A DNA stretch of 64,000 bases, from the NCBI GenBank assembly GCA_037380845.1, contig JARRRI010000022.1, positions 59,163 to 123,162 on the forward strand, written 5' to 3'. This document shows, piece after piece, positions 1 to 64,000 of this stretch. This DNA comes from Candidatus Sulfobium sp. (GTDB lineage Bacteria > Nitrospirota > Thermodesulfovibrionia > Thermodesulfovibrionales > UBA6898). A program made the translations under genes and the position numbers. Below the pieces are notes generated by a model. That model did not search any database. It was given only the letters and a program-made list of their open reading frames with translations, and was not told where the DNA came from. How positions within the stretch are numbered: the first letter of the stretch is position 1; every line of letters starts with the position of its first letter.

Positions 1-3
1 GTC

Positions 4-88
4 GTCATGCCCGAGGTAGTAATCAGGCCTGCCGGCAGGCATCCATGTGTCCAAAAGTGGATCCCCGCCTGAGACCTGCGGGAATGAC
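4..88. repeat. REP-like palindromic element, family A (GTCAT(T/G)CCCG...CGGGAATGAC), with nested CCTGCCGGCAGG
   Basis: GTCATGCCCG at 4, CGGGAATGAC ending at 88, CCTGCCGGCAGG at 28-39; same layout as copies at 34894 and 53161. Confidence 0.8.
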
Positions 89-172
89 GGATTTGAAGCC
101 GTTTTTGGTTCAACGGAAGCTGGAAGATACTCGCACATAAAGAAAATCAGCCGGGGCACCGCATCGGCGTCG

Positions 173-790
173 TCACAGCGCCGTCTTCGCGTTCTCGATG
201 AAGCGCTTCATCTTTTCATGGTCCTTCTTTCCCTTCCGGTGCTCAATGCCGCTGCTTACGTCCACGGCGTAAGGCCTGACGCGGCCGACCGCGGCCGCCA
301 CATTCTCCGGGGTGAGGCCGCCGGCAAGGATGACCCTGCCGAACTGTTTCGCCTCGACTGCTATGTCCCAGTTGAAAATCCTGCCCGTCCCCCCAAGGGA
401 GTCGGGAGTATAAGTATCGAGAAGAAAGGCCGACACCAGGTTTCTGAAGCCTTCAAGGGGCGAGAGGCTTTCCAGGGACTTCACCCTGATAGCCTTCACC
501 ACGCGGCGTGAAAACGCGCACATGTCGGGGGTTTCCTCCCCGTGCAGCTGTATGACATCCAGGCCGGTCGACGACAGTATGGACTGAATATTCTCCGGCG
601 TTTCGTTTACGAATACGCCCACGGACACTACAAATGAAGGAAGCGACCTGATGATGGAGGAAGCTTTTTCAGGTGAGATAAAACGCGGGCTGTTCCTGTA
701 AAAAACAAACCCGAGTGCATCCGCACCGTACCCGACGGCGGCCCCGGCATCTTCGAGGTTTGTAATTCCGCAGATCTTTACCTTGACCAT
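173..790 (-). CDS. trpF: Phosphoribosylanthranilate isomerase
   Basis: VKICGIT, ADALGFVF, QLHGEE, LLDT..GGTG..F.W, LAGGL, DVSSGIE motifs. Confidence 0.97.
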   Translation of the reverse strand: MVKVKICGITNLEDAGAAVGYGADALGFVFYRNSPRFISPEKASSIIRSLPSFVVSVGVFVNETPENIQSILSSTGLDVIQLHGEETPDMCAFSRRVVKAIRVKSLESLSPLEGFRNLVSAFLLDTYTPDSLGGTGRIFNWDIAVEAKQFGRVILAGGLTPENVAAAVGRVRPYAVDVSSGIEHRKGKKDHEKMKRFIENAKTAL

Positions 791-792
791 TT

Positions 793-833
793 TTACAATA
801 TACCAGGCGGATAATCCGCCTGGTATATTGTAA
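793..833. promoter_or_regulatory. Perfect 20-bp inverted repeat carrying an extended -10 (TG-G-TATATT) 6 nt before the trpF ATG
   Basis: TTACAATATACCAGGCGGAT-A-ATCCGCCTGGTATATTGTAA; no Shine-Dalgarno before trpF. Confidence 0.6.
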
Positions 834-841
834 TATTTAAT

Positions 842-2100
842 CTAGACGACGGGCAATCTGTCGAGGGCTTCCTTTATCTTCTCCTCCGGATATTCATAGT
901 CGACCAGTTTCCCGGAAAGGTAATTCTCGTAGGCGGCCAGATCGAGGTAGCCGTTGCCGCTGAGGTTGAAGAATATAGTCTTTTCCTTCCCCTCTTCCTT
1001 TGCCCTGAGGGCCTCATCGATAGCCCCCCTGATGGCATGCGCGCTTTCCGGAGCCGGGATTATCCCCTCCGTCTTCGCGAACTGGATGGCGGCCTCGAAC
1101 ACTGCCGTCTGTTTATAGGCAATCGCCTCCATGAGATTGTCGTGATAGAGCTGGCAGACCAGAGGGGAATCGGCATGATACCTCAAGCCCCCGGCATGTA
1201 TTCCTGGCGGCACAAAATCATGCCCGAGGGTATACATCATCAGGAAGGGGGTGAGGCCCGCTGTGTCGCCGAAGTCGTATCTGAATTCTCCCTTTGTAAG
1301 GGTCGGGCATGATGTCGGTTCAACGGCGATTACCCTTAGGTCCTTCCCGTTGATCTTGTCCTGCAGGAAGGGGAAGCTCACCCCGCCGAGGTTGCTGCCG
1401 CCTCCGCAGCAGCCGACTATGACGTCGGGATAGTCCCCGGCGAGTTCGAACTGTTTTTTGGCCTCCAGTCCGATGACGGTCTGGTGCAGGAGGACATGGT
1501 TCAGGACCGAGCCGAGGGCGTAGTTCGTATCGCTGTGAGTGGCCGCGATCTCGACCGCCTCTTCCCGCCCCAGGTCTCCATCATGATTCGCCGGTAGGGC
1601 TTCTGGTCATAGCTGACCTTGACCATGAAAACGGTTATGTCGATACCGAAAAGGCTGCCCGCAAGCGAGAGCGCCGACCCCCACTGCCCGGCCCCGGTCT
1701 CGGTAGCGATCCTTTGTACCCCTGCAGCCTTGTTGTAATATGCCTGGGGTATCGCCGTGTTGGGCTTATGGCTTCCGGCCGGGCTGACGCCTTCATATTT
1801 ATAGTAGATCTTCGCGGACGTACCGAGGGCCGCTTCGAGCCTGTGCGCCCGGTAAAGGGGAGACGGTCTCCAGAGGCTGTAAATCTTCAGGACTTCTTCG
1901 GGTATGTCGATCCACCGCTCAGTAGTAACTTCCTGCTCTATGAGTGACATCGGAAAAATCGCGCTCAGATCGTCGGGCCCCACCGGCTGTTTAGTCCCGG
2001 GGTGTAGGGGGGGCTTCGGAAGGTTGGGCATGTCCGCCATTATGTTGTACCACTGTTTCGGAATGTCCCTGTCGGGCAGTACGATCTTTGTCTCTTGCAT
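842..2100 (-). pseudogene. trpB: TrpB2-type tryptophan synthase beta-like PLP enzyme, broken by an internal deletion and frameshift near 1560
   Basis: N part: WRPSPL, GSHKPN (PLP Lys), [15 protein letters not shown] part resumes in another frame at 1561: [47 protein letters not shown]. Confidence 0.85.
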
Positions 2101-2218
2101 GGTTTTCCTCCAGAATGTTATTGTCTCGCCGGCCTTGCAGTCAGCTCATGGCAGTTCTTTACCCACCAATTAAGATAGCACAGATCCGGGGTACAGTGAA
2201 ATGAACAGTGCTTCGTTA

Positions 2219-3058
2219 CTAATCGCAGGGACAGAGCGCTTCGGCCTCCCTTTTCAATGCCCGGGCAGTGGCGTGGTCGATGCCGCTTTTCCTGACGAGG
2301 ACTTGTTCCCCCATGCTTGCAATGTCCTGGGCCAAAATAATGTTGTGGCTGAAAAGGGCCTCCAGTGTCCTTTTGCGTGCGGAGTGAAGGATCGATGCAG
2401 GATAGAGTTTCCGGTCTTCTATTGTCCTCTCAAGACTCTCCTTATCCGGGTACTTCCAGCTCATCACCCTCAGCCCGACGCATTCGGCATATTTTATCGC
2501 GTCCGAAGTACATCTGGTGTTCGTAACCAGCATCCCGTAATGTACGCCCCGGGGATGCCCCGGCTTGAGTTCGCAGGCCTTCCTGATATCGACAAACCTG
2601 GAATGCACGTAAAGGGCCGTCTTTACGTCCGTGGCCGTCCCGCCATCGCTGTGGTACTTGCACTCGACAACGAAGTGCTCCCCCTTCCTTGTCGCCAGGA
2701 CGTCCACTTCGTGCTTGACGCAGTAACCGTCCATGATCCTGTCCACTGCCGTAGAATACCCCTGGGCCTTGAGGATGCGGGCGATATATCTTTCGAACCT
2801 GAAGCCTGCAGGACCCAGGGCGTAGAGCGCATTCTTCAGGGAATATCTCATTCCCGAGACCCGGTTGTGCCGCCTCAGGAGTCTTTTTGCCATCCTGAAG
2901 ACAGCCTTCGTGCTGGCTTCGGGCGGAACCTGCCGGCCGACCTTCCTTGCGATATCCAGTGCGACGTCTTCCGGCGCACCGGACCTCATCAGTGAATCGG
3001 CAAGCTTCCGCACGTCGAACTTCTGCGGCACACCCGACGCCTTTACAATATCGACCAT
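2219..3058 (-). CDS. ATP-cone domain + Mrr-like (PD-(D/E)xK) restriction-endonuclease-fold protein
   Basis: N-term IVKASG...FD..KL..SL (ATP cone); GF.FE.YIA.IL...GY, EVDVLA, VECK, TNT..T.DA. Confidence 0.8.
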   Translation of the reverse strand: MVDIVKASGVPQKFDVRKLADSLMRSGAPEDVALDIARKVGRQVPPEASTKAVFRMAKRLLRRHNRVSGMRYSLKNALYALGPAGFRFERYIARILKAQGYSTAVDRIMDGYCVKHEVDVLATRKGEHFVVECKYHSDGGTATDVKTALYVHSRFVDIRKACELKPGHPRGVHYGMLVTNTRCTSDAIKYAECVGLRVMSWKYPDKESLERTIEDRKLYPASILHSARKRTLEALFSHNIILAQDIASMGEQVLVRKSGIDHATARALKREAEALCPCD

Positions 3059-3148
3059 CAGCAGGAATTTTACACTATTCCATGTTTTTCTGGAAATACA
3101 GCCGGGGCCGTTATGCTATAATTCTGCTAAAACCGCAGGGGAGGGACA

Positions 3149-4078
3149 ATGAGATTGCATCGGGATGTACTAAGTCTGATCGGGAACACTCCATTGGTGA
3201 GAATCAATCATCTGACGGCCGGCGGCGATGCAGAAGTCTGGGCCAAACTCGAAGGAAACAATCCGGGCGGCTCCGTAAAGGACAGGATAGCCCTTTCCAT
3301 GATCGAGGCGGCTGAAAAGGAAGGAAGATTAAAGGCGGGAGGCACGATCATCGAGCCCACCAGCGGCAACACCGGGATCGGTCTGGCCATGGTGTCTGCG
3401 GTAAAAGGTTACAAACTCATCCTCACCATGCCCGAAACCATGTCCATGGAGAGGAGGCAGCTCCTGCTGGCATACGGCGCCGAACTTGTCCTTACGGAGG
3501 GCGGAAAAGGTATGGCCGGCGCGGTCGCAAAGGCGGCCGAAATCTCGAAGACGAATCCGGACTATTTCATGCCCCAACAGTTCGAAAACAGATCGAATCC
3601 CGAGGTGCATAAAAGGACCACCGCCGTCGAAATTCTGAACGACCTCGGGTCTCCCCCGGACGGTTTCGTGGCAGGCGTCGGAACCGGGGGTACGATAACC
3701 GGGGCGGGTGAAGCCCTGAGAGAGCGGAACCAGTCGATATGGATAGCAGCGGTTGAGCCCGCGGCCTCACCCGTTCTGTCCGGCGGCAAGGCGGGACCCC
3801 ATAAGATAGCGGGTATCGGTGCGGGTTTTGTGCCCGGTGTTCTCAACACAAAAATCTATAATGAAATAATAGCTGTCAGCGACAATAACGCGGCCCGGAC
3901 GTCAAGGGAAATGGCTGTAAAAGAAGGGGTGCTCCCCGGAATATCTTCGGGCGCCGCAATGTGGGCGGCACTGCAGGTCGCGAGGAAGCTGGGGGAAGGC
4001 AGGAAAGTGGTTGTCATTCTGCCGGACCGCGGAGAACGTTATCTGAGCACCGGACTGTTCGCTCCAGAATCCCCTTAA
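3149..4078 (+). CDS. cysK: Cysteine synthase A
   Basis: IGNTPLV, NPGGSVKDR, EPTSGNTG, GVGTGGT, GISSGA, PDRGERYLS; GGAGG RBS. Confidence 0.97.
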   Translation: MRLHRDVLSLIGNTPLVRINHLTAGGDAEVWAKLEGNNPGGSVKDRIALSMIEAAEKEGRLKAGGTIIEPTSGNTGIGLAMVSAVKGYKLILTMPETMSMERRQLLLAYGAELVLTEGGKGMAGAVAKAAEISKTNPDYFMPQQFENRSNPEVHKRTTAVEILNDLGSPPDGFVAGVGTGGTITGAGEALRERNQSIWIAAVEPAASPVLSGGKAGPHKIAGIGAGFVPGVLNTKIYNEIIAVSDNNAARTSREMAVKEGVLPGISSGAAMWAALQVARKLGEGRKVVVILPDRGERYLSTGLFAPESP

Positions 4079-4122
4079 ACGGCTGTGCGCATGGCAGGAC
4101 TTCGGCAAAAGAAAGGACTCTT

Positions 4123-4674
4123 ATGAGAAAAATCCAGGTCTTTTTCCTTTTAATCGTCATCGGTTCCCTGCTTTCGTGCGCTCCTGCACTATCCAAAAAG
4201 GAGGCGGCGACGATCGTGAGGCAGTATATGGGCTATCCGAAGCCCTTAATGGGTATCGTGACGGCAGGGCCGGCGGGAGGGCCGGCGATTAAACAATTTA
4301 TGAAGGGAATACACAAACTGGAAGCGGAGGGATATGTCTCCGGACAACCTTCGAAGAGCCCGTCCGGGAAATCCTACCACCCTACTGAAAAGAGCAGGGA
4401 TTACATGGTGGGGATATACATTAAAGAATCTTACCCTTTATATGAAGGTGCTGTCTGCAGGGAAGTCCTCAAGTCAATAGAAGACATAGAGTATACCCGG
4501 GGGCATGATGCGGCCACTGTAACCTTCACCTCCGGACTCGAACCAATTGAGCCGGTGTACTCGCTTCTGTGCATAAACAAGTACTGCGACTGTTTCGGGA
4601 AGGATTTTAAAGAAACGCAGACCGTTAAACTCAAGCTCCACAGATACGAAAAAGGCTGGCTGATCGGAGGATAA
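4123..4674 (+). CDS. Hypothetical lipoprotein
   Basis: ATG at 4123 after AAAGGA; MRK + hydrophobic stretch + LLSC lipobox. Confidence 0.7.
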   Translation: MRKIQVFFLLIVIGSLLSCAPALSKKEAATIVRQYMGYPKPLMGIVTAGPAGGPAIKQFMKGIHKLEAEGYVSGQPSKSPSGKSYHPTEKSRDYMVGIYIKESYPLYEGAVCREVLKSIEDIEYTRGHDAATVTFTSGLEPIEPVYSLLCINKYCDCFGKDFKETQTVKLKLHRYEKGWLIGG

Positions 4675-4880
4675 ACCCACCCGCCCTTCACAGCTTGTCC
4701 TCCTGCCGGCTGTTTTACCTTATCATCCCTCCGGCAGATGCCCTTCATGCATTGCCGCCGGCGATTTGAAAAACTCTTTACCAAAAATATAAAATATTTA
4801 CTGTAGAATTTGACCGCTTCATAATTTCTCTGCCAGGCAGGCCTGAGGATTTAATATTTTTTTCGGAGGGATCGGTGCGT

Positions 4881-5627
4881 ATGGATGCCGCAAAAGACAA
4901 CGAAAAGACACGGGAGGAGATTTTAGCGGAAGTAGAGGCCCTGCGCAGACGGGTGTCCGAACTGGAGGCGATCACGAAAGACCTTACCCGTGCCGACAAG
5001 GTCATGAGGATGGCCGTAGTTTCGGCCACTGAAGAGCAGGCCCGGACCCAGGCGATAATTGCCGCCCTGGGAGACGGCATAAGCATACAGGACAGGAATT
5101 TCAGGGTCCTCTTTCAGAATGAAGTCCATAAAAGCCTGGTCGGCGAACACACGGGCGAGTTCTGCTATAAGGCTTACCGGGGAAGGGACACCGTCTGTGA
5201 CGGATGCCACCTCGTCATTTCATTCAGAGACGGCAAGGTCCACAAAAAAATACAGAGCAGGACGACGGAAGAAGGAACCCGCTACTTTGAAATCGCCTCT
5301 TCTCCCCTGAGGGATTCTGAAGGCAACATCGTGGCCGGAATCGAGGCCGTCAGGGAAATAACAGACCGGAAAGTGGCGGAGCTGGACCGGGAAAGGCTTA
5401 TCTCGGAACTCCAGGAAGCAGTGGAGAAGATAAAGACCCTGAAGGGTCTGCTGCCGATCTGCGCATGGTGCAAGAAGATTCGTGACGACAGCGGGTACTG
5501 GAAGAAGGTCGAGGATTACCTCGAAGAGCATACCGACGCACTGTTCACTCACGGCATATGTCCGGAATGCTACAAGAAGGTAAACCCCGGCGGGCAGCCC
5601 GAAAGAGAAGAGGACACCCGAAAATAA
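4881..5627 (+). CDS. PAS-domain protein with C-terminal Cys-rich (LKGLLPICAWCKKIRD...HGICPEC) domain
   Basis: PAS motifs (GEFCY, C..C, SPLRD..G.I...IE..R.IT), coiled coil, then the CxxC...CxxC module; GGAGG upstream. Confidence 0.85.
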   Translation: MDAAKDNEKTREEILAEVEALRRRVSELEAITKDLTRADKVMRMAVVSATEEQARTQAIIAALGDGISIQDRNFRVLFQNEVHKSLVGEHTGEFCYKAYRGRDTVCDGCHLVISFRDGKVHKKIQSRTTEEGTRYFEIASSPLRDSEGNIVAGIEAVREITDRKVAELDRERLISELQEAVEKIKTLKGLLPICAWCKKIRDDSGYWKKVEDYLEEHTDALFTHGICPECYKKVNPGGQPEREEDTRK

Positions 5628-5670
5628 CGTCTGTAGATTGACCAGCAGGCCGATGAAAAGCCTCGGGTTT

Positions 5671-5811
5671 GTCATTCTCCGGTTCAAGTCGCCTTCGGCG
5701 CCGCCAGAGGCGGGTAAACCGGAACGGGAAATCAACGTCAGGCCTGAGCACTGAAAAACCTGGATTCCCGCACGTGAAGCGCCTGCTCGCCGGCAGGCAC
5801 TCCGGAACGAC
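5671..5811. repeat. Degenerate family-A REP-like element between convergent genes
   Basis: GTCATTC...TGGATTCCCG...GCCGGCAGGC...GGAACGAC. Confidence 0.55.
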
Positions 5812-5835
5812 ATGCAAACCGGGAAACCTGCAATT

Positions 5836-6243
5836 TCACTTACCCTTCGTAACCTGCGGGTCTTCTCTGCAGTCATACCTTCTGCATCTCAAAGGCCTTT
5901 CGGACCAGACAGAGCACCTGAGTGAACCTCGTTCAAGATGCGGGCAGTATCCGTCGCCGTCCCTTGCGATGAAGAAGGGCCGGGAAAGGTTATGCTTCAG
6001 ATGGCCCTTCCGTACCTCCTCTTTTGTGAGCGCGAACTGAAAAGTACAGCAGACCGCCCTGCACCATTTCAGGTTCGATTCGCAGTCCACGCTCGCATCG
6101 GGCACGCCCTCGTCTTCCTGCCCGTAAACGGCACAGACCCCCATCTCCATCATCTTTTGCATGAGGGACAGGATCTTCTCTCTATGCTCTGCCGATATGT
6201 TCAGAGCGTCCGGACCGGATTCCATCAGTGGGTCGTCATCCAT
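5836..6243 (-). CDS. YkgJ-like cysteine-cluster (Zn/Fe-S) protein
   Basis: C...CRAVCC, CPHL, CSVW..RPLRCRRYDC. Confidence 0.8.
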   Translation of the reverse strand: MDDDPLMESGPDALNISAEHREKILSLMQKMMEMGVCAVYGQEDEGVPDASVDCESNLKWCRAVCCTFQFALTKEEVRKGHLKHNLSRPFFIARDGDGYCPHLERGSLRCSVWSERPLRCRRYDCREDPQVTKGK

Positions 6244-6246
6244 ACT

Positions 6247-7002
6247 TCAGGGACCCCAGTTGATCACCCGGTCACTGAAATCCACGTAATACTTTAACCC
6301 CCTCAGGAAATCCATGCCCAAAAGGCCGTCCCGTCTCTCGCGAAGCCCTTTTTCTTCCATGATGGAAACTATCATATCCCGCTTTGTGTGGGGACCGACA
6401 CTGACATATCCGAGCCTTGCGAACGCGGCCTGGAGGACGGCTCCCCCGACCACCTGCCCCTCTCCTCTCACTGTTTCAGCAGGATCTATACCCAGCTGGT
6501 CCGCTATATCGGTGTTTATCATCGTCACCGTGGCTCCCGTATCGAGCACAAGCCGGACGTAAACCGTTCTTCCCTTGTATTCCAGGGTTGCCGGTACCAG
6601 CACATGATTGCCTGATATGGCAACCTTCGTCTGTCTGCTGTCCTCCCCGCCGTACGGCCTGCGCGGCCCTGTCGACCCTACATATTGCCAGGACTCCTTC
6701 TTCTGCGGCCTGTCCAGAGTTTCGCACTGCACGTACCCTGTGACCGACGTTTGTCCCTCTTCAGTGACCCCGCACCAAGCCCCCTCCGGCCCCTCGATCT
6801 CGACATCAACGACCACCTGCTCCCCCTTCCCGAGATATTTCAGCAGCCTGCTGTCGGCGGACATTCCCGAATATACCGGAACCCTATCCGACCTCACGAC
6901 CGCGCCGTCCGCCGACGCCTCCGCCCTTCCGTTGTAAAGCGGGCAAGCGCCGCAGATTATCAGGATGACAAATGCCGTAAAAAAATATCTAAAGATGTTC
7001 AT
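6247..7002 (-). CDS. Exported SH3-like + retropepsin-type aspartyl protease
   Basis: Signal peptide; SH3-like W..V...GYV; LDTGAT catalytic motif; GLLGMDFL. Confidence 0.85.
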   Translation of the reverse strand: MNIFRYFFTAFVILIICGACPLYNGRAEASADGAVVRSDRVPVYSGMSADSRLLKYLGKGEQVVVDVEIEGPEGAWCGVTEEGQTSVTGYVQCETLDRPQKKESWQYVGSTGPRRPYGGEDSRQTKVAISGNHVLVPATLEYKGRTVYVRLVLDTGATVTMINTDIADQLGIDPAETVRGEGQVVGGAVLQAAFARLGYVSVGPHTKRDMIVSIMEEKGLRERRDGLLGMDFLRGLKYYVDFSDRVINWGP

Positions 7003-7115
7003 CGTGCCGCCTCCGGTATACCCTCATCCATAATATATCCAAATTCATCTGCTTTATATAGCCCCTCTTATGAGGCTACGGGAAACTATCGCAAAATTAA
7101 GCCTCTAAATAATTC

Positions 7116-7186
7116 GTCACTCTCGCCAAGGGGGAGGGCAACTTCGGGACTCGAACAACATGGATTCCCGCCTCCGCTGGGATGAC
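7116..7186. repeat. Family-A REP-like element
   Basis: GTCAC...TGGATTCCCGCCTCCGCTGGGATGAC. Confidence 0.6.
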
Positions 7187-7355
7187 GCGATTCTACCTGA
7201 TAGCGGCAAAAAATCAATTTTCAGGTGGGTCCCAGTCTTCTTTACACCCCTGCCATTTTTCCGGTACAATTGTCTCATCGGGTCGGGATGTGCAATTCAC
7301 ATGCATGCCCGTGGAACCGTCCGGTGAAGTCCTTTACAATCTGTCCGGGTTTCGG

Positions 7356-8111
7356 ATGATTAATAAAAACTTCTGCCTTGTTCCGCTTATTTTATTCTCA
7401 TTGGTTTGTTCGCACGCATTTGCGGGTCAACCGGTTGAGAAAGGTACGGCCCGGTGCCGGTCGATTCCTCCTTCGAGGTATCAAACGGCACTGATATTCA
7501 ATCCTCCGCATCTGCAGACCATGTTTGAGAGATCGGAGTGCCTTCAAAAGGTGGCGATAAAACTGAGAGACGAATCGCTCTGCCAGGAAGTAAGGGAGCG
7601 GAAGTCGATATTCTTTGACGGTTCCGGCATCTCGCAAAGAGTCTGCCTCCGTAAGGTCAGGGAGAAGATCAGGGAGGACCGGGTTTATGCAGGCTCAATA
7701 ACTGACATTCAGCACTTGAAGGGAGTAACCTTCAGTATAAACGCCAACGGAAGAGATTTAGACATGAAGGTAACGACGCGCGGAAGGTATGGTCACCCCT
7801 ACAGATTGCGTGTTGTTTGTTCCGGGAAAGAGGGTGTTGCAGTTATTTATGATCGAAGAGTGCCCCTGGCGGGATCCGGTCAATCTTTATCGCTTTTCCT
7901 GAGAACAAGAGAACTGAAGAGAAAATTGGGCCATTGTTGGCACGATGGTCTGGAGCTCCGCTCTGTTTTGAGTCCGGAGCCGTCCGGCCGGGATGAGGAA
8001 TTTATTTTTTCCCATATACCGTTTTCCGAAAAGACGAGTTCAGTCACCACCACGGTCAATTTTTCAAAGTTGTTTCACGGGAATCGTTTCCATAAAGAAG
8101 AAAGGAGATAA
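7356..8111 (+). CDS. Hypothetical exported protein
   Basis: ATG at 7356 gives a signal peptide ending HAFA; C..I...Y and SECLQKVA...C Cys pattern. Confidence 0.6.
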   Translation: MINKNFCLVPLILFSLVCSHAFAGQPVEKGTARCRSIPPSRYQTALIFNPPHLQTMFERSECLQKVAIKLRDESLCQEVRERKSIFFDGSGISQRVCLRKVREKIREDRVYAGSITDIQHLKGVTFSINANGRDLDMKVTTRGRYGHPYRLRVVCSGKEGVAVIYDRRVPLAGSGQSLSLFLRTRELKRKLGHCWHDGLELRSVLSPEPSGRDEEFIFSHIPFSEKTSSVTTTVNFSKLFHGNRFHKEERR

Positions 8112-8115
8112 CAAG

Positions 8116-8532
8116 GTGAAAAAGATCGTTGCAGCCGTCGTTTTGGCGGGGGTGCTGATGGCCGGTGTCTCTTCGGCAATAAACAGTGATAAAGAAAAGG
8201 CGGCGGTCGCCGTTGCGGAAAAGTGGCTGGCTTTGGTAGATGCAGGCAAATATTCGGAGAGCTGGAGCGAGGCTGCCGAATATTTCAGGAATGCAGTCAC
8301 GCAGGACCAATGGCAACAAAAGCTCCGGGCTGTCCGAACGCCTCTTGGAAAGGTGATTTCAAGAAAACTCAAAACAGCCGCTTTCAGGTCGCAGTTGCCC
8401 GGTGCGCCGGACGGTCAGTATGTGGTAATCCAGTTTAAAACCTCTTTCCGGAACAAGAGATCTGCAATCGAGACTGTCACACCCATGCTTGAGAATGGAA
8501 TTTGGAAGGTATCGGGGTACTACATAAAATAG
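8116..8532 (+). CDS. DUF4019-family exported protein
   Basis: GTG after AAGGAG; A..WL.LVD.G.Y..SW, R.PLG, LPGAPDG.YVVI.F.T.F, W.V.GY.I. Confidence 0.85.
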   Translation: MKKIVAAVVLAGVLMAGVSSAINSDKEKAAVAVAEKWLALVDAGKYSESWSEAAEYFRNAVTQDQWQQKLRAVRTPLGKVISRKLKTAAFRSQLPGAPDGQYVVIQFKTSFRNKRSAIETVTPMLENGIWKVSGYYIK

Positions 8533-8601
8533 CTATAGAAATGATTCCCGGACTACAGGGGAATGGAAACCTGTAGTGTGGAGAGCAGGACGGAGAGACA
8601 T

Positions 8602-8815
8602 GTGAAGACCGCTTTCATCTGCTCCGAAGACTTCGCGAAGTACGACTATGGGCCGGATCATCCGCTCAAGCCCTTCAGGCGTCCTCAAGTCTGCAACGCC
8701 GGCCTCCGCATGCCGGAGCAGGAACGGACTGGGCGCAGGGGACAATCCCGTATTCAAAGGGGTTTTTGAGTGGTCGCGGCTCGTGGCCGGAGCATCCCTT
8801 CAGGCTGCCGATCTC
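8602..8815 (+). pseudogene. Decayed second copy of the acuC 5' end
   Basis: Aligns to 14946-15290 with one ~125-bp deletion plus 1-bp and 5-bp deletions. Confidence 0.9.
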
Positions 8816-8857
8816 TTCTGGCCTTTTTTATCGGGAAGAAGCTTTCGGTCTATCGAT

Positions 8858-9133
8858 GGATACATGCGCATGTACTGGTCGAAAAAGATACTCGACTGGT
8901 CGCGGTCACCCGAAGAGGCAATGGCAACCGCGATCAGTCTGAATGACAGGTATGAACTCGACGGCAGGGACCCCAACGGCTATGCCGGGGTCGCCTGGAG
9001 CATCGGAGGAGTGCACGACAGGGCCTGAGCCGAATGCAGAGTGTTCGGAAAAATAAGGTATATGAGTCACACCGGTTGCAAGGCAAAGTTCGATGCAGAA
9101 GCTTATGAGGAATATGTTGAAACCCTGCCCTGA
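8858..9133 (+). pseudogene. C-terminal fragment of a class II CPD photolyase
   Basis: [41 protein letters not shown], then VFGKIRYM; TGA at 9026 replaces the usual Trp; most of the gene is missing. Confidence 0.88.
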
Positions 9134-9164
9134 ACAGGGATTTATACCGGCCGGGCCGCGAGGA

Positions 9165-10727
9165 TCAGAAATGCACTCCCGACTGAAACGCATCAAGAAA
9201 CGCCCTGTCGCCGGACAGGGCCAGATGCCGCACACTTCCGGCCAGAATACAAGCTTCCCTGAAAGCTCTCTTTGAAGCAGCCATCATTACGGCCCCGGTT
9301 GCTGCGGCATTACCCAGGCCGCGTACCCTGTCGCCGCAGTCAGAAGGTACCAGGCCTGCAGACAGCAAGTCCGAGGGTTCAATCATACCAGCGAAGGTTC
9401 CCGCCAGGTAAAAGGCCGTTAACTCCCCCGGCCTGACTCCTGTGCTGTTCAGCAGCGTGTCTACAGCGCTCCGTGCGGCAGCCTTTGCAAGCAGGAACTG
9501 CTGCACGTCGTTTTCGCTTACGGTGACGCCGGGTGCGAGTATGACCTCATTCCCCCCTTCGCCACGCCTTATCCGGCCGGGGAGGAAGAGGGGAGCCTGC
9601 ATTACGCCGAACGCATCCAGTGCCCCCGCCCGGAGCAGGCCGCCGATGAGGCTGAAGAGTCCCGACCCTGTTATGCCTCTGGCAGTGTCTCCATCTATCA
9701 CGGAGATGTCGAAATCCCCTTTGTCGAAAAAAACCTTATCAATCGCACCTGCCACGCCTCGCATGCCGCACGTAATGCCCATACCTTCAAAGGCGGGACC
9801 GGCTGCAGTGGAGCACGCTACCGTCTCTTTGTCGGTAACGACGGCAACCTCTGCGTTGGTTCCTATGTCAAGAAGCACGTAAGGCGGTTCCGGAGAAAAC
9901 ATTTTCAGCGAAAGCAGTGCCGCCACCATGTCACTCCCGACGAACCCGCCGATGATTGACGGCAGGTGGAGGAGGGCACCCTGAAGGAGTCCATTGACAG
10001 AAGGAAAAATGATGTGGACAGGACCATCGATGCCGGAGTCGCAAGGGTATCGTCCCAGAAGGTCAGGATCGGTTCCCAGGAGCAGCACTTCCATAGCCGT
10101 GTTCATCACCGCTACAACATCGGTGACCCGCTGGCCGGATCCTGTTTCTTCAACAAGTCTTTCGATGTCGGACAGCGCGGGTCTGCGGAGTATTTCACGC
10201 CCCTTCTCTCCGTTATGTGACGCATAAGATAAACGGCTCATTATATCAGCGCCGAAGACCGTTTGGCCGTTTTCTCTGCTGGCCGAGGCATCCACCCGGC
10301 CTGTGGCCGGGTCTACAAGGTGTCCCACAATGTTGGTTGTGCCAAGGTCCACTGCCAGAACCACACCTCTTTCCGCTTCCCTCCATGGAGCCACAGGAAA
10401 TAAAACCTGCTCAATCTGCAATTTATAATTCGTGCCGGCCGGAGACGGCGGACAATCCACTATCTCCCCGCCCGACGGGACAACTCCGCACGCGATACGC
10501 ATCCCCTCCGCCAGTTCATCCGCGGAGAGGTGAAGTCTGTCCAGCGAAGAAGGAACCGGTGCGTGGCCCGATATCCTGACCTTGCATTTCCCGCAGGTGC
10601 CGAGTCCCCCGCACTCGGAGTTTACCGCTATGCCTGCCTTTGCAAGGACATCGAAAAGACTTTTTCCCCGTTCAGCCTTCAGCGTGAGTCCCTGAGGCCG
10701 TATGGTAATGGAGACCTTACCGCTCAT
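9165..10727 (-). CDS. ASKHA-domain ATP-dependent corrinoid reductive activator (RamA/RACo type) with N-terminal 2Fe-2S domain
   Basis: CGGLGTCGKC..R.AC, DLGTT, GADIMSR, GGFVGSD, DIGTNAE, AGPAFEG, GNAAATGA; ATG 10727 overlaps the upstream stop (ATGA). Confidence 0.92.
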   Translation of the reverse strand: MSGKVSITIRPQGLTLKAERGKSLFDVLAKAGIAVNSECGGLGTCGKCKVRISGHAPVPSSLDRLHLSADELAEGMRIACGVVPSGGEIVDCPPSPAGTNYKLQIEQVLFPVAPWREAERGVVLAVDLGTTNIVGHLVDPATGRVDASASRENGQTVFGADIMSRLSYASHNGEKGREILRRPALSDIERLVEETGSGQRVTDVVAVMNTAMEVLLLGTDPDLLGRYPCDSGIDGPVHIIFPSVNGLLQGALLHLPSIIGGFVGSDMVAALLSLKMFSPEPPYVLLDIGTNAEVAVVTDKETVACSTAAGPAFEGMGITCGMRGVAGAIDKVFFDKGDFDISVIDGDTARGITGSGLFSLIGGLLRAGALDAFGVMQAPLFLPGRIRRGEGGNEVILAPGVTVSENDVQQFLLAKAAARSAVDTLLNSTGVRPGELTAFYLAGTFAGMIEPSDLLSAGLVPSDCGDRVRGLGNAAATGAVMMAASKRAFREACILAGSVRHLALSGDRAFLDAFQSGVHF

Positions 10728-11608
10728 GCGAGCCTGAAGAGCGGATGGGACATTTCCGGACACGACCCCTTTTCCAGACACAGCTGACCCATGGCAGCAT
10801 CGACCATCGCCACGGCAGGGAACACGGAGTCTGCCAAGGCCATGGGGCCATATATAACGAAGGTACCACCCCAGGCGATCGTCAGCGCGTTGACGACTGC
10901 CGTCGCAGGTTTGCGGAATTCTTTCCCGATCTTGCTCTTCAACCCGCCCCAGGTGCTGATTGCATTGTGTGCGGCAGCGCCGGGCAGATGGCCGAGCTGG
11001 CGCGCCTTTTCCATGACCTCCTTTGCCACCCCCATGGAAGGCAGGTCGATGATGCCGGGATCGATCAGAAAATCGGTGACGCCCCTGTCCATGAGCCGGT
11101 CAATAAGTCCTCCTTTCTCAGTCATCATGCGTATCTTTCCGTCCGCGGAAAAATCCGTGCTCTCCACAAGGAGAACCACCACCGTCGTGACACCGCACTC
11201 TCCGATGGCCTCGAACTCAGCCGGCGTGCTTTCAAGAGAAATGCTGTTATAGATGACACGGGGGGAAAGACCTTTTTCGGCAAGATAACGGATACCGGCG
11301 ATCTTTGCCTCGCCGCTTGTGCCGTCTATCATGAGGGGACCGGGGAAGACTTCCGTGATGAAATCGAGATAATTCCGCATCGCCTCAGGGGTCGAAGCTA
11401 TCACATCTATGCAACATGGATTCCCTGTAATTTCCGACCACCGTGACTGAAAGTCAATAAGTCGCCGAGCCTCTGCGCGGTCGAAGCAGCCGGCAAGGGG
11501 GTCAATCACCAGTCTCTGGCGGTCGAAAAAAATGCTCCCGGCAAGGAGCGACGGGGCAGCGCCTGCCTCTCCTCCCATTGGAATGCCGCACACCGTCCTT
11601 GTTTCCAC
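10724..11608 (-). CDS. MtrH/MtgA-like methylcorrinoid:pterin (THF) methyltransferase
   Basis: GG..G..P..L.GSIF, PLMIDGT, IYNSI, LIDP, G.A.HN, YGP. Confidence 0.85.
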   Translation of the reverse strand: METRTVCGIPMGGEAGAAPSLLAGSIFFDRQRLVIDPLAGCFDRAEARRLIDFQSRWSEITGNPCCIDVIASTPEAMRNYLDFITEVFPGPLMIDGTSGEAKIAGIRYLAEKGLSPRVIYNSISLESTPAEFEAIGECGVTTVVVLLVESTDFSADGKIRMMTEKGGLIDRLMDRGVTDFLIDPGIIDLPSMGVAKEVMEKARQLGHLPGAAAHNAISTWGGLKSKIGKEFRKPATAVVNALTIAWGGTFVIYGPMALADSVFPAVAMVDAAMGQLCLEKGSCPEMSHPLFRLA

Positions 11609-11609
11609 T

Positions 11610-11969
11610 CTATACCTCCCTTCTTTCGTTGAGTACGCAGCCGGCCTCCTTTAACATCCCACCGTCGGCAACCGCTGAAAGGATATCCTTCAGGAACTGC
11701 CTGGTGAGTCCCATGAATACAAGAGTTATACCCACATTACACACTCCTCCCTCGTAATGACCTTCGTTCCTGAGAAAAACACCGGAAGGGGTCAGCGTTG
11801 ACGATGCAAAACATCGTCCCCCCGAGAACTCTGCAAAAGCCTTGGCGTGCCCCAGGGTATCCTGGGGGAGGCGGTGGGAACATGCATCCAGTACAAGACG
11901 CAGCAACTCGGAAGGCGAAACCCCGCACTCGTTTAGTTTCCACTCTTCCGAATAAGTCGAAAATTGCAT
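11610..11969 (-). CDS. Small hypothetical protein resembling a detached CobW-associated C-terminal domain
   Basis: ATG at 11969 overlaps the GTPase stop (TAATG); LGHAKAF motif. Confidence 0.65.
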   Translation of the reverse strand: MQFSTYSEEWKLNECGVSPSELLRLVLDACSHRLPQDTLGHAKAFAEFSGGRCFASSTLTPSGVFLRNEGHYEGGVCNVGITLVFMGLTRQFLKDILSAVADGGMLKEAGCVLNERREV

Positions 11970-12562
11970 TACAAAAGTTCTTTCATGAGTCCGTCCGGAA
12001 GACCGTGCAGGACGCTCACCGGATAGACGGGAGCGCGATGTGCACAAAGTCCAACGAGATTGAAGAGATTGTCTTTGTCACCCTCTTTTATCTCATCCGC
12101 CTTATTAAGAAGGATTACGTCGGCCTCTCGAATCTGTCCTTCCATAAGGGGCCGGGCGGCCTTCATAAGAAGGGGCAGGCGGACACCGTCGAGCACCAGT
12201 ATTTTCTGGAGGGGGAAATTACCGTGTCTGTACAGGGAATCGAAGAGACGCGGCGCATCCGCCATGCCCGAAGGTTCCACAAACACCCGCGAGAACTCCC
12301 CGCTGCCAACCAGGGCAGTGAGCGTCTCGACAAAATCACCCACCACGGAGCAGCAGATACATCCTGCAAATATCTCCCTTACCGGAAGCCCGGCCGCATT
12401 CAACAGCTTTCCGTCCACGGGCACTTTTCCCGCCTCGTTTACAACGATGGCGGCCCGGTTTCCCGAGGCCGTAATGCCCCTGGCCAGATGAAGCATAAGG
12501 GTCGTTTTACCGGACCCAAGGAACCCGTATATTACGACCACCCGCGTTCCTTCCTCAGGCAT
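11969..12562 (-). CDS. CobW/COG0523-family G3E metallochaperone GTPase
   Basis: GFLGSGKTT, IVVNEAG..VDG, GCICC, VEPSG, LNKAD; ATG 12562 overlaps the upstream stop. Confidence 0.9.
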   Translation of the reverse strand: MPEEGTRVVVIYGFLGSGKTTLMLHLARGITASGNRAAIVVNEAGKVPVDGKLLNAAGLPVREIFAGCICCSVVGDFVETLTALVGSGEFSRVFVEPSGMADAPRLFDSLYRHGNFPLQKILVLDGVRLPLLMKAARPLMEGQIREADVILLNKADEIKEGDKDNLFNLVGLCAHRAPVYPVSVLHGLPDGLMKELL

Positions 12563-13631
12563 TGGCGGCAGGCCTGGGGTACGATTCCCTGACAAAGCTG
12601 ACTGTAAGGTCGTCATTATAAACGGTATCCTTTGCCGCCTGCACCATGGCGAGAATGTTGGCCTCAGGGGTCTTGGGATTCAGATCGCACCCGGCACCCA
12701 GAATGAAACCCGAACCCTTTGCCGCTTCCTCTATAACACTTCTGCTTTTCCAGTATACCGCCTCCGGCGTGCCATACAGCATATAATCGATGGGGTGCAC
12801 GTTGCCTGAGATGCATATCCTGTCGCCCACCTTTTCCTTACACTCCTTCATGCTGATGGGGTAGTCCAGCTGAAGGGCCAGTGCCCCGCAATCGGACATC
12901 TGGTCCCATATCAGGGAAGTGTCTGCACAGGTATGATTGACACCTACAACGCCCTTGGACCACGAAAAAGTGAACAACTCTTTCAGGTACGGGGCGGTAA
13001 ATTCCTCATACTGCTCCGGAGAAAGTATGGTGCAGGACGAGAAAGGCTCCAGGGCCACGATGGCATGAGAACCGGCCTTTATCAGCTCTTCCCAGTAAGC
13101 AAGCGACACGTCGGTGCAGATGCGCAGAAGCGAATGCACCCACTTCGGGTCCTCGAACGTGGCTATGAGCAGTTGTTCAGGACCATACAACTGACTGGCG
13201 GTGGTAAACGGACCACCGGTGACGGGAACGACGACCTTAGTGTCGTCCACCTTTTCCCTGAGCATCTTTATCTCTTCGCAGACATAAGGCATCCTCCCGC
13301 TTTTGAGGGGGTCCACCTTCTTAAGCTTGTTGATGTCGCTTCTGTCCTTGATGAAGTAATCGACGACCACGGCAGTGTGCTCATAGACTCTGACGGTAGA
13401 GCCCAGACTCTCGGCTTCTACAAAGAGGTCCGTACCAGCCACAACTGCATCGTCGTCGAATTTCTCGGTCCCTGCCATCTTCCCTTTCACCATCTTTTCG
13501 GGATTATGGAGACATTCTTCCGTGTTTAACCCCGCCACGCGAAGCGACCTCGTGATGGAAAGCGGGGTAACGGGAACGCGATCCGGCTTTTCGAGCTTGA
13601 TCGCTGCGACAATTCTTTCCAGTGAATTCAT
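12555..13631 (-). CDS. URO-D family (MtaA/MtbA/CmuA-like) Zn methyltransferase
   Basis: PDRVPV, VEAESLG, GPFT.A, HTC and GAGCD Zn ligands, GNV.P; GGAGG RBS. Confidence 0.92.
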   Translation of the reverse strand: MNSLERIVAAIKLEKPDRVPVTPLSITRSLRVAGLNTEECLHNPEKMVKGKMAGTEKFDDDAVVAGTDLFVEAESLGSTVRVYEHTAVVVDYFIKDRSDINKLKKVDPLKSGRMPYVCEEIKMLREKVDDTKVVVPVTGGPFTTASQLYGPEQLLIATFEDPKWVHSLLRICTDVSLAYWEELIKAGSHAIVALEPFSSCTILSPEQYEEFTAPYLKELFTFSWSKGVVGVNHTCADTSLIWDQMSDCGALALQLDYPISMKECKEKVGDRICISGNVHPIDYMLYGTPEAVYWKSRSVIEEAAKGSGFILGAGCDLNPKTPEANILAMVQAAKDTVYNDDLTVSFVRESYPRPAANA

Positions 13632-13655
13632 ATCAAACCTCCTTTTCCGGATATC

Positions 13656-14303
13656 TCATGCCTGTATCCCGATGAGCTGTTTCGCCGTATGGACGGCAGT
13701 GGGTGCATCGAAACCGCCGTAAGCATCGGCACCTATTTCAGCCGCAACTTTGGCACTGGTGGGTGGTCCGCCGATGATGGTCTTAGCCCTGATGCCTGAT
13801 GATTTCGCGAGAGTGCAGACTTCCTGCATCTTGTCAAGACAGATACTCATAATGAGCGACATACCGATGAGGTCGGCATCCACTTCTTTGGCCTTGTCGA
13901 TAAAGGCCTGTGGCTCCACGTCCACACCGAGGTCATACACTTTAAAACCGCCGGCTTTCATCATCATTCCCACGAGGTTTTTCCCGATATCGTGGAGATC
14001 GCCTTTCGGGGTGCCCAATACTATCTTGCCCTTGTAAGTCCCTTCCTTGCCGGCCATCCTCTCCTCCACCAGTGCCTGGCCTGCCGAAAGGGCCTTTGCC
14101 GCCATCAGGACATGGCTTATAAACCTTTCTTTCCTGATCCACATATCGCCTACCTCGGTAAGTCCTGCGGCCAGGCCTTTCACCACAATCTGCAGTGGAT
14201 CCATACCCGCATCGAGAGCTTCCCTGGTGGCAGCCTCCGTGTTGGCAACTGACATCGAAACGATAGACTGATGAATCTTGTCCAACAACTCCTCTTTTGC
14301 CAT
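13656..14303 (-). CDS. Cobalamin-binding corrinoid protein (methyltransferase cognate)
   Basis: GDLHDIGKNLV, DLGVDV, GMS, IIGG B12-binding signature; AGGAGG RBS. Confidence 0.95.
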   Translation of the reverse strand: MAKEELLDKIHQSIVSMSVANTEAATREALDAGMDPLQIVVKGLAAGLTEVGDMWIRKERFISHVLMAAKALSAGQALVEERMAGKEGTYKGKIVLGTPKGDLHDIGKNLVGMMMKAGGFKVYDLGVDVEPQAFIDKAKEVDADLIGMSLIMSICLDKMQEVCTLAKSSGIRAKTIIGGPPTSAKVAAEIGADAYGGFDAPTAVHTAKQLIGIQA

Positions 14304-14340
14304 CTTTCTCCTCCTTTCCCGGGACACCTGTGATATATTT

Positions 14341-14410
14341 AAATGTTATCAAATGTTAGAATATGTTGTCAAAGGCTAAAATATAGCAGAATATGTTAAG
14401 ATAGGGTATT
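14341..14410. promoter_or_regulatory. Array of 10-bp-phased direct repeats in the divergent promoter
   Basis: AAATGTTATC/AAATGTTAGA/ATATGTTGTC/AAAGGCTAAA/ATATAGCAGA/ATATGTTAAG/ATAGGGTATT. Confidence 0.65.
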
Positions 14411-14471
14411 TGGTTCGGTATTTTGGAATTAAAAAGATGAAAGCTGTTAATATAACGCGAGGTTGTATGAA

Positions 14472-14923
14472 ATGGAGTTTCTGACTATAGAAGAAGTAGC
14501 AAGGATCCTGAAGATGCACACCAATACGGTATATAAAATGTGCCGCGAGGGAAAGCTGCCTGCGGTCAAGATCGGAAAGGAATGGAGAATCAGCGCTGCC
14601 CGCTTTTCGCAATTCCTTGAGAGGGGAACCGGTGCAGGGAGCACTAATGCCGGGGAGGGTATCTTTCGGGACATTTTCAGAGGTGGACATGTCCTCGGCG
14701 TTTTCACGGAGAAAGAAGATATCCTGCCCTTATGGAGTTCGAAGATGCCCTTGATAAGGGCCTGCAGGGCCTGCCGGTGACAGGTGTCTGCTCGTATCAC
14801 ATGGACTGCAGCGTGGCTGACAGCTTTGCACGGCTGGCAGACCTGGTTTCGCGCCACGACCGTCTTTTCATCCGGACGCCCGAAAGATGGGTCGCTGCCC
14901 GCGACATCCGCACGTCCTTCTGA
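14472..14923 (+). pseudogene. Excisionase-like (HTH_17/BldC-type) HTH + MEDS (DcmR-type sensory) regulator, internally deleted and frameshifted near 14725
   Basis: LTIEEVARILKMH.NTVY...REGKLPA.KIG.EWRI, then GHVLGVF..EED; second frame LMEFE..L.....P..GVCSY...L..L..RH. Confidence 0.7.
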
Positions 14924-14945
14924 TCAAAAAAAGCACAATGAAGAT

Positions 14946-16073
14946 ATGAAGACCGCCTTCATTTACTCCGGAGACTTCGCGAAGTACGACTACGGTCAGG
15001 ATCATCCGCTCAAGCCCTTCAGGTTGAAGCTTACCCGCGACCTGATAAATGCATATGGTCTCCTCTCTCGACCGGACACCATCCTTGTCGAGGCGAAGCC
15101 GGCCGCGGACGCAGACCTGCTCCTTTATCACACGAAAGAATATATTGACCTCCTCAAGTCTGCAAACGCCGGCCTCCGCATGCCGGAACAGGAACGTTAC
15201 GGACTGGGCGCAGGGGACAATCCCGTATTCAAAGGCGTTTTCGACTGGTCAACACTGGTGACGGGTGCAACTCTCCAGGCTTCCGACCTCGTGGACAGCG
15301 GTCAGGTACAGGCCGCCTTCAACATCTCGGGCGGTCTCCATCATGCCCTCTCCTCCCGCGCTTCCGGATTCTGCTACATAAACGACCCTGTAGTCGCCAT
15401 CTCCTCCCTTGTAAGAAAGGGAAGGAGGGTTGCCTATGTCGACATCGATGCCCATCACGGCGACGGGGTGCAGGATGCTTTCTACCGTACCAACAGGGTG
15501 CTGACGATATCCTTCCATGAATCAGGCCGGTACCTCTTCCCCGGTACGGGTTTCGAAAATGAAACAGGCGAAGGTGAGGGAGAAGGCTACTCCGTTAACG
15601 TTCCAATGCCACCTGCGTCCGACGACGAGCTTTTCGTTTCCGCCTTCGACGAGCTGGTACCGCCGCTGCTCGAAAAGTTCAGGCCTGACGTCATCGTAAG
15701 CCAGCTCGGCGTCGACTCGTTCGTGGGCGACCCCCTGGCGCACCTGAACTATACGACGAACGGCTTCTGTGAAGTCATCGGTAAGATGACAGCGCTTTCT
15801 CCAAAATGGATCGCCCTCGGGGGCGGAGGATACGAGATAACCAACGTGGCCAGGGCGTGGACCCTCGCCTGGGCGATCATGAACGGCGTCGAGCTGCCCG
15901 ATGAGCTGCCAGCTCCGTTTCTAGAACAGTATCCCCTCGACGGATTCAGGAGCGGAAAGCTGAGGGATGCGAAGCATCAAGAAAAAAGGACGAAAAAAGA
16001 GATGAGAAGGGAGGAGGTGGAAAGGGCAGTAGCGGTGATCAAGGAAAAAGTGTTTCCTCTGGTGCACTTTTAA
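14946..16073 (+). CDS. acuC: Acetoin utilization AcuC / class I histone-deacetylase family
   Basis: HPLKP.R, GDNP, GGLHHA, SGFCY.ND, DIDAHHGDG, FPGTG, GVD..GDPL, GGGGY. Confidence 0.95.
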   Translation: MKTAFIYSGDFAKYDYGQDHPLKPFRLKLTRDLINAYGLLSRPDTILVEAKPAADADLLLYHTKEYIDLLKSANAGLRMPEQERYGLGAGDNPVFKGVFDWSTLVTGATLQASDLVDSGQVQAAFNISGGLHHALSSRASGFCYINDPVVAISSLVRKGRRVAYVDIDAHHGDGVQDAFYRTNRVLTISFHESGRYLFPGTGFENETGEGEGEGYSVNVPMPPASDDELFVSAFDELVPPLLEKFRPDVIVSQLGVDSFVGDPLAHLNYTTNGFCEVIGKMTALSPKWIALGGGGYEITNVARAWTLAWAIMNGVELPDELPAPFLEQYPLDGFRSGKLRDAKHQEKRTKKEMRREEVERAVAVIKEKVFPLVHF

Positions 16074-16141
16074 GACCCTCGGCCGGCAGACCCTCACACT
16101 GCCCGGCTTTCTTATCTGCGGCTCGTTGTTTCCTCGAGATG

Positions 16142-17548
16142 TCAGTGACGTGCCAGTCCGGTCCGCTTCGCCACTTCCTCCACGGCGCGGGCCACGGAAG
16201 AGACGACGCTCTTGTCGAATATGCTGGGCACTATGTAATCTTCATGCAATTCATCGTCCCTGACTGTATGGGCAATGGCCTCGGCAGCGGCGAACTTGAT
16301 CTCCTCGTTCACGCCTTTCGCCCTTGCATCCAGGAGCCCCCTGAAAATGCCGGGGAATCCGAGCATGTTGTTGATCTGGTTGGGGTAGTCGGACCTGCCT
16401 GTGGCCAGGACCCTCACCAGCGGCAGCGCATCCTCCGGACAGATCTCCGGTTCGGGGTTGGCAAGGGCGAAGACAGCCGGCTGGGCCGACATCAGCATCA
16501 CGTCAGCGGGGGTAATGATTTCCGGGACTGAAAGCCCTATGAACACATCGGCGCCCTTCATGGCGTCGGATATGGTGCCTCTTATCTCCCCGCGGTTCGT
16601 TTTCCGCGCCAGTATTTTCTTATAAGAATTCATGTGCTTCCTCCTGCCCTGATAAATAACACCCTCGCTGTCGCAGACGATTATATCTTCCACCCCGTAG
16701 GCGGAAAGCATCAGCGCGTTTGCCGTTCCTGCGGCTCCGGCTCCCGATATGACTATCCGGAAGTTCCTTACGTTCTTTTTCATGAGCCTGGCGACGTTGA
16801 TCAAGGCGGCCAGCACAACTATCGCCGTCCCGTGCTGGTCGTCGTGTATGACAGGCATGCTCAGCCTTTTCCGGAGCTCGGCCTCGATCCCGAAGCATCT
16901 CGGGGCGGATATGTCTTCCAGGTTTATTCCGCCGAACGGGACTGATATGTTCTCAACGGTGCGTATTATCTCATCGGGCTCCTTTGTTGCCAGGGCGATC
17001 GGGAATGCGTCGATGTCGGCAAACTCCTTGAATATCATGGCCTTTCCTTCCATCACCGGCATCGCGGCCTCCGGTCCGATGTCCCCCAGGCCCAGAACCG
17101 CAGTCCCGTCGGTAATTACGGCTACGGAGTTGGCTTTTATGGTATACCTGTAGGCGTGCTCCCTGTTTTCATGGATGTCCATGCAGACCCTGGCGACTCC
17201 CGGCGTGTATACCTTTGAAAGGTCGTTACGGTCCCGCAGGGGGATCTTGTTGTGAATCTCGATCTTCCCTCCCTGATGGACCGAGAAGGTACGGTCCATG
17301 ACCCTGAGTATCCTGACCCCTTCCAGATTTCTGACGGCCTTCACTATCTCTTTCTCATGCGCCTCGTCCCTGGCGTTGACCGTCACGACCCTTACTACCT
17401 TCCCGGGTTCGGCGCGCACGATGTCGACCGCACCGAGATCGCCGCCGGCCTGTCCGATCGCGGTTGCGACCGCGGCGAACATGCCTATCCGGTTTTCCAT
17501 CTCTATCCGTATGGTTATGCTGTAACTGGGACCCGGTATGTGGAACAT
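16142..17548 (-). CDS. NAD(P)-dependent malic enzyme with N-terminal ACT domain
   Basis: YTPGVA, DGTAVLGLG, MEGK, NLEDI, HDDQHGTA, GAGAAG, ANP.PE, ATGRSD.PNQINN. Confidence 0.95.
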   Translation of the reverse strand: MFHIPGPSYSITIRIEMENRIGMFAAVATAIGQAGGDLGAVDIVRAEPGKVVRVVTVNARDEAHEKEIVKAVRNLEGVRILRVMDRTFSVHQGGKIEIHNKIPLRDRNDLSKVYTPGVARVCMDIHENREHAYRYTIKANSVAVITDGTAVLGLGDIGPEAAMPVMEGKAMIFKEFADIDAFPIALATKEPDEIIRTVENISVPFGGINLEDISAPRCFGIEAELRKRLSMPVIHDDQHGTAIVVLAALINVARLMKKNVRNFRIVISGAGAAGTANALMLSAYGVEDIIVCDSEGVIYQGRRKHMNSYKKILARKTNRGEIRGTISDAMKGADVFIGLSVPEIITPADVMLMSAQPAVFALANPEPEICPEDALPLVRVLATGRSDYPNQINNMLGFPGIFRGLLDARAKGVNEEIKFAAAEAIAHTVRDDELHEDYIVPSIFDKSVVSSVARAVEEVAKRTGLARH

Positions 17549-17701
17549 CACCGTAACCTCCGCCCTTGCCGTTATCTCCATTATCTCACACTCCAAAGCC
17601 GCGGAGAAGATGGTCGAAAAATTACGGGCGGCACCCTGCCTGCAGGCGTTGTGAGGTTTTCAGAAGACCTACGGTTACAAAAAGGCTTGAATTCCAGGTC
17701 C

Positions 17702-17841
17702 GTCATTCCCGGGGCAGCAGTCGGATCGAAGCGACCCTGCGCGGAGACCCGCTTCAGGACTCGCATCGGGAATCCATTTTTCAGCCGGATTGGATGCCTG
17801 CCTGCCGGCAGGCGGCCCCGATTAAGGTCCCCGGTTATGAC
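17702..17841. repeat. Family-A REP-like element with nested CCTGCCGGCAGG
   Basis: GTCATTCCCG...CGGGAATCC...TGGATGCC..CCTGCCGGCAGG (17801-17812)...TATGAC. Confidence 0.75.
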
Positions 17842-17937
17842 GAATGATACTATGAGATCGTGACTGCCCAGGGCGATTTCACCGCAGAGGCGAGCTTTAT
17901 ATACAGCTCGCAGAGCGTGGTACCGCCCCAAGATTCC

Positions 17938-18255
17938 TCATCCCATAAAAGAGCAGCAGTAATCGGTGAGTGCCTTCACTTTCATTTTGAACTTCGAATT
18001 CCCATCCACCTCGAAGGACTCCCCCGCCTTTATGTCCTTCCACTCACTCTCTCCCGGCAGGAGCACAGACAGCTCTCCGAGGGTGATCTCCATAAGCTCC
18101 CGGTCGGAGGTGCTGAACTCATACTCACCGGGCTGCATGATACCCAGCGTTTTCTTCGATCCGTCCTCGAAAAGGACTGTCCTGCTGGTTACATTGCCGT
18201 CAAAATAAACATTGGCCTTCTTGACGACCGTTACATTTTTGAACTCCTCCGCCAT
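17938..18255 (-). CDS. ppnP: Pyrimidine/purine nucleoside phosphorylase (DUF1255)
   Basis: ANVYFDG.VTSR, TLG.M.PGEY.F.T...E.MEI..G, YCC. Confidence 0.9.
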
Positions 18256-18364
18256 AATGCCACCTCCTCAGCCTCAGATTATCGCAAGAAAAATTTCCAC
18301 CATCGATTAACTCAGATGAACACGGATAAAGTGGACTCCTCATAGAATTATACCCGGCCCTGCC

Positions 18365-19834
18365 CTATTCGTCCTCCACCACTTCAGGCCCGCACGCCCT
18401 GCCCTTCAGGCCGAAGAAAAACTTCAGGGCTTTTTTCACCTTTTCCGAAAAAACCTTTCCGGAAAAGAAGTTCCCGACAACCTTTTTGTTGATTTCCGCA
18501 AGCGTCGGGTAGGGGTGCACCGCAGACGCAAGGGTCGAAAGCCTGACCCTGCCGTCCAGCATCGCGATCCATTCTCCTATCAGCTCCCCGGCATGAGGAC
18601 CGAGGATCTGGATGCCCAGGGGTTTTTCCTTTCCGTCGAGGAGGAGCTTTATCTTTCCGACCTCCTCTGCTTCGGCAAGGCTCCTGTCATTGGACCGGAA
18701 TTCCTCCGTCCAGACCGAATATTCGATCCCGGCCTTTTTTGCCGCCTTCTCGTTCATGCCTATGCTTGCAAGTTCCGGGTCCGTAAAGGTGACCCAGGGG
18801 AAATTGGTATAGTCAACTTTTCTGGGCAGACGGAGGACGGAATTGCTCAGCACTATACTCCCCTCGTAGCCGGCCGCATGGGTGAAAAGATATTGTCCGG
18901 TCACGTCGCCGGCCCCGTAAATATGCTTGTGGTTGGTCCTCAGGCGGCTGTCGACCTTCAGGCCGTGTCTGTCGCAATCCACAGATATTTCCTGCAATCC
19001 GAAACGATCGATATTGGGCTTTCTGCCCGTCGCCACAAGTATGGCGTCGGCCTTCAGACTGTGTACCTGGCCTTCGCCGTTTCTGATGACGACCTCTTTT
19101 TGGCCGCCGAGGTCCCGGGTGCTGAGAGTAGTTGAATCCAGATAGAACGACATGCCCTCCCCGGCGAGGACTTTCATGATCCGGTCGGCCATGTCCCTGT
19201 CTTCCTTGTTGAGGATCTGATCGCCGCGCTCGATGAGCGTTACCTTCGTGCCCAGCCTGCTGAATGCCTGTGCAAACTCGATGGCTATCGGACCTGCGCC
19301 GATGGTGATCATGGTCTTCGGCAGGCTTTCGAGGGAAAATATTTCCTTGTTCGTGATGTAAGGTGTCCTGTCGAGGCCCTCTATGGGCGGGACAGAGGGG
19401 GAAGAGCCCGACGAGATGACCCAGTTCTTTGCGGAATAAGTCTTGCCGTTAACCCTGACTGAATGCTCATCGACGAAACAGCCGTCCCCGAACTCGACTT
19501 TCACGCCCAGTCCGCAGAAACGTTCCTTCGAATCATGCTTCTGTATAAGGCCGATTACGTACTGTATCCTCTTAGCCACTTCCCTGTAATCGACAGGCTT
19601 CGGATCGACGCGCGGAAGTCCGAACTTCTCCGCATTCTTCATCAGGTGGTAAACACGGGCCGTCCTGATAAGGGTCTTGCTGGGTACGCAACCGAAATGA
19701 AGGCAGTCGCCTCCCAGTTCTTTCCATTTTTCGATAAGCAGCGTCCTGCCCCCGAACCGTGCGGCTCCGGCTGCAACCGTGAGGCCCGCCGCCCCTCCGC
19801 CGAGGATGCCTATATCAAAATCGTACCCGGCCAT
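18365..19834 (-). CDS. Class I pyridine nucleotide-disulfide oxidoreductase (Lpd/MerA-like)
   Basis: GGGAAG, GGDCLHFGCVPSK, GAGPIA.E, GDV, HPYPT. Confidence 0.92.
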   Translation of the reverse strand: MAGYDFDIGILGGGAAGLTVAAGAARFGGRTLLIEKWKELGGDCLHFGCVPSKTLIRTARVYHLMKNAEKFGLPRVDPKPVDYREVAKRIQYVIGLIQKHDSKERFCGLGVKVEFGDGCFVDEHSVRVNGKTYSAKNWVISSGSSPSVPPIEGLDRTPYITNKEIFSLESLPKTMITIGAGPIAIEFAQAFSRLGTKVTLIERGDQILNKEDRDMADRIMKVLAGEGMSFYLDSTTLSTRDLGGQKEVVIRNGEGQVHSLKADAILVATGRKPNIDRFGLQEISVDCDRHGLKVDSRLRTNHKHIYGAGDVTGQYLFTHAAGYEGSIVLSNSVLRLPRKVDYTNFPWVTFTDPELASIGMNEKAAKKAGIEYSVWTEEFRSNDRSLAEAEEVGKIKLLLDGKEKPLGIQILGPHAGELIGEWIAMLDGRVRLSTLASAVHPYPTLAEINKKVVGNFFSGKVFSEKVKKALKFFFGLKGRACGPEVVEDE

Positions 19835-19858
19835 TCCACCTCCTTCGTTGAAATGATA

Positions 19859-20550
19859 TCATGCCTGCCTGTTCTTTTTCGATCTGAGCAGGGCGACTGT
19901 TTTCTTCGCCGCGATGGGGAATATTCCGAGCAGCGCAAAAGAGATGATCAGGCCCGGGGAAAAAATGCCTGAAAGCGACTCGATCTGTCCCAGTTCCTTG
20001 CCGGCATTGACATATACGATCGTACCCGGGATCATGCCCAGCTGCGAGACCCAGTAAAACCTGCGCAGGGGCATCCGCGTAAGCCCCATCACCAGGTTTA
20101 TCAGCCAGAAAGGGAAAACGGGGACCAGCCTGAGGGTGAAAAGATAAAAGGCGCCTTCCCTCTCTATCCCTTCGTTCACGCGTTTCAGTTTTTCACCGAA
20201 CCTGCTCTGCACCCAGTCCCTCAGCACGAACCTGGCGGCAAAACAGGCCAGGGTGGCGCCGATGCTGCTGGCAAAGGACACGACGATCGTTCCGGTCCAC
20301 AGGCCGAAGAGCGCGCCCCCGGCGATGGTGAGCGCCGCGGCGCCGGGAAGCGAAAGGGAGGTGACCAGGATGTAGGCCCCCATGAAAGCTGCGATTACCG
20401 AAAAACGATGGGCGGCATAAAGGGTTTCGAACCTTTCCCTGGAGGACTTGATATAGGCGAGGCTGAAATAATCCTGCAGGTTCAGAAATTTAAAGAGGAG
20501 GATCGCCCCGATGATAAGCCCGAAAATGCTATAAGTCTCTGAGTCGTCAT
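19859..20550 (-). CDS. TVP38/TMEM64 (DedA-like) membrane protein; 5' end frameshifted or truncated
   Basis: SLPGA, GALFG, GAT.A...ARF, LRLVP.FPF..IN, G.IPGT; the frame stays open upstream of 20383 but has no start; ATG 20550 is out of frame. Confidence 0.8.
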
Positions 20551-20643
20551 TCCCGAGGTATCAGTCGGGAACCCATTTTCATAACATCAAGAAAACATGG
20601 ATGCCCGCCCCTGGCTGCCGGCAGGCAGGTTTGCGGGTATAAC
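20546..20643. repeat. Family-A REP-like element
   Basis: GTCATTCCCGAGG..TCGGGAACCC...TGGATGCCCG..CTGCCGGCAGGCAGG..GCGGGTATAAC. Confidence 0.75.
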
Positions 20644-20829
20644 GCACACAAGGTCTTCTTGATCCGCCCTCGTAATCATCCAGCCTTCCCTTTCCGTGGA
20701 AAGAAAATCTCTAATTCTCCCGGGATAACGCTCCCGCTTTCGGCCCCTCTTCAGATAAGCGGGAGAGAGGGGAGTCATGGTCCGGACAGAGAGCAGGGAG
20801 ATTTTCCGGAGATGTCGTGCAATGCCCGG

Positions 20830-21795
20830 TCATCCGCTCTTCAGCAACTGCCTCCCAAAAAAAGCGCCTCCCCACAGGCCGCTGTTTTCGTCCTTCACCA
20901 GAAATACCGGCACCTTGCTGAGCAGATGGGCAAGAGTGTCCGAGCTTCTGAACTCCAGCTCGAAATCCTTGCCGGTGACCAGTTCAGGTATTCTTGCCGC
21001 AACCCCGCCCGCGATGTAAAGTCCGCCCAGGGCGAGGGTCTCCAGGACGAAGTTTCGGCAGGCCCGGCCGTAAAACTTCGACATCCATCCTGATGTCTCC
21101 GGATGCTCAACTATCCTTTCGGCCACCTCCTCGGGCTTCAGCCTCTCCCCGTTCAGAAACTGGTGGATATAACTGAGGCCCCTCCCGGAGACGACGATGT
21201 TGCCCGTAATATATTTGTCTCTTCTTTCTCTCAGGAGAAACTCCTGGAACTGACACTCCTGCTGCGAGACAAAGGGAAAATTCGCATGCCCCCCCTCCGA
21301 GGGCAAGGCGATGTAGCCGCCCTTGCCGTCCTGTATGAGGACGGCCTTTCCCAATCCCGTGCCCGCGCCTATAGCACCGATTGCGGCCCCCGGCGCCGCT
21401 TCCCCCGGGAGTACCTCCTCGGCGGCCTCTCCGGCCGGGGTGCGGCAGGCATATGCCTGGGCCACGAAGTCGTTGATCAGCGCCGACCTTTTGAAATTGT
21501 GCTCCTCCCGGGCGTTCGAGAGGTCTATGGTCCATGATATGAAAGGAGGAGAGCTCTTTACCCCGGCCTCTATCGGTCCGGCTATGGCAATAACGACTAT
21601 ATCGGCCTCCTCGGGTCTCAGAGACGCCCCGCTCTCCCGCAGCTTATCGAGCAGTTCTCCGAAGGACCGGACGTCCGTCGTTTTCAGCCATTTGACCTCA
21701 ATCAGCTTCAGGCCGCCATCAGAGTCGGCAGTGAAGTGGGCAAAACGGCTGTGGGTGCCTCCGATGTCGGCGCTGAGAATATTCCAATCCGGCAT
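20830..21795 (-). CDS. glk: Glucokinase
   Basis: ADIGGT..RF, IAGP, LINDF.A, GAGTGLG, SEGGH, SGRG, GG.YIAGG. Confidence 0.92.
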   Translation of the reverse strand: MPDWNILSADIGGTHSRFAHFTADSDGGLKLIEVKWLKTTDVRSFGELLDKLRESGASLRPEEADIVVIAIAGPIEAGVKSSPPFISWTIDLSNAREEHNFKRSALINDFVAQAYACRTPAGEAAEEVLPGEAAPGAAIGAIGAGTGLGKAVLIQDGKGGYIALPSEGGHANFPFVSQQECQFQEFLLRERRDKYITGNIVVSGRGLSYIHQFLNGERLKPEEVAERIVEHPETSGWMSKFYGRACRNFVLETLALGGLYIAGGVAARIPELVTGKDFELEFRSSDTLAHLLSKVPVFLVKDENSGLWGGAFFGRQLLKSG

Positions 21796-21933
21796 ATTGT
21801 TAATGATATCACTTTATCAGGGGGTTTAGAACCGGAAAGCCGCAGATCCGGGCAAAATTGCGGGTTATGCTAAATCCGAATGATGGAATTGTGACATGAA
21901 GTCGGCTCCTGGTCAGCCTGCTATAATGTACCC

Positions 21934-22767
21934 ATGAGCATTTCGAAGAGGAGGCTCGGAAAGACAGGCGTCGACATCACCATTCTCGGCCTTGGAGGCG
22001 AAGGGGTCCTGAGGACGTATGGTTACGACAAACAGGCGTATGAGCTGATCAACAAGGCCATAGACCTCGGCATTACCTATTTCGAATCGGCGAGGGCGTA
22101 TTCCGGAAGCGAGTCTTATTACGGCAAGGCCCTCGGGAAAAGGAGAAAAGAGATCTTCCTGGCGAGCAAATCCCATGCAAGAGACAAAAAGGGGGCCCTT
22201 CAGCACCTGCGCGAGACTCTGGAGAACATGAAGACAGACCATCTGGATCTCTGGCAGGTTCATGATATGAGGACCGAAGAGGAAGTAGAGGAGATATTCG
22301 GTCCCGGGGGAGCGCTGGAGGCATTCCGGGAGGCAAGGGAAAAAGGTCTGGTGAGGTTTATCGGTATCACGGGACACCACGATCCGGCCGTTCTTCTGAG
22401 GTGCATGAAACGTTTTCATTTCGATACCGTGCTCATTCCCGTAAATCCCGCGGAGCCGGCCTACAGGAGTTTCATAGAGGAAGTAATACCGGTTGCCAAA
22501 GAAAAGGGAACGGGTATCGTCGGGATGAAGGTCTATCTCCGGGGCCTCGCGACAAGGTCGCCCGGCTTTACGTCCCTTGAGCCTTTTTACAGGTACGCAC
22601 TTTCCCAGCCCATAACCACGGCGGTCATCGGCTGCGACGACATCGAACAACTGAAAGAGAATGTCAGGCTCGCCATATCCTTCGAGACCATGTCTGCCGG
22701 GGAACAGAGGAAATTGTCAGATGCGGTTTCCCCTTATGCCGGGCAACTAATGTATTACAAGCCATGA
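21934..22767 (+). CDS. Aldo/keto reductase
   Basis: RRLGKTG, GITYFESARAY..SE, DHLDLWQ.H, IGITGH, GMK; TGcTATAAT 6 nt upstream. Confidence 0.9.
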   Translation: MSISKRRLGKTGVDITILGLGGEGVLRTYGYDKQAYELINKAIDLGITYFESARAYSGSESYYGKALGKRRKEIFLASKSHARDKKGALQHLRETLENMKTDHLDLWQVHDMRTEEEVEEIFGPGGALEAFREAREKGLVRFIGITGHHDPAVLLRCMKRFHFDTVLIPVNPAEPAYRSFIEEVIPVAKEKGTGIVGMKVYLRGLATRSPGFTSLEPFYRYALSQPITTAVIGCDDIEQLKENVRLAISFETMSAGEQRKLSDAVSPYAGQLMYYKP

Positions 22768-22834
22768 TCTGCAAAGGGAAGGATTCTCACCGTAGTCGGC
22801 GAGCAATGAGGAATAATTATGGTGATGGAATTTT

Positions 22835-24160
22835 TCACAATCTCATGTCCTGAGCGCTATGTTTGCCATGGCCGGTCGCTCTTTTCAGGGGCTTAAGAAA
22901 GGCAAAGAACGCAAGGCCGGCGGCAAACGGCAGGGCCGCCATCAGCAGAAAGAAATTCTCCTTCGGCATCTTCTCCCAGAATGTCCCCAGATAGCCCGAC
23001 AGGTAGTTTCCAAAGAAGCTTGAAAGGAACCAGACACCCATCATCATCGATACGATCCGGACCGGAGACAGTTTGGTCACGAGGGAGAGGCCGATAGGAG
23101 AAAAATATATCTCCCCGATCGTGAGCACAAAGGCGCAGGCTGCCAGCCACAAGAGACTTGCCCTGGGACTGACCGCCAGCTCCCGGGCCGGAGCAATCAG
23201 TACCAGGAAAGCGGCGGCGAGCAGCATGCAGCCGGTTCCCATCTTGGCGATGCTCGAAGGTTCTTTCCCACGGCGGGCCTGCCTGCCCCAGAGCATGTTC
23301 AGCGCAGGAACGAAAATGAAGATCATGAGCGGATTGAAGGATTGAAACCAGGAGGCCGGCATCTCCCAGCCGAAGATCATCCGGTCCGTATGGGCGTCGG
23401 CCCAGAGGGCAAGCGTGTTACCCTGCTGCTCGTATACACTCCAGAAGAGTATGCTCAGGGTCATCATGATAAAGATCGCTCCTATCTTCAGCCAGTCCTC
23501 ACGCGTCAACGGATCCGAGGATTTACGTTTTCCGGCTTCCCGTTTTTGCATTACGGGGTCGGGGGCTAGGTGCTTCCGGCCTCTCAGATAAATGAGGAGC
23601 CCGATCACCATGCCGACGCCCGCGGCACCAAAGCCCCAGTGAAACCCGATCTTCTCTCCGAGGGTCCCGCAGACGAGGGGCGAAAAGAACGCTCCGAGAT
23701 TGATGCCCATATAGAATATGCTGAAGGCCCGGTCGCGGCGATTATCGCCGGGAGGATAGAGGGCCCCGACCTGTGTCGAGATATTAGGCTTGAAGGCGCC
23801 GTTTCCGAGGATCAGAAAGATGAGCGCCGGGAAAAGCAGGCGGTCTGCCGTCATAAGGAAATGTCCGGCAGCCATCAGCACCGCTCCGACGATCACGGTC
23901 CGCCGCTGGCCAAGCAGGCGGTCCGCCAAAATGCCGCCCAGGAGCGGAGTGAAGTAGACAAAGCCGGTATAGAGTCCGTAAATTTCGGAAGACCGTTCCT
24001 GCGTAAACTGCAGGTGCTTGATCATGTAGTAGACCAGCAGCGACCGCATTCCGTAATACGAAAATCTCTCCCACATTTCGGTAAAGAAGAGGACATAGAG
24101 TCCGGTGGGATGTCTCGTGCGTCCTGCTCTTTGTCCGGTTAATTCGATCGTGTCGCGCAA
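22835..24160 (-). CDS. POT/PTR proton-dependent oligopeptide transporter
   Basis: EMWERFSYYG, GG..AD..LG, FKPN, FY..IN.G, YEQ, GE...SP.GLS. Confidence 0.95.
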   Translation of the reverse strand: MRDTIELTGQRAGRTRHPTGLYVLFFTEMWERFSYYGMRSLLVYYMIKHLQFTQERSSEIYGLYTGFVYFTPLLGGILADRLLGQRRTVIVGAVLMAAGHFLMTADRLLFPALIFLILGNGAFKPNISTQVGALYPPGDNRRDRAFSIFYMGINLGAFFSPLVCGTLGEKIGFHWGFGAAGVGMVIGLLIYLRGRKHLAPDPVMQKREAGKRKSSDPLTREDWLKIGAIFIMMTLSILFWSVYEQQGNTLALWADAHTDRMIFGWEMPASWFQSFNPLMIFIFVPALNMLWGRQARRGKEPSSIAKMGTGCMLLAAAFLVLIAPARELAVSPRASLLWLAACAFVLTIGEIYFSPIGLSLVTKLSPVRIVSMMMGVWFLSSFFGNYLSGYLGTFWEKMPKENFFLLMAALPFAAGLAFFAFLKPLKRATGHGKHSAQDMRL

Positions 24161-24468
24161 AGCACCAAACCTGTGGCAATGACGTTAACAGCTCCGTCCT
24201 CCTGTAGAAAGAAGTGTGACCAAAAGAGATTGCCAGGATGTCTGTTTCAAGTATAGCACCGCTTTAAAAAAAGGCTGAGGGGTCTGACTTGTGTGAATAC
24301 CCCGCGCTGGTGGGAATAAGAACTTCTGGGACAGGAGACCTACTTTCAGTTGAGGCATATAAGCGGCTCTTTTAATGAAGCAATTTTGACCGCAAGAACC
24401 GGATAGTGCCGGGAATGGCGGGCGCGATATACTATCTTTAGAATTAGAATTTATTAAAGGAGGCCGGA

Positions 24469-25533
24469 GTGGACCCAGCGGTTGGCAAGGATTGGTGGAA
24501 GGCCGTGCAGTCGCGCGACAGACGATTCGACGAAAGCTTTGTGTATGCAGTGCGCTCAACTGGTATCTATTGCCGTCCATCCTGCGCCGCCAAGCGTCCA
24601 AAACCGGACCAGGTGATCTTTTTCAAGGTTCCGGCGGAGGCTAAGGCTGCGGGGTTCCGCCCCTGTCTTCGCTGCAGACCTGATGAGGCGCCGATCCCGG
24701 ACGAAAAGGCTGAGACGGCACGGCGCCTTTGCAGGTTCATTGAAAAATACGACTCAACTGACAGACCGCTTACACTGAAAGTCATGGGTGAGCACATGAG
24801 CATCGGACCCTGCCATCTTCAGCGCATCTTCAAGCAGGTCATGGGCATCAGCCCCGGGCAGTATGCCGATGCATGCCGTCTGAACCGGCTGAAGGCGCTT
24901 GTCAGGAAGGGGAAGACGGTGACCCATGCGCTTTACGAATCGGGATACAGCTCCAGCAGCCGCCTATATGAAGACGCTGCGTCACGGCTGGGGATGACGC
25001 CGGGTACGTATCTCCGAAGAGGCGAGGGCGTCGAGATCGGATTTACGCTCGTCGATTGCCCCCTCGGCAGGATGCTTGTGGCCGCCACGGACAAAGGCCT
25101 CTGTGCGGTAAGCATCGGAGACTCCGATGAAGCGCTCATAACCGCTCTTCATGATGAATATCCTGCGGCCGGGATACACAGAGACCGGGCAGGTCTTTCC
25201 GAATACATTACCGCCCTCCTCGGATACTTTGGTGGAAAACAGCCGAGTCCTGGCCTCCCTCTTCACCTTCAGGTCACCGCGTTTCAGTGGAAGGTCTATG
25301 AAGTCTTGAGGGCCATTCCTTTCGGTCAAACCCGTACCTACGAAGAGATTGCCAGGGCGATAGGATCTCCAGGAGCGGCCCGTGCCGTTGGCCGCGCCTG
25401 CGCGAGAAATCCCGTGGCTGTCGTGATTCCCTGCCACCGGGTTGTCAGAAAAGACGGAACCCCCGGCGACTATCGCTGGGGCATCAAAAACAAAAAGGCA
25501 CTTCTTGGAAGGGAACGCGGGCGAGCTTCCTGA
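24469..25533 (+). CDS. ada: Bifunctional transcriptional activator / O6-methylguanine-DNA methyltransferase
   Basis: TGIYCRPSC, RPCLRC Zn site, AraC HTH, IPCHRV. Confidence 0.95.
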   Translation: MDPAVGKDWWKAVQSRDRRFDESFVYAVRSTGIYCRPSCAAKRPKPDQVIFFKVPAEAKAAGFRPCLRCRPDEAPIPDEKAETARRLCRFIEKYDSTDRPLTLKVMGEHMSIGPCHLQRIFKQVMGISPGQYADACRLNRLKALVRKGKTVTHALYESGYSSSSRLYEDAASRLGMTPGTYLRRGEGVEIGFTLVDCPLGRMLVAATDKGLCAVSIGDSDEALITALHDEYPAAGIHRDRAGLSEYITALLGYFGGKQPSPGLPLHLQVTAFQWKVYEVLRAIPFGQTRTYEEIARAIGSPGAARAVGRACARNPVAVVIPCHRVVRKDGTPGDYRWGIKNKKALLGRERGRAS

Positions 25534-25706
25534 ATTAGCATTCGCGTCTTACATGTACTGGGTTCAGACAGGATCACTGCTTGCCCCTGCTCAGAAGAAA
25601 GACATCGCTTCTCACAGTATCCCTCACGGGGAATAAGGCTGAGAACGCTGAGGAGTACAGATGAAAATTCTTGCCGATGGATAGAGAGGAGGTTAATGGA
25701 AATCTG

Positions 25707-26722
25707 GGGGACGTTGTTGCTAATTGTGCTTTGTGGCGTGATATGCCTTCTCCACCCTCTCAATCGCGCGGGTAATGCTCGATGTATTCACCCCGACGTG
25801 TCGTGCTATCTCCGCCGAGGATAGCCCAAGTTCATCCCTGCTCCTGACCGCGATGAGTGACCGAGCGTCACTTACCTTGCGCCGCTTGCTTCCTCCCATT
25901 AATTCCGCAGGGCTTATTCCAGCCTCGCGACACTCTTCGTTGATTATCATCTGAATTGTTCGACCGGCCCGTCTGTGTTTAAGTTGCCTCAACTGTCGAT
26001 CTTCCGCCTCTTTAAGGACCTTGCTGACAAAGTCACCCCCGCCCAAGATGCGTTCATCGAATTCTTCTATCTGTCCCCTCCTTCGCAAGGCCAGAACCTG
26101 TGACCATCCCCCCTGGCTCCTGATGAGTCCCCCGCCCGTCAGTTCCTTACTCTCTCCCTCGCTGCTTCCTTCTCTCATGAATTTCCGATATGCATGAAGA
26201 GCCTTCCGACGGGAACTGCCAAACTGGGCCAGAACGTGGTCGGTATCCATCCAGGGTCTATCGGATTTACCAACCATGTCACGATGGCCGCCCCACGGAT
26301 AATGGTCCAATTCTTCCATGGTCTTGACGACCTTAGTCCTAAGAGGATTCAAATGGATGTAGCGGACAAGGGCCAAAAGGTAGTTGTCTTCTTCGCAGAG
26401 AACTGATTTGTATCTGTTTTCAAAGAGGTGTCCGGTGCGATGATGCCGGCGGTTATAGTACTGCGCGTACCACGTGAGCAGTCTTCTCATGACCGAGGAT
26501 ATCCCCTCTTTTCCGCTCTTAAAAAGAATATGAACGTGATTGCTCATGAGGACCCAAGCGTAGACTGTACATTTACCCTCAATTACATGCTGCCCCAGCC
26601 GCTCCAGAAAACGGGTCTTGTCCTCAGTGTCTTCGAAAATCTCGGCCTTATTGATACCCCGAACCATAATATGAATCCCCCTTCCTTGTCAAGCGAAATG
26701 CACTTATAGAAACAACGTCCCC
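25707..26722 (-). mobile_element. RAYT-like Y1 (HUH) transposase element bounded by terminal inverted repeats
   Basis: GGGGACGTTGTTGCTA (25707-25722) and TAGAAACAACGTCCCC (26707-26722), 15/16 match, enclosing the transposase gene. Confidence 0.8.
25720..26667 (-). CDS. REP-associated tyrosine transposase-like protein with C-terminal DnaA-C-like HTH; N-terminus probably truncated
   Basis: (HI)MVRG, LMSNHVH (HUH), GHLFE.RYKS, YIHLNP, C-term S.AEIAR..G. Confidence 0.9.
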   Translation of the reverse strand: MVRGINKAEIFEDTEDKTRFLERLGQHVIEGKCTVYAWVLMSNHVHILFKSGKEGISSVMRRLLTWYAQYYNRRHHRTGHLFENRYKSVLCEEDNYLLALVRYIHLNPLRTKVVKTMEELDHYPWGGHRDMVGKSDRPWMDTDHVLAQFGSSRRKALHAYRKFMREGSSEGESKELTGGGLIRSQGGWSQVLALRRRGQIEEFDERILGGGDFVSKVLKEAEDRQLRQLKHRRAGRTIQMIINEECREAGISPAELMGGSKRRKVSDARSLIAVRSRDELGLSSAEIARHVGVNTSSITRAIERVEKAYHATKHN

Positions 26723-27158
26723 TTTATCCTAACTGCGATTAAGTCGGTGGACCTGAGATCAACGGCGCGGCAGAATTGCCTGCCAGGAATTTCGCTTGTT
26801 ATAGGACATAACACACGTCGTCGATTAGATGAGCTCTTTTTATAGAATGCCAGTTGAAACAAACGTCACAGCGATGTCCTGTGGCCCCGAGTTCAATACG
26901 CTATCTCTGTAATGGCCGCATCTGCATGTCCGCGCATTTGGGGATAAACTCTTCAAGAGTTGCAGTTCCAGATAACTGAGGACTCTCAGTCAGAACATCC
27001 CTTACACTTTCCAACATGTCACACTTGATTGAGGATCAGGAAAATATGGGCCGTGTATGGGAAGTTGCCAACTTAAACAACATATCCGATGTCTTCGTAT
27101 GGAGTCGGAGACACTGCTATCAAGTGTCCTCCAACCCTATTCTCTCTTCGCTAGCTGC

Positions 27159-27467
27159 CTATCCAATTGTCAGATTGACAACTTTGTCGACCTCGCATAT
27201 TTCCCTTGAGGGCTCAGAGGCGAAGTTGTCACTCAGCCTGGCCACCCATTCTTTGTAATATCCGCTTGCTTCGCTGGCTATAATGTCTTCTTCCGTCTCC
27301 CAAAGGGCGACCGACGTGGCTTTCCCCGTGTTGGGGTCTGTGAGCAGCATGCCTGCCTTGAACCCCTTGAGTTTCTTTGCCCCGGGGACAACGAACTCAT
27401 CAAACAAACGAACGACGTTATCTCTCCTGCCCGGCTTGATTTGAAATGTTACGACTTTTGCATGCAT
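27159..27467 (-). CDS. Antibiotic-biosynthesis monooxygenase (ABM) family protein
   Basis: IKPG, P.....GF, S..LWET; AAGGAG RBS. Confidence 0.8.
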   Translation of the reverse strand: MHAKVVTFQIKPGRRDNVVRLFDEFVVPGAKKLKGFKAGMLLTDPNTGKATSVALWETEEDIIASEASGYYKEWVARLSDNFASEPSREICEVDKVVNLTIG

Positions 27468-27695
27468 TGCCCCGTCTCCTTTACTGCATGGTTAATTAAA
27501 TAGAAAAGGAACCTTCCTGCTTAATCCATAACACAGAACCGGCCTGTTGTCCAGTGACTTTCGAGCAGCCAGGCTTACAGGGAACAGGGAATAGAGAACC
27601 GAAAAAGGGGACAGGGCTGCCTCATTGCAGCTCGGATTGCCATGTCACGCATCATAAGTTAAACTGGTCGAGGGCAGCGTGCAGGGGGCCGAAAA

Positions 27696-28235
27696 ATGTC
27701 TCAATATACAGGAAGAAAGAAAGAGATCGTGTTGATCGGGGATTCTCTTACCGAGTTTTTCGATTGGCAGGGAAGGTTCCCCTCTCACCGGGTCCTGAAT
27801 CTCGGGATTGCGGGGGAGCCGGTGGAAGGTCTCCTCGGCCGTATGTCCGATATACGCACCGCCATAGTGCGGGCCGACCTCGTCTTCGTGATGACCGGGA
27901 TAAACAATATCGCGATGGAAGATTACGACATAATTCCCAGATACGAGAAGGTGCTGGACACACTCGTTTCCGATTCTGCCGGTGCGGAGATCGTTATCCA
28001 AAGCATTCTCCCTGTGCGCCTGCCCTGGGTGGATAACGCAGAGATAGAGAAAATCAACTCGGATCTTGAGAAGACTGCTCGAGGGATGAAGGTCCGTTAC
28101 TTCGACATATACCATCTCTTTGTCGATGCAGGGGGCAACCCTGTCAGAGAATACCTGTCCGAAGACGGGGTGCACCTCAGCGCCCGCGGCTATGAAGTCT
28201 GGTCAGGCGCCATCGAAAAAGAATTTTCATTATAG
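27696..28235 (+). CDS. SGNH/GDSL hydrolase
   Basis: GDSLT, NLGIAG, GINN, DGVH. Confidence 0.92.
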   Translation: MSQYTGRKKEIVLIGDSLTEFFDWQGRFPSHRVLNLGIAGEPVEGLLGRMSDIRTAIVRADLVFVMTGINNIAMEDYDIIPRYEKVLDTLVSDSAGAEIVIQSILPVRLPWVDNAEIEKINSDLEKTARGMKVRYFDIYHLFVDAGGNPVREYLSEDGVHLSARGYEVWSGAIEKEFSL

Positions 28236-28264
28236 GCAGAAGGAGAAGTGCGGTAAAATGAAAT

Positions 28265-30079
28265 ATGAGGAGATTGGCAGCAGCCGTTCTTGCCTTCTTT
28301 GTCTTCGGCGCACAGGCAGCGCCGGCGGCCGATTTCAGGTTCTCGCCCCGGCCGAACAAGGCCGGCCTCATACACTGGCGTCAATGGAGCCAGGCCCCCT
28401 TTTCAGATGCGAAGAAGCTGCGGAAGCCCGTCCTGCTTGCTCTGAGCGCGGTGTGGTGCCACTGGTGCCATGTCATGGACGAGACCACATACTCCGAGGC
28501 CGACGTCATAACCTTTATCAATGAGAACTTCATCCCTGTGAGGGTCGACGCCGATATGCGGCCGGATATCGACGACCTTTACAACCAGGGCGGGTGGCCG
28601 AGCACGCTCGTTCTTACGCCGGAGGGGAGGATCATCAGGGCAGGTACATATATACTGCCCGATGACATGGTCGACTGGCTGAAGAAGGGCCTCGCGGAAT
28701 TCAGGAATAACAGGCAGGGCATCGGGGAAAAGGGAGAAGAGCGGCCCGAACGGGCGGGGAAAAAGACGACGGCGGAGGCCGACCTTATAATGATGCTCCG
28801 CATTTTACGGTCGGACTTCGATAGCCAGCACGGCGGATTCGGGATGCCGCAGAAATTTCCCAACCCGGAGAGGATCTATTTCCTCCTCTCCGAATTCACG
28901 AGGAGCGGGGACGAAGAGATCAAGAAGATGATCACCCTGACGCTCGACGGGATGGCGTCGGGGGCGATACACGACGATATCGCCGGGGGTTTCTTCAGGT
29001 ACGCAACCCGGCCCGACTGGTCGTCGCCGCATTACGAAAAGATGCTCGACCTTAACGCGGGGCTTGCCCGCAACTACGCATATGCATATATGGCCTTCGG
29101 CAAAGACACATACCGGAAGGTCCTCATTGGAACGATAGGCTATATCATGAATAATCTCTACGACCCGAAAACGGGGGCCTTTTACGGCAGCCAGGACGCC
29201 GACGAAGAATATTATACCGCGAAGAAGCGGTCCGGACCCCCGCCCCGCGTCGATACCAACATATACGCCGGTCCGAACGCACGGATGATCGCCGCCCTCG
29301 TGGCGGCCTCAGGAGCCACGGGATCAAAGGAATATCTGAAACAGGCGGAGAAGACAGCCGCCTTCATGCTCCGGCATCTCTACACCGAAAAGGAAGGGGT
29401 CTATCGATATTATCGCGGGGGGGAGAAGCACCTGCCGGGACTGCTCGCAGACAACGTCCTGTTCGGAAGTGCCCTCATCGATCTTTACAATGTTACCGGG
29501 GACGTCAGGTTCGTAGAGACCGCCCGGAACATTGCCCGCCTCCTTGCGGCCAGGTTCTTCGACCGTAGACAGGAATTGTTCAGGACAAGTATCGAGGCGG
29601 CAGTTGTCATGCCTTCCAAGCCGGGAGGGCTCATGGAATATAACGCCACCGCTTCAAATCTCAATGCGGCTGTATTTCTGCGCAGGATTTCCGGGTATCG
29701 GGAGGAGGCCGGACTTAAAGCTCTGGCCGCCAGTGCGATTGCAAAGGAAGACTACAATTGCGAAACGGTCAGACCTGCCTCCGCGTTTTGCGGCGAGGCC
29801 TTTGAATGGCAACTCCGGCCGCCCCTGGAAATAGTGCTGGTCACCGCCGGGCGACCTGGACCGTTCCTTAAAGCGGTGAACAGTGTCTTTGTCCCGCTCA
29901 AGGTGGTCAAGGTGCTTTCACCGAAGAAAGACAAGGCCGCCATCGCGCTTCTGGGATATCCCATGGAGGAGCGCCTGTACCTCTGCTCCGGAAAGAGATG
30001 CTATGCCGCCGTCACAAAGCCCGGGGAGGTAGCGGCTCATATGAAAAAGTATCTGGAGAGTCTCAAGCAGAAGAAGTAG
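28265..30079 (+). CDS. Exported thioredoxin-domain DUF255/YyaL (SSP411-like) protein
   Basis: Signal peptide; WCHWCHVM, GGWP, GGFG..KFP, GGFFRY, PHYEKML, SQDAD. Confidence 0.9.
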   Translation: MRRLAAAVLAFFVFGAQAAPAADFRFSPRPNKAGLIHWRQWSQAPFSDAKKLRKPVLLALSAVWCHWCHVMDETTYSEADVITFINENFIPVRVDADMRPDIDDLYNQGGWPSTLVLTPEGRIIRAGTYILPDDMVDWLKKGLAEFRNNRQGIGEKGEERPERAGKKTTAEADLIMMLRILRSDFDSQHGGFGMPQKFPNPERIYFLLSEFTRSGDEEIKKMITLTLDGMASGAIHDDIAGGFFRYATRPDWSSPHYEKMLDLNAGLARNYAYAYMAFGKDTYRKVLIGTIGYIMNNLYDPKTGAFYGSQDADEEYYTAKKRSGPPPRVDTNIYAGPNARMIAALVAASGATGSKEYLKQAEKTAAFMLRHLYTEKEGVYRYYRGGEKHLPGLLADNVLFGSALIDLYNVTGDVRFVETARNIARLLAARFFDRRQELFRTSIEAAVVMPSKPGGLMEYNATASNLNAAVFLRRISGYREEAGLKALAASAIAKEDYNCETVRPASAFCGEAFEWQLRPPLEIVLVTAGRPGPFLKAVNSVFVPLKVVKVLSPKKDKAAIALLGYPMEERLYLCSGKRCYAAVTKPGEVAAHMKKYLESLKQKK

Positions 30080-30126
30080 GTACTTGATCCCTCGTGCGCG
30101 AGAAATGGGGTCAAATCTCATTTGAT

Positions 30127-30175
30127 CTTGATTTGAAATGTTACGACTTTTGCATGCATTGCTCCGTCTCCTTTA
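30127..30175 (-). repeat. Duplicate of the 5' end and RBS of the ABM gene (27435-27483)
   Basis: 48/49 identical direct repeat CTTGATTTGAAATGTTACGACTTTTGCATGCATTGC(C/T)CCGTCTCCTTTA. Confidence 0.9.
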
Positions 30176-30488
30176 ATGACGTGGTTAGATTAAACCGAAA
30201 AAAGGGGGGACAAGCTATATTATCGCAGAGCAACCTTGCAACGTTTGGCGAAAAGATGGCTGACTTCTATGAATCGCCACCCGGTGAGCAGAAATTGCAA
30301 TCTGAAGCGGACTCCCAATATGCACGGATGACGATTAATGCTGTTGCGGCGAAGTGATAACGATGATAGCATGTAATAACCGGCGTTGCTGACAAACAGC
30401 GGACTTCGCTCTGTGGCTGACTGTTGCCGGTTTCTCTCTGCACCGGGATATTGAGCGACGGCGAATATGTCGTACAAGAGGTGATGAC

Positions 30489-31907
30489 ATGACTCAGCAA
30501 TATGAGATAGGTATGGTCGGCCTCGGCGTGATGGGCCGGAACCTGCTTTTGAACATGGCGGACCACGGCTATGCGGTGGCCGGCTACGACAAGGATTTGA
30601 GCAAGGTCGAGGCCCTGAGGAAGGAGGCGGAAAACAGGGCCATTTACGGAGCCGAAAACATGAAAGACTTTATCGGCAGCCTGCGGCCTCCCAGGGTAAT
30701 CATGATGCTGGTTCCGGCGGGGCGGGTGGTGGATTCAGTGATCGGAGACGTCCTCCCCCTTCTTGAGAAAGGAGACCTCATCATCGACGCGGGAAATTCC
30801 CATTTCACGGACACTGATCTGCGGGCCAAAGATCTTTCCGAAAAGGGCATAAACTTTCTTGGCGTCGGCGTTTCGGGAGGGGAGGCCGGCGCACGCCATG
30901 GTCCGAGCATGATGCCGGGCGGTCCCCGGGAGGCATATGAAAGGGTAAAGCCCCTTTTCGAGGCGGTATCCGCAAGTGTAGGCGGTGAACCCTGCGTCAC
31001 CTATCTCGGTCCCGGCTCTGCAGGTCATTATGTCAAGATGGTCCATAACGGCATCGAATACGGGATCATACAGCTCATAGCCGAGACCTACGACCTGATG
31101 AAACGGGGAATGGGTCTGTCCAACGACGAATTGCGCGAGGTCTACGGGAGATGGATGAAGACGGAAGTCAACGGATATCTGGTGGAGATCACATCTGAGA
31201 TATTCACGCGCGAGGACAAAAAAACCGGCAAGAGGCTCATCGATGTTATCCTCGATGAGGCGAAACAGAAGGGCACAGGAAAATGGACCTCCCAGGACGC
31301 CATGGAACTGCAGGTGCCGGTGCCGACAATCGATGCGGCCGTATCAATGCGTGACATGTCGGCCCTGAAGAGTGAACGTGAAGTGGCCGGCCAGCTGTTC
31401 GAGACGCCCGCAGGCTCTTTTCACGGCGACAGGGAAGGCTTCATTAACCAGCTCCGCGATGCGCTTTATGTCTCCATGATCCTGACATACGCACAGGGCA
31501 TGGCCCTTCTCGGGAAGGCGTCTGCGGCCTATAACTATGACCTCGACCTGCAGGAGGTGGCTCGCATCTGGCGGGGCGGCTGTATTATCAGGGCGCTCCT
31601 GCTGGAAGATATCCAGGCCGCCTACCGGGCCAAGACGGACCTGCCCAACCTCCTGATGGACCCTCACTTCAGCCAGGAAGTGATGACCGGGCAGGATGCC
31701 CTGAGGGCGACGGTGACCACTGCCGTCGAACTCGGCATACCGCAGGCATGCATGACCGCCGCCCTGGCCTACTTCGACAGTTACCGGAGCGCGTGGCTGC
31801 CGGCCAACCTGGTTCAGGCTCAGCGCGACTTCTTCGGCTCCCATACCTATGAGCGGGTGGACGAAAAGGGCGTTTTCCACACCGAATGGAGAGAGAAGAG
31901 TAAGTGA
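30489..31907 (+). CDS. gndA: 6-phosphogluconate dehydrogenase, decarboxylating
   Basis: GLGVMG, GVSGGE, VKMVHNGIEYG, KGTGKWT, IWRGGCIIR, QAQRDFFG.H. Confidence 0.97.
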   Translation: MTQQYEIGMVGLGVMGRNLLLNMADHGYAVAGYDKDLSKVEALRKEAENRAIYGAENMKDFIGSLRPPRVIMMLVPAGRVVDSVIGDVLPLLEKGDLIIDAGNSHFTDTDLRAKDLSEKGINFLGVGVSGGEAGARHGPSMMPGGPREAYERVKPLFEAVSASVGGEPCVTYLGPGSAGHYVKMVHNGIEYGIIQLIAETYDLMKRGMGLSNDELREVYGRWMKTEVNGYLVEITSEIFTREDKKTGKRLIDVILDEAKQKGTGKWTSQDAMELQVPVPTIDAAVSMRDMSALKSEREVAGQLFETPAGSFHGDREGFINQLRDALYVSMILTYAQGMALLGKASAAYNYDLDLQEVARIWRGGCIIRALLLEDIQAAYRAKTDLPNLLMDPHFSQEVMTGQDALRATVTTAVELGIPQACMTAALAYFDSYRSAWLPANLVQAQRDFFGSHTYERVDEKGVFHTEWREKSK

Positions 31908-32100
31908 CCTTTCCGGCGTTAAGCCGTTAGCAATAAGCTGTAAGGGAAAAGCTCAATATTCGAAGCCGATGGACAAGTCCCTGGGTGCCGGGACGGCTCT
32001 GCTCCCGGTTCCTTAAGCTGATCGCTTATGGCTGAATGCTTAGAGCCCGGTTACTTTTAATTGGACTTATGAATACAAGAGAAGCAGCGAGGCCCTTTTA

Positions 32101-32952
32101 GTGACGCCGGTTTCGGCGCTGGTATATTCCCTTTTTTTCGGGCTGCTCCACGGGATACTGCCGGACGAGCATACGTGGCCCATCACGTTCAGCTATGCCA
32201 TCGGGGGGGCCGGAGGAAGGGAGGGCATGAAGGCGGGGCTCTACTTCTCCGCCGCATTCACGGTGCAGCGTATGATCCTCTCGGAAGTCGCCTATCTGGC
32301 ACTTGCCCCGTTTCTTCTTTCCCGAACGGTCAACGGCTACGTCAACATGATAGTGGGCGTTACAATGTGCGTTGCGGGGGCCATAGTGCTGAAGAGGAAC
32401 CTTTATCCCCACTTCCACCTCTTCGGACATTGCCACGGCGAGGAATGTGACATGGAGGACTCTAAGAAGGTTTTGACAACAAGGCACGAAGAACCGGCCG
32501 GCGGCCCGAAGGCGCCCCCGGTGCGATGGACCGTCGTACACGGGTTCATAGCGGGCTTCGGCTTTGGCGGATTTTCCCTGTTCATCAACACCGTCGCAGC
32601 CCCGGCCATGAAGACCCCCTGGCTGGGGTTCTTGCCGGGACTCCTCTTCGGCCTGGGGACCATGGCCATGCTCATGATCATCGGCGCCCTGTTCGGGGCC
32701 TCTCTTCGCTGGACGCATTCGCTCACTGAAGATGAGGTGAAAAAGATCGGCTCACAGACCGGGGGCAGGACCCTCTTCTTCGGCGGCCTACTTTTCGGGG
32801 CGTTCGGGCTTTCGCTGCTCCTTGGTCTTGACCGGAGTCTGCCGGTTGACGCGGGCTATGTCCTGATCGGCCTCTTCATGGTGCTGGTTGCGGTTCCGGC
32901 GTTCATCTTTTCGTGGAGGCAGGTGCTGGCGGCAAGGGAGGGCGGAGGGTAA
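32101..32952 (+). CDS. Membrane protein, possibly NicO/DsbD-like metal (Ni/Co) transporter
   Basis: GLLHGI.PDEH, His-rich loop HFHLFGHCH, HG..AG, FGLGTM. Confidence 0.6.
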   Translation: MTPVSALVYSLFFGLLHGILPDEHTWPITFSYAIGGAGGREGMKAGLYFSAAFTVQRMILSEVAYLALAPFLLSRTVNGYVNMIVGVTMCVAGAIVLKRNLYPHFHLFGHCHGEECDMEDSKKVLTTRHEEPAGGPKAPPVRWTVVHGFIAGFGFGGFSLFINTVAAPAMKTPWLGFLPGLLFGLGTMAMLMIIGALFGASLRWTHSLTEDEVKKIGSQTGGRTLFFGGLLFGAFGLSLLLGLDRSLPVDAGYVLIGLFMVLVAVPAFIFSWRQVLAAREGGG

Positions 32953-33058
32953 TCACTTAGATGGGTTCTTTAAAATGACATTTATAATATTTCACCACGG
33001 AGACACAGAGGGCTCAGAGAATATAAATGGAAAAGACAGGCGTGAGCTGACAAGACCG

Positions 33059-34819
33059 ATGCGGCTTTGCCGACTTCTCCTGCTGGCCGTCGTCACGGGG
33101 GCGCTTGCCGGACTGGGGGCCGCGGTGTTCAGGGCCATGGTCGGGCTTTCCCACAACCTCCTTTTTCTGGGCCGCCTGTCGGTAACCTATGATGCCGGAC
33201 GCCATACCGCGGCCGGACCGTTCGGGTGGCTCATTATATTCGTTCCGGTTGCAGGCGCGGCGGCGGTGACCTTTCTTGTGAAGAACTTTGCACCGGGCGC
33301 GCGGGGCAGCGGTGTGCCGGAAGTTATGGATGCGGTCTATTATAACCGCGGTGTCGTGCCGCCCACCACCCCGGTCGTAAAGGCGCTGGCGTCGTCAATC
33401 TCGCTGGGAAGCGGGGGGTCCATCGGCCGTGAGGGTCCGATCATGCAGATAGGAGCGTCGCTGGGCTCTTTCCTCGGCCAGATATTCCCCGTCTCGGTCT
33501 GGGAGCGCAATACTCTGATAGCCGCCGGCGCCGGCGGAGGGATCGCAGCCACCTTCAGCACGCCTATCGGGGGCCTTCTCTTCGCGGTGGAACTCCTTCT
33601 CTTCGAGGTAAGCGCCCGCACGGTGATACCCGTCGCCATATCCACGGCCACGGGGGCATATGTCGGGAGCGTCCTTCTGGGCGCCAGTCCACCTTTTGTT
33701 GTAACCGGCGTCGAATCCTTCACCTTCCAGGCGATCAGGCCGACGGTGCTCCTTGGGTATGCCGGCCTCGGTGCGTTGACTGGCGTGCTCTCCGCCTTCT
33801 TCATAAAAGCCGTATACGGTTTCGAAGACGTTCTCGGGAAATACACGCCGCAAAATTACTACCTGAGACACATGGCGTCCATGTTTGTCGTGGGTCTGTC
33901 GCTCTACCTGCTCATCAGGTTCACCGGGCATTATTACATAGAGGGGGTGGGCTATGCCACGATACGCGACGTGCTTTCCGGCCTGCTCTCTCGCCCGTAT
34001 CTGCTCGTTGCCCTCTTCCTCCTTAAGCTTTTGGCCACCGCGATGACGCTGGGCTCGGGGGCATCAGGGGGCATCTTCTCGCCGTCGCTTTACATGGGGG
34101 CGATGGCGGGGGGACTTTACGGCATGGCCGCGCTTGCACTCTTCCCGGCGGTTTCCCCGGATGTCTCAGCCTTTGCCGTGGCCGGCATGGCGGGAATGGT
34201 GGGGGGTTCGACAGGAGCGGCCATGGCTACGGCTGTGATGATCTTCGAGATGACCCTGGACTACAGCGCTATTGTCCCCATTATCATTACCGTCGCGGTC
34301 AGCTACGGTGTCAGAAGGCTGTTTACCTTCGAAAGCTTTTACACCATGAAGCTTGCTAGACGGGGGCACGGCGTTCCGGACTCCTTTCAGACGAATATGC
34401 TCAGGCTCAGGAAGGCCCGGGAGGTCATGGACACAGGTGTTAAGACTATCCCGGCAGAAACAACGCCCGATGAACTGGGGCGCATCGCCTCCGGGGAGCC
34501 GCTGATCGCTTATTTCCTCGTCGAGGACCGGTCCGGCCGGATCACCGGAGTAATAGAAAAGGTCGCCTCCCCGGTCCTCCTCGAAAAATGCGGTATGGGA
34601 ATGAGTATGGGTGAACTGGCGCAGAGAGATTTTGCCTTTGTGGAGGAGGATATCTCAGTATCCGAAGTTATCACAATGCTGCACGGCGGCAAGGTCTCCG
34701 TCGCACTGGTGACATCGTCAGGGCTCAGAGGGACCGGGACGCCGGAGGTCAAGGGAGTGATTACCAACAGGCAACTCGGCGCAGCAGCCCTCGAATCGGC
34801 CGCCAGTTTTTCCGAGTAA
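33059..34819 (+). CDS. ClC chloride channel/antiporter with CBS domains
   Basis: GSGVPE, GREGP, F.TP..G..F..E, GGIFSP, FEMT, C-terminal CBS pair; start uncertain. Confidence 0.92.
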   Translation: MRLCRLLLLAVVTGALAGLGAAVFRAMVGLSHNLLFLGRLSVTYDAGRHTAAGPFGWLIIFVPVAGAAAVTFLVKNFAPGARGSGVPEVMDAVYYNRGVVPPTTPVVKALASSISLGSGGSIGREGPIMQIGASLGSFLGQIFPVSVWERNTLIAAGAGGGIAATFSTPIGGLLFAVELLLFEVSARTVIPVAISTATGAYVGSVLLGASPPFVVTGVESFTFQAIRPTVLLGYAGLGALTGVLSAFFIKAVYGFEDVLGKYTPQNYYLRHMASMFVVGLSLYLLIRFTGHYYIEGVGYATIRDVLSGLLSRPYLLVALFLLKLLATAMTLGSGASGGIFSPSLYMGAMAGGLYGMAALALFPAVSPDVSAFAVAGMAGMVGGSTGAAMATAVMIFEMTLDYSAIVPIIITVAVSYGVRRLFTFESFYTMKLARRGHGVPDSFQTNMLRLRKAREVMDTGVKTIPAETTPDELGRIASGEPLIAYFLVEDRSGRITGVIEKVASPVLLEKCGMGMSMGELAQRDFAFVEEDISVSEVITMLHGGKVSVALVTSSGLRGTGTPEVKGVITNRQLGAAALESAASFSE

Positions 34820-34893
34820 GGCGCGGGGGGCGCTCAGGAAACATAATGAAGGTTCACCGCAGAAAGCTACCTCCAGATTGCAGTCCTTTTTCC

Positions 34894-34970
34894 GTCATGC
34901 CCGAAGTTCTTAATCGGGCATCCAATCTCTCTGAAAACCCGGATTCCCACCTGATAACCGCGGGAATGAC
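34894..34970. repeat. Family-A REP-like element
   Basis: GTCATGCCCGA..TCGGGCATCC...GGATTCCC...GCGGGAATGAC. Confidence 0.85.
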
Positions 34971-35297
34971 GGATCTGAAAACCGGGTTTTTTGCAACATT
35001 ATGGCTTATTTCGCCTCTGCTTCCCGTAACTACTTTGACTATATAAGTTGACCTATGTGAGGAATGCGATCATGGTTGCATGTAGGCGGCATGACACCGA
35101 GGGCCGTTTCAAAGATCAGGAGGAAAGCAGGTAGTCACTAATTCATCTACGTCCCTCTCAGCCTATCCACAATTTTGTTAATTATGAGAAGCGGCACATA
35201 TGCCGTACCGACCAAAATCTCTTTGAGAGTTAAATTGTCATTGGCTATAATTGTATAAACACGGATGCGCGATTCTGACAAAGTGAAAGATATCTCA

Positions 35298-36641
35298 ATG
35301 TCTGCACTGAAGGACTACCTCGCCCTTGTGTTGATTTTTCTTATTGGGTCAGGTCCACCCGCCATTACCTATGGCAAGGACCTGCTTGCGGTTTACCGGC
35401 AAGCGGCATCGACCAATCCCATTTTGGGGAAAGCGCGGTCCCAGCTTCAGGCAGAGAAGGCTTCCGGATCCGCGACGCGTGCAGCACTTTATCCTAAAGT
35501 GAATGCAGGCGCCGGTGTAAGCCATTACCACACAGACATGAGGGGTTTCCCCGGGCTTACTGTGGATGAGGGTTATACAGCGACCAACTACAGCGTTACA
35601 CTCATACAGCCTGTTGTCAACGGTCAGGACTGGGTTTCCGTAAGGGCTTCGGAATCCAGGATCAGTGCGGCGGAAAGCGCGGTGGCTGCTGCCGAACAGG
35701 ACATCATCCTTCGGGTTTCTGAAGCATACTTTGGCGTCTTGCGGGCCAGGGCGGATGAGCGTGTCGCCGCCGGACAGAGGGATTTACTGAAAAAGATACT
35801 TGATCAGGCCGAGGCTTTTCTCAAAGTCGGCGCGGGTGACATCGTTTCCGTCCGGGAGTCGAAGGCGCGCTTTGACGAAGCCGATTCAGACCTGATCAAC
35901 GCCAAGAACGCGGTACGAATAGCCGAACAGGCCCTCGTGCGTCTCACTCATAGCCCGGTCGGGGAACTCGATGATCTCGGAAATATCAGACCTCGGGGAC
36001 CCGTTCCCGATGAAATCTCACCCTGGATAAAGACGGCATTCGAAAGCCAGCCTTTGCTTTTGCAGGCCCAAAAACAGTTGCAGGTCTCAATGGATCAGGT
36101 CGAGATCGCCCGCCGTGCTCGCTGGCCCCGTCTCGATCTTGATGCCGGCTATGGTTACGCGAAGGGGCAGCTCCTTCCCGAGATAAAGCGCACCGACATC
36201 TGGGCAGGACTGACCTTTGTCCTTCCTATTTATGAAGGTGGAAGGATCAGCGCCGGGATCAGAGAGGCGGAGGCACTTGCGTCGGCGAACCGTTACGGGA
36301 TGGAAGATCTTCGGGACCAGATACGGTTTGACACGGAACGCAGTTTTCTGACACTTAAGGACAGCGTGGCCCAGCTAAGAGCGGCGACGCAGGCTGCGGA
36401 ATCAGCCCGCATCTCAATGGAAGCAACAATGAAGGGTTACGAAGTGGGAACGCGCTCCATCACCGATCTTCTTGACAGCGTCCAAAACTATACAAAAATG
36501 AGGCGCAATAAAATCATTGCTCTTTACAATCACATCCTGGCCAGGATAATGCTGAAGAAAGCTGTGGGAGTTTTAAATATCAAGGATGTTGAAGATGTCA
36601 ACAGTCTGCTGACAGTTCGGCCAAACGGAGCGCGAAGATAA
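35298..36641 (+). CDS. TolC-family outer membrane efflux protein
   Basis: DLLAVY..A...NP, QP, AYF.VL.A, P.Y.GG, GYEVGTR...DLL; start may be 35265. Confidence 0.92.
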   Translation: MSALKDYLALVLIFLIGSGPPAITYGKDLLAVYRQAASTNPILGKARSQLQAEKASGSATRAALYPKVNAGAGVSHYHTDMRGFPGLTVDEGYTATNYSVTLIQPVVNGQDWVSVRASESRISAAESAVAAAEQDIILRVSEAYFGVLRARADERVAAGQRDLLKKILDQAEAFLKVGAGDIVSVRESKARFDEADSDLINAKNAVRIAEQALVRLTHSPVGELDDLGNIRPRGPVPDEISPWIKTAFESQPLLLQAQKQLQVSMDQVEIARRARWPRLDLDAGYGYAKGQLLPEIKRTDIWAGLTFVLPIYEGGRISAGIREAEALASANRYGMEDLRDQIRFDTERSFLTLKDSVAQLRAATQAAESARISMEATMKGYEVGTRSITDLLDSVQNYTKMRRNKIIALYNHILARIMLKKAVGVLNIKDVEDVNSLLTVRPNGARR

Positions 36642-36659
36642 GGGGAAGGGGGGAGAGGG

Positions 36660-37697
36660 ATGAAGAAAAAGAAGATTGCGGTTTTCATAATACTTGTCCT
36701 TATTGTTTGCGGTGTCGGTGTGGCTGTCTACCTGTCGGTCCACCATAAGGCAACGGAAACTCTGCGACTTTACGGCAATATAGACATTCGACAGGTAGAG
36801 CTTGCCTTTCATGCGACGGGCAGGGTCAGCCGGCTTTTGCTGCAGGAAGGCGATCCCGTAAAGCCTGGAGAGCTTGTGGCCGAACTCGACCCCATCCGCT
36901 ATGAGGCTTCGGCCGGACAGGCTGCCGGCGAGCTGGCGAACCAGAGACAGATACTTGCACGTCTTCTGGCGGGAAGCCGTCCCGAAGAAATCGAGCAGGC
37001 GCGGGCGCGAGTTAAGGCTGCCGAGGCGGCACTTAAGGACGCCCAAGCGACTTATCACAGAACGGAGGCCCTCGTTCGCGACCAGTACATGTCGCAGCAG
37101 AAGCTTGACAATGACGAGAAGGCTTTTAAAAGCGCTGCTGCCAACCTTGACGAAGCACGCCAGGAGCTGAAACTTGCCGTCGAGGGGCCCAGAAAAGAGG
37201 ACATAGCAGCTGCTAGGGCGAAAGTCAGGGCAGATGAGGCGGCGTTACGTCTGGCCGAAAGACAACTGCAGGATACGAAGCTCTACACCCCCTCTGCGGG
37301 AGTAATACAGAACCGCATTCTCGAACCTGGCAACATGGCGTTTCCGGAGACTCCGGTTTATACACTTGCGCTTACCAATCCGGTTTGGGTCCGGGCATAT
37401 GTCTCCGAGCCCGACTTGGGAAAGATCAGACTGGGAATGTCTGCTCAGGTCACGACAGACAGTTATCACGGCAAAGTCTATGAGGGATGGGTGGGCTTCA
37501 TATCTCCTACTGCCGAGTTTACTCCCAAATCGGTCGAAACCACGGAAGAAAGAACGAAGCTTGTATATCAGGTAAGGATATACGTCTGCAACCCGCAGAA
37601 CGAGCTCCGGTTGGGCATGCCCGCGACCGCTGTTGTTCCCCTCAATCAACCCCATACCGGTACAACTTCCGAAGAAGACCGCTGCAAGGGCCAATAA
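36660..37697 (+). CDS. HlyD-family membrane fusion protein (YbhG-like)
   Basis: LYGNIDIRQV.LAF, G.RPEEI, WVRAYV.E, ISPTAEFTPK.VE, LRLGMP. Confidence 0.93.
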   Translation: MKKKKIAVFIILVLIVCGVGVAVYLSVHHKATETLRLYGNIDIRQVELAFHATGRVSRLLLQEGDPVKPGELVAELDPIRYEASAGQAAGELANQRQILARLLAGSRPEEIEQARARVKAAEAALKDAQATYHRTEALVRDQYMSQQKLDNDEKAFKSAAANLDEARQELKLAVEGPRKEDIAAARAKVRADEAALRLAERQLQDTKLYTPSAGVIQNRILEPGNMAFPETPVYTLALTNPVWVRAYVSEPDLGKIRLGMSAQVTTDSYHGKVYEGWVGFISPTAEFTPKSVETTEERTKLVYQVRIYVCNPQNELRLGMPATAVVPLNQPHTGTTSEEDRCKGQ

Positions 37698-39532
37698 TGC
37701 CGTCTCCATCATCGACCGGCCGACTTCTTTCAGGCAAAGAAAACGTAGTTGTTGCCAGGGATATAAGCAAGAGCTTCCGGCCGGCGGGCCGTCTCATTGA
37801 GGCATTAAAGATGGTAAGCATCGAGATGGCCCCCGGTGTCGTCACGGGCCTCGTCGGACCCGACGGTGCCGGAAAGACCACTCTCATGAGGATCCTGACC
37901 GGAATGGTCGTCCCCGATTCAGGGCAGGCGACTGTCCTTGGAATGGACGCGACCCGTGAGTCTCTGAAGGTACAGGCTTCCATAGGTTACATGCCACAGA
38001 GGTTCGGCCTTTATGAAGACCTCACTGTAGAAGAAAACATGGAACTCTATGCTGACCTTCAAGGGGTGCCGAAGAAAACAAGAGCGGGGCGATACCGGGA
38101 TTTGATGCATATGACCGGTCTGGGCCCGTTCACATCCCGTCTGGCGCGTCGCCTTTCAGGAGGCATGAAACAGAAGCTCGGCCTGGCCTGCACTCTCGTA
38201 CGTCCGCCGCAGCTCCTGCTCCTTGACGAACCTACCGTTGGCGTTGACCCGGTCTCCCGAAGGGAACTCTGGGCGATAGTAGATAGCCTAGTAAAAGAGG
38301 AGGGAATGACGGTCCTTCTGAGCACCGCCTATCTCGATGAGGCGGAACGCTGTGGAGAGGTTGTAATACTACACGAGGGGGAAGTCCTCGGCTCAGGCCT
38401 TCCGGATAACTTCCGGAGGCAGGTGAAGGACCGCACCTTCGAGGTGAGGGCAAAAGGGATGAAAAAAAGGGAAGTGCAGGAGAGGCTTTCGGGAGTCCCA
38501 GATGTCATTGACGCCATCATTCAGGGTGACCACGTACGTCTCGTGACCGGCACCGCCGGGACTCCGGATCCCGGCACAATGCTTCCCGGCACAGAGGATG
38601 TCTCGATTCAGCCCGTTGCGCCCCGCTTCGAGGACAGTTTCATCGCGATGCTCAGGAAGCGCCTGGCTGAAGAAGGCATAAAAGCCTCATCACCCTCCCC
38701 TTCATCCCCCCTTCCCAGGGGAGGGGAAACAGTGAAACCTTCTCCCCATGCGGGAGGAGGTGAGGGAGAAAGGGCTTCAATAATTGAGGTGCACGATGTA
38801 AAGCGCCGTTTCGGAGATTTTTATGCCGTCAAGGGCATTACCTTCGATGTGAAAAGGGGAGAGGTCTTCGGATTGCTTGGTGCAAACGGGGCCGGGAAGT
38901 CAACGACATTCAGGATGCTCTGCGGCCTTCTTCCTGCCAGTGGCGGAAGTCTGCTGGTAGACGGCACGGACCTGAGGCATTCGGCCGCGCCGGCCCGCGC
39001 AAGGATCGGCTACATGTCCCAGAAGTTCTCTCTTTACGGGAACCTCAGCGTGCATCAGAACCTGGATTTCTTCAGCAGCGCCTACGGACTGACAGGCCAA
39101 CGGCGGGCGGAAAGGATGTCCCTGGTCATTGATCAGTTCGAACTCTCGGGTTTTGACGACATGAAGAGTCTGGACCTTTCGCTAGGCCACAAGCAGAGGC
39201 TGGCAATGGCCTGCGCCCTCATGCACGAGCCCGCCATTCTCTTCCTGGACGAGCCGACATCGGGCGTCGATCCGCTTGCAAGGCGTGAATTCTGGCACCG
39301 CATCAATGATCTTGCCGGTAAGGGTGTCACAGTCCTGGTGACAACGCACTTCATGGAAGAAGCCGAGTATTGCGACCGTCTGGCAATCATGTCAGCAGGC
39401 AGAATTCTGGCGCTTGGTGAGCCTGAAGAAATCAAGGCCCGTGCCGTCACCGCCGAAAACCCTCAGCCCTCGATGGAGGATGCCTTCATAAGTCTGATCG
39501 TGGCGGACGAACAGGGGGAAGCCGGACCATGA
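37697..39532 (+). CDS. Double ABC ATPase (YbhF-like)
   Basis: GPDGAGKT/LSGGMKQ/LLDEPT and GANGAGKS/LDEPTSG; TAATG coupling to upstream gene. Confidence 0.95.
   Translation: MPSPSSTGRLLSGKENVVVARDISKSFRPAGRLIEALKMVSIEMAPGVVTGLVGPDGAGKTTLMRILTGMVVPDSGQATVLGMDATRESLKVQASIGYMPQRFGLYEDLTVEENMELYADLQGVPKKTRAGRYRDLMHMTGLGPFTSRLARRLSGGMKQKLGLACTLVRPPQLLLLDEPTVGVDPVSRRELWAIVDSLVKEEGMTVLLSTAYLDEAERCGEVVILHEGEVLGSGLPDNFRRQVKDRTFEVRAKGMKKREVQERLSGVPDVIDAIIQGDHVRLVTGTAGTPDPGTMLPGTEDVSIQPVAPRFEDSFIAMLRKRLAEEGIKASSPSPSSPLPRGGETVKPSPHAGGGEGERASIIEVHDVKRRFGDFYAVKGITFDVKRGEVFGLLGANGAGKSTTFRMLCGLLPASGGSLLVDGTDLRHSAAPARARIGYMSQKFSLYGNLSVHQNLDFFSSAYGLTGQRRAERMSLVIDQFELSGFDDMKSLDLSLGHKQRLAMACALMHEPAILFLDEPTSGVDPLARREFWHRINDLAGKGVTVLVTTHFMEEAEYCDRLAIMSAGRILALGEPEEIKARAVTAENPQPSMEDAFISLIVADEQGEAGP
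38693..38774. repeat. Palindromic repeat inserted in frame in the ATPase linker
   Basis: CCCTCCCC..CCCCTTCCCAGGGGAGGGG..CCTTCTCCCCATGCGGGAGGAGG..GAGGGAG; encodes PSPSSPLPRGGETVKPSPHAGGGEGER. Confidence 0.65.
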
Positions 39533-40671
39533 AGAAAGATGAGTCATTACGGGGAGGCGCTTCAATGAGGATGCGCGGCTTGGTGCGCAAGGAGTTTTTG
39601 CAGGTGATGCGCGACCCAAGCAGCATCGCCATAGCCTTCCTGCTGCCTGTAATTCTCCTGCTTCTCTTCGGCTACGGGGTGTCTCTCGATGCCGAGCATG
39701 TCCCTGTCGCGCTGGTCGTTGAACACCCCGATGCCGACACCGCAGGTTTCACGGGTGTATTCCGGCGGTCCCGTTATTTCAGTCCAATTGACTTCTCCGG
39801 CATGAGGGCTGCTGAATATGCCATGAGAAGGGGTCTGGTCGAAGGCATCATCCATCTCAGATCGGATTTCAGCCGTCAGGTCAGGCAGGCCGGCGGTGCG
39901 CCCGTCCAGATCATAGTCAACGGCATCGACGCCAACAACGCAAGGCTTATCTCGGGCTACGTGGAAGGCGCATGGTCGATGTGGCGCAGACACATGTCAG
40001 AGTCCCGCGGAATCTCTCTTGATATTCCGGTGCAGGTGGAACAGCGTATCTGGTTTAACAGCGAGCTCCGGAGCCGGGACTTCCTCGTGCCCGGCCTCAT
40101 AGCGGTAATCATGACCCTCATCGGCGGGCTTCTTACGGCCTTGGTCATGGCCCGGGAGTGGGAGCGGGGAACCATGGAGGCCCTCATGGTCACTCCCGTC
40201 AGCATGAAAGAGATCCTGCTGGGTAAGCTTATCCCTTATTTTGTCCTGGGGATGGGAGGCATGGCCCTCTCGGTGGTCATGGCGGTATGGCAGTTCGGCG
40301 TGCCTCTGAGGGGATCCCTGCCGGTCCTCTTCATCGCCTCATCACTTTTTCTCCTCGTTGCGCTGGGCATGGGCCTTCTTATCTCCACCTTGGCTAAGAA
40401 TCAGTTTGTCGCGGGGCAGGTTGCAATCATTGTGACCTTTCTCCCCGCCTTTATCCTCTCGGGCTTCATCTTCGACATCAACAGCATGCCGCTTCCGATC
40501 CGGGTATTTACGCATGTCATCGCGGCCCGCTATTTCGTCTCGATCCTCCAGACGGTATTTCTTGCCGGTAACATATGGCAGGTGCTCCTTCCAAACGCAT
40601 TCGCCCTCATCATTATGGCGGGAATCTTCTTCGGGATAATCAAGCGGAAATCCCGCAAGAGGCTCGAATAG
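39529..40671 (+). CDS. ABC-2 permease (YbhS-like)
   Basis: KE..Q..RDP, FGYGVSLD, WFN, AREWERGTME, LSGFIF. Confidence 0.93.
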   Translation: MKKDESLRGGASMRMRGLVRKEFLQVMRDPSSIAIAFLLPVILLLLFGYGVSLDAEHVPVALVVEHPDADTAGFTGVFRRSRYFSPIDFSGMRAAEYAMRRGLVEGIIHLRSDFSRQVRQAGGAPVQIIVNGIDANNARLISGYVEGAWSMWRRHMSESRGISLDIPVQVEQRIWFNSELRSRDFLVPGLIAVIMTLIGGLLTALVMAREWERGTMEALMVTPVSMKEILLGKLIPYFVLGMGGMALSVVMAVWQFGVPLRGSLPVLFIASSLFLLVALGMGLLISTLAKNQFVAGQVAIIVTFLPAFILSGFIFDINSMPLPIRVFTHVIAARYFVSILQTVFLAGNIWQVLLPNAFALIIMAGIFFGIIKRKSRKRLE

Positions 40672-40679
40672 GGGAAAGC

Positions 40680-41789
40680 GTGGGAAAAAGAATATTCGCC
40701 CTCATGATCAAGGAATTCCTGAGCCTCCTCAAGGATAAGAAGAGCCGTGTCGTGGTGGTAGTTCCGCCCCTCGTCCAGTTGATCGTCTTCGGATATGCGG
40801 CAACATTCGACCTTACGCATGTCCCCTATGCGGTTTACAACGAAGACAGAGGGGCCGCGGGGCGGGACATTCTGGCAGGCTTCGGGGGTTCAAAAAATTT
40901 CAGCCGTTCGGCCGTCATAACCCATGAAGAGGAGATAAGACCTCTCATAGACAATAAGAAGGTGCTTCTGGTTCTCCATCTGGGTCCCACCTTCAGTCGT
41001 GACCTTCTCAGCGGAAGGACCGCTTCCCTTCAGGTGATTATCGACGGCAGAAATTCAAACACCGCCATGCTCGCACTCAGCTATATAAACAGCATCGTCC
41101 GGAGGTTCAACGAGCAATGGGCGGCAGAGCACGGACGGCGCGGCCCCCCTGCAATGCTGGTAACACGTGCATGGTTCAATCCGAACCTCGAGAGCCGCTG
41201 GTTTATCGTTCCGGGCATAGTGGGTCTCCTTACCCTTGTCGTAACCATGCTGGTAACGGCCCTCTCCGTCGCACGGGAGCGAGAGCAGGGCACCTTCGAT
41301 CAGTTGCTGGTAACTCCCTTAAGACCAGTGGAGATCCTCATAGGCAAGGCCCTTCCGGGTCTCATCATAGGGATTTTCGAGGCGACGGTTATCATACTGA
41401 TGGCCGTCTTTTGGTTCAGGGTGCCTCTTCTGGGAAGTTTGATAACCCTTTATACCGGCGTGGCACTCTTCCTTCTTTCAGCAATAGGGGTCGGTCTGAT
41501 GATCTCGTCCCTCGCCGTAACCCAGCAGCAGGGCTTGCTGGGGGCGTTTCTGTTTCTCGTCCCTGCCATAATACTGTCAGGCTTCACCACTCCTATCGCC
41601 AACATGCCTCAGGTGATACAGTACATCACGCTCCTCAATCCAATGCGTTACTTCATGGTCGTACTTCGCGGGGTGTTCCTGGAGGGAGCTCCATTTCATC
41701 TCCTGATCGGCCAGCTCTGGCCGATGGCCGTGATAGGTGTAGTGAGCCTGGCCGCCGCCGGCTGGCTCTTCCGGCATCGTATGTATTAG
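40680..41789 (+). CDS. ABC-2 permease (YbhR-like)
   Basis: GTG start; PPL.QL..FGYAA, DGRNSN, AREREQGTFDQL, LSGF.TP..NMP. Confidence 0.93.
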   Translation: MGKRIFALMIKEFLSLLKDKKSRVVVVVPPLVQLIVFGYAATFDLTHVPYAVYNEDRGAAGRDILAGFGGSKNFSRSAVITHEEEIRPLIDNKKVLLVLHLGPTFSRDLLSGRTASLQVIIDGRNSNTAMLALSYINSIVRRFNEQWAAEHGRRGPPAMLVTRAWFNPNLESRWFIVPGIVGLLTLVVTMLVTALSVAREREQGTFDQLLVTPLRPVEILIGKALPGLIIGIFEATVIILMAVFWFRVPLLGSLITLYTGVALFLLSAIGVGLMISSLAVTQQQGLLGAFLFLVPAIILSGFTTPIANMPQVIQYITLLNPMRYFMVVLRGVFLEGAPFHLLIGQLWPMAVIGVVSLAAAGWLFRHRMY

Positions 41790-41850
41790 TACCGTGGGAA
41801 GGTATAAATATTAACGCTGCGTAAATCTTTTACAAAAAGACGAGAAAAAT

Positions 41851-41942
41851 CACCACGGAGACACGGAGACGCTGAGAAAAGACTATTTTCCTGTTTGTCT
41901 CTTATCTGTCTTTGGATTTTCTCTGTGCCTCCGTGTCTCTGG
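41851..41942. repeat. Stem-loop repeat, family B (CACCACGGAGACAC...); a half copy lies at 32993-33020
   Basis: CCACGGAGACACGGAGACGCTGAGAAAA ... TTTTCTCTGTGCCTCCGTGTCTCTGG. Confidence 0.7.
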
Positions 41943-42072
41943 AGTAAAATTCTTTATTGTTTGTGGCTTACCGTTCCGGCTCCAGCACCACGCAGATGAA
42001 TATCCGGGCCGATAAATGATATCTTAAGAATATCTTCTCTTCGGAAGTCATCCTCCGTAACCGGAGTATCTT

Positions 42073-43311
42073 ATGCGACAGTCTCTTGAAAGAATCGGTG
42101 CGAACAAGGTTGTCCTCGCCCTGTCGGCGGCGAGGATGGGCGATGCCGTAGGAAACAGCATCCTTTTTGTAATCATTCCCCTTTATGTCGCCAAGCTGCC
42201 GGCCCCCTGGTTCCCTCTCCCGGAAACGGTGCGCGCAGGCCTTCTGATATCCCTCTACGGTCTCGTAAACGCCCTGCTTCAGCCCTTTGCGGGCGCCATG
42301 GTCGACAGATTCAACAGGCGGAAGGTCTTTATCCAGGGCGGACTCTGCCTGATGGGAGCCAGCACCTTCGCCTATGTCTTTGCCGGCAAGTTCACGGATA
42401 TCCTCGTGCTCAGGATACTCCAGGGGATGGGCCTGGCCCTCACGGTGACCGCCTCCATTGCCATTATGGCCATCTCCACGGACAGGAAAACACGGGGAGG
42501 ATCGATGGGGGTCTTCAGCACCTCGCGCATGATGGGCCTGTCGGCCGGCCCGCTTCTGGGGGGATACCTTTACGATAATTTCGGCTTCAACGCGGCCTTC
42601 TATGCCGGCACCTTCTTCGTTGCCCTGGCGGTCGTACTGGTACAGCTGTGGATCAGGGAAGGGCGGGTGCCGGTCCACGCGGCTGTTGAGAGACCGGCAT
42701 TCAAGGTGATCGACCGCGAATTGCTGTCCCCGGGAATCATCGGCGCGGGTCTCGCCATATTCATAATGGCAGCCGCCTTCTCAATGATAACGCCCCTCGA
42801 AAAACAGTTCAACATCCGCCTTCACGAGTCTGCCTTCAGTTTCGGGCTCGCCTTCAGCGCCGTCATGTTCAGCAGGCTTTTGTTTCAGATTCCGCTGGGA
42901 CGGCTGTCCGACCATTTCGGCCGGAAGCCCCTGATTATCGCTGGACTGATCCTCATGGCCCCGGTAACCGGACTCCTGGGAGAGGCAGCGACCACTCTGC
43001 AGCTCATAGCCCTGCGAGCCGTGCAGGGCATCGGGTCCGCAGGCATTGCCGCACCGGCCATGGCCCTCGCCGCAGACCTGTCAAAGGCCGGGGGAGAAGG
43101 ACGTCAGATGAGCATCACCACCATGGGGTTCGGCCTTGGCATTTCTGTGGGCCCCCTGCTGGCCGGGGTGCTGGCTGTCTTTTCCTGGAGACTGCCCTTT
43201 TTCATCGTGGGCCTCATGCTCCTGGCCGGTGTATGGATCGTCCATCGTTACGTTCCCGAAACGATCGTCCGCCACGCGGGTCCGCAAGAGCCCCCGGCAA
43301 AGAATTCATAG
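42073..43311 (+). CDS. MFS transporter
   Basis: G...DRF.RR, R..QG.G, GP..GG, GRLSD.FGRK; many hydrophobic segments. Confidence 0.92.
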   Translation: MRQSLERIGANKVVLALSAARMGDAVGNSILFVIIPLYVAKLPAPWFPLPETVRAGLLISLYGLVNALLQPFAGAMVDRFNRRKVFIQGGLCLMGASTFAYVFAGKFTDILVLRILQGMGLALTVTASIAIMAISTDRKTRGGSMGVFSTSRMMGLSAGPLLGGYLYDNFGFNAAFYAGTFFVALAVVLVQLWIREGRVPVHAAVERPAFKVIDRELLSPGIIGAGLAIFIMAAAFSMITPLEKQFNIRLHESAFSFGLAFSAVMFSRLLFQIPLGRLSDHFGRKPLIIAGLILMAPVTGLLGEAATTLQLIALRAVQGIGSAGIAAPAMALAADLSKAGGEGRQMSITTMGFGLGISVGPLLAGVLAVFSWRLPFFIVGLMLLAGVWIVHRYVPETIVRHAGPQEPPAKNS

Positions 43312-43516
43312 CTTTCTGCGTCCGCTTCGATTGGCGTTATCGCGTTCCGGTCTTTATTGATGTCACCTGGCGATTTGATTGTCACGGACAGAAAAACGTG
43401 CCCGCTGGACATCGGAACATGGTGTGATATAATTGAACCAGTTGTGGTTTTCGGTCGGGTATTTTCGTGTTGTGGCGGTATGGATTCGGGCAACGCCGCA
43501 TGATACCGGGGTAAAA

Positions 43517-43939
43517 ATGCAAAGCGAAATCGAAAAAACATCTTCGCAAGAGGCAGAGGAAGAGGCAGGAGATACATCGATACTGGTTGCCGACGATGAC
43601 GACGTCATCAGGGGCCTTGTCACGACGCTGATCGAGAAGTCCGGGTATTCGGTTTTCGAGGCGGCCGACGGCTCCGAGGCGGTCGATAAATTCAGGGAAC
43701 ACCGGGACGAGATAGATCTTCTGGTCTTCGATGTACGAATGCCGGGAAAAGACGGCAAGCAGGCCTACGACGAGATAAGGCAGATCCGTCCCGACATCAA
43801 GGTCCTCTTCATTAGCGGCTACGGAAGCGACGTCCTGGAGAAATACGGCGTCAACCGTGAAGATTTTCAGGTCATATCGAAGCCGTTTATGCCCGGCGAT
43901 CTCATATCGCAGATAAAGACCTGCCTGTCCGGCCCCTGA
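43517..43939 (+). CDS. Single-domain response regulator receiver
   Basis: ILVADDD, D..MP..DG, SGY, KPF. Confidence 0.9.
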   Translation: MQSEIEKTSSQEAEEEAGDTSILVADDDDVIRGLVTTLIEKSGYSVFEAADGSEAVDKFREHRDEIDLLVFDVRMPGKDGKQAYDEIRQIRPDIKVLFISGYGSDVLEKYGVNREDFQVISKPFMPGDLISQIKTCLSGP

Positions 43940-44142
43940 AGCGATTTGAGAAAGGGGATTTACGGTAACAGTCCCGTTGACAATAGCCAGGCCCGGCCAC
44001 AAGGTGAAGAACATCTTTTTCTGATTTCCGCACTTGACAGACCCCCTCTTCCTAACAGGCGAAATTGATGATAAGATTTAGTTGTAGGATATATCAGACA
44101 GTCCCGGGTGAATTTTTTTCTGGCAAATAACGGAGGTGGACC

Positions 44143-44902
44143 ATGAGAAAAGTCTTGTCGGGAGTTTTGATGCTCGGATTTATTCTGGCGTTGGGCGTGT
44201 ACGGTGCGGATGCGCAGTCGCAGCCGCCGGGCGGAACGGGCGGAGGTGTTTCGGCCAGGTGCGCGGATATAATGGGCCCCGGAATGATGGGAGGTCCCAT
44301 GAGGGGTGGCTACGGAATGAGGGGCAAGGGCATGATGGCACCGGGTATGGCGAGCGGTAACATGGGAGGCCGTTGCGGCTGCGGTATGGCGAGCGGTAAC
44401 ATGGAAGGCCGTTGCGGCTGCGGTATGGTGCGGTATGATGGGCCGTCATTTTGGAATGATGGGCGGGAAGGGTAGTATGGGCGGTGTGCATCACCGCCTC
44501 TGGCACTATATCATGAGACTCGATCTTGACCAGAACCAGCGGGCCGAGATCTGGAAAACAAAGACCGACCTGATGAAGAACATGATCCGGAAGAAGGCCG
44601 ACCTGCGCATCGCCATGCTGGAACTGGGTAATCTGGTCCATGCCGACAAAACCGACATGAAGAAGGTCGAGGCTAAGGTAAAACAGATAGAGAATCTGAG
44701 ATCGTCCATGCTCATTTCCGGCATAGAAGCAATGGAGGCCGTTAAGTCGAAGCTGACCGCCGACCAGAGGAAGAAACTGGGCAACATGATGGAGAGCCCT
44801 GGGCGATGCATGATGATGGGTGATGACATGATGAGCGGCGGCATGACCGGCGGAGACATGATGGGAGACGGTATGATGGAAGAAGCTCCGGCTGAAGATT
44901 AA
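44143..44902 (+). pseudogene. Met/Gly-rich periplasmic Spy/CpxP/ZraP-like protein, frameshifted near 44425
   Basis: Signal peptide and GM-rich N part; second frame L.L...Q..I...LTADQRKKL; 39-bp tandem repeat plus a 10-bp duplication at the junction. Confidence 0.8.
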
Positions 44903-44913
44903 CTGACACGCGA

Positions 44914-44957
44914 CCGGCGGGAGGGGCAAAGCGTGACCCGCTTTCCCCTCCTGCCGG
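44914..44957 (+). terminator. Strong GC hairpin after the Spy-like gene (terminator or RNA-stabilising stem)
   Basis: CCGGCGGGAGGGGCAAAGCG-TGACC-CGCTTTCCCCTCCTGCCGG; no U-tract. Confidence 0.4.
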
Positions 44958-45033
44958 CAGGCTCCGGGGCAAACTGAGAAGTTAGAGTTACTTGCCCGGT
45001 TCCTGAGCAATTCCTTAAAGAAGGAGGCTTATC

Positions 45034-45243
45034 ATGAAAAAGAACGTCGGAGGCATCGACAAAGCGATAAGGTTCATTATCGGGATCGTCCTGGGTCTTA
45101 TCGGCTTTTTCGTGCAGATGAGCACCGGCCTTAGAATAGCTTTCTTCGCTGTCGGGGCCATAGCCCTCATCACCGCCTTTACCGGTTTTTGACCGCTCTG
45201 GGCGGTGCTCGGGATCAGCACCCACAAGGAACATTCAGGCTGA
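45034..45243 (+). CDS. DUF2892/YgaP-like small membrane protein with in-frame TGA (candidate selenocysteine)
   Basis: AAGGAGG RBS; MKKNVGGIDKAIR...TAFTGF[TGA 45190]PLWAVLGIST; hairpin 45204-45222. Confidence 0.8.
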
Positions 45244-45252
45244 GAATACATA

Positions 45253-45861
45253 TCAAAGGGAGAGCCCGAATCTCGATAGCGCCCTGGCTGTCGAGGCGTG
45301 GTCAACATGGTGAATGCCGTTTATGCCCAAAGTGCGGGCGACTTCGACATAGAGTCCCCTGTCATCGATGTACACAACGTTTTCAGGCGGAACCTGGGCC
45401 GCATCGAGGGCGATGCGGTAGATATCTTCATCGGGCTTCCGGAAGTGGACAAAGCAGGACACTATGAAGAAGTCAATGAATTCTGCCAACCCGTGGTCCC
45501 TGACTCGCCGGTCTGTCAGCTCCCGCCCTTCATTGCTGACCGCGGCCACCTTCAATCCGTATTTCTTTTTCAGTTCCCGGAACAGACCGATCGTCTCAGG
45601 GTAAGGCGTTGTCCGGAACATGAACTCCTTTAGATCTTCCCGCGGGAAAGACCTTTCCTCATAAAAGATAACGCGGTCGAGGTAAGTATCGAGAGTAAGC
45701 TTGCCTTCCTCGTACGTATCGAAGGTCAGATGGTGCCTCTCGTTCAACTCGTCGATGTCAAAGCCGAAATGGTCGGCGGCTCTCTTTCGTTTCTCATGGC
45801 CCCAGCCGTTTTCGAGCATGACTCCGCCGATATCCAGAAACAGTGCCCTGACAGGTGGCAT
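45253..45861 (-). CDS. HAD-family phosphatase
   Basis: LFLDIGGV, SNE, RKPD, YIDDR. Confidence 0.9.
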   Translation of the reverse strand: MPPVRALFLDIGGVMLENGWGHEKRKRAADHFGFDIDELNERHHLTFDTYEEGKLTLDTYLDRVIFYEERSFPREDLKEFMFRTTPYPETIGLFRELKKKYGLKVAAVSNEGRELTDRRVRDHGLAEFIDFFIVSCFVHFRKPDEDIYRIALDAAQVPPENVVYIDDRGLYVEVARTLGINGIHHVDHASTARALSRFGLSL

Positions 45862-45948
45862 GGGAATCAGTCCTCCATTGCATGCAGACTCTGGTTAAAG
45901 TCTATCCGGTTTCCGGACAAAGTCAAGAAAGCCGTCCCCCAGATGAGT

Positions 45949-48375
45949 TCAGTCTGAAGCGTACCTGTAATCCTTCTTTACTTCCAGAAAGCCTACGACG
46001 CACAGCGTCACCAGGGCTACCGTCAGAAGCCTGACCGGCCCGATGGGGGCAAGATGGAACCGTTCCCTGAGGAAGGGGACGTAAATCCCCAGGAGGAGAA
46101 AACCGGTTGCCGAAACCGCCCACACATTCATAATGCCGTTTTTGAAAAGGCCTATCGAAAAAACGGGTTCCGTGTCGGAGCGGGCGATAAAGGCGAGGAT
46201 GATATGTCCGAAGATCCACGCGGAAAAAGCGAGAGTCTGGGTCTGCCCGAAACTGAAATCCATGTATCGCGCATAAAAATATGCGAACATGACGGAGCAA
46301 AAGAGAACAAAGCCGTTAAGGAGGACCTTCTTCACCAGCCTGCCGCTGAAGACGTCCTCGCGGGGATTGCGAGGCGGCCGGCGGTAAATGCCGGACTCCT
46401 TCGGTTCTGCAACGAAACCGGCCGATGCGGCAAGGTCCATGAATAACTCCAGTACGATGATCTGGATCGGGCTGAACGGCATGGGGACCCCCACTATGAC
46501 CGGCAGCAGAAAGATCAGCACAAGTGCGGTCTTTACCGAAAGATAATACGTAATCCCTTTCCGGAGGTTGTCAAAGAATTTTCTTCCCTCGAATATGCCC
46601 TGGGTAATGGTAATGTAATTGTCGTCCGCCAGGACTACGTCGGCCGCGTCCTTGGCCACGTCCGTTCCCCTGACACCCATGGCTATGCCTATGTCGGCCC
46701 CCTTGAGGGCCAGAACATCATTGACACCATCGCCCGTTACGGCCACCACTTCTCCGTTTTTCTGCAACGCCTCGACTATGCGGTGTTTGTGCAACGGAGT
46801 GGCCCTGGAAAAAACGGAGACGGCCTTCACCAGTTCCCGCAGCTCATCGTCGGTCGCCTCGTCGACCTCTTTTCCCGTTGCTATCCTGTCCGTCTTTATG
46901 CCGACCTCGCCGGCTATAAAACCGGCCGTTCCCGAATGGTCTCCCGTGACCATAATAGTCCTGATCCCGGCCGCCGATGCTGTCCCTATCGTCTCTTCCA
47001 CCCCTTTGCGCGGAGAATCCTCGAAGCCTATGAGGCCTATGAAAGTCATGCCTTTCTCCAGTTCCGTGAAGTCCAGGTCTTCCTCCCCGGAGTGGAGCTG
47101 CCGGAAGGCGACTGCTATCACCCGCCTGCCTTTTCCTGTCTCGGCATCCAGCTCGTCCCCTATTTTTTCGGATATACCGTCGCAGGCGTCAAAGACCTCC
47201 TCCGGCGCACCGCTCAGGTATAGTTCATACCGGTCCTCTTTTCTTCTTATGACGGCCTTCGTATTCCTGTTGCCCGCCCCCAGATTTCTCTGGCGGTATG
47301 CTCCGGAAAATGACGCGTCCGCATTCAGTCTGCCGGCGGCGTTCCTGACTTCCTTTTCCATGGGCTGCAGTATATGCTCCGACAAAGAACCGGCGGCCTT
47401 GCCGAGGATTTCTTTTTTCCGGTCCGCCGGGACGACCGAGACAATCCGCATCTTCCCCTCCGTAATCGTACCCGTTTTATCCGTAACGATCACGGTGGCA
47501 TTGCCCATGGTCTCGGCCCCTTTGAGCCTCTTCACAAGGAATTTTTTCCTGGAAAGAGTATAGGCCCCGAGTCCGAGGACCATGGTTATGATGATCGGCA
47601 ATTCTTCAGGGATGGTGGCAAAGGCGAGAGACAGGCCGGTCAGAACCATCGTCTTGATGTCCTCTCCCCTCAGGATCCCCAGGACCGGGATGAGAATAGA
47701 AAAAAAGACCGCCACAAAAACCAGCTTGCCCGCCAGAGATTTCATCGCAAGCTGCAGGGGCGTCCTGGGAGGTTTCACCTGTTTAAGAGTCCGGGCTATT
47801 TGGCCCAGTCTGGTATTTTCTCCGGTGGCAAAAACTTTTGCCTCGCCTTCCCCTGACAGGACAACCGTACCGGCGTAAATCATGTCGCCCTTCTTTTTGT
47901 CCTGGGGAAAAGACTCCCCCGTCAAGGCAGATTCATCCGCCTGCACGCCCACTCCTTTTTCTATTTCTGCATCTGCAGCGACATCGGTGCCAGGGGTCAG
48001 GACCAGGATGTCGCCGGGCACGACTTCCTCCTTTTCTATTTCGGCGACACCGCCGTCCCTGAAGACCCTCACCCCGGAGGCCGTTATTTTTTCGAGGGAG
48101 GCGATCGTCTTTTTTGCCCTGTACTCGTTGTTAACCTCGGCAAGTATCAGCAACGCGATAACGGTGAAGATGGTGACGCTGTCGAGAAGTCTGCCCCAGA
48201 AGCTGTAAAAGAAACCGACCACAAACAACAGCAGGATCATCGGTTCGGTAACTTCATGTCCTGCGATGCGGAGGAAACTTATTTTTTCGGATCTGTAGAT
48301 GCGGTTGGGGCCTGTCTCCGAGATCCTCCGGCGTGCCTCCTCCGAGCTGAGCCCGCGGATTTGTCGTTCGGCCAT
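45949..48375 (-). CDS. Cation-transporting P-type ATPase (P2-like)
   Basis: DESALTGES, IPEELP, DKTGT, TGD, TGDGVND. Confidence 0.95.
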   Translation of the reverse strand: MAERQIRGLSSEEARRRISETGPNRIYRSEKISFLRIAGHEVTEPMILLLFVVGFFYSFWGRLLDSVTIFTVIALLILAEVNNEYRAKKTIASLEKITASGVRVFRDGGVAEIEKEEVVPGDILVLTPGTDVAADAEIEKGVGVQADESALTGESFPQDKKKGDMIYAGTVVLSGEGEAKVFATGENTRLGQIARTLKQVKPPRTPLQLAMKSLAGKLVFVAVFFSILIPVLGILRGEDIKTMVLTGLSLAFATIPEELPIIITMVLGLGAYTLSRKKFLVKRLKGAETMGNATVIVTDKTGTITEGKMRIVSVVPADRKKEILGKAAGSLSEHILQPMEKEVRNAAGRLNADASFSGAYRQRNLGAGNRNTKAVIRRKEDRYELYLSGAPEEVFDACDGISEKIGDELDAETGKGRRVIAVAFRQLHSGEEDLDFTELEKGMTFIGLIGFEDSPRKGVEETIGTASAAGIRTIMVTGDHSGTAGFIAGEVGIKTDRIATGKEVDEATDDELRELVKAVSVFSRATPLHKHRIVEALQKNGEVVAVTGDGVNDVLALKGADIGIAMGVRGTDVAKDAADVVLADDNYITITQGIFEGRKFFDNLRKGITYYLSVKTALVLIFLLPVIVGVPMPFSPIQIIVLELFMDLAASAGFVAEPKESGIYRRPPRNPREDVFSGRLVKKVLLNGFVLFCSVMFAYFYARYMDFSFGQTQTLAFSAWIFGHIILAFIARSDTEPVFSIGLFKNGIMNVWAVSATGFLLLGIYVPFLRERFHLAPIGPVRLLTVALVTLCVVGFLEVKKDYRYASD

Positions 48376-48600
48376 GTTTCGGTTGTTCTTCCTCCTTCGG
48401 ATGAGATGGGATTTCTTCGGTCCGGCGTTTATGTATTACTTACCATATATCCTCTGTGCTTTCAATAAAATTCCTCCCTGAAATGCCGGAAAGAAGGAGG
48501 TGAATGCGGGCAGGCTTTGTGATATAGTGGAAGAAAAAGAGGACGCTTCGGCACATCGCCGTAAGGTCATGTGCCTTCATATCCGGAGACTGTAATCGTT

Positions 48601-50133
48601 GTGAAAAAGACGGCCTGGCTCACAGCACTATTTTTACTTGTGACAACCCTGCAGGCCCCCGTCCCGGCGGCCGCAAAGAAGGCCGAAGGCCGACCGGTTC
48701 ACGAACGGGAAGCGCCTCCGGATACCGGTCTTTCGACAACGGAACACTCCGTCAGGCTCAGGGGCGCGGTTCTTCGTTATAAGGCAACGGCCGGCTACAT
48801 GCACACGGGAACCGGCGATAAAAAGGCCGACAATTTTTTTGTTTCTTATGTAAAGGAAGGCGTGACGGACAAAAAGGACCGGCCCGTCACTTTTGTCTTC
48901 AACGGAGGGCCCGGCGCGTCTTCGATATGGCTCCATCTGGGGGCCATCGGACCGAAGCGGATCTCTAAGTTTTTCACGGGAAAACCCCTTTCTCCTCCGT
49001 ACTCCCTGGTCGACAATGAATACACGTGGCTCGACCTGACCGATCTTGTTTTTATCGACCCTGTCGGATCGGGTTACAGCCGCGCGGCAACCGGAGGGAA
49101 AGATTTCTACGGCCTGTCCGAGGATGCGAAGTCTGTCGGAGAATTCGTAAGGCGGTATGTAACGGAAGAAGAGCGCTGGCTTTCTCCCAAGTTCATTGCG
49201 GGTGAAAGCTACGGTACCGTCCGGGCGGTGCTTCTTGCCGACAGGCTGCACGAGGCGTACGGCATGGACGTGAATGCGCTCATGCTTATCTCTCCGGTGC
49301 TCAATTTTCAGACGTTCACCTTCGGCGCCGGCAACGACCTCCCCTATGTGTTGTTCCTTCCTTCCTATGCGGCTGCCGCCGCCTACCACAAGAAAACCTC
49401 CTTCGCCGCCATCGACGGCCGCGGGGCACTCCGTCAGGTCGAAGAATGGGCGGTAGGCGACTATATGGTATCACTGGCAAGGGGGTCGGCAATGAGCGAC
49501 AGCGAGAGGCAAAGTGTTGCAAGAAAACTTTCGGCCTATACCGGTCTCCCCAAAAGATATATCGAAAATCAAGACATGAGAATCAGCAATTCAGAGTTTA
49601 TAAACAAACTGCTCTACGACCGCCATCGCTTCCTCGGTCTCCTGGACAGCAGGTATACCGGAACGAAGCCGGCGGAGGACCTCTTTTACGACGATCCGAC
49701 CATGGTCGGCACGCTCGGCTTTTATGTGGCGGCAATGAACGACTATGTCAGGAGGGAACTGGGTTACAAAAACGACCTTCCGTATGAGTATCTCTCCAAG
49801 AAGGCCAGCTGGTCATGGGACTGGGGGTCAGCCGCCCGGGGATATCCGGACGTCGCCGGGAAGCTCGGGAAACTGATCAACAGGACGCATTACCTTAAGG
49901 TATTCATCGCAGCCGGATATTACGATCTCGACGCACCGTACTTCGCTGCGGTCTATACTGTAAACCACCTCGGTCTCCAACCCGATCGCAGGAAGAACGT
50001 CACTCTTGAACTCTACAAGGCCGGACATCAGATGTATACCGACCTCCCCTCCCTGAAAAAACTTCGCAGTGACATATCGGCTTTCATTGAAAACCTTTTT
50101 GCGGACGGTCGAAAGGAAGGGGCAGCCGACTGA
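48601..50133 (+). CDS. Exported serine carboxypeptidase, family S10
   Basis: FNGGPG, FIDPVG.GYS, GESYG, GYYDL, AGH.MY; start GTG 48571 or 48601. Confidence 0.92.
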   Translation: MKKTAWLTALFLLVTTLQAPVPAAAKKAEGRPVHEREAPPDTGLSTTEHSVRLRGAVLRYKATAGYMHTGTGDKKADNFFVSYVKEGVTDKKDRPVTFVFNGGPGASSIWLHLGAIGPKRISKFFTGKPLSPPYSLVDNEYTWLDLTDLVFIDPVGSGYSRAATGGKDFYGLSEDAKSVGEFVRRYVTEEERWLSPKFIAGESYGTVRAVLLADRLHEAYGMDVNALMLISPVLNFQTFTFGAGNDLPYVLFLPSYAAAAAYHKKTSFAAIDGRGALRQVEEWAVGDYMVSLARGSAMSDSERQSVARKLSAYTGLPKRYIENQDMRISNSEFINKLLYDRHRFLGLLDSRYTGTKPAEDLFYDDPTMVGTLGFYVAAMNDYVRRELGYKNDLPYEYLSKKASWSWDWGSAARGYPDVAGKLGKLINRTHYLKVFIAAGYYDLDAPYFAAVYTVNHLGLQPDRRKNVTLELYKAGHQMYTDLPSLKKLRSDISAFIENLFADGRKEGAAD

Positions 50134-50154
50134 TCTTTCAGGGGGAGTGTTAAG

Positions 50155-50700
50155 ATGTTCCTTGTCATGAGAGGACAGTTTCCGGTCTTCCTTCAGATCC
50201 TTCTCGGGATCTTCGTACTTTTCCTCGGCAGAAAATTATTCTGGCTCTTTGTCGCGGCGGTCGGCTTCGTCGCCGGGGCGCTGCTGGGCGATCTTTTTTT
50301 CCATGCGGATTCAGGCTGGATAGTGCTCATAATCGCAGCTGTCTCCGGGGTATTGGGCGCACTATTCGCCGTTTTGTTTCAGAGGCTGGCAATAGCAGTC
50401 TCGGGCTTTCTCGCCGGGGGGTACGTCTCCGTCGTCATGCTGCACCACTGGGGATGGGGTACGGATATTCATTTCTGGGCCCCTTTTCTGATCGGCGGAT
50501 TCCTCGGGGCCCTTTTGCTGTCGATAATATTCGACCCCGCACTCATAGTGCTGTCCTCCCTGGTCGGTGCGGCCATGATAGTCCAGCCATTCCATTTGAG
50601 CCCCGGGGAAACCGGCCTGATCTTCGTCCTCCTGGCACTGTCGGGCATTGTCGTTCAGACCGTCATTCTCAAAAGCAGGGCTTCCAGGCGCCGGAAATAG
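50155..50700 (+). CDS. DUF4203/TMEM198-like membrane protein
   Basis: G.KLFW....GF..G, GFLAG, SSL.GA, G..VQ. Confidence 0.75.
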   Translation: MFLVMRGQFPVFLQILLGIFVLFLGRKLFWLFVAAVGFVAGALLGDLFFHADSGWIVLIIAAVSGVLGALFAVLFQRLAIAVSGFLAGGYVSVVMLHHWGWGTDIHFWAPFLIGGFLGALLLSIIFDPALIVLSSLVGAAMIVQPFHLSPGETGLIFVLLALSGIVVQTVILKSRASRRRK

Positions 50701-50746
50701 CACGCTTTTTTCCCCCCTTTGTCTATAATAGACGGGTGGTGAGAGC

Positions 50747-51394
50747 GTGACATACATCCTGCTTCTCATATCGGCATATTTCATGGGGTGCATTGCGGCA
50801 ATACCGGCCGGACCTGTACAGATCGAGGTAGTGAGAAGGTCCATAAACGGTCAGCTGAAGTCTTCTCTTCTGGTGGTGCTGGGCGCGTTCCTCATAGATG
50901 TCTTTTACGGCCTCATCGCCTTTTTCGGCATAGCGCCTTTTCTCGAGGAGAAGAAGGTAATGGCGATATTCTGGCTGGCAGGAGGCGTCATCCTGATCGT
51001 AATGTCTGTCTTTGTTATCAGGCACCGCGCGAAGAAGGAAATTTCTTACGATAACGCGCCCCAAAAGAGAAAAAGATGGGCGCTGCTGGGAGGAATCTCA
51101 CTTTCAGTCATAAACCCCATGATGATATTGTGGTGGCTGTCGGCGGTCCGCATCTTCGAGGACATAGGACTTATCAGCGAATTCAACGCCGATATCGCCC
51201 TTACGTTTCTCGCTGCGGCCAGTCTCGGACTCGCCTCCTATCTGACTGCTCTCTCTCTCTTTATCCACTGGGTTAAAAAATTTGTATCGGCTGCAAAGCT
51301 GCGGCGGATAAACCAGGTATTCGCGGTATTTCTCCTGCTTATAGGACTCTATTTCCTGTATACCTCGATCCACACTCTTTTCCTGCAAGGCTGA
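50747..51394 (+). CDS. LysE-family translocator
   Basis: P.GPV, G....D, NP....WW; six hydrophobic segments. Confidence 0.85.
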   Translation: MTYILLLISAYFMGCIAAIPAGPVQIEVVRRSINGQLKSSLLVVLGAFLIDVFYGLIAFFGIAPFLEEKKVMAIFWLAGGVILIVMSVFVIRHRAKKEISYDNAPQKRKRWALLGGISLSVINPMMILWWLSAVRIFEDIGLISEFNADIALTFLAAASLGLASYLTALSLFIHWVKKFVSAAKLRRINQVFAVFLLLIGLYFLYTSIHTLFLQG

Positions 51395-51465
51395 ACCGAC
51401 CCTCGAAAAAAGATATTGCAGCGGAGGGGAAAATGGATTATGCTATCTATATTCCAGGGGGGACC

Positions 51466-51735
51466 ATGCACTACCAGAACTGTTGGGAATTCAAACAGTG
51501 CGGAAGGGAAAGAACCGGTTCCGCAGGCATCTGTCCGGCCGCTCTCAGCCGCGCGGCAGACGGGGTCAACGGCGGCATCAATGCCGGCAGGGTCTGCTGG
51601 GCGGTGACAGGAACGTTATGCGACGGCAAGAGACAGGGCACTTATGCCGAAAAGGTCATGGAATGCATGTCCTGTGATTTCCGCCTGAAGGTCATGGAGG
51701 AAATGTCCTATAAATTCAAGCCGGTTTTCTTCTGA
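51466..51735 (+). CDS. Two-CW-domain Cys-rich small protein
   Basis: NCWEFKQCGR, CPA, GRVCW.V.GT.C, C..C.F. Confidence 0.8.
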   Translation: MHYQNCWEFKQCGRERTGSAGICPAALSRAADGVNGGINAGRVCWAVTGTLCDGKRQGTYAEKVMECMSCDFRLKVMEEMSYKFKPVFF

Positions 51736-51753
51736 AGTTCCGCGCAGAGAGCC

Positions 51754-53034
<1,281 letters not shown>

Positions 53035-53160
53035 TCATAGACATGGAATATACTATAGCCGAAGAAGATCAAAAAATGAACCACCCGACGCATAAACACG
53101 CAAGCGGGAGGGGCGGAGGTTAAATGCACCTTAATTTATCTGAAAAACCCTCTTTATGTG

Positions 53161-53236
53161 GTCATTCCCGGGGTGGTAATCGGGAATCCATTTTCTTTAA
53201 GGAAATAACCCGGATTCCCACCTTCGCGGGAATGAC
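53161..53236. repeat. Family-A REP-like element (most intact copy)
   Basis: GTCATTCCCG..CGGGAATCC...GGATTCCCACCTTCGCGGGAATGAC. Confidence 0.88.
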
Positions 53237-53283
53237 CGCCAAAAAAGCGCCAAACTATGCAACAAGGCATGTAAGGCAAATCA

Positions 53284-54270
53284 TCAGTAAAGCCCCATCG
53301 CTTCCCTGACGAGCCTCATGGTCTCCTGAGCAGCCTTCCTCGCCTTTTCGTTACCGTTTTCGGCTATCTCCCTGAGCAGCCCGGGATTGTTCAGAAGCTC
53401 CGCCCTTTTTGCCCAGATGGGTTCAAGTACCCTGAAGACATTCCTTATCAGGACCTTCTTGCAGTCGATGCACCCGATCCCGGCAGTGCGGCAGCCTTCG
53501 GCGACCTGCTCCTGCTCCTCTTTGGAGGAGAATATCTTGTGCAGCTGGAATACGGGGGAAAGCTCGGGATTGCCGACATCCGTGCGCTTAACACGCGCCG
53601 GATCGGTAGTCATGGTGAGTATCTTGCGCTCCACCTCTTTCGGTGTGTCCGAAAGGTAGATGGCGTTTTCGTAGCTCTTGGACATCTTCCTGCCGTCGAC
53701 GCCGGGGACCTTCGGAAATTCAGTGAGGAGCGCCTCGGGCTCGGGAAAGACCTCGCCGTAGAAGTTATTGAACCTCCGCGCGATCTCCCTCGATATCTCG
53801 AGGTGGGGGACCTGGTCAACACCGACCGGTACATATTTGGCCCTGTATATAATAATGTCGGCAGTCTGAAGCAAAGGGTAGCCCAGAAAGCCGTATGTCG
53901 CCAGGTCCCTCTCCTTAAGCTCCTGCTGTTTCTCCTTGTAGGTAGGAACACGCTCCAGCCACCCGAGGGGCGTGATCATCGAAAGAAGGAGATGCAGCTC
54001 GGCATGTTGGAGTATCCGGGACTGTATGAATATCGTGCACTTCTCCGGATCAAGGCCGGCCGCGAGGAAGTTGAGCAGGAGGTCGGTGACCGATTCGCGG
54101 ATTGCCCCGGGGTTGGCGTATCCGGTTGTGAGCGCATGCCAGTCGGCTATGAAATAATAGCATTCGTATTCGTCCTGGAGTCGCACCCAGTTCTGAATAG
54201 CCCCCACCAGGTTGCCGATATGGACCCTGCCGCTGGACTGCATCCCGCTTAATACTCTTTCCTTTGTCAT
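53284..54270 (-). CDS. trpS: Tryptophan--tRNA ligase
   Basis: HIGN, ADWHA, YP.LQ.ADI, VPVG.DQ, KMSKS. Confidence 0.98.
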   Translation of the reverse strand: MTKERVLSGMQSSGRVHIGNLVGAIQNWVRLQDEYECYYFIADWHALTTGYANPGAIRESVTDLLLNFLAAGLDPEKCTIFIQSRILQHAELHLLLSMITPLGWLERVPTYKEKQQELKERDLATYGFLGYPLLQTADIIIYRAKYVPVGVDQVPHLEISREIARRFNNFYGEVFPEPEALLTEFPKVPGVDGRKMSKSYENAIYLSDTPKEVERKILTMTTDPARVKRTDVGNPELSPVFQLHKIFSSKEEQEQVAEGCRTAGIGCIDCKKVLIRNVFRVLEPIWAKRAELLNNPGLLREIAENGNEKARKAAQETMRLVREAMGLY

Positions 54271-54311
54271 GAACCTCCCTGATTGGTCACCCGACCGCGA
54301 GGTCTCCCGTG

Positions 54312-54983
54312 CTAATAGTAAACCTGAAACAGCCTCAGGAAAAACCTTATAAAGGGCATGATGAACGAATTCGCGATGCCGGTATAGATAAGTATGATAA
54401 CAATAATAAAACCGTAAGGTTCGATCCTGCTGAAAGAAATGGCCTGCCTCTGGGGAAGAAGGCCGGTGAGCACGCGTCCCCCGTCAAGCGGAGGTATGGG
54501 GATCATATTGAATACCGCGAGGACTACGTTTATGACGATGCTCGAAGTAAATATCATCGCAAGGGGCCTCAAAACCGTCTCCACAAAAGATGGCGGCACG
54601 AAGGAGGCCAGGGGGGTAATGATGACCTTCAGAACAAGGAAACTGAGGAAGGCGAGGACAAGGTTCGTCACAGGCCCGGCAGCAGCGGATACCGCCATAT
54701 CCCTTCTGGGGTTTTTGAAGTTCATGGGGTTTATCGGCACCGGCTTGGCGTATCCGAAAACGAACTGCCCGTGCGTCACAACGATCAGCAGAAAGGGCAG
54801 CAGGATGGTCCCGAAAAGGTCTATATGCGCTATCGGGTTCAGCGTGAGGCGGCCCAGCATCTTGGCGGTGGGGTCTCCCAGTTTGTTGGCGACCAGCCCG
54901 TGGGACACCTCGTGAAAGGTTATCGCTATCAGAATGGGCAGGGCCGATATCAGAAGCTGTCGTGCAATGTTTGCAGAATCCAA
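54312..54983 (-). CDS. Site-2 protease (M50) family
   Basis: HEVSH, GD.T...GRLTLNP, AAGP..N, FN.IP.PPLDG. Confidence 0.95.
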   Translation of the reverse strand: MDSANIARQLLISALPILIAITFHEVSHGLVANKLGDPTAKMLGRLTLNPIAHIDLFGTILLPFLLIVVTHGQFVFGYAKPVPINPMNFKNPRRDMAVSAAAGPVTNLVLAFLSFLVLKVIITPLASFVPPSFVETVLRPLAMIFTSSIVINVVLAVFNMIPIPPLDGGRVLTGLLPQRQAISFSRIEPYGFIIVIILIYTGIANSFIMPFIRFFLRLFQVYY

Positions 54984-55062
54984 AATATCTTACCTTAAAT
55001 TTGAAGTCTCTACGGATTGCCGATCAGACAGGGTGCGAAACACCGTCGGCCGCGTCTTGCCT

Positions 55063-56826
55063 CTATTCCCTCATGTCGTCGCATGCGAGGGCGCTCTGAG
55101 GGTACTCAACGCTATCGGAAATATTCCATATGAGTTCGAAATTACAGATGATAACTTCCGGTTCGCCGTAACTATTATTCATAATCTCCCTGTTGCTGTC
55201 AACGGCCAGCAGCACGTCGTTGGCCTTCAACAGAGAGCCGTCGTAGCCGGCTTCTCTCAACTTCCGCTTGACCCTGTCCAGAAGCGCAAGGCATGAGGAA
55301 TCGTCTATAAGACCGTTGTATACAGCCTTGGACAGGTCCGTCGGCATGTAAAGGGGGCCCTGTTCGGCAACGGAACAATCGGGGCCGTTGTAATACCCGC
55401 GGATCGTGATATAGTTGCGGTTTTCCTGGAGGATGGGGTTGCCCTCGGGGTCCAGGATATGCTTGTGCGAGTCGTACCGCCTGAAATCGGCGGAGGGTTC
55501 TATCTTTGTGCTTCCGGTCATATATATGGCCCTCACGTAAACCGACGGTATGCCTATCTGATTCAGCCTGTGGGCGATGGCAAATTCTTCAAAAGGACTG
55601 TTTATGCCGTATTTGCGTATCTTCGGGTCGTACCTGTCCTCGTCCTCCTCGTCCGGCATTTCTCCCACGCGCGAAGTCTTCCAGACCAGGTGGATATTGT
55701 CCTTCGTTATGGTATAAAACACTTCCTTTGTCGCGGACAGCTTCAGGGAGGGGGTCTTCCTCCACCGTTCCGGAAGGAAATAGTCGAACAGGCGGGCGTT
55801 TCTTCCTACCACCCACAGGTGTCCGCCGGTGCTCTCGGCATGTCCGTACATGTAAGGCACACCGAAGACCTCCATTCCGCTCAGATGATCGGGGAGCGGG
55901 GTCGGCTTGAAGCGGTCCCTCTGGTCATCCAGATAGCAGTGCCTCCGCGACTGCTTCACCGCGTTCTCATGCTCGGCGGTCCTGAAAAGAAGCTCGTAAT
56001 CTATCACGGCGTACCTGCCGTCGCGAATAAGCCCGTACAGAAGGCCAACCTGCCGGCGGGGCACATCGACATCGTCCTCATCCCGGCCCATCTCCTCGAT
56101 GACCAGCGTATCGTCTTCGTTGATTATGATATGCTCCGGCTTCATGTCGGCCACCAGATAACCCTTTTTCTGGAGGTCGGCTATCACTTTGTAATTGATC
56201 ACCTTAAGATGTTCGGTAATTTCATCGTCGTTGATGTCTATATGTTCGAAGACCTCGAAAAGGTTCTTCCCCTTTATCCATTCGTAAACCATTTTGTACT
56301 GTTTCAGGATGTCCAGGTTTATGCCCGGGTGTTTTGCCTGTATCCGGTTGATCTTTGACCGCGACCGGCCGCTCTGCCACGGCTGCATTTTTTCGGGAGG
56401 GACATAAATGGCCAGGGGTCGCTGGGTCCTTACCTTCATCTCCCTGGGACCGTACGTGCTCTCCCTCATTTCGGCAACCAGGGAAAACTCTTCCCAGGGG
56501 CTGTTGAACTCGGCGTCGCAGAACTCCTGCAGGGTGTGAGTGTCCAGCGGTACGTCTTCCCCCACCCTGCAGTTCTTGACCACCAGGTCGAGGCTCCTTC
56601 CGTTGACCTTCTTCGTAGGCACCCTGTAAACCGAGCTGGTACCTTTGAGTCTTATACGGTGTTCGTTGAACCACGCCTTTTCGTACCAGTTTTCGAGCTC
56701 GAAATGCTCGAGATAGGGCTCCGCAAAACGGGTGAGATAGAGGTCGCCGCCGTCGCTAGTTTTCACGTGGAAATATACCACGTGCAAGACGTTGACCAGG
56801 GATTTCTTTGAGATCAGGTGTTCCAT
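55063..56826 (-). CDS. Hypothetical protein with two tandem protein-kinase-like repeats
   Basis: VVK..RVGE/NSPWEEF/DMKPEH/IDYE repeated as VWK..RVGE/NSPFEEF/LLKAND/CNFE. Confidence 0.75.
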   Translation of the reverse strand: MEHLISKKSLVNVLHVVYFHVKTSDGGDLYLTRFAEPYLEHFELENWYEKAWFNEHRIRLKGTSSVYRVPTKKVNGRSLDLVVKNCRVGEDVPLDTHTLQEFCDAEFNSPWEEFSLVAEMRESTYGPREMKVRTQRPLAIYVPPEKMQPWQSGRSRSKINRIQAKHPGINLDILKQYKMVYEWIKGKNLFEVFEHIDINDDEITEHLKVINYKVIADLQKKGYLVADMKPEHIIINEDDTLVIEEMGRDEDDVDVPRRQVGLLYGLIRDGRYAVIDYELLFRTAEHENAVKQSRRHCYLDDQRDRFKPTPLPDHLSGMEVFGVPYMYGHAESTGGHLWVVGRNARLFDYFLPERWRKTPSLKLSATKEVFYTITKDNIHLVWKTSRVGEMPDEEDEDRYDPKIRKYGINSPFEEFAIAHRLNQIGIPSVYVRAIYMTGSTKIEPSADFRRYDSHKHILDPEGNPILQENRNYITIRGYYNGPDCSVAEQGPLYMPTDLSKAVYNGLIDDSSCLALLDRVKRKLREAGYDGSLLKANDVLLAVDSNREIMNNSYGEPEVIICNFELIWNISDSVEYPQSALACDDMRE

Positions 56827-56884
56827 GTTTCAAGCAGCCCGTAATTCATCACATCCTGCGGGGGGCCATATTTCCTGCCGGCGC

Positions 56885-58690
56885 CTATCCCAGGCGCTTT
56901 CTCAACTCCTCAAGCTGTCTGGCCAGTCTTTCCGGCAGCCGCTCACCGAACATAGCGAAATGTCTCTCGATATCGGGCAATTCGGCGACCCAGGCCTCCC
57001 GGTCTATTCTCATCAGCTCCTCCATGTTTTCGGGCGGCACATCAAGCCCCGAAAGGTCCAGGTCACCGTCGTTCGGCAACAGGCCGATCGGCGTCTCCCG
57101 TGCGCCCGCCTTGCCGTCGACCCTCTCGCACATCCATTTCAGGACCCTGCTGTTGTCGCTGAATCCCGGCCACAGGAACGCTCCTTCCGGGCTCTTCCTG
57201 AACCAGTTCACATAAAATATCCTCGGCGCCTTATCGCCGAGCCTGTCGCCCATGTCGAGCCAGTGCCGGAAGTAGTCCCCCATGTGATAGCCGCAGAAGG
57301 GCTTCATGGCGAAGGGGTCGCGGCGCAGGTTGCCGACGGCGCCGATGTTCGCGGAAGTAGTCTCCGAAGCGGATGTCGAGCCGAGGAAGACACCATGGTC
57401 CCAGTCATAAGCCTCGTGTACCAGGGGGACGACACTGGCCCGGCGGCCGCCGAAAATAAAGATGTCTATGGGAACGCCGCCGGGGTTCTCCCAGTCCTTG
57501 CAGATAACGGGACATTGAGAAGCCGGAGCGGTGAAACGCGCATTGGGATGGGCCGCGTCGGCCCTGCTCTGAGGGGTCCAGTCCTTTCCCTTCCAGTCTA
57601 TGAGGTGATCCGGCACGTCGTCGGTCATACCCTCCCACCACACGTCTCCGTCGTCGGTAAGGGCGCAGTTGGTGAAGATGACATTTTCCCTCACCATGTC
57701 CATCGCCACGGGATTCGTGTCATACGATGTGCCGGGAGCAACTCCGAAAAAGCCGTTTTCGGGGTTTATGGCGTGAAGACGGCCGTCCGGGCCGATCTTC
57801 ATCCAGGCTATGTCATCGCCGATGCACTCACATTTCCATCCCGGGATGGTGGGCCTCATCATCGCCAGGTTGGTCTTGCCGCAGGCCGAAGGAAAGGCCG
57901 CTGCGACGTGATACTGCCTGCCTTCGGGGCTGGTGAGGCGCAGGATGAGCATATGCTCGGCCATCCAGCCTTCCCGCTTCGCCATGGCCGATGCGATACG
58001 GAGGGCCAGACATTTCTTGCCCAGAAGGGCGTTCCCGCCGTAACCGGAGCCATAGGACCAGATCAGGTTCTCCTCCGGGAAATGACTGATGTACTTTTTT
58101 TCGATGGGGGCGCAGGGCCACAGCACATCTTCCTGTTCCTCGGTCAGCGGTGCTCCCACAGAATGAAGGCAGGGAATAAACTCCCGGTCCCCGGAGAGCA
58201 TCTCGTAGATCCTCGCGTTCACCCGGGTCATGATGTGCATGTTGCAGACCACATACGGGCTGTCCGTCACCTCGACACCTATCTTCGAAATTGGAGAGCC
58301 GATGGGTCCCATCGAAAACGGGATCACGTACATGGTGCGACCTTTCATGCATCCCTCGTACAACTCCTTCATCGTCTTTTTGAGTTCGCCGGGAGACAGC
58401 CAGTTGTTCGTGGGCCCCGCCTCTTCCCTGCTGGACGTACTGATAAAAGTACGGTCCTCGACGCGGGCCACATCGCTGGGGTCGGACCTGAAGAGAAAAC
58501 TGTTGGGCCTCTTCGCAAGCGCGGTGGAGCCCCCGGCAGCCACCATCTTCGCCATCATCCCCTCGTATTCTTCCCTGCTTCCGTCACACCAGTAAATGCT
58601 GTCGGGCCGGCACATGTCGGCGACTTCCTTGACCCAGTTTTTCAGCTTTTCGTTGTTGACTTTCACCGCTCCTTTGACCAGACTCTGCAT
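56885..58690 (-). CDS. pckG: GTP-dependent phosphoenolpyruvate carboxykinase
   Basis: [48 protein letters not shown] 58690 after GAAGGAG. Confidence 0.97.
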
Positions 58691-58946
58691 AGGAATTTTC
58701 TCCTTCAAGAACTCTTTTTTTCTCGGCTGCACGACAGTCCCGGAGGACCGTCCGTCCGGTCCTCCACATTGGTTCAATAAGCCTTCGGATACAGGTTATT
58801 TTAGAATAATGTAAAGTGCCCAGTCAAAATAACCGCATTTATCTTCCCGGCCGGGTATGATATAATTTTCTGGGCGCTGAGCAGATGACCGTGGGAGGTT
58901 TTCGGTTTCCGCGGGGAATATTATATAATTAAACTTTGATTAGGCT

Positions 58947-61366
<2,420 letters not shown>

Positions 61367-61580
61367 CGGTCGACATATTATTATTCAGAGCCCGATTTGA
61401 GACGCAGCCGGTTATCGGAAGGTCCGTCCCGGACGCATTTGCGGACTGCCCGGAATTTTCGGGGACTCCTTGGAAGAAGAAGGCCCGTTTCCGGCGGGAT
61501 GAGGAGAATTTTCCGGGGATGACAAATTGTGAGCGCATACACATACACCGACGGGGGTTTGCGTATAAAATATGATCTGC

Positions 61581-61618
61581 GTCACCGGTGATTCCCGTCT
61601 GAGCACTGCGGGAATGAC
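61581..61618. repeat. Truncated family-A REP-like element
   Basis: GATTCCCGTCTGAGCACTGCGGGAATGAC. Confidence 0.65.
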
Positions 61619-61673
61619 AGTTCGGGCAGCATTTACCATGAGACTGTTAATATAATACTCACTGAACTGACCT

Positions 61674-62501
61674 ATGGAAATAACGATTGGCAACAGGATA
61701 ATCGTCGGCCGCGGCCGGCCTCTTGTGATCATTGCCGGACCCTGCGTGATCGAAAATGAGGAGGTGACCTTCTATACGGCGGAAAAACTGAGCGGCATAT
61801 GCTCGGCCGCGGGCCTTCCTCTGATCTTCAAGAGCTCCTTCGACAAGGCTAACCGGACCTCTCTGGACTCTTTCAGAGGACCTGGCATCGAGCGCGGCCT
61901 CAGGATACTGGCCGACGTTAAGCAAAGATTCAACCTCCCCGTGCTGTCGGACATACATTCGGTTGAGGAGGCGGGCCCGGCCTCGGAAGTCCTTGATGTG
62001 CTCCAGGTCCCGGCCTTCCTCTGCCGGCAGACAGACCTGGTAATCGCTGCGGCGCAGACCGGAAGACCGGTAAATGTGAAAAAAGGACAGTTCCTTGCAC
62101 CCTGGGACGTGAGGAACATCGTGGAAAAGTTTCTTTCGACGGGGAACCCGGGTCTGCTCCTTACCGAACGGGGCGCCTCCTTCGGTTATAACAATCTGGT
62201 GGTCGATTTCCGCAGCCTGCCGATTATGCGTTCCTTCGGTCAGCCGGTCATCTTTGATGTGACGCACAGCCTGCAGCTTCCCGGCGGCGACGGGTCCTGC
62301 TCGGGGGGACAGAGGGAATTCGCGGAACCCCTTGCCAGGGCCGCCGTTGCGGTAGGGGTCGAAGGTCTCTTCCTGGAAGTGCATCCGGAGCCGGGGAAGG
62401 CCCTTTGCGACGGACCCAATATGATGGTACTGGATTCCCTGCGGCCCTTCCTGGAGACCGTGAAGGCCTTCCATGAACTGGCGGCCGGGAGGGGGGCATA
62501 A
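61674..62501 (+). CDS. kdsA: KDO 8-phosphate synthase
   Basis: [37 protein letters not shown]. Confidence 0.97.
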
Positions 62502-62502
62502 C

Positions 62503-63471
62503 ATGGACGACATTCTTGATATAGCAAGGAAGGTCCTCAGGACCGAAGCGGATGCCGTTGCGGGACTGATCGAAAAGCTCGACGGCAGCTTCGAACGGGC
62601 CGTGGAGCTCATTTCCGAAAGCCGGGGCAGGGTGGTGGTGACCGGGATGGGCAAATCGGGCCTGGTAGGGAAGAAAATCGCGGCAACCCTGGCCTCGACA
62701 GGCACTCCTTCCTTCTTCATGCATCCGGCAGAGGCAAGCCACGGAGACCTCGGCATGGTGACGGCCCTTGATGCGATCATCGCCATCTCCAACAGCGGAG
62801 AGACGGAAGAACTCGTCGGACTTATCCCCTTCGTAAAGAGGTTTAATGTCCGGTTGATCGCCCTCACCGGCAATCCGCTTTCCACTATTTCCCGCGCTGC
62901 CGACATAAGCCTCGACGTATCCGTCAGGGAGGAGGCCTGTACCCTGGGTGTCGTGCCGACGGCCTCCACGACCGCGGCCCTGGCGATGGGCGACGCCCTC
63001 GCCGTGGCACTCCTGATCAAGAGGGGGTTCAGGGAAGAAGACTTCGCCTTCTTCCATCCGAGAGGGGCCCTGGGCAAAAAGCTTCTCACCCGGGTGGAGG
63101 ACCTCATGCACAAGGGAGATGCTCTGCCGCTCATATCCGCAGACACACCCATGACCCGGGCCGTTGTCGAGATATCCTCCAAGCGGCTGGGCCTGGCGGT
63201 AGTAGCAGGCGCCGACGGAAAGACGCTCGGTATCATAACCGACGGAGACGTGAGGCGGGGCATAGAAAAGTGGGGCAAGACCTTCTTCGATCTTAATGCG
63301 GAGGACGTCATGTCGAAAAACCCCAAAACCGTCACTGTCCACGAACTTGCCGCAAAGGCCCTGTCGATCATGGAGGAACTCTCCATCACCGCCCTCATCG
63401 TCCCCGACGAACAGGGCTGCGCGACAGGAGTGATCCATATCCACGATATCCTGAGACAGGGGATAGCGTGA
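62503..63471 (+). CDS. kdsD: Arabinose 5-phosphate isomerase (KpsF/GutQ), SIS + CBS
   Basis: GMGKSG, HPAEA.HGDLG, SNSGET, PT.ST, FHP.G.LG. Confidence 0.95.
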   Translation: MDDILDIARKVLRTEADAVAGLIEKLDGSFERAVELISESRGRVVVTGMGKSGLVGKKIAATLASTGTPSFFMHPAEASHGDLGMVTALDAIIAISNSGETEELVGLIPFVKRFNVRLIALTGNPLSTISRAADISLDVSVREEACTLGVVPTASTTAALAMGDALAVALLIKRGFREEDFAFFHPRGALGKKLLTRVEDLMHKGDALPLISADTPMTRAVVEISSKRLGLAVVAGADGKTLGIITDGDVRRGIEKWGKTFFDLNAEDVMSKNPKTVTVHELAAKALSIMEELSITALIVPDEQGCATGVIHIHDILRQGIA

Positions 63472-64000
63472 GTTTGAAAAGACGGAACCGGGCCGGCATT
63501 TCCGCGGCGGAGGCTGCGGTCAGGACCAGGCTCCTTATTCTCGACGTGGACGGTGTTCTCACGGACGGCAGCATCATCCTGGACAACGAGGGCAACGAGT
63601 ACAAGTCCTTCCATGTGCGGGACGGCCACGGCATCAAGATGCTTCTTCACGCCGGGATACGGGTGGCCATCATCACCGGCCGTTTTTCGAAGGTCGTTGA
63701 GCGGAGGGCCAAAGAGCTCGGCATCACCGAGGTACATCAGAAATGCATGGACAAACGGGCTGTTTACACCGCCCTTGCCGAAAAATATGCCTTGTCTGAC
63801 GAGGAGATAGCCTATATGGGAGACGACATTGTCGACGCCCCGGTCATGGAGACGGCCGGCCTGCCGATTGCCGTCGACGACGCCGATGAGGAGGTAAAGA
63901 AATACGCGCTGCACGTTACACACAACAAGGGCGGCAGAGGAGCAGTGAGGGAGGTAAGCGACCTTATCCTGAAGTCCAGGGGCCTCTGGGAGGGGATTGT
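63468..64000 (+). CDS. kdsC: KDO 8-phosphate phosphatase (partial, runs off the window)
   Basis: GTGA overlap with kdsD; LDVDGVLTDG, F.VRDG.G, ITGR, GDD..D, GGRGAVREV. Confidence 0.93.
   Translation, partial: MSLKRRNRAGISAAEAAVRTRLLILDVDGVLTDGSIILDNEGNEYKSFHVRDGHGIKMLLHAGIRVAIITGRFSKVVERRAKELGITEVHQKCMDKRAVYTALAEKYALSDEEIAYMGDDIVDAPVMETAGLPIAVDDADEEVKKYALHVTHNKGGRGAVREVSDLILKSRGLWEGI

Follow-up and report, generated by a model that had tools for sequence, protein, structure and literature searches.

Among the closest described counterparts of the locus analysed here are the Cmu, mec and Cdm systems of halomethane catabolism. In the Cmu system of aerobic methylotrophs (Methylorubrum extorquens CM4 pCMU01, pJM105), a UroD-family methyltransferase (MT1) with an HxC...C motif is fused to a corrinoid module in CmuA, and the second methyltransferase (MT2), CmuB, is an MtrH-family protein that methylates folate. 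For the mec cassette of anaerobic dichloromethane catabolism (Dehalobacterium, ‘Ca. Dichloromethanomonas’, ‘Ca. Formimonas’), the portions of the literature available to us describe a corrinoid protein (MecB), an MtaA/CmuA-family MT1 (MecE), an MtrH-family MT2 (MecF) and a RACo-like activator (MecH) in hosts that use the Wood–Ljungdahl pathway, with dcmR flanking some marine cassettes. An earlier note on this DNA had stated that MtaA/CmuA-like, MtrH-like and DcmR genes co-occur in halomethane clusters, which agrees with these descriptions. According to the accessible part of Bernhardt et al. (2026), CdmBCA of Acetobacterium dehalogenans passes the methyl group of a methyl halide, chloromethane, anaerobically to a corrinoid protein and on to tetrahydrofolate (THF) in a three-part relay with a UroD-superfamily MT1, and CmuA, MecE and MecC lie on early, separate branches.

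The window, a stretch of 64,000 nucleotides from a Candidatus Sulfobium sp., contains a cassette of six minus-strand genes, all found to be present by Pfam and NCBIfam family calls (Table 1): a corrinoid protein (CoP), an MtaA/CmuA-family zinc methyltransferase (the URO-D enzyme), a CobW-type GTPase, a 119-aa partner, an MtrH-like methyltransferase and a RACo-type activase. Since the URO-D clade is sister to CmuA and CmuB belongs to the MtrH family, the operon looks like a split Cmu-type system to which an activase and a two-piece zinc chaperone have been added. A literature search found no published description of this cassette.

Table 1. Features of the cassette and of its divergent control region, in window coordinates.
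Feature	Coordinates	Strand	Evidence
RACo-type ATP-dependent reductive activase, [2Fe-2S] ferredoxin and ASKHA domains	9165..10727	-	Pfam Fer2, Raco_middle and RACo_C_ter
MtrH-family methylcorrinoid:pterin methyltransferase, proposed MT2 to tetrahydrofolate, 294 aa	10724..11608	-	PF02007, 219 bits
119-aa partner of the GTPase, ferredoxin-like fold, invariant LGH..K motif	11610..11969	-	AF2 model
COG0523/CobW-type GTPase, GTPase domain only, 197 aa, ATG at 12562	11969..12562	-	PF02492, 114 bits
MtaA/CmuA-family (UroD-superfamily) zinc methyltransferase, proposed MT1, 358 aa	12555..13631	-	PF01208, 252 bits
Corrinoid protein (CoP), 215 aa, ATG at 14303	13656..14303	-	Pfam B12-binding_2 and B12-binding; AGGAGG ribosome-binding site before ATG
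Divergent promoter region, sigma-70-like promoter and YAACA boxes	14304..14471	-	Promoter scan
HTH_17 and MEDS (DcmR-like) regulator gene, broken at 14721-14724	14472..14923	+	ORFs and translations; DNA alignment to L014 and L015

Junctions within the cassette overlap or leave gaps of 1–24 nt: the URO-D and CobW genes overlap by 8 nt, CobW and the small partner share a TAATG overlap, the partner and MtrH genes are 1 nt apart and the RACo gene overlaps the MtrH stop codon in ATGA. The overlaps, the 1-nt gap and AGGAGG sites upstream of CoP and URO-D support translational coupling, as expected from the earlier description of six co-directional, mostly coupled genes. The synteny search that this note had suggested recovered the same gene order in 24 loci from Nitrospirota, Nitrospinota, Thermoleophilia and metagenomes. 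The flanks of these loci are unrelated and the cassette is kept as a unit across phyla, so that it was rightly called self-contained. CoP precedes URO-D in 20/20 loci, MtrH follows in all 18 that extend that far, and RACo is present in 13 of the 14 loci reaching past MtrH (it is absent from L047). No transporter was found linked to the cassette in its loci and annotated flanks, and the absence of a linked chloride or proton transporter there counts against a methyl-halide substrate. A CLC channel lies 18 kb from the cassette; none was seen beside it in seven related loci with scanned flanks. The ORF at 14784–16073, outside the cassette, is a histone-deacetylase-family gene.

The URO-D enzyme missed the NCBIfam TIGR01463 cut-off by 3 bits (232 against 235.4), and its nearest solved structure is MtaA (4ay7, E 6e-32). 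The zinc ligands H233, C235 and C315 do not vary among 36 orthologues, and CmuA has the same HxC...C ligands. In the phylogeny the URO-D clade was sister to a group of two CmuA sequences and P0037-39, uncharacterised kin of CmuA, with SH-aLRT 99 in one tree and UFBoot 100/SH-aLRT 100 in a second. Relatives of the sister clade include CmuA-type URO-D+B12 fusions. The window's enzyme shares 36% identity with one of these, P0174 (E 1e-69); with CmuA itself it shares only 28.9%. P0103, an SCMT-type sequence whose score exceeds the PRK06252 cut-off, was placed away from the clade, and forcing the two together cost 42.8 lnL (p-AU 0.041) in an AU test that is marginal and whose group was named only after the tree had been seen. 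Since the tree lacks MecE, MecC, MtaA, MtbA, MtsA, MtpA, CdmB and MtoB, ‘closest to CmuA’ is valid among the included sequences only. The grouping with CmuA favours the halomethane option over the others that the note had listed. No MttB or MtaB was found in the cassette by Pfam and no MtaB in the whole genome, which bears out two of the MT1 absences it had reported; the third, MtvB, is not a clean contrast because MtvB-type O-demethylases are themselves UroD-superfamily proteins, according to the accessible part of Bernhardt et al. (2026).

CoP scored below all NCBIfam equivalog cut-offs. It retains the DxHxxG histidine ligand, where CmuA has Gln, and shares 35% identity with CmuA's C-terminal corrinoid domain and 38.5% with a paralogue in the same genome; the CmuA domain is thus no nearer, which counts against a Cmu-type assignment. 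So does the MtrH-like protein, which is closer to PDB 8z9u_B (E 2.8e-57) and MtgA (6sj8, E 2.4e-44) than to CmuB (31.5% identical), and which reached 179 bits against a cut-off of 550 for the NCBIfam MtgA model. The activase had been labelled RamA-type, but an archaeal RamA identity was rejected (TIGR04270 83.5 bits, cut-off 500) and the protein is of the bacterial RACo type.

The CobW GTPase is present in 18 of 21 informative loci; its relatives are 197–200 aa long, and 12 orthologues show no variation in the CxCC motif or the P-loop. The 119-aa partner has no Pfam or NCBIfam match and belongs to a rare family (only 27 representatives among 1.84 billion proteins), and it occurs in 15/15 loci with a complete CobW and sequence beyond. 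Its AF2 model has a pLDDT of 92.6, and a complex model of the two proteins scored 0.66 (best control 0.01). Foldseek gave YjiA as top match of the partner (E 1.3e-3, probability 1.00); a second structural aligner showed only a generic ferredoxin-like fold. Judging from these models, GTPase and partner look like a two-piece zinc chaperone.

The divergent HTH-MEDS gene of the earlier note is indeed divergent and carries HTH_17 and MEDS domains, but it is not intact in the window. The assembly splits it into two ORFs in different frames, DNA alignment shows it to lack 301 nt that L015 has (268 relative to L014), and PF14417 has no match in the whole genome. Full-length HTH_17+MEDS proteins (242–281 aa) occur in 5/5 scanned relatives. 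At the break, contigs of the four public runs examined all contain additional sequence (297 letters each in X1 and X5, as loose ends in X9 and X10), which makes an assembly fault or a minor variant the probable cause. The scan of the promoter region found a sigma-70-like promoter (TTGACA at 14372–14367, 18-nt spacer, TAACAT; 10/12 matches) and YAACA boxes at about 14368, 14358 and 14348, in steps of 10 nt, with another near 14398. YAACA is over-represented relative to mononucleotide shuffles in 8/9 loci, its spacings beside TTGACA are 10 or 20 nt, and relatives hold related repeats. The HTH-MEDS protein may sit on these phased TAACA boxes over the promoter and be released with the substrate, like DcmR. 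In Methanosarcina, MEDS regulators also govern genes for methanol and methyl-sulfide methyltransferases, which counts against a halide.

The host genome encodes DsrA and, as regards the Wood–Ljungdahl genes to which the note had pointed, ACS, MTHFR, FolD and FTHFS. The stretch occurs in runs labelled marsh or salt-marsh metagenome, and salt marshes are strong methyl-halide sources. We tentatively propose, as a reading that falls somewhat short of probable, that the methyl group of a methyl halide or similar small substrate moves to the corrinoid protein and thence to THF. The His-Cys-Cys zinc enzyme would demethylate a small membrane-permeant donor, most likely CH3Cl, CH3Br or CH3I and possibly dichloromethane too, and methylate the Co(I) corrinoid protein, from which the MtrH/CmuB-like enzyme would methylate THF. 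Methyl-THF would enter the THF methyl branch and acetyl-CoA synthase of the host, so that the methyl group could be assimilated or, with sulfate accepting the electrons, oxidised. RACo would spend ATP on re-reducing inactive Co(II), and the CobW GTPase with its partner, as a COG0523 metallochaperone, may load zinc into the methyltransferase. This predicted B12 operon in a sulfate-reducing marsh bacterium might enable the consumption of methyl halides or similar one-carbon compounds in oxygen-free sediments.

Methyl transfer from a halide to THF is strongly favourable, whereas that from a thioether is uphill by about 30 kJ/mol. This weighs against a rival reading, which we consider unlikely, in which the URO-D enzyme would demethylate methanethiol, dimethyl sulfide, methylmercaptopropionate or methyl selenides, like MtsA, MtpA and Mlp proteins, and the MtrH-like enzyme would pass the methyl group to THF, from which the sulfate reducer would oxidise it. 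Such volatile substrates would need no transporter, the marsh habitat suits them, and the cassette brings a putative dedicated zinc chaperone. The invariant His-Cys-Cys sphere is typical of S- and Se-methyltransferases of the UroD superfamily (Kountz & Balskus) and counts against a halide. In L037 genes for DsrE and a pyridine-nucleotide-disulfide oxidoreductase directly follow the cassette, but this context is found in only one of seven annotated flanks, and the clade groups with CmuA, apart from the SCMT-type P0103, in trees without MtsA and MtpA. The zinc site and the similarity to MtaA would also suit the opposite direction, with the operon serving as a MetH-like thiol methylase made of separate proteins. 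The MtrH-like enzyme would move the methyl group of methyl-THF to CoP and the zinc enzyme would place it on a sulfide, a selenide or a thiol, such as one resembling coenzyme M. Thermodynamics favours this direction, and the genome holds a second operon, which combines MTHFR, two URO-D genes, MtrH, CoP, RACo and an Hdr-like CCG protein. It also fits this reading that MetH and MetE are missing from the lineage. Both are absent in 24 of 26 relatives, yet the cassette occurs in only 2 of these 26 and in one of 151 genomes taken as a sample of the class, and is therefore too rare to be the methionine synthase of the lineage. A substrate-sensing MEDS regulator and patchy spread across phyla fit an accessory catabolic module better, and the grouping with CmuA also speaks against the reverse direction, which we regard as doubtful.

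Much less likely still is an Mto/Odm-type O-demethylase for methoxylated aromatics. The four-part architecture is the same, UroD MT1, CoP, MtrH-like MT2 and activase corresponding to MtoB, MtoC, MtoA and MtoD, and MtoA is MtrH-like and was shown to methylate H4F, according to the available part of Kurth (2021), which also places MFS transporters in the mto operon; no aromatic-compound transporter is linked to the cassette. In O-demethylases of the superfamily, carboxylates or non-ligands take the place of one or both of the zinc-binding Cys residues (Kountz & Balskus), whereas the His-Cys-Cys set is invariant here, and the clade groups with CmuA in trees that lack MtoB, OdmB and CdmB.

Compared with Cmu, the proposed methyl-halide relay shares the zinc motif, a corrinoid module and an MtrH-family MT2, but MT1 and corrinoid module are separate proteins, the His ligand is kept and MT1 identity is low. 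It has no cmuC, adds RACo, CobW with its partner and the MEDS regulator, and its hosts are anaerobes. The mec cassette, compared by description rather than by sequence, has three UroD-superfamily genes (MecC, MecE, MecI) in the accounts available, where the window's cassette has one, and a PocR histidine kinase with response regulator, MecG and a cation antiporter, where the window's cassette has none of these and CobW and partner instead. CdmB is nearest to O-demethylases (MtoB, 31%) and CdmA is MtqA-like, not MtrH-like, in the accessible part of Bernhardt et al. (2026). In Mto (MtoABCD) and Desulfitobacterium MtgA, as far as the sources at hand describe them, a corrinoid protein and an activase are likewise teamed with a soluble methylcorrinoid:THF methyltransferase that is MtrH-like; their MT1 is an O-demethylase (MtoB) or MttB-family (MtgB), whereas that of the window is MtaA/CmuA-type. 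Type 1 mlp clusters (Kountz & Balskus) also occur in anaerobes and share the MtaA-like UroD with His-Cys-Cys, the corrinoid protein and the bacterial-type activase, but they hold two or three Mlps and no folate methyltransferase, where the window has one UroD and an MtrH-like enzyme. Like the COG0523 zinc metallochaperones YjiA, ZigA and CobW, the window's GTPase has a P-loop and a CxCC metal motif; it lacks their C-terminal domain, which the separate 119-aa protein appears to supply.

The window holds a corrinoid methyl-transfer cassette that is real, conserved and uncharacterised; a full-text literature search found no published description of it. All six co-directional genes of the families named in the earlier note were found with Pfam and NCBIfam (see table). 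The starts of the genes for the corrinoid protein (CoP), the CobW GTPase, the small protein and the activase were refined from a reading of the junctions, and that of CobW also from relatives. The URO-D methyltransferase gene overlaps CobW by 8 nt, CobW and the small gene have TAATG in common, a gap of 1 nt separates the small gene from the MtrH-like gene, and the latter shares ATGA with the activase gene. These overlaps and the 1-nt gap bear out that the genes are mostly translationally coupled. The activase, taken before for RamA-type, is instead of the bacterial RACo type, with a [2Fe-2S] ferredoxin domain, a RACo middle domain and an ASKHA C-terminal domain (Pfam); the archaeal model TIGR04270 gave only 83.5 bits versus 500. 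A RACo_linker domain, present in two paralogues of the same genome, was not detected in it.

Positions of the cassette genes and of other features (window positions unless a locus or contig is named; G000, host genome)
Feature	Position	Strand	Content
Cassette	9165-14327	-	six genes
CoP	ATG 14303	-	B12-binding_2 and B12-binding domains; AGGAGG before start
URO-D	12555-13631	-	PF01208, 252 bits; AGGAGG before start
CobW/COG0523 GTPase	ATG 12562	-	GTPase domain alone, 197 aa; PF02492
Small protein	ATG 11969	-	119 aa; no family match
MtrH-family protein		-	PF02007, 219 bits; under the cut-offs of true MtrH and MtgA
RACo-type activase	ATG 10727	-	Fer2, Raco_middle and RACo_C_ter
HTH-MEDS gene	14472-14923	+	excisionase-type HTH at start, then break into second frame
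PALP (TrpB-like) gene	842-2100	-	two ORFs, 842-1381 and 1501-2100, C- and N-terminal halves of the Pfam model
Transposase-DnaA ORF	25720-26667	-	IS200-like Y1 transposase domain joined with DnaA C-terminal HTH
CLC chloride channel	32888-34819	+	with CBS domain
Host cluster L023	G000:C14:2466-13839		MTHFR, URO-D, CMD, MtrH, URO-D, CoP, 4Fe-4S protein, RACo, DUF6951, CCG/Hdr-like protein
Host cluster L024, second URO-D and CobW	G000:C41:18135-19598 (L024:12136-13599)		one 487-aa frame in the ORF call (URO-D model 3-261, then cobW)
Host cluster L025	G000:C30:36208-43005		two MttB-family genes, Pterin_bind MT2, corrinoid protein, 227-aa protein
ZIP zinc transporter gene	L018:6224-7162	-	directly upstream of the cassette
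DsrE-family gene and pyridine-nucleotide-disulfide oxidoreductase	L037:13169-14763	+	directly after the displaced small-partner gene
Second MEDS protein	L040:46-846	-	without HTH; PF14417 E 2e-46

The orthologues of the URO-D protein form 36 clusters at 92-49% identity, after which identity falls to 39%, and H233, C235 and C315 are invariant in all 36. The synteny search proposed in the earlier note showed that the gene order recurs across 24 loci, 6 from a genome scan and 18 from a metagenome scan, in MAGs titled Ca. Sulfobium, Thermodesulfovibrionales, Nitrospirae/Nitrospirota, Nitrospinota and Thermoleophilia and in metagenome contigs. CoP precedes URO-D in 20/20 loci that reach upstream, the MtrH-family gene follows in 18/18 loci that reach that far, and RACo comes after it in 13 of 14 (absent in L047). 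CobW is present in 18 of the 21 informative loci (absent in L016, L018 and L019) and the small protein in 15/15 loci with a complete CobW plus sequence after it, two of these matches being found by profile alone; in the metagenome locus L037 both genes are displaced yet present. The HTH-MEDS gene is adjacent in 13 loci, divergent in 11 of them; in L018 and L043 it follows RACo, on the same strand.

The flanks vary from locus to locus, and no linked transporter was found in the 7 annotated loci. In the Thermoleophilia locus L018, where CobW and the small partner are missing, a ZIP zinc transporter gene lies next to the cassette, and L037 has a DsrE-family gene with an oxidoreductase. The window itself encodes a CLC chloride channel 18 kb from the cassette, which is not next to the cassette in related loci with scanned flanks. 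Counting the host, the cassette occurs in 2/26 relatives, confined to its genus, and a sample of 151 genomes from the class yielded it once, in the host itself. This rarity within the host lineage fits a mobile accessory module.

The URO-D methyltransferase, the proposed MT1, scored 232.0 bits with the MtaA/CmuA model TIGR01463, just under the cut-off of 235.4, while the N-terminal domain of CmuA scored 458 and a CmuA-type fusion (P0174) 264. The nearest solved structure is MtaA (4ay7, E 6e-32), and the structure search gave no O-demethylase or CdmB chain at E <= 1e-3. CmuA of M. extorquens CM4 was among the best annotated matches in the plasmid collection (28.9% identity over 96% of the query). 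The trees, with HemE as root, covered the orthologues, the paralogues of the same genome, two CmuA N-terminal domains and a further 37-84 homologues. The URO-D clade is sister to CmuA together with the homologues P0037-39 (FastTree 100; IQ-TREE SH-aLRT 99; UFBoot 100/SH-aLRT 100), and the resulting clade of 14 rows (9 orthologues, P0037-39 and 2 CmuA) has UFBoot 100/SH-aLRT 100. The phylogeny asked for in the earlier note was thus obtained with respect to CmuA, and ‘closest to CmuA’ is relative to the rows of a tree that does not hold MecE, MecC, MtaA, MtbA, MtsA, MtpA, CdmB or MtoB. Relatives of the sister clade include 600-aa CmuA-type fusions of URO-D and B12 domains, one of which is 36% identical to the URO-D protein over its whole length (E 1e-69), a value above that of any paralogue in the same genome (<=30.4%). 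The homologue P0103 passes the cut-off of the methylcobalamin:CoM methyltransferase model and is therefore an SCMT-type sequence. Its place in the tree is a different one, and joining it to the URO-D clade costs 42.8 log-likelihood units with a p-AU of 0.041, which is marginal and applies to a group picked after the tree was seen. No fused forms were found at E <= 1e-20 among proteins of 628-2000 aa, a weak search since CmuA-type fusions of about 600 aa fall outside this range. A search of the ESM Atlas gave generic URO-D clusters only.

CmuB likewise belongs to the MtrH family, and the MtrH-like protein of the window shares 31.5% identity with it over 92% of the query. The latter protein is closer to PDB chain 8z9u_B (E 2.8e-57) and to MtgA, a methylcorrinoid:THF methyltransferase (E 2.4e-44), than to CmuB; no relevant paper was found for code 8z9u. 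Kurth et al. (2021) describe a folate-side MT2 role of MtrH-like proteins. Between CoP and the corrinoid domain of CmuA identity is 35%; CoP keeps the histidine of DxHxxG, where CmuA and P0174 have glutamine.

The CobW GTPase lacks the CobW_C domain, and its P-loop (G16-T21) and CxCC motif (C68, C70 and C71) are invariant in 12 sequences. The 119-aa protein has a predicted ferredoxin-like alpha/beta domain (pLDDT 92.6) and belongs to a rare family with 27 representatives among 1.84 billion proteins, nearly all small and stand-alone. Foldseek placed the COG0523 protein YjiA on top for it, at E 1.3e-3 only, and a second look with VIA gave generic ferredoxin-like matches (Z up to 9.0) without YjiA among the 50 entries shown. 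A model of the complex of CobW and the 119-aa protein scored 0.66, compared to 0.01 for the best of three controls. This mark was reached by 116/157 solved complexes and 2/215 mismatched pairs, counts that hold only roughly here, as the model was made with our own alignments. Runs agreed in at least 94% of contacts, the partner had a pLDDT of 88, and the modelled interface joins the invariant LGH motif of the small protein to the P-loop side of the GTPase. The modelling thus supports binding of the 119-aa protein by CobW. The two could be the separately encoded halves of a COG0523 chaperone for the zinc site of the methyltransferase, and we infer zinc delivery by this pair.

The earlier note also described a divergent DcmR-like HTH-MEDS gene. 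Its HTH and divergent place are confirmed, and complete HTH_17 and MEDS proteins of 242-281 aa occur in 5/5 relatives scanned (MEDS E 1e-11 to 3e-18), but as assembled the gene is broken. Alignment with the relatives L014 and L015 shows that 268 nt of the former and 301 nt of the latter are missing from the window. With this stretch the core of the MEDS domain is lost, and PF14417 has no match anywhere in the host genome. The break was checked with Logan contigs of four public DNA runs, two possible source runs and two from a different study. Both possible source runs contain one contig of 6799 nt whose match stops at 14724 and resumes at 14721 after an additional 297 letters, and the two runs of the other study have loose ends at the same spot, 14721-14724. 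Since extra sequence is indicated there in 4/4 runs, the break most probably reflects a collapse during assembly or a minor variant, and the organism probably holds an intact DcmR-like regulator of about 253 aa. The missing ~301 nt are a warning that other frameshifts in the window may be artefacts too. The PALP gene, found as two ORFs, is either truly broken or affected by a further fault of the assembly. Elsewhere in the window, one ORF joins transposase and DnaA domains (see table).

About 40 nt upstream of the CoP start lies a sigma-70-like promoter (TTGACA, 18 nt, TAACAT; 10/12 positions match). In the intergenic regions of diverged loci, YAACA boxes occur at 10- or 20-nt spacing around TTGACA, and their count was reached by <=31/1000 mononucleotide shuffles in 8/9 loci, the exception being L017 (205/1000). 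The boxes look like a conserved putative operator overlapping the promoter, and predicted repression by the HTH-MEDS protein would fit by analogy with DcmR. In L040, the second MEDS protein is encoded some 1.6 kb away from the HTH-MEDS regulator of the cassette.

The host genome (3.18 Mb, marker-gene completeness 100%) codes for a DsrA that exceeds the cut-off of its model. The check for Wood–Ljungdahl genes suggested earlier was positive, as FTHFS, two copies of FolD, MTHFR and acetyl-CoA synthase were all found, so methyl-THF has a route to CO2 or acetyl-CoA. The absence of an MtaB-type MT1, noted before for the window, extends to the whole host genome, on which ground methanol was rejected as substrate. 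The genome contains three further clusters of corrinoid methyltransferases. The MtrH gene of L023 has one in-frame TAG within the match. L024 also comprises CbbQ, a further URO-D, CoP, RACo and a B12-type ABC transporter; its second URO-D gene directly precedes another CobW GTPase, so the URO-D-CobW linkage occurs twice in the host genome. L025, a system of the quaternary-amine type, is unusual for its activation-domain neighbour, a 227-aa protein that weakly matches the MetH activation domain (Met_synt_B12). The homocysteine-binding domain of MetH (PF02574) is absent from the host and found in 0/26 relatives, and the MetE/Mes family (PF01717) is absent from the host and present in 2/26 (host counted in both), both being absent in 24/26. 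Methionine must therefore come from an unrecognised enzyme in this lineage, for which its other UroD/corrinoid systems are possible candidates. The cassette was rejected for this role, as its URO-D occurs in only 2/26 relatives and 1/151 class genomes.

The UroD superfamily includes O-demethylases, haloalkane MT1s (CmuA, MecE, MecC and CdmB) and CoM methyltransferases, according to Kountz & Balskus and Bernhardt et al. (2026). Function as an O-demethylase of the Mto/Odm type seems highly improbable, because these enzymes have a carboxylate or a non-ligand in place of one or both cysteines according to Kountz & Balskus, whereas H233, C235 and C315 are kept in all 36 sequences of the cassette enzyme. 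A His-Cys-Cys zinc site is given there as the mark of S-/Se-methyltransferases, with carboxylates at this site in O-demethylases. CmuA also has HxC...C ligands, so this pattern cannot separate a halide from a sulfur substrate. The DsrE-family gene after the cassette in L037 is a possible sulfur link and would favour demethylation of methyl-sulfur or methyl-selenium compounds, but this context was seen once only, in a single metagenome locus, and we consider such a function unlikely. Operation in reverse, methylating a thiol, is also rather improbable in our estimate.

A methyl halide is the best single guess for the substrate, albeit one that we hold at somewhat less than even chance. It is based on the phylogeny, the thermodynamics, the type of regulator, the absence of any linked transporter and the labelling of the public sequencing runs as marsh; none of the 15 runs listed for the stretch is an RNA run. 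It is conceivable, though doubtful, that the cassette represents a third, unrecognised type of dehalogenating methyltransferase, in which a split CmuA-like MT1 and a CmuB/MtrH-like MT2 would be accompanied by a two-piece zinc chaperone of the COG0523 family and, on phased TAACA operators, a DcmR-like repressor, for O2-free methyl-halide use by sulfate-reducing Nitrospirota, Nitrospinota and Thermoleophilia in marsh/marine sediments. If true, a natural source of methyl halides that ranks among the largest would contain a hidden sink. Stratospheric ozone is destroyed by methyl halides, and little is known of the sinks that consume them without O2. Should the cassette be a Cmu-related system in marsh-sediment sulfate reducers, it would contribute a new guild and a gene marker for this sink. 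If the substrate is methanethiol or DMS instead, the cassette could supply the enzyme, long missing, with which sulfate reducers oxidise methyl sulfides. Uncharacterised corrinoid methyltransferase cassettes are numerous; with either substrate, this one is a compact six-protein system fit for reconstitution and the first candidate for a dedicated two-piece zinc chaperone of a corrinoid methyltransferase.

The genes thus predict a relay of methyl groups to folate as in Cmu, to which a reductive activase, a putative split zinc chaperone and a DcmR-like regulator are added. To our knowledge, the only characterised corrinoid systems for methyl halides are Cmu of aerobes, Cdm of an acetogen and mec of dichloromethane fermenters. 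The mec set of MecA/D (PocR kinase and regulator), MecC, MecE, MecI, MecG and MecJ is not that of the cassette, which has one UroD-family gene and no kinase or antiporter. A type 1 mlp cluster contains at least Mlp2 and Mlp3 and no folate methyltransferase according to Kountz & Balskus, whereas the cassette combines one UroD with one MtrH-family gene. In Cmu, the CmuA MT1 is fused to its corrinoid domain, while MT1 and CoP are separate genes in the cassette, but both systems have an MT2 of the MtrH family, CmuB in the one and the MtrH-like protein in the other.

Follow-up and report, generated by a model that had tools for sequence, protein, structure and literature searches.

A gene on the forward strand at positions 45034–45243 is very probably a real selenoprotein gene, in which the UGA at codon 53 (UGA53) is decoded as selenocysteine (Sec). 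Positions are those of the 64,000-nt stretch of DNA that was analysed (the window), and the gene is referred to as the window copy. The proposal made for it in the initial annotation, that it specifies a Sec-containing membrane peptide, is supported by the alternation of Sec and Cys at one column of the protein family, by the presence of the Sec decoding machinery in the genome, and by a hairpin seen only in the Sec forms.

The gene and its product

The gene, its ribosome-binding site and its two in-frame TGA codons are placed as follows:

45021..45027, + strand: ribosome-binding site AAGGAGG, by direct reading, with GGAGG at 45023–45027, 6 nt upstream of the ATG
45034..45243, + strand: predicted selenoprotein gene in full, with 69 codons (Sec53 among them) followed by the terminal TGA, specifying a PF11127 protein with two transmembrane (TM) helices
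45190..45192, + strand: UGA codon 53, predicted selenocysteine, at the invariant Cys column of the family and aligning with Cys159 of E. coli YgaP
45241..45243, + strand: true stop TGA; most relatives stop (TAA, TAG or TGA) no more than a few codons away

The coordinates first given for the ATG (45034), the TGA at codon 53 (45190) and the stop (45241) all hold, and start, ribosome-binding site and frame are intact in the window copy. Translation table 11 gives only a 52-aa ORF (45034–45192), in agreement with the earlier remark that the gene had been missed by the ORF track. When TGA is read as U, a product of 69 residues is obtained that ends ...TAFTGF-U-PLWAVLGISTHKEHSG; the stretch around its residue 53 reads ...TAFTGF-U-PLWAVLGISTHK. 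This read-through product is covered from end to end by the Pfam profile PF11127 (YgaP-like_TM, formerly DUF2892), residues 1–66 aligning with positions 1–65 of the 66 in the profile (E 4.5e-21; 75.2 bits, the gathering cut-off being 25.3), which substantiates the DUF2892/YgaP-like identity originally assigned to it. In a search of the whole genome, the window copy was the sole PF11127 gene (65.3 bits, with one TGA inside the match). When the protein was compared with NCBIfam, the best match was to an unrelated model, at E 0.21 only. A scan of the + strand for promoters and terminators yielded nothing useful, and none of the 13 runs listed as holding this DNA is an RNA run. In a public run from a separate, independent study (X9), a contig spanning positions 45043–45300 showed zero differences, so the TGA is not an assembly slip.

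UGA and Cys codons alternate at an invariant column of the family

When the window protein was aligned with 46 Cys-containing database relatives, seven columns proved invariant (M1, N4, D9, R13, T47, C53 and P54). The earlier claim that the TGA sits on the conserved Cys was borne out, C53 being invariant in these 47 proteins and the codon at the aligned column being TGY in 33 homologous loci. A six-frame search of 41 related genomes returned 27 places, 12 of them with TGA and 15 with Cys at the same column, the context being GF-U-PLW in the Sec forms versus GW-C-PPY in the Cys forms. In a sample of 401 genomes of the phylum, matches were found in 117 genomes, with TGA in 13 places belonging to 12 genomes. 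When both searches were combined, TGA was seen at this same column in 20 loci of 19 genomes, spread over several genera and families; set beside the 33 TGY loci, this is the TGA/Cys alternation among relatives for which the initial annotation had proposed a search. Leaving aside L021, which was not aligned, the other 18 Sec forms show 49–79% protein identity to the window copy, and a close Cys orthologue, P0003, shows 66% identity.

Metagenomes were scanned with a pattern spanning codons 47–56 only, and thus blind to the hairpin described below. This rendered 44 stretches, of which 39 are family members carrying the TGA; the other five are unrelated to the family and were set aside (L087, L089, L091 and L115, which are one sequence, and L114, which is another). 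A contig search in which the Sec column was back-translated as Cys, and which is blind to TGA forms, gave three Cys-type or marginal loci. Some copies elsewhere look damaged: L021 is devoid of its N-terminal half, and L098, L108 and L111 are frameshifted. These alignments show UGA53 to be a sense codon, conserved in the column where the family has its invariant Cys.

A SECIS-type hairpin accompanies the UGA

The UGA is followed by two further elements:

45193..45203, + strand: spacer of 11 nt from the UGA to the hairpin, comprising the codons for P-L-W plus two bases, by direct reading
45204..45222, + strand: SECIS-type hairpin with a 6-bp stem (GGUGCU/AGCACC) and a 7-nt loop (CGGGAUC), overlapping the codons for (A)VLGIST

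The arms of the stem (45204–45209 and 45217–45222) pair perfectly around the loop CGGGATC (45210–45216), which begins 17 nt after the UGA and bears G at its positions 2–4. The perfect GGTGCT/AGCACC stem, the loop start at 17 nt and the G at loop position 2 had all been reported before and were found to be correct. According to the legend to Figure 2 of PMC13188914, the bSECIS model of Zhang and Gladyshev allows a loop of 3–9 nt and a stem of 4–16 bp, with G in the first two loop positions, a UGA-to-loop distance of 16–37 nt and an MFE of −7.5 or lower. The window copy lies within all four published constraints (loop of 7 nt, stem of 6 bp, loop sequence CGG..., distance of 17 nt, and −8.5), as the initial annotation had held for its general geometry; the fit was assessed by comparing these values with the published constraints.

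Single-sequence folding of a 61-nt stretch gave −13.9 kcal/mol with z = +1.01, and 171 of 200 shuffles folded at least as well. By this measure the hairpin does not rise above chance, so the case for it rests on the comparison with relatives. The MFE of the 61-nt stretch, as calculated with RNAfold, favours a competing hairpin, ACCGCU/GGCGGU; this candidate was rejected, as it needs GCG at codon 57 and is lost in the majority of the Sec forms, where that codon is AAG. A search of Rfam gave no bacterial SECIS match, only a snoRNA on the other strand (22.3 bits, gathering cut-off 40). The 11-nt spacing between UGA and hairpin presumably resembles that of the minimal fdhF SECIS of E. coli.

The complete 6-bp stem was present at fixed positions in 19 of the 20 Sec loci, as compared with none of the 33 Cys loci, just two of which reached five stem pairs; the mean local ΔG was −9.1 kcal/mol for the Sec loci and −2.8 kcal/mol for the Cys loci. 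What the initial annotation had named as evidence against a Sec codon, namely close homologues that all have TGC or TGT and no conserved hairpin, was therefore not what was observed, since TGA occurs in 20 loci and the stem is complete in all but one of them. The codon choice within the hairpin is nearly uniform: all 18 sequences that have Val use GTG for it, Ser is specified by AGC in 19 of 19 and Thr by ACC in 18 of 19, while codon 57 always has G as its third base, whatever the amino acid (19 Sec sequences). All six pairs are also formed in 32 of the 39 metagenome members. The seven exceptions are three twins of L019, L105, and the three copies disrupted by a frameshift or an insertion (L098, L108 and L111). 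L019 and its three metagenome twins form four of the six core pairs and, at a ΔG of −4.1, fail the energy threshold of the model.

Pairs were counted in 46 of the 48 distinct sequences found among 59 loci, L108 and L111 having been dropped for indels. The six core pairs are retained in 42–46 of these 46 sequences. Changes on both sides were observed in four of the eight counted pairs, compared with 1.4 ± 0.7 in shuffles, and none of 500 shuffles reached four. The changes that preserved pairing were G-C to U-A (L112) and G-C to A-U (L098); the outer seventh pair changes from A-U to G-C in L093 and L112, the loop-closing pair is formed as C-G, A-U or U-A in three lineages, and a change from U-A to U-G in L074 comes at the cost of a Thr-to-Ala exchange. 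The covariation adds up to 6 cells in 4 pairs, one of them from L098, a copy with a frameshifted N-terminus, and slid controls gave similar or higher covariation scores. True covariation is thin because the stem is almost invariant; in these sequences, what stands out strongly is how little the synonymous sites vary and how sharply the Sec forms differ from the Cys forms. Taken as a whole, the comparison indicates that the hairpin is under a nucleotide constraint of its own, specific to the UGA forms and located at SECIS distance.

The Sec decoding machinery and the distribution of the Sec forms

The machinery that the initial annotation had proposed looking for is present in the genome. It includes selA (SelA, E 4.4e-155), selB (wing domain, E 2.0e-20, in a 596-aa frame), a tRNA-Sec with anticodon UCA (tca; 73 bits) and selD, which has an in-frame UGA of its own in the context C-A-G-U-A-S-K (311.9 bits summed). 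Folding of the region after the selD UGA gave a short hairpin, GUCC/GGAC, with loop UUC. The selA and selB genes lie on the same contig, 5–8 kb past the end of the window. Going by what is established for Sec decoding in bacteria, SelB carrying Sec-tRNA(Sec) would bind the hairpin of the window copy (6 bp, 7-nt loop), which begins 11 nt after the UGA, and Sec would be inserted.

In the phylum sample, SelA was found in 194 of the 401 genomes, and the 12 TGA-bearing genomes were all SelA-positive. In family f29, a Cys-form match was obtained in 57 of 75 genomes and SelA in none of the 75; no TGA was seen at the column among the f29 matches listed. SelA was present in 40 of the 41 close relatives, so that set has no discriminating power. 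The related genomes are kin rather than independent samples, and for this reason the counts of Sec and SelA co-occurrence are given without a statistical test.

An alternative would be that the UGA is read through as some other residue, be it Trp, Cys, Gly or Arg inserted by near-cognate or suppressor decoding that the hairpin would stimulate, or Cys inserted via the Sec machinery itself when selenium runs short. The comparative data speak to a sense codon and a constrained RNA element, not to the identity of the residue inserted, and Cys insertion at Sec codons under selenium limitation occurs in other systems. Such a reading was nevertheless considered improbable: a UGA in a column where the family has invariant Cys makes the classic Sec/Cys pair, the hairpin agrees with all four constraints of a SelB-type SECIS, the TGA forms occur in SelA-positive genomes only (12 of 12) and are absent from the matches listed for f29 (57 genomes with a match, SelA in 0 of 75), and the gene's own terminator, which is also TGA, is not read through in the relatives.

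A maximum-likelihood (ML) tree was built from 56 rows; L021 was excluded, and the Sec/Cys column was masked. The tree draws on few columns and has many open forks. The 19 Sec rows formed one group with three Cys rows, namely P0003, L044 and L059 (the last on a long branch), at a support of 86/86, and the sister of this Sec-containing group in the ML tree was the Cys clade of f29, which has no SelA. The Sec label requires four changes on the tree, and the starred branches force at least two. Within one taxonomic family, L042 (Sec) is sister to L044 (Cys), with a support of 99/97. The pattern in the tree is the usual one of Sec/Cys interconversion. The hairpin is built from the codons of the family motif V-L-G-I-S-T. 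More speculatively, Sec could arise here repeatedly because there are codons for this motif that already form a SelB-binding hairpin with the correct spacing from the Cys codon.

Coding-type evolution continues beyond the UGA

The synonymous-difference fraction, calculated per codon, is the share of sequence pairs in which the codon differs although the amino acid is identical. The set comprised 19 distinct Sec-form sequences, L021 being excluded because its N-terminal half is missing. The values were as follows:

Codons 1–52, before the UGA: 0.638
Codons 54–56, P-L-W just after the UGA: 0.583
Codons 57–63, hairpin: 0.159
Codons 64–66, after the hairpin: 0.449

Codons 54–56 and 64–66 vary synonymously, with P-L-W and x-K-x being retained; for Pro54, the codons CCG, CCC, CCT and CCA are all used among the 19 sequences. 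The reading frame is open past the TGA in 20 of the 20 Sec loci, and in L038, L039 and L063 it stays open for 41–43 codons, into a Lys/Glu-rich tail. Synonymous variation behind the TGA implies that translation continues past it; the earlier statement that the family-typical tail runs on past the TGA to the stop thus finds support in codons 54–56 and 64–66 and in the frame being open at every Sec locus. The same LGI[SN]T tail is present in the Cys homologues, spelled with other codons and devoid of the hairpin, which indicates that the tail belongs to the protein and does not act as an RNA element alone. By these comparisons, coding-type evolution continues behind UGA53.

The above results bear on the possibility that the TGA is a genuine stop, in which case the gene would specify a truncated protein of 52 residues and the region downstream would hold a non-coding regulatory or terminator hairpin. 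The public gene calls all end at residue 52 (...TAFTGF), and conservation of the hairpin region at the nucleotide level could itself mimic protein conservation. A stop is nonetheless very unlikely, given the synonymous changes on either side of the hairpin, the open frame in 20 of 20 loci (41–43 codons in three) and the differently spelled LGI[SN]T tail of Cys homologues that have no hairpin. The Pfam profile, moreover, aligns through the tail to position 65 of 66, and the truncated form would be left without the invariant Cys-Pro of the family. A nonsense mutation, a pseudogene or a sequencing error in this genome is hardly conceivable, since, although some copies elsewhere look damaged (L021; L098, L108 and L111), the same TGA recurs in 19 genomes and 39 metagenome contigs, the contig from the independent run has no differences, and the window copy is intact in start, ribosome-binding site and frame.

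Predicted structure of the protein

In an AlphaFold2 model based on a 47-row alignment (mean pLDDT 74.5), the protein forms helices at residues 7–26 and 31–50 and a short helix at 54–59, with Sec53 at the turn that links helix 2 to the short one. When compared with E. coli YgaP by hhalign, residues 31–60 aligned with YgaP residues 137–166 (probability 71.8%, E 3.5e-5) in a register that sets ...AFTGFU(53)PLWAVL on ...GISGFC(159)GMARLL, and therefore Sec53 on Cys159. E. coli YgaP (b2668) bears PF00581 at residues 7–99 and PF11127 at residues 115–166 (E 7.1e-8 for PF11127). The available text of PMC4730233 describes YgaP as dimeric, with its rhodanese domain in the cytosol; Cys159 is placed at the C-terminal, cytoplasmic end of TMH2, near an SCN− (thiocyanate) binding site, and SCN− binding brings the two Cys159 side chains closer. 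A sequence search of solved structures gave none with the single protein, and with the profile only a chance 16-residue match to caspase-2 (E 0.66). Foldseek against the PDB gave nothing at E ≤ 0.001, returning generic helical hairpins only. A homodimer prediction, run with an alignment led by the natural Cys orthologue P0003, scored 0.00, which is no answer either way.

The Lys-rich N-terminus and the C-terminal tail would both lie at the cytoplasmic side of the hairpin of two TM helices, which would in turn put Sec53 at the cytoplasmic end of helix 2. Judging from the homology with YgaP and from the Lys-rich N-terminus, Sec53 should be located at the cytoplasmic face of the membrane; as in YgaP, the protein is probably homodimeric. 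In all 19 aligned Sec forms, Sec53 is present without any other Cys, so the selenol would be a lone nucleophile. One metagenome Sec form, L095, keeps S-T-C-K-E-C.

Gene neighbourhood and proposed function

The neighbouring genes differ between lineages; those found in the window and at related loci were the following:

44435..44902, + strand: Metal_resist (PF13801)/LTXXQ-type protein with a Met-rich tail, the upstream neighbour of the window copy (Pfam E 3.5e-9)
Window and its genus (L012, L013, L021): upstream, a response regulator and then the Metal_resist (PF13801) protein; downstream, a convergent HAD hydrolase
L015, L017, L019, L022: upstream, an Fe/Mn superoxide dismutase and then a DsrC-like protein
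L015, L019, L022: downstream, DJ-1/PfpI, then a DUF255 thioredoxin-like protein (L015, L022) or a rhodanese-rubrerythrin fusion (L019)
L014, L016, L020: upstream, cytochrome P460; downstream, DsrE in L020

Downstream of L017, there was no match. In the window, the convergent HAD-hydrolase ORF ends at 45253. From the gene content, the theme of the neighbours is stress defence and sulfur relay, with no single conserved partner, and no pathway can be named. A Cys-type DUF2892 gene was induced ∼10-fold in Azospira under conditions of sulfide oxidation, according to the available text of PMC5358917.

As to function, a tentative proposal is that the protein may be a membrane-anchored selenol which accepts or hands on reactive species of sulfur, selenium or metals, or else buffers redox stress at the membrane. 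Sulfane sulfur, selenium and soft metals would be the candidates for what this nucleophile relays, and oxidants for what it buffers. Compared with Cys, Sec would have the advantage of its reactivity and of resisting irreversible over-oxidation. It is conceivable, though rather doubtful, that the protein represents a new class of selenoprotein, that is, a free-standing dimeric two-helix peptide with a single selenol at the cytoplasmic membrane face, where YgaP has Cys159 beside its anion site, acting as a chalcogen relay or switch at the membrane. In such a relay, an intermolecular Se-Se or Se-S bond could form, and sulfane sulfur or selenium could be carried between soluble neighbours (DsrC-like, DsrE, rhodanese and DJ-1 proteins) and the membrane.

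Discussion

New bacterial selenoprotein families are reported regularly. Judged against the inventories and supplements cited here, the window copy belongs to an uncatalogued selenoprotein family, which lies within a known protein family and uses the standard bacterial machinery. Table 1 of a 2026 review (PMC13188914) gives 119 prokaryotic selenoprotein families or subfamilies with their domain identifiers, and none of PF11127, DUF2892 and YgaP-TM figures in it. DUF2892, YgaP and PF11127 are likewise absent from the available supplements of BSepDB (PMC13326102), of the 2016 ISME J survey (PMC5029168) and of deep-Sep (PMC12013277). The initial annotation had doubted that this was a standard selenoprotein family, and the contents of that table and of the three supplements agree with it. 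A full-text search of the literature, with relevance judged by title and abstract, gave no paper linking DUF2892 or YgaP with selenium. About 40 of the 97 database matches are fragments of 52 aa, and several more end at TAFTGF behind a longer called N-terminus; the names given to these fragments are 'hypothetical' or 'DUF2892 domain-containing'. Since gene callers cut the family at residue 52, the size of the selenoproteome of these anaerobes would be undercounted.

If the reading of UGA53 as Sec is confirmed, a widespread family of very small integral membrane proteins would join the prokaryotic selenoproteome. It would also single out as the chemically active residue the Cys that never varies in PF11127, a domain whose mechanism is unknown and to which the membrane part of E. 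coli YgaP belongs; the 'function unknown' of PF11127 would give way to a testable hypothesis. The gene would, in addition, offer a clear natural example in which the codons of a conserved peptide motif double as a SECIS, and predictors of SECIS elements and selenoproteins could usefully be trained on it.

Among the nearest known systems is E. coli YgaP, a membrane-bound thiosulfate sulfurtransferase whose transmembrane domain is homologous to the window protein. YgaP has an N-terminal cytosolic rhodanese domain (PF00581), whereas the window protein, of 69 residues, is the membrane domain alone; as it lacks PF00581, it is a homologue of the YgaP membrane domain and not an orthologue of YgaP. 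The two also differ in the residue that follows the reactive position, YgaP having Cys then Gly (C-G) and the window protein Sec then Pro (U-P). The Cys-containing PF11127 proteins (such as P0003, L023–L037 and L044–L062) have the same length (∼62–78 residues) and the same two-helix hairpin as the window protein; an N-terminal motif, M-x-x-N-V-G-x-x-D-x-x-x-R, is shared as well, and so is G-[FW]-C-P...LGI[SN]T where helix 2 ends. They have the invariant Cys and no complete stem (0 of 33), while the window protein has Sec together with the hairpin over the V-L-G-I-S-T codons; many of the Cys forms carry one to three extra Cys (an M-T-C-N start, or an S-T-C-x-x-C end).

Compared with the bSECIS consensus, the hairpin of the window copy has a stem at the short end of the range allowed by the model, and each of its codons falls within the peptide motif that the family conserves best, so the constraints on protein and RNA overlap. 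Among the catalogued families, the rhodanese-like forms 1–5, YeeE/YedE, the DsrE-like proteins, the putative mercuric transport protein and the SO_0444 transporter likewise carry Sec in place of a functional Cys; as catalogued in Table 1 of PMC13188914, they are concerned with sulfur or metal handling and use the standard bacterial decoding machinery. In the catalogued rhodanese forms, however, the same table places Sec in the rhodanese domain (PF00581, NF041203, NF045694) and not in a membrane domain of the YgaP type, which is where it is predicted to lie in the window protein.

Conservation and possible decay of the Sec form

In Logan contigs from marsh runs, a 31-letter unitig with a summed depth of ~113 was found at window positions 45185-45215. 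It lies exactly over the UGA-hairpin stretch, and the assembly breaks there. Its loose ends run into the versions of the gene found in other relatives, one of them ending like the homologous locus L041. The UGA-hairpin stretch is identical, letter for letter, between co-occurring species.

Several Sec-form (TGA-bearing) copies differ at the C-terminus. Three of them (L038, L039 and L063, from genomes G366 and G236) form a sub-group in which a Lys/Glu-rich C-terminal extension of 25-30 residues brings the products to 94-96 aa; genome G236 carries two Sec paralogues. The metagenome Sec form L095 keeps the C-terminal S-T-C-K-E-C typical of many Cys forms, and therefore has possible resolving cysteines, which are found in none of the 19 aligned genome Sec copies.

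Other Sec-form copies appeared damaged or incomplete. In the same-genus locus L021 (G001:C8), the TGA, the hairpin and the tail are kept and some 26 N-terminal codons (MKKNVGG...FFVH) are absent; these codons are present in L107, a near-identical metagenome contig. Either L021 is a dead copy that has undergone an in-frame deletion, or the gap is an assembly artefact. Among the metagenome Sec forms, the N-terminus is frameshifted in L098 and L108, the latter also having a 3-nt insertion within the stem, while L111 has a 1-nt insertion after TGG; these three are possibly pseudogenes or the product of read errors. The hairpin stem of the frameshifted L098 also shows a G-C to A-U double change.

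Genomic neighbourhood

The selenoprotein gene is flanked in the window by the following features:

44435-44902, upstream: gene for a Metal_resist/LTXXQ-type protein
44920-44951: near-perfect inverted repeat, GGAGGGGCAAAGCG / CGCTTTCCCCTCC
45253-45861 (-): HAD-family hydrolase, convergent with the selenoprotein gene
45949-48375 (-): P-type cation ATPase (808 aa), next after the hydrolase

The upstream protein has a strikingly Met-rich C-terminal tail (M-M-M-G-D-D-M-M-S-G-G-M-T-G-G-D-M-M-G-D-G-M-M), a composition that points to metal binding of the Cu(I) or Ag(I) type. The inverted repeat, between the Metal_resist stop (44902) and the selenoprotein-gene RBS, may serve to separate these genes or to regulate them; it was not reported by the terminator scan because it has no T-run. 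Downstream, the stops of the selenoprotein and hydrolase genes are 9 nt apart. In relatives of the same genus, a ferritin-like gene comes after the HAD gene in place of the P-type cation ATPase.

Sec machinery genes

Sec-related genes were located as follows:

51754-53019 (-), window: seryl-tRNA synthetase, 6.5 kb downstream of the selenoprotein gene
G000:C22:128271-131636: selA and selB, same contig, 5-8 kb beyond the window end
G000:C20:70713-74222 (L064): selD

The first three genes form a loose cluster of Sec-related genes near the selenoprotein gene, an arrangement that may be coincidence. The selD of the window's genome is itself a selenoprotein gene; S-C-A-G-U-A-S-K is the context of its in-frame TGA. 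The hairpin 3' of this TGA (GUCC/GGAC, loop UUC) appears unlike that at 45204-45222.
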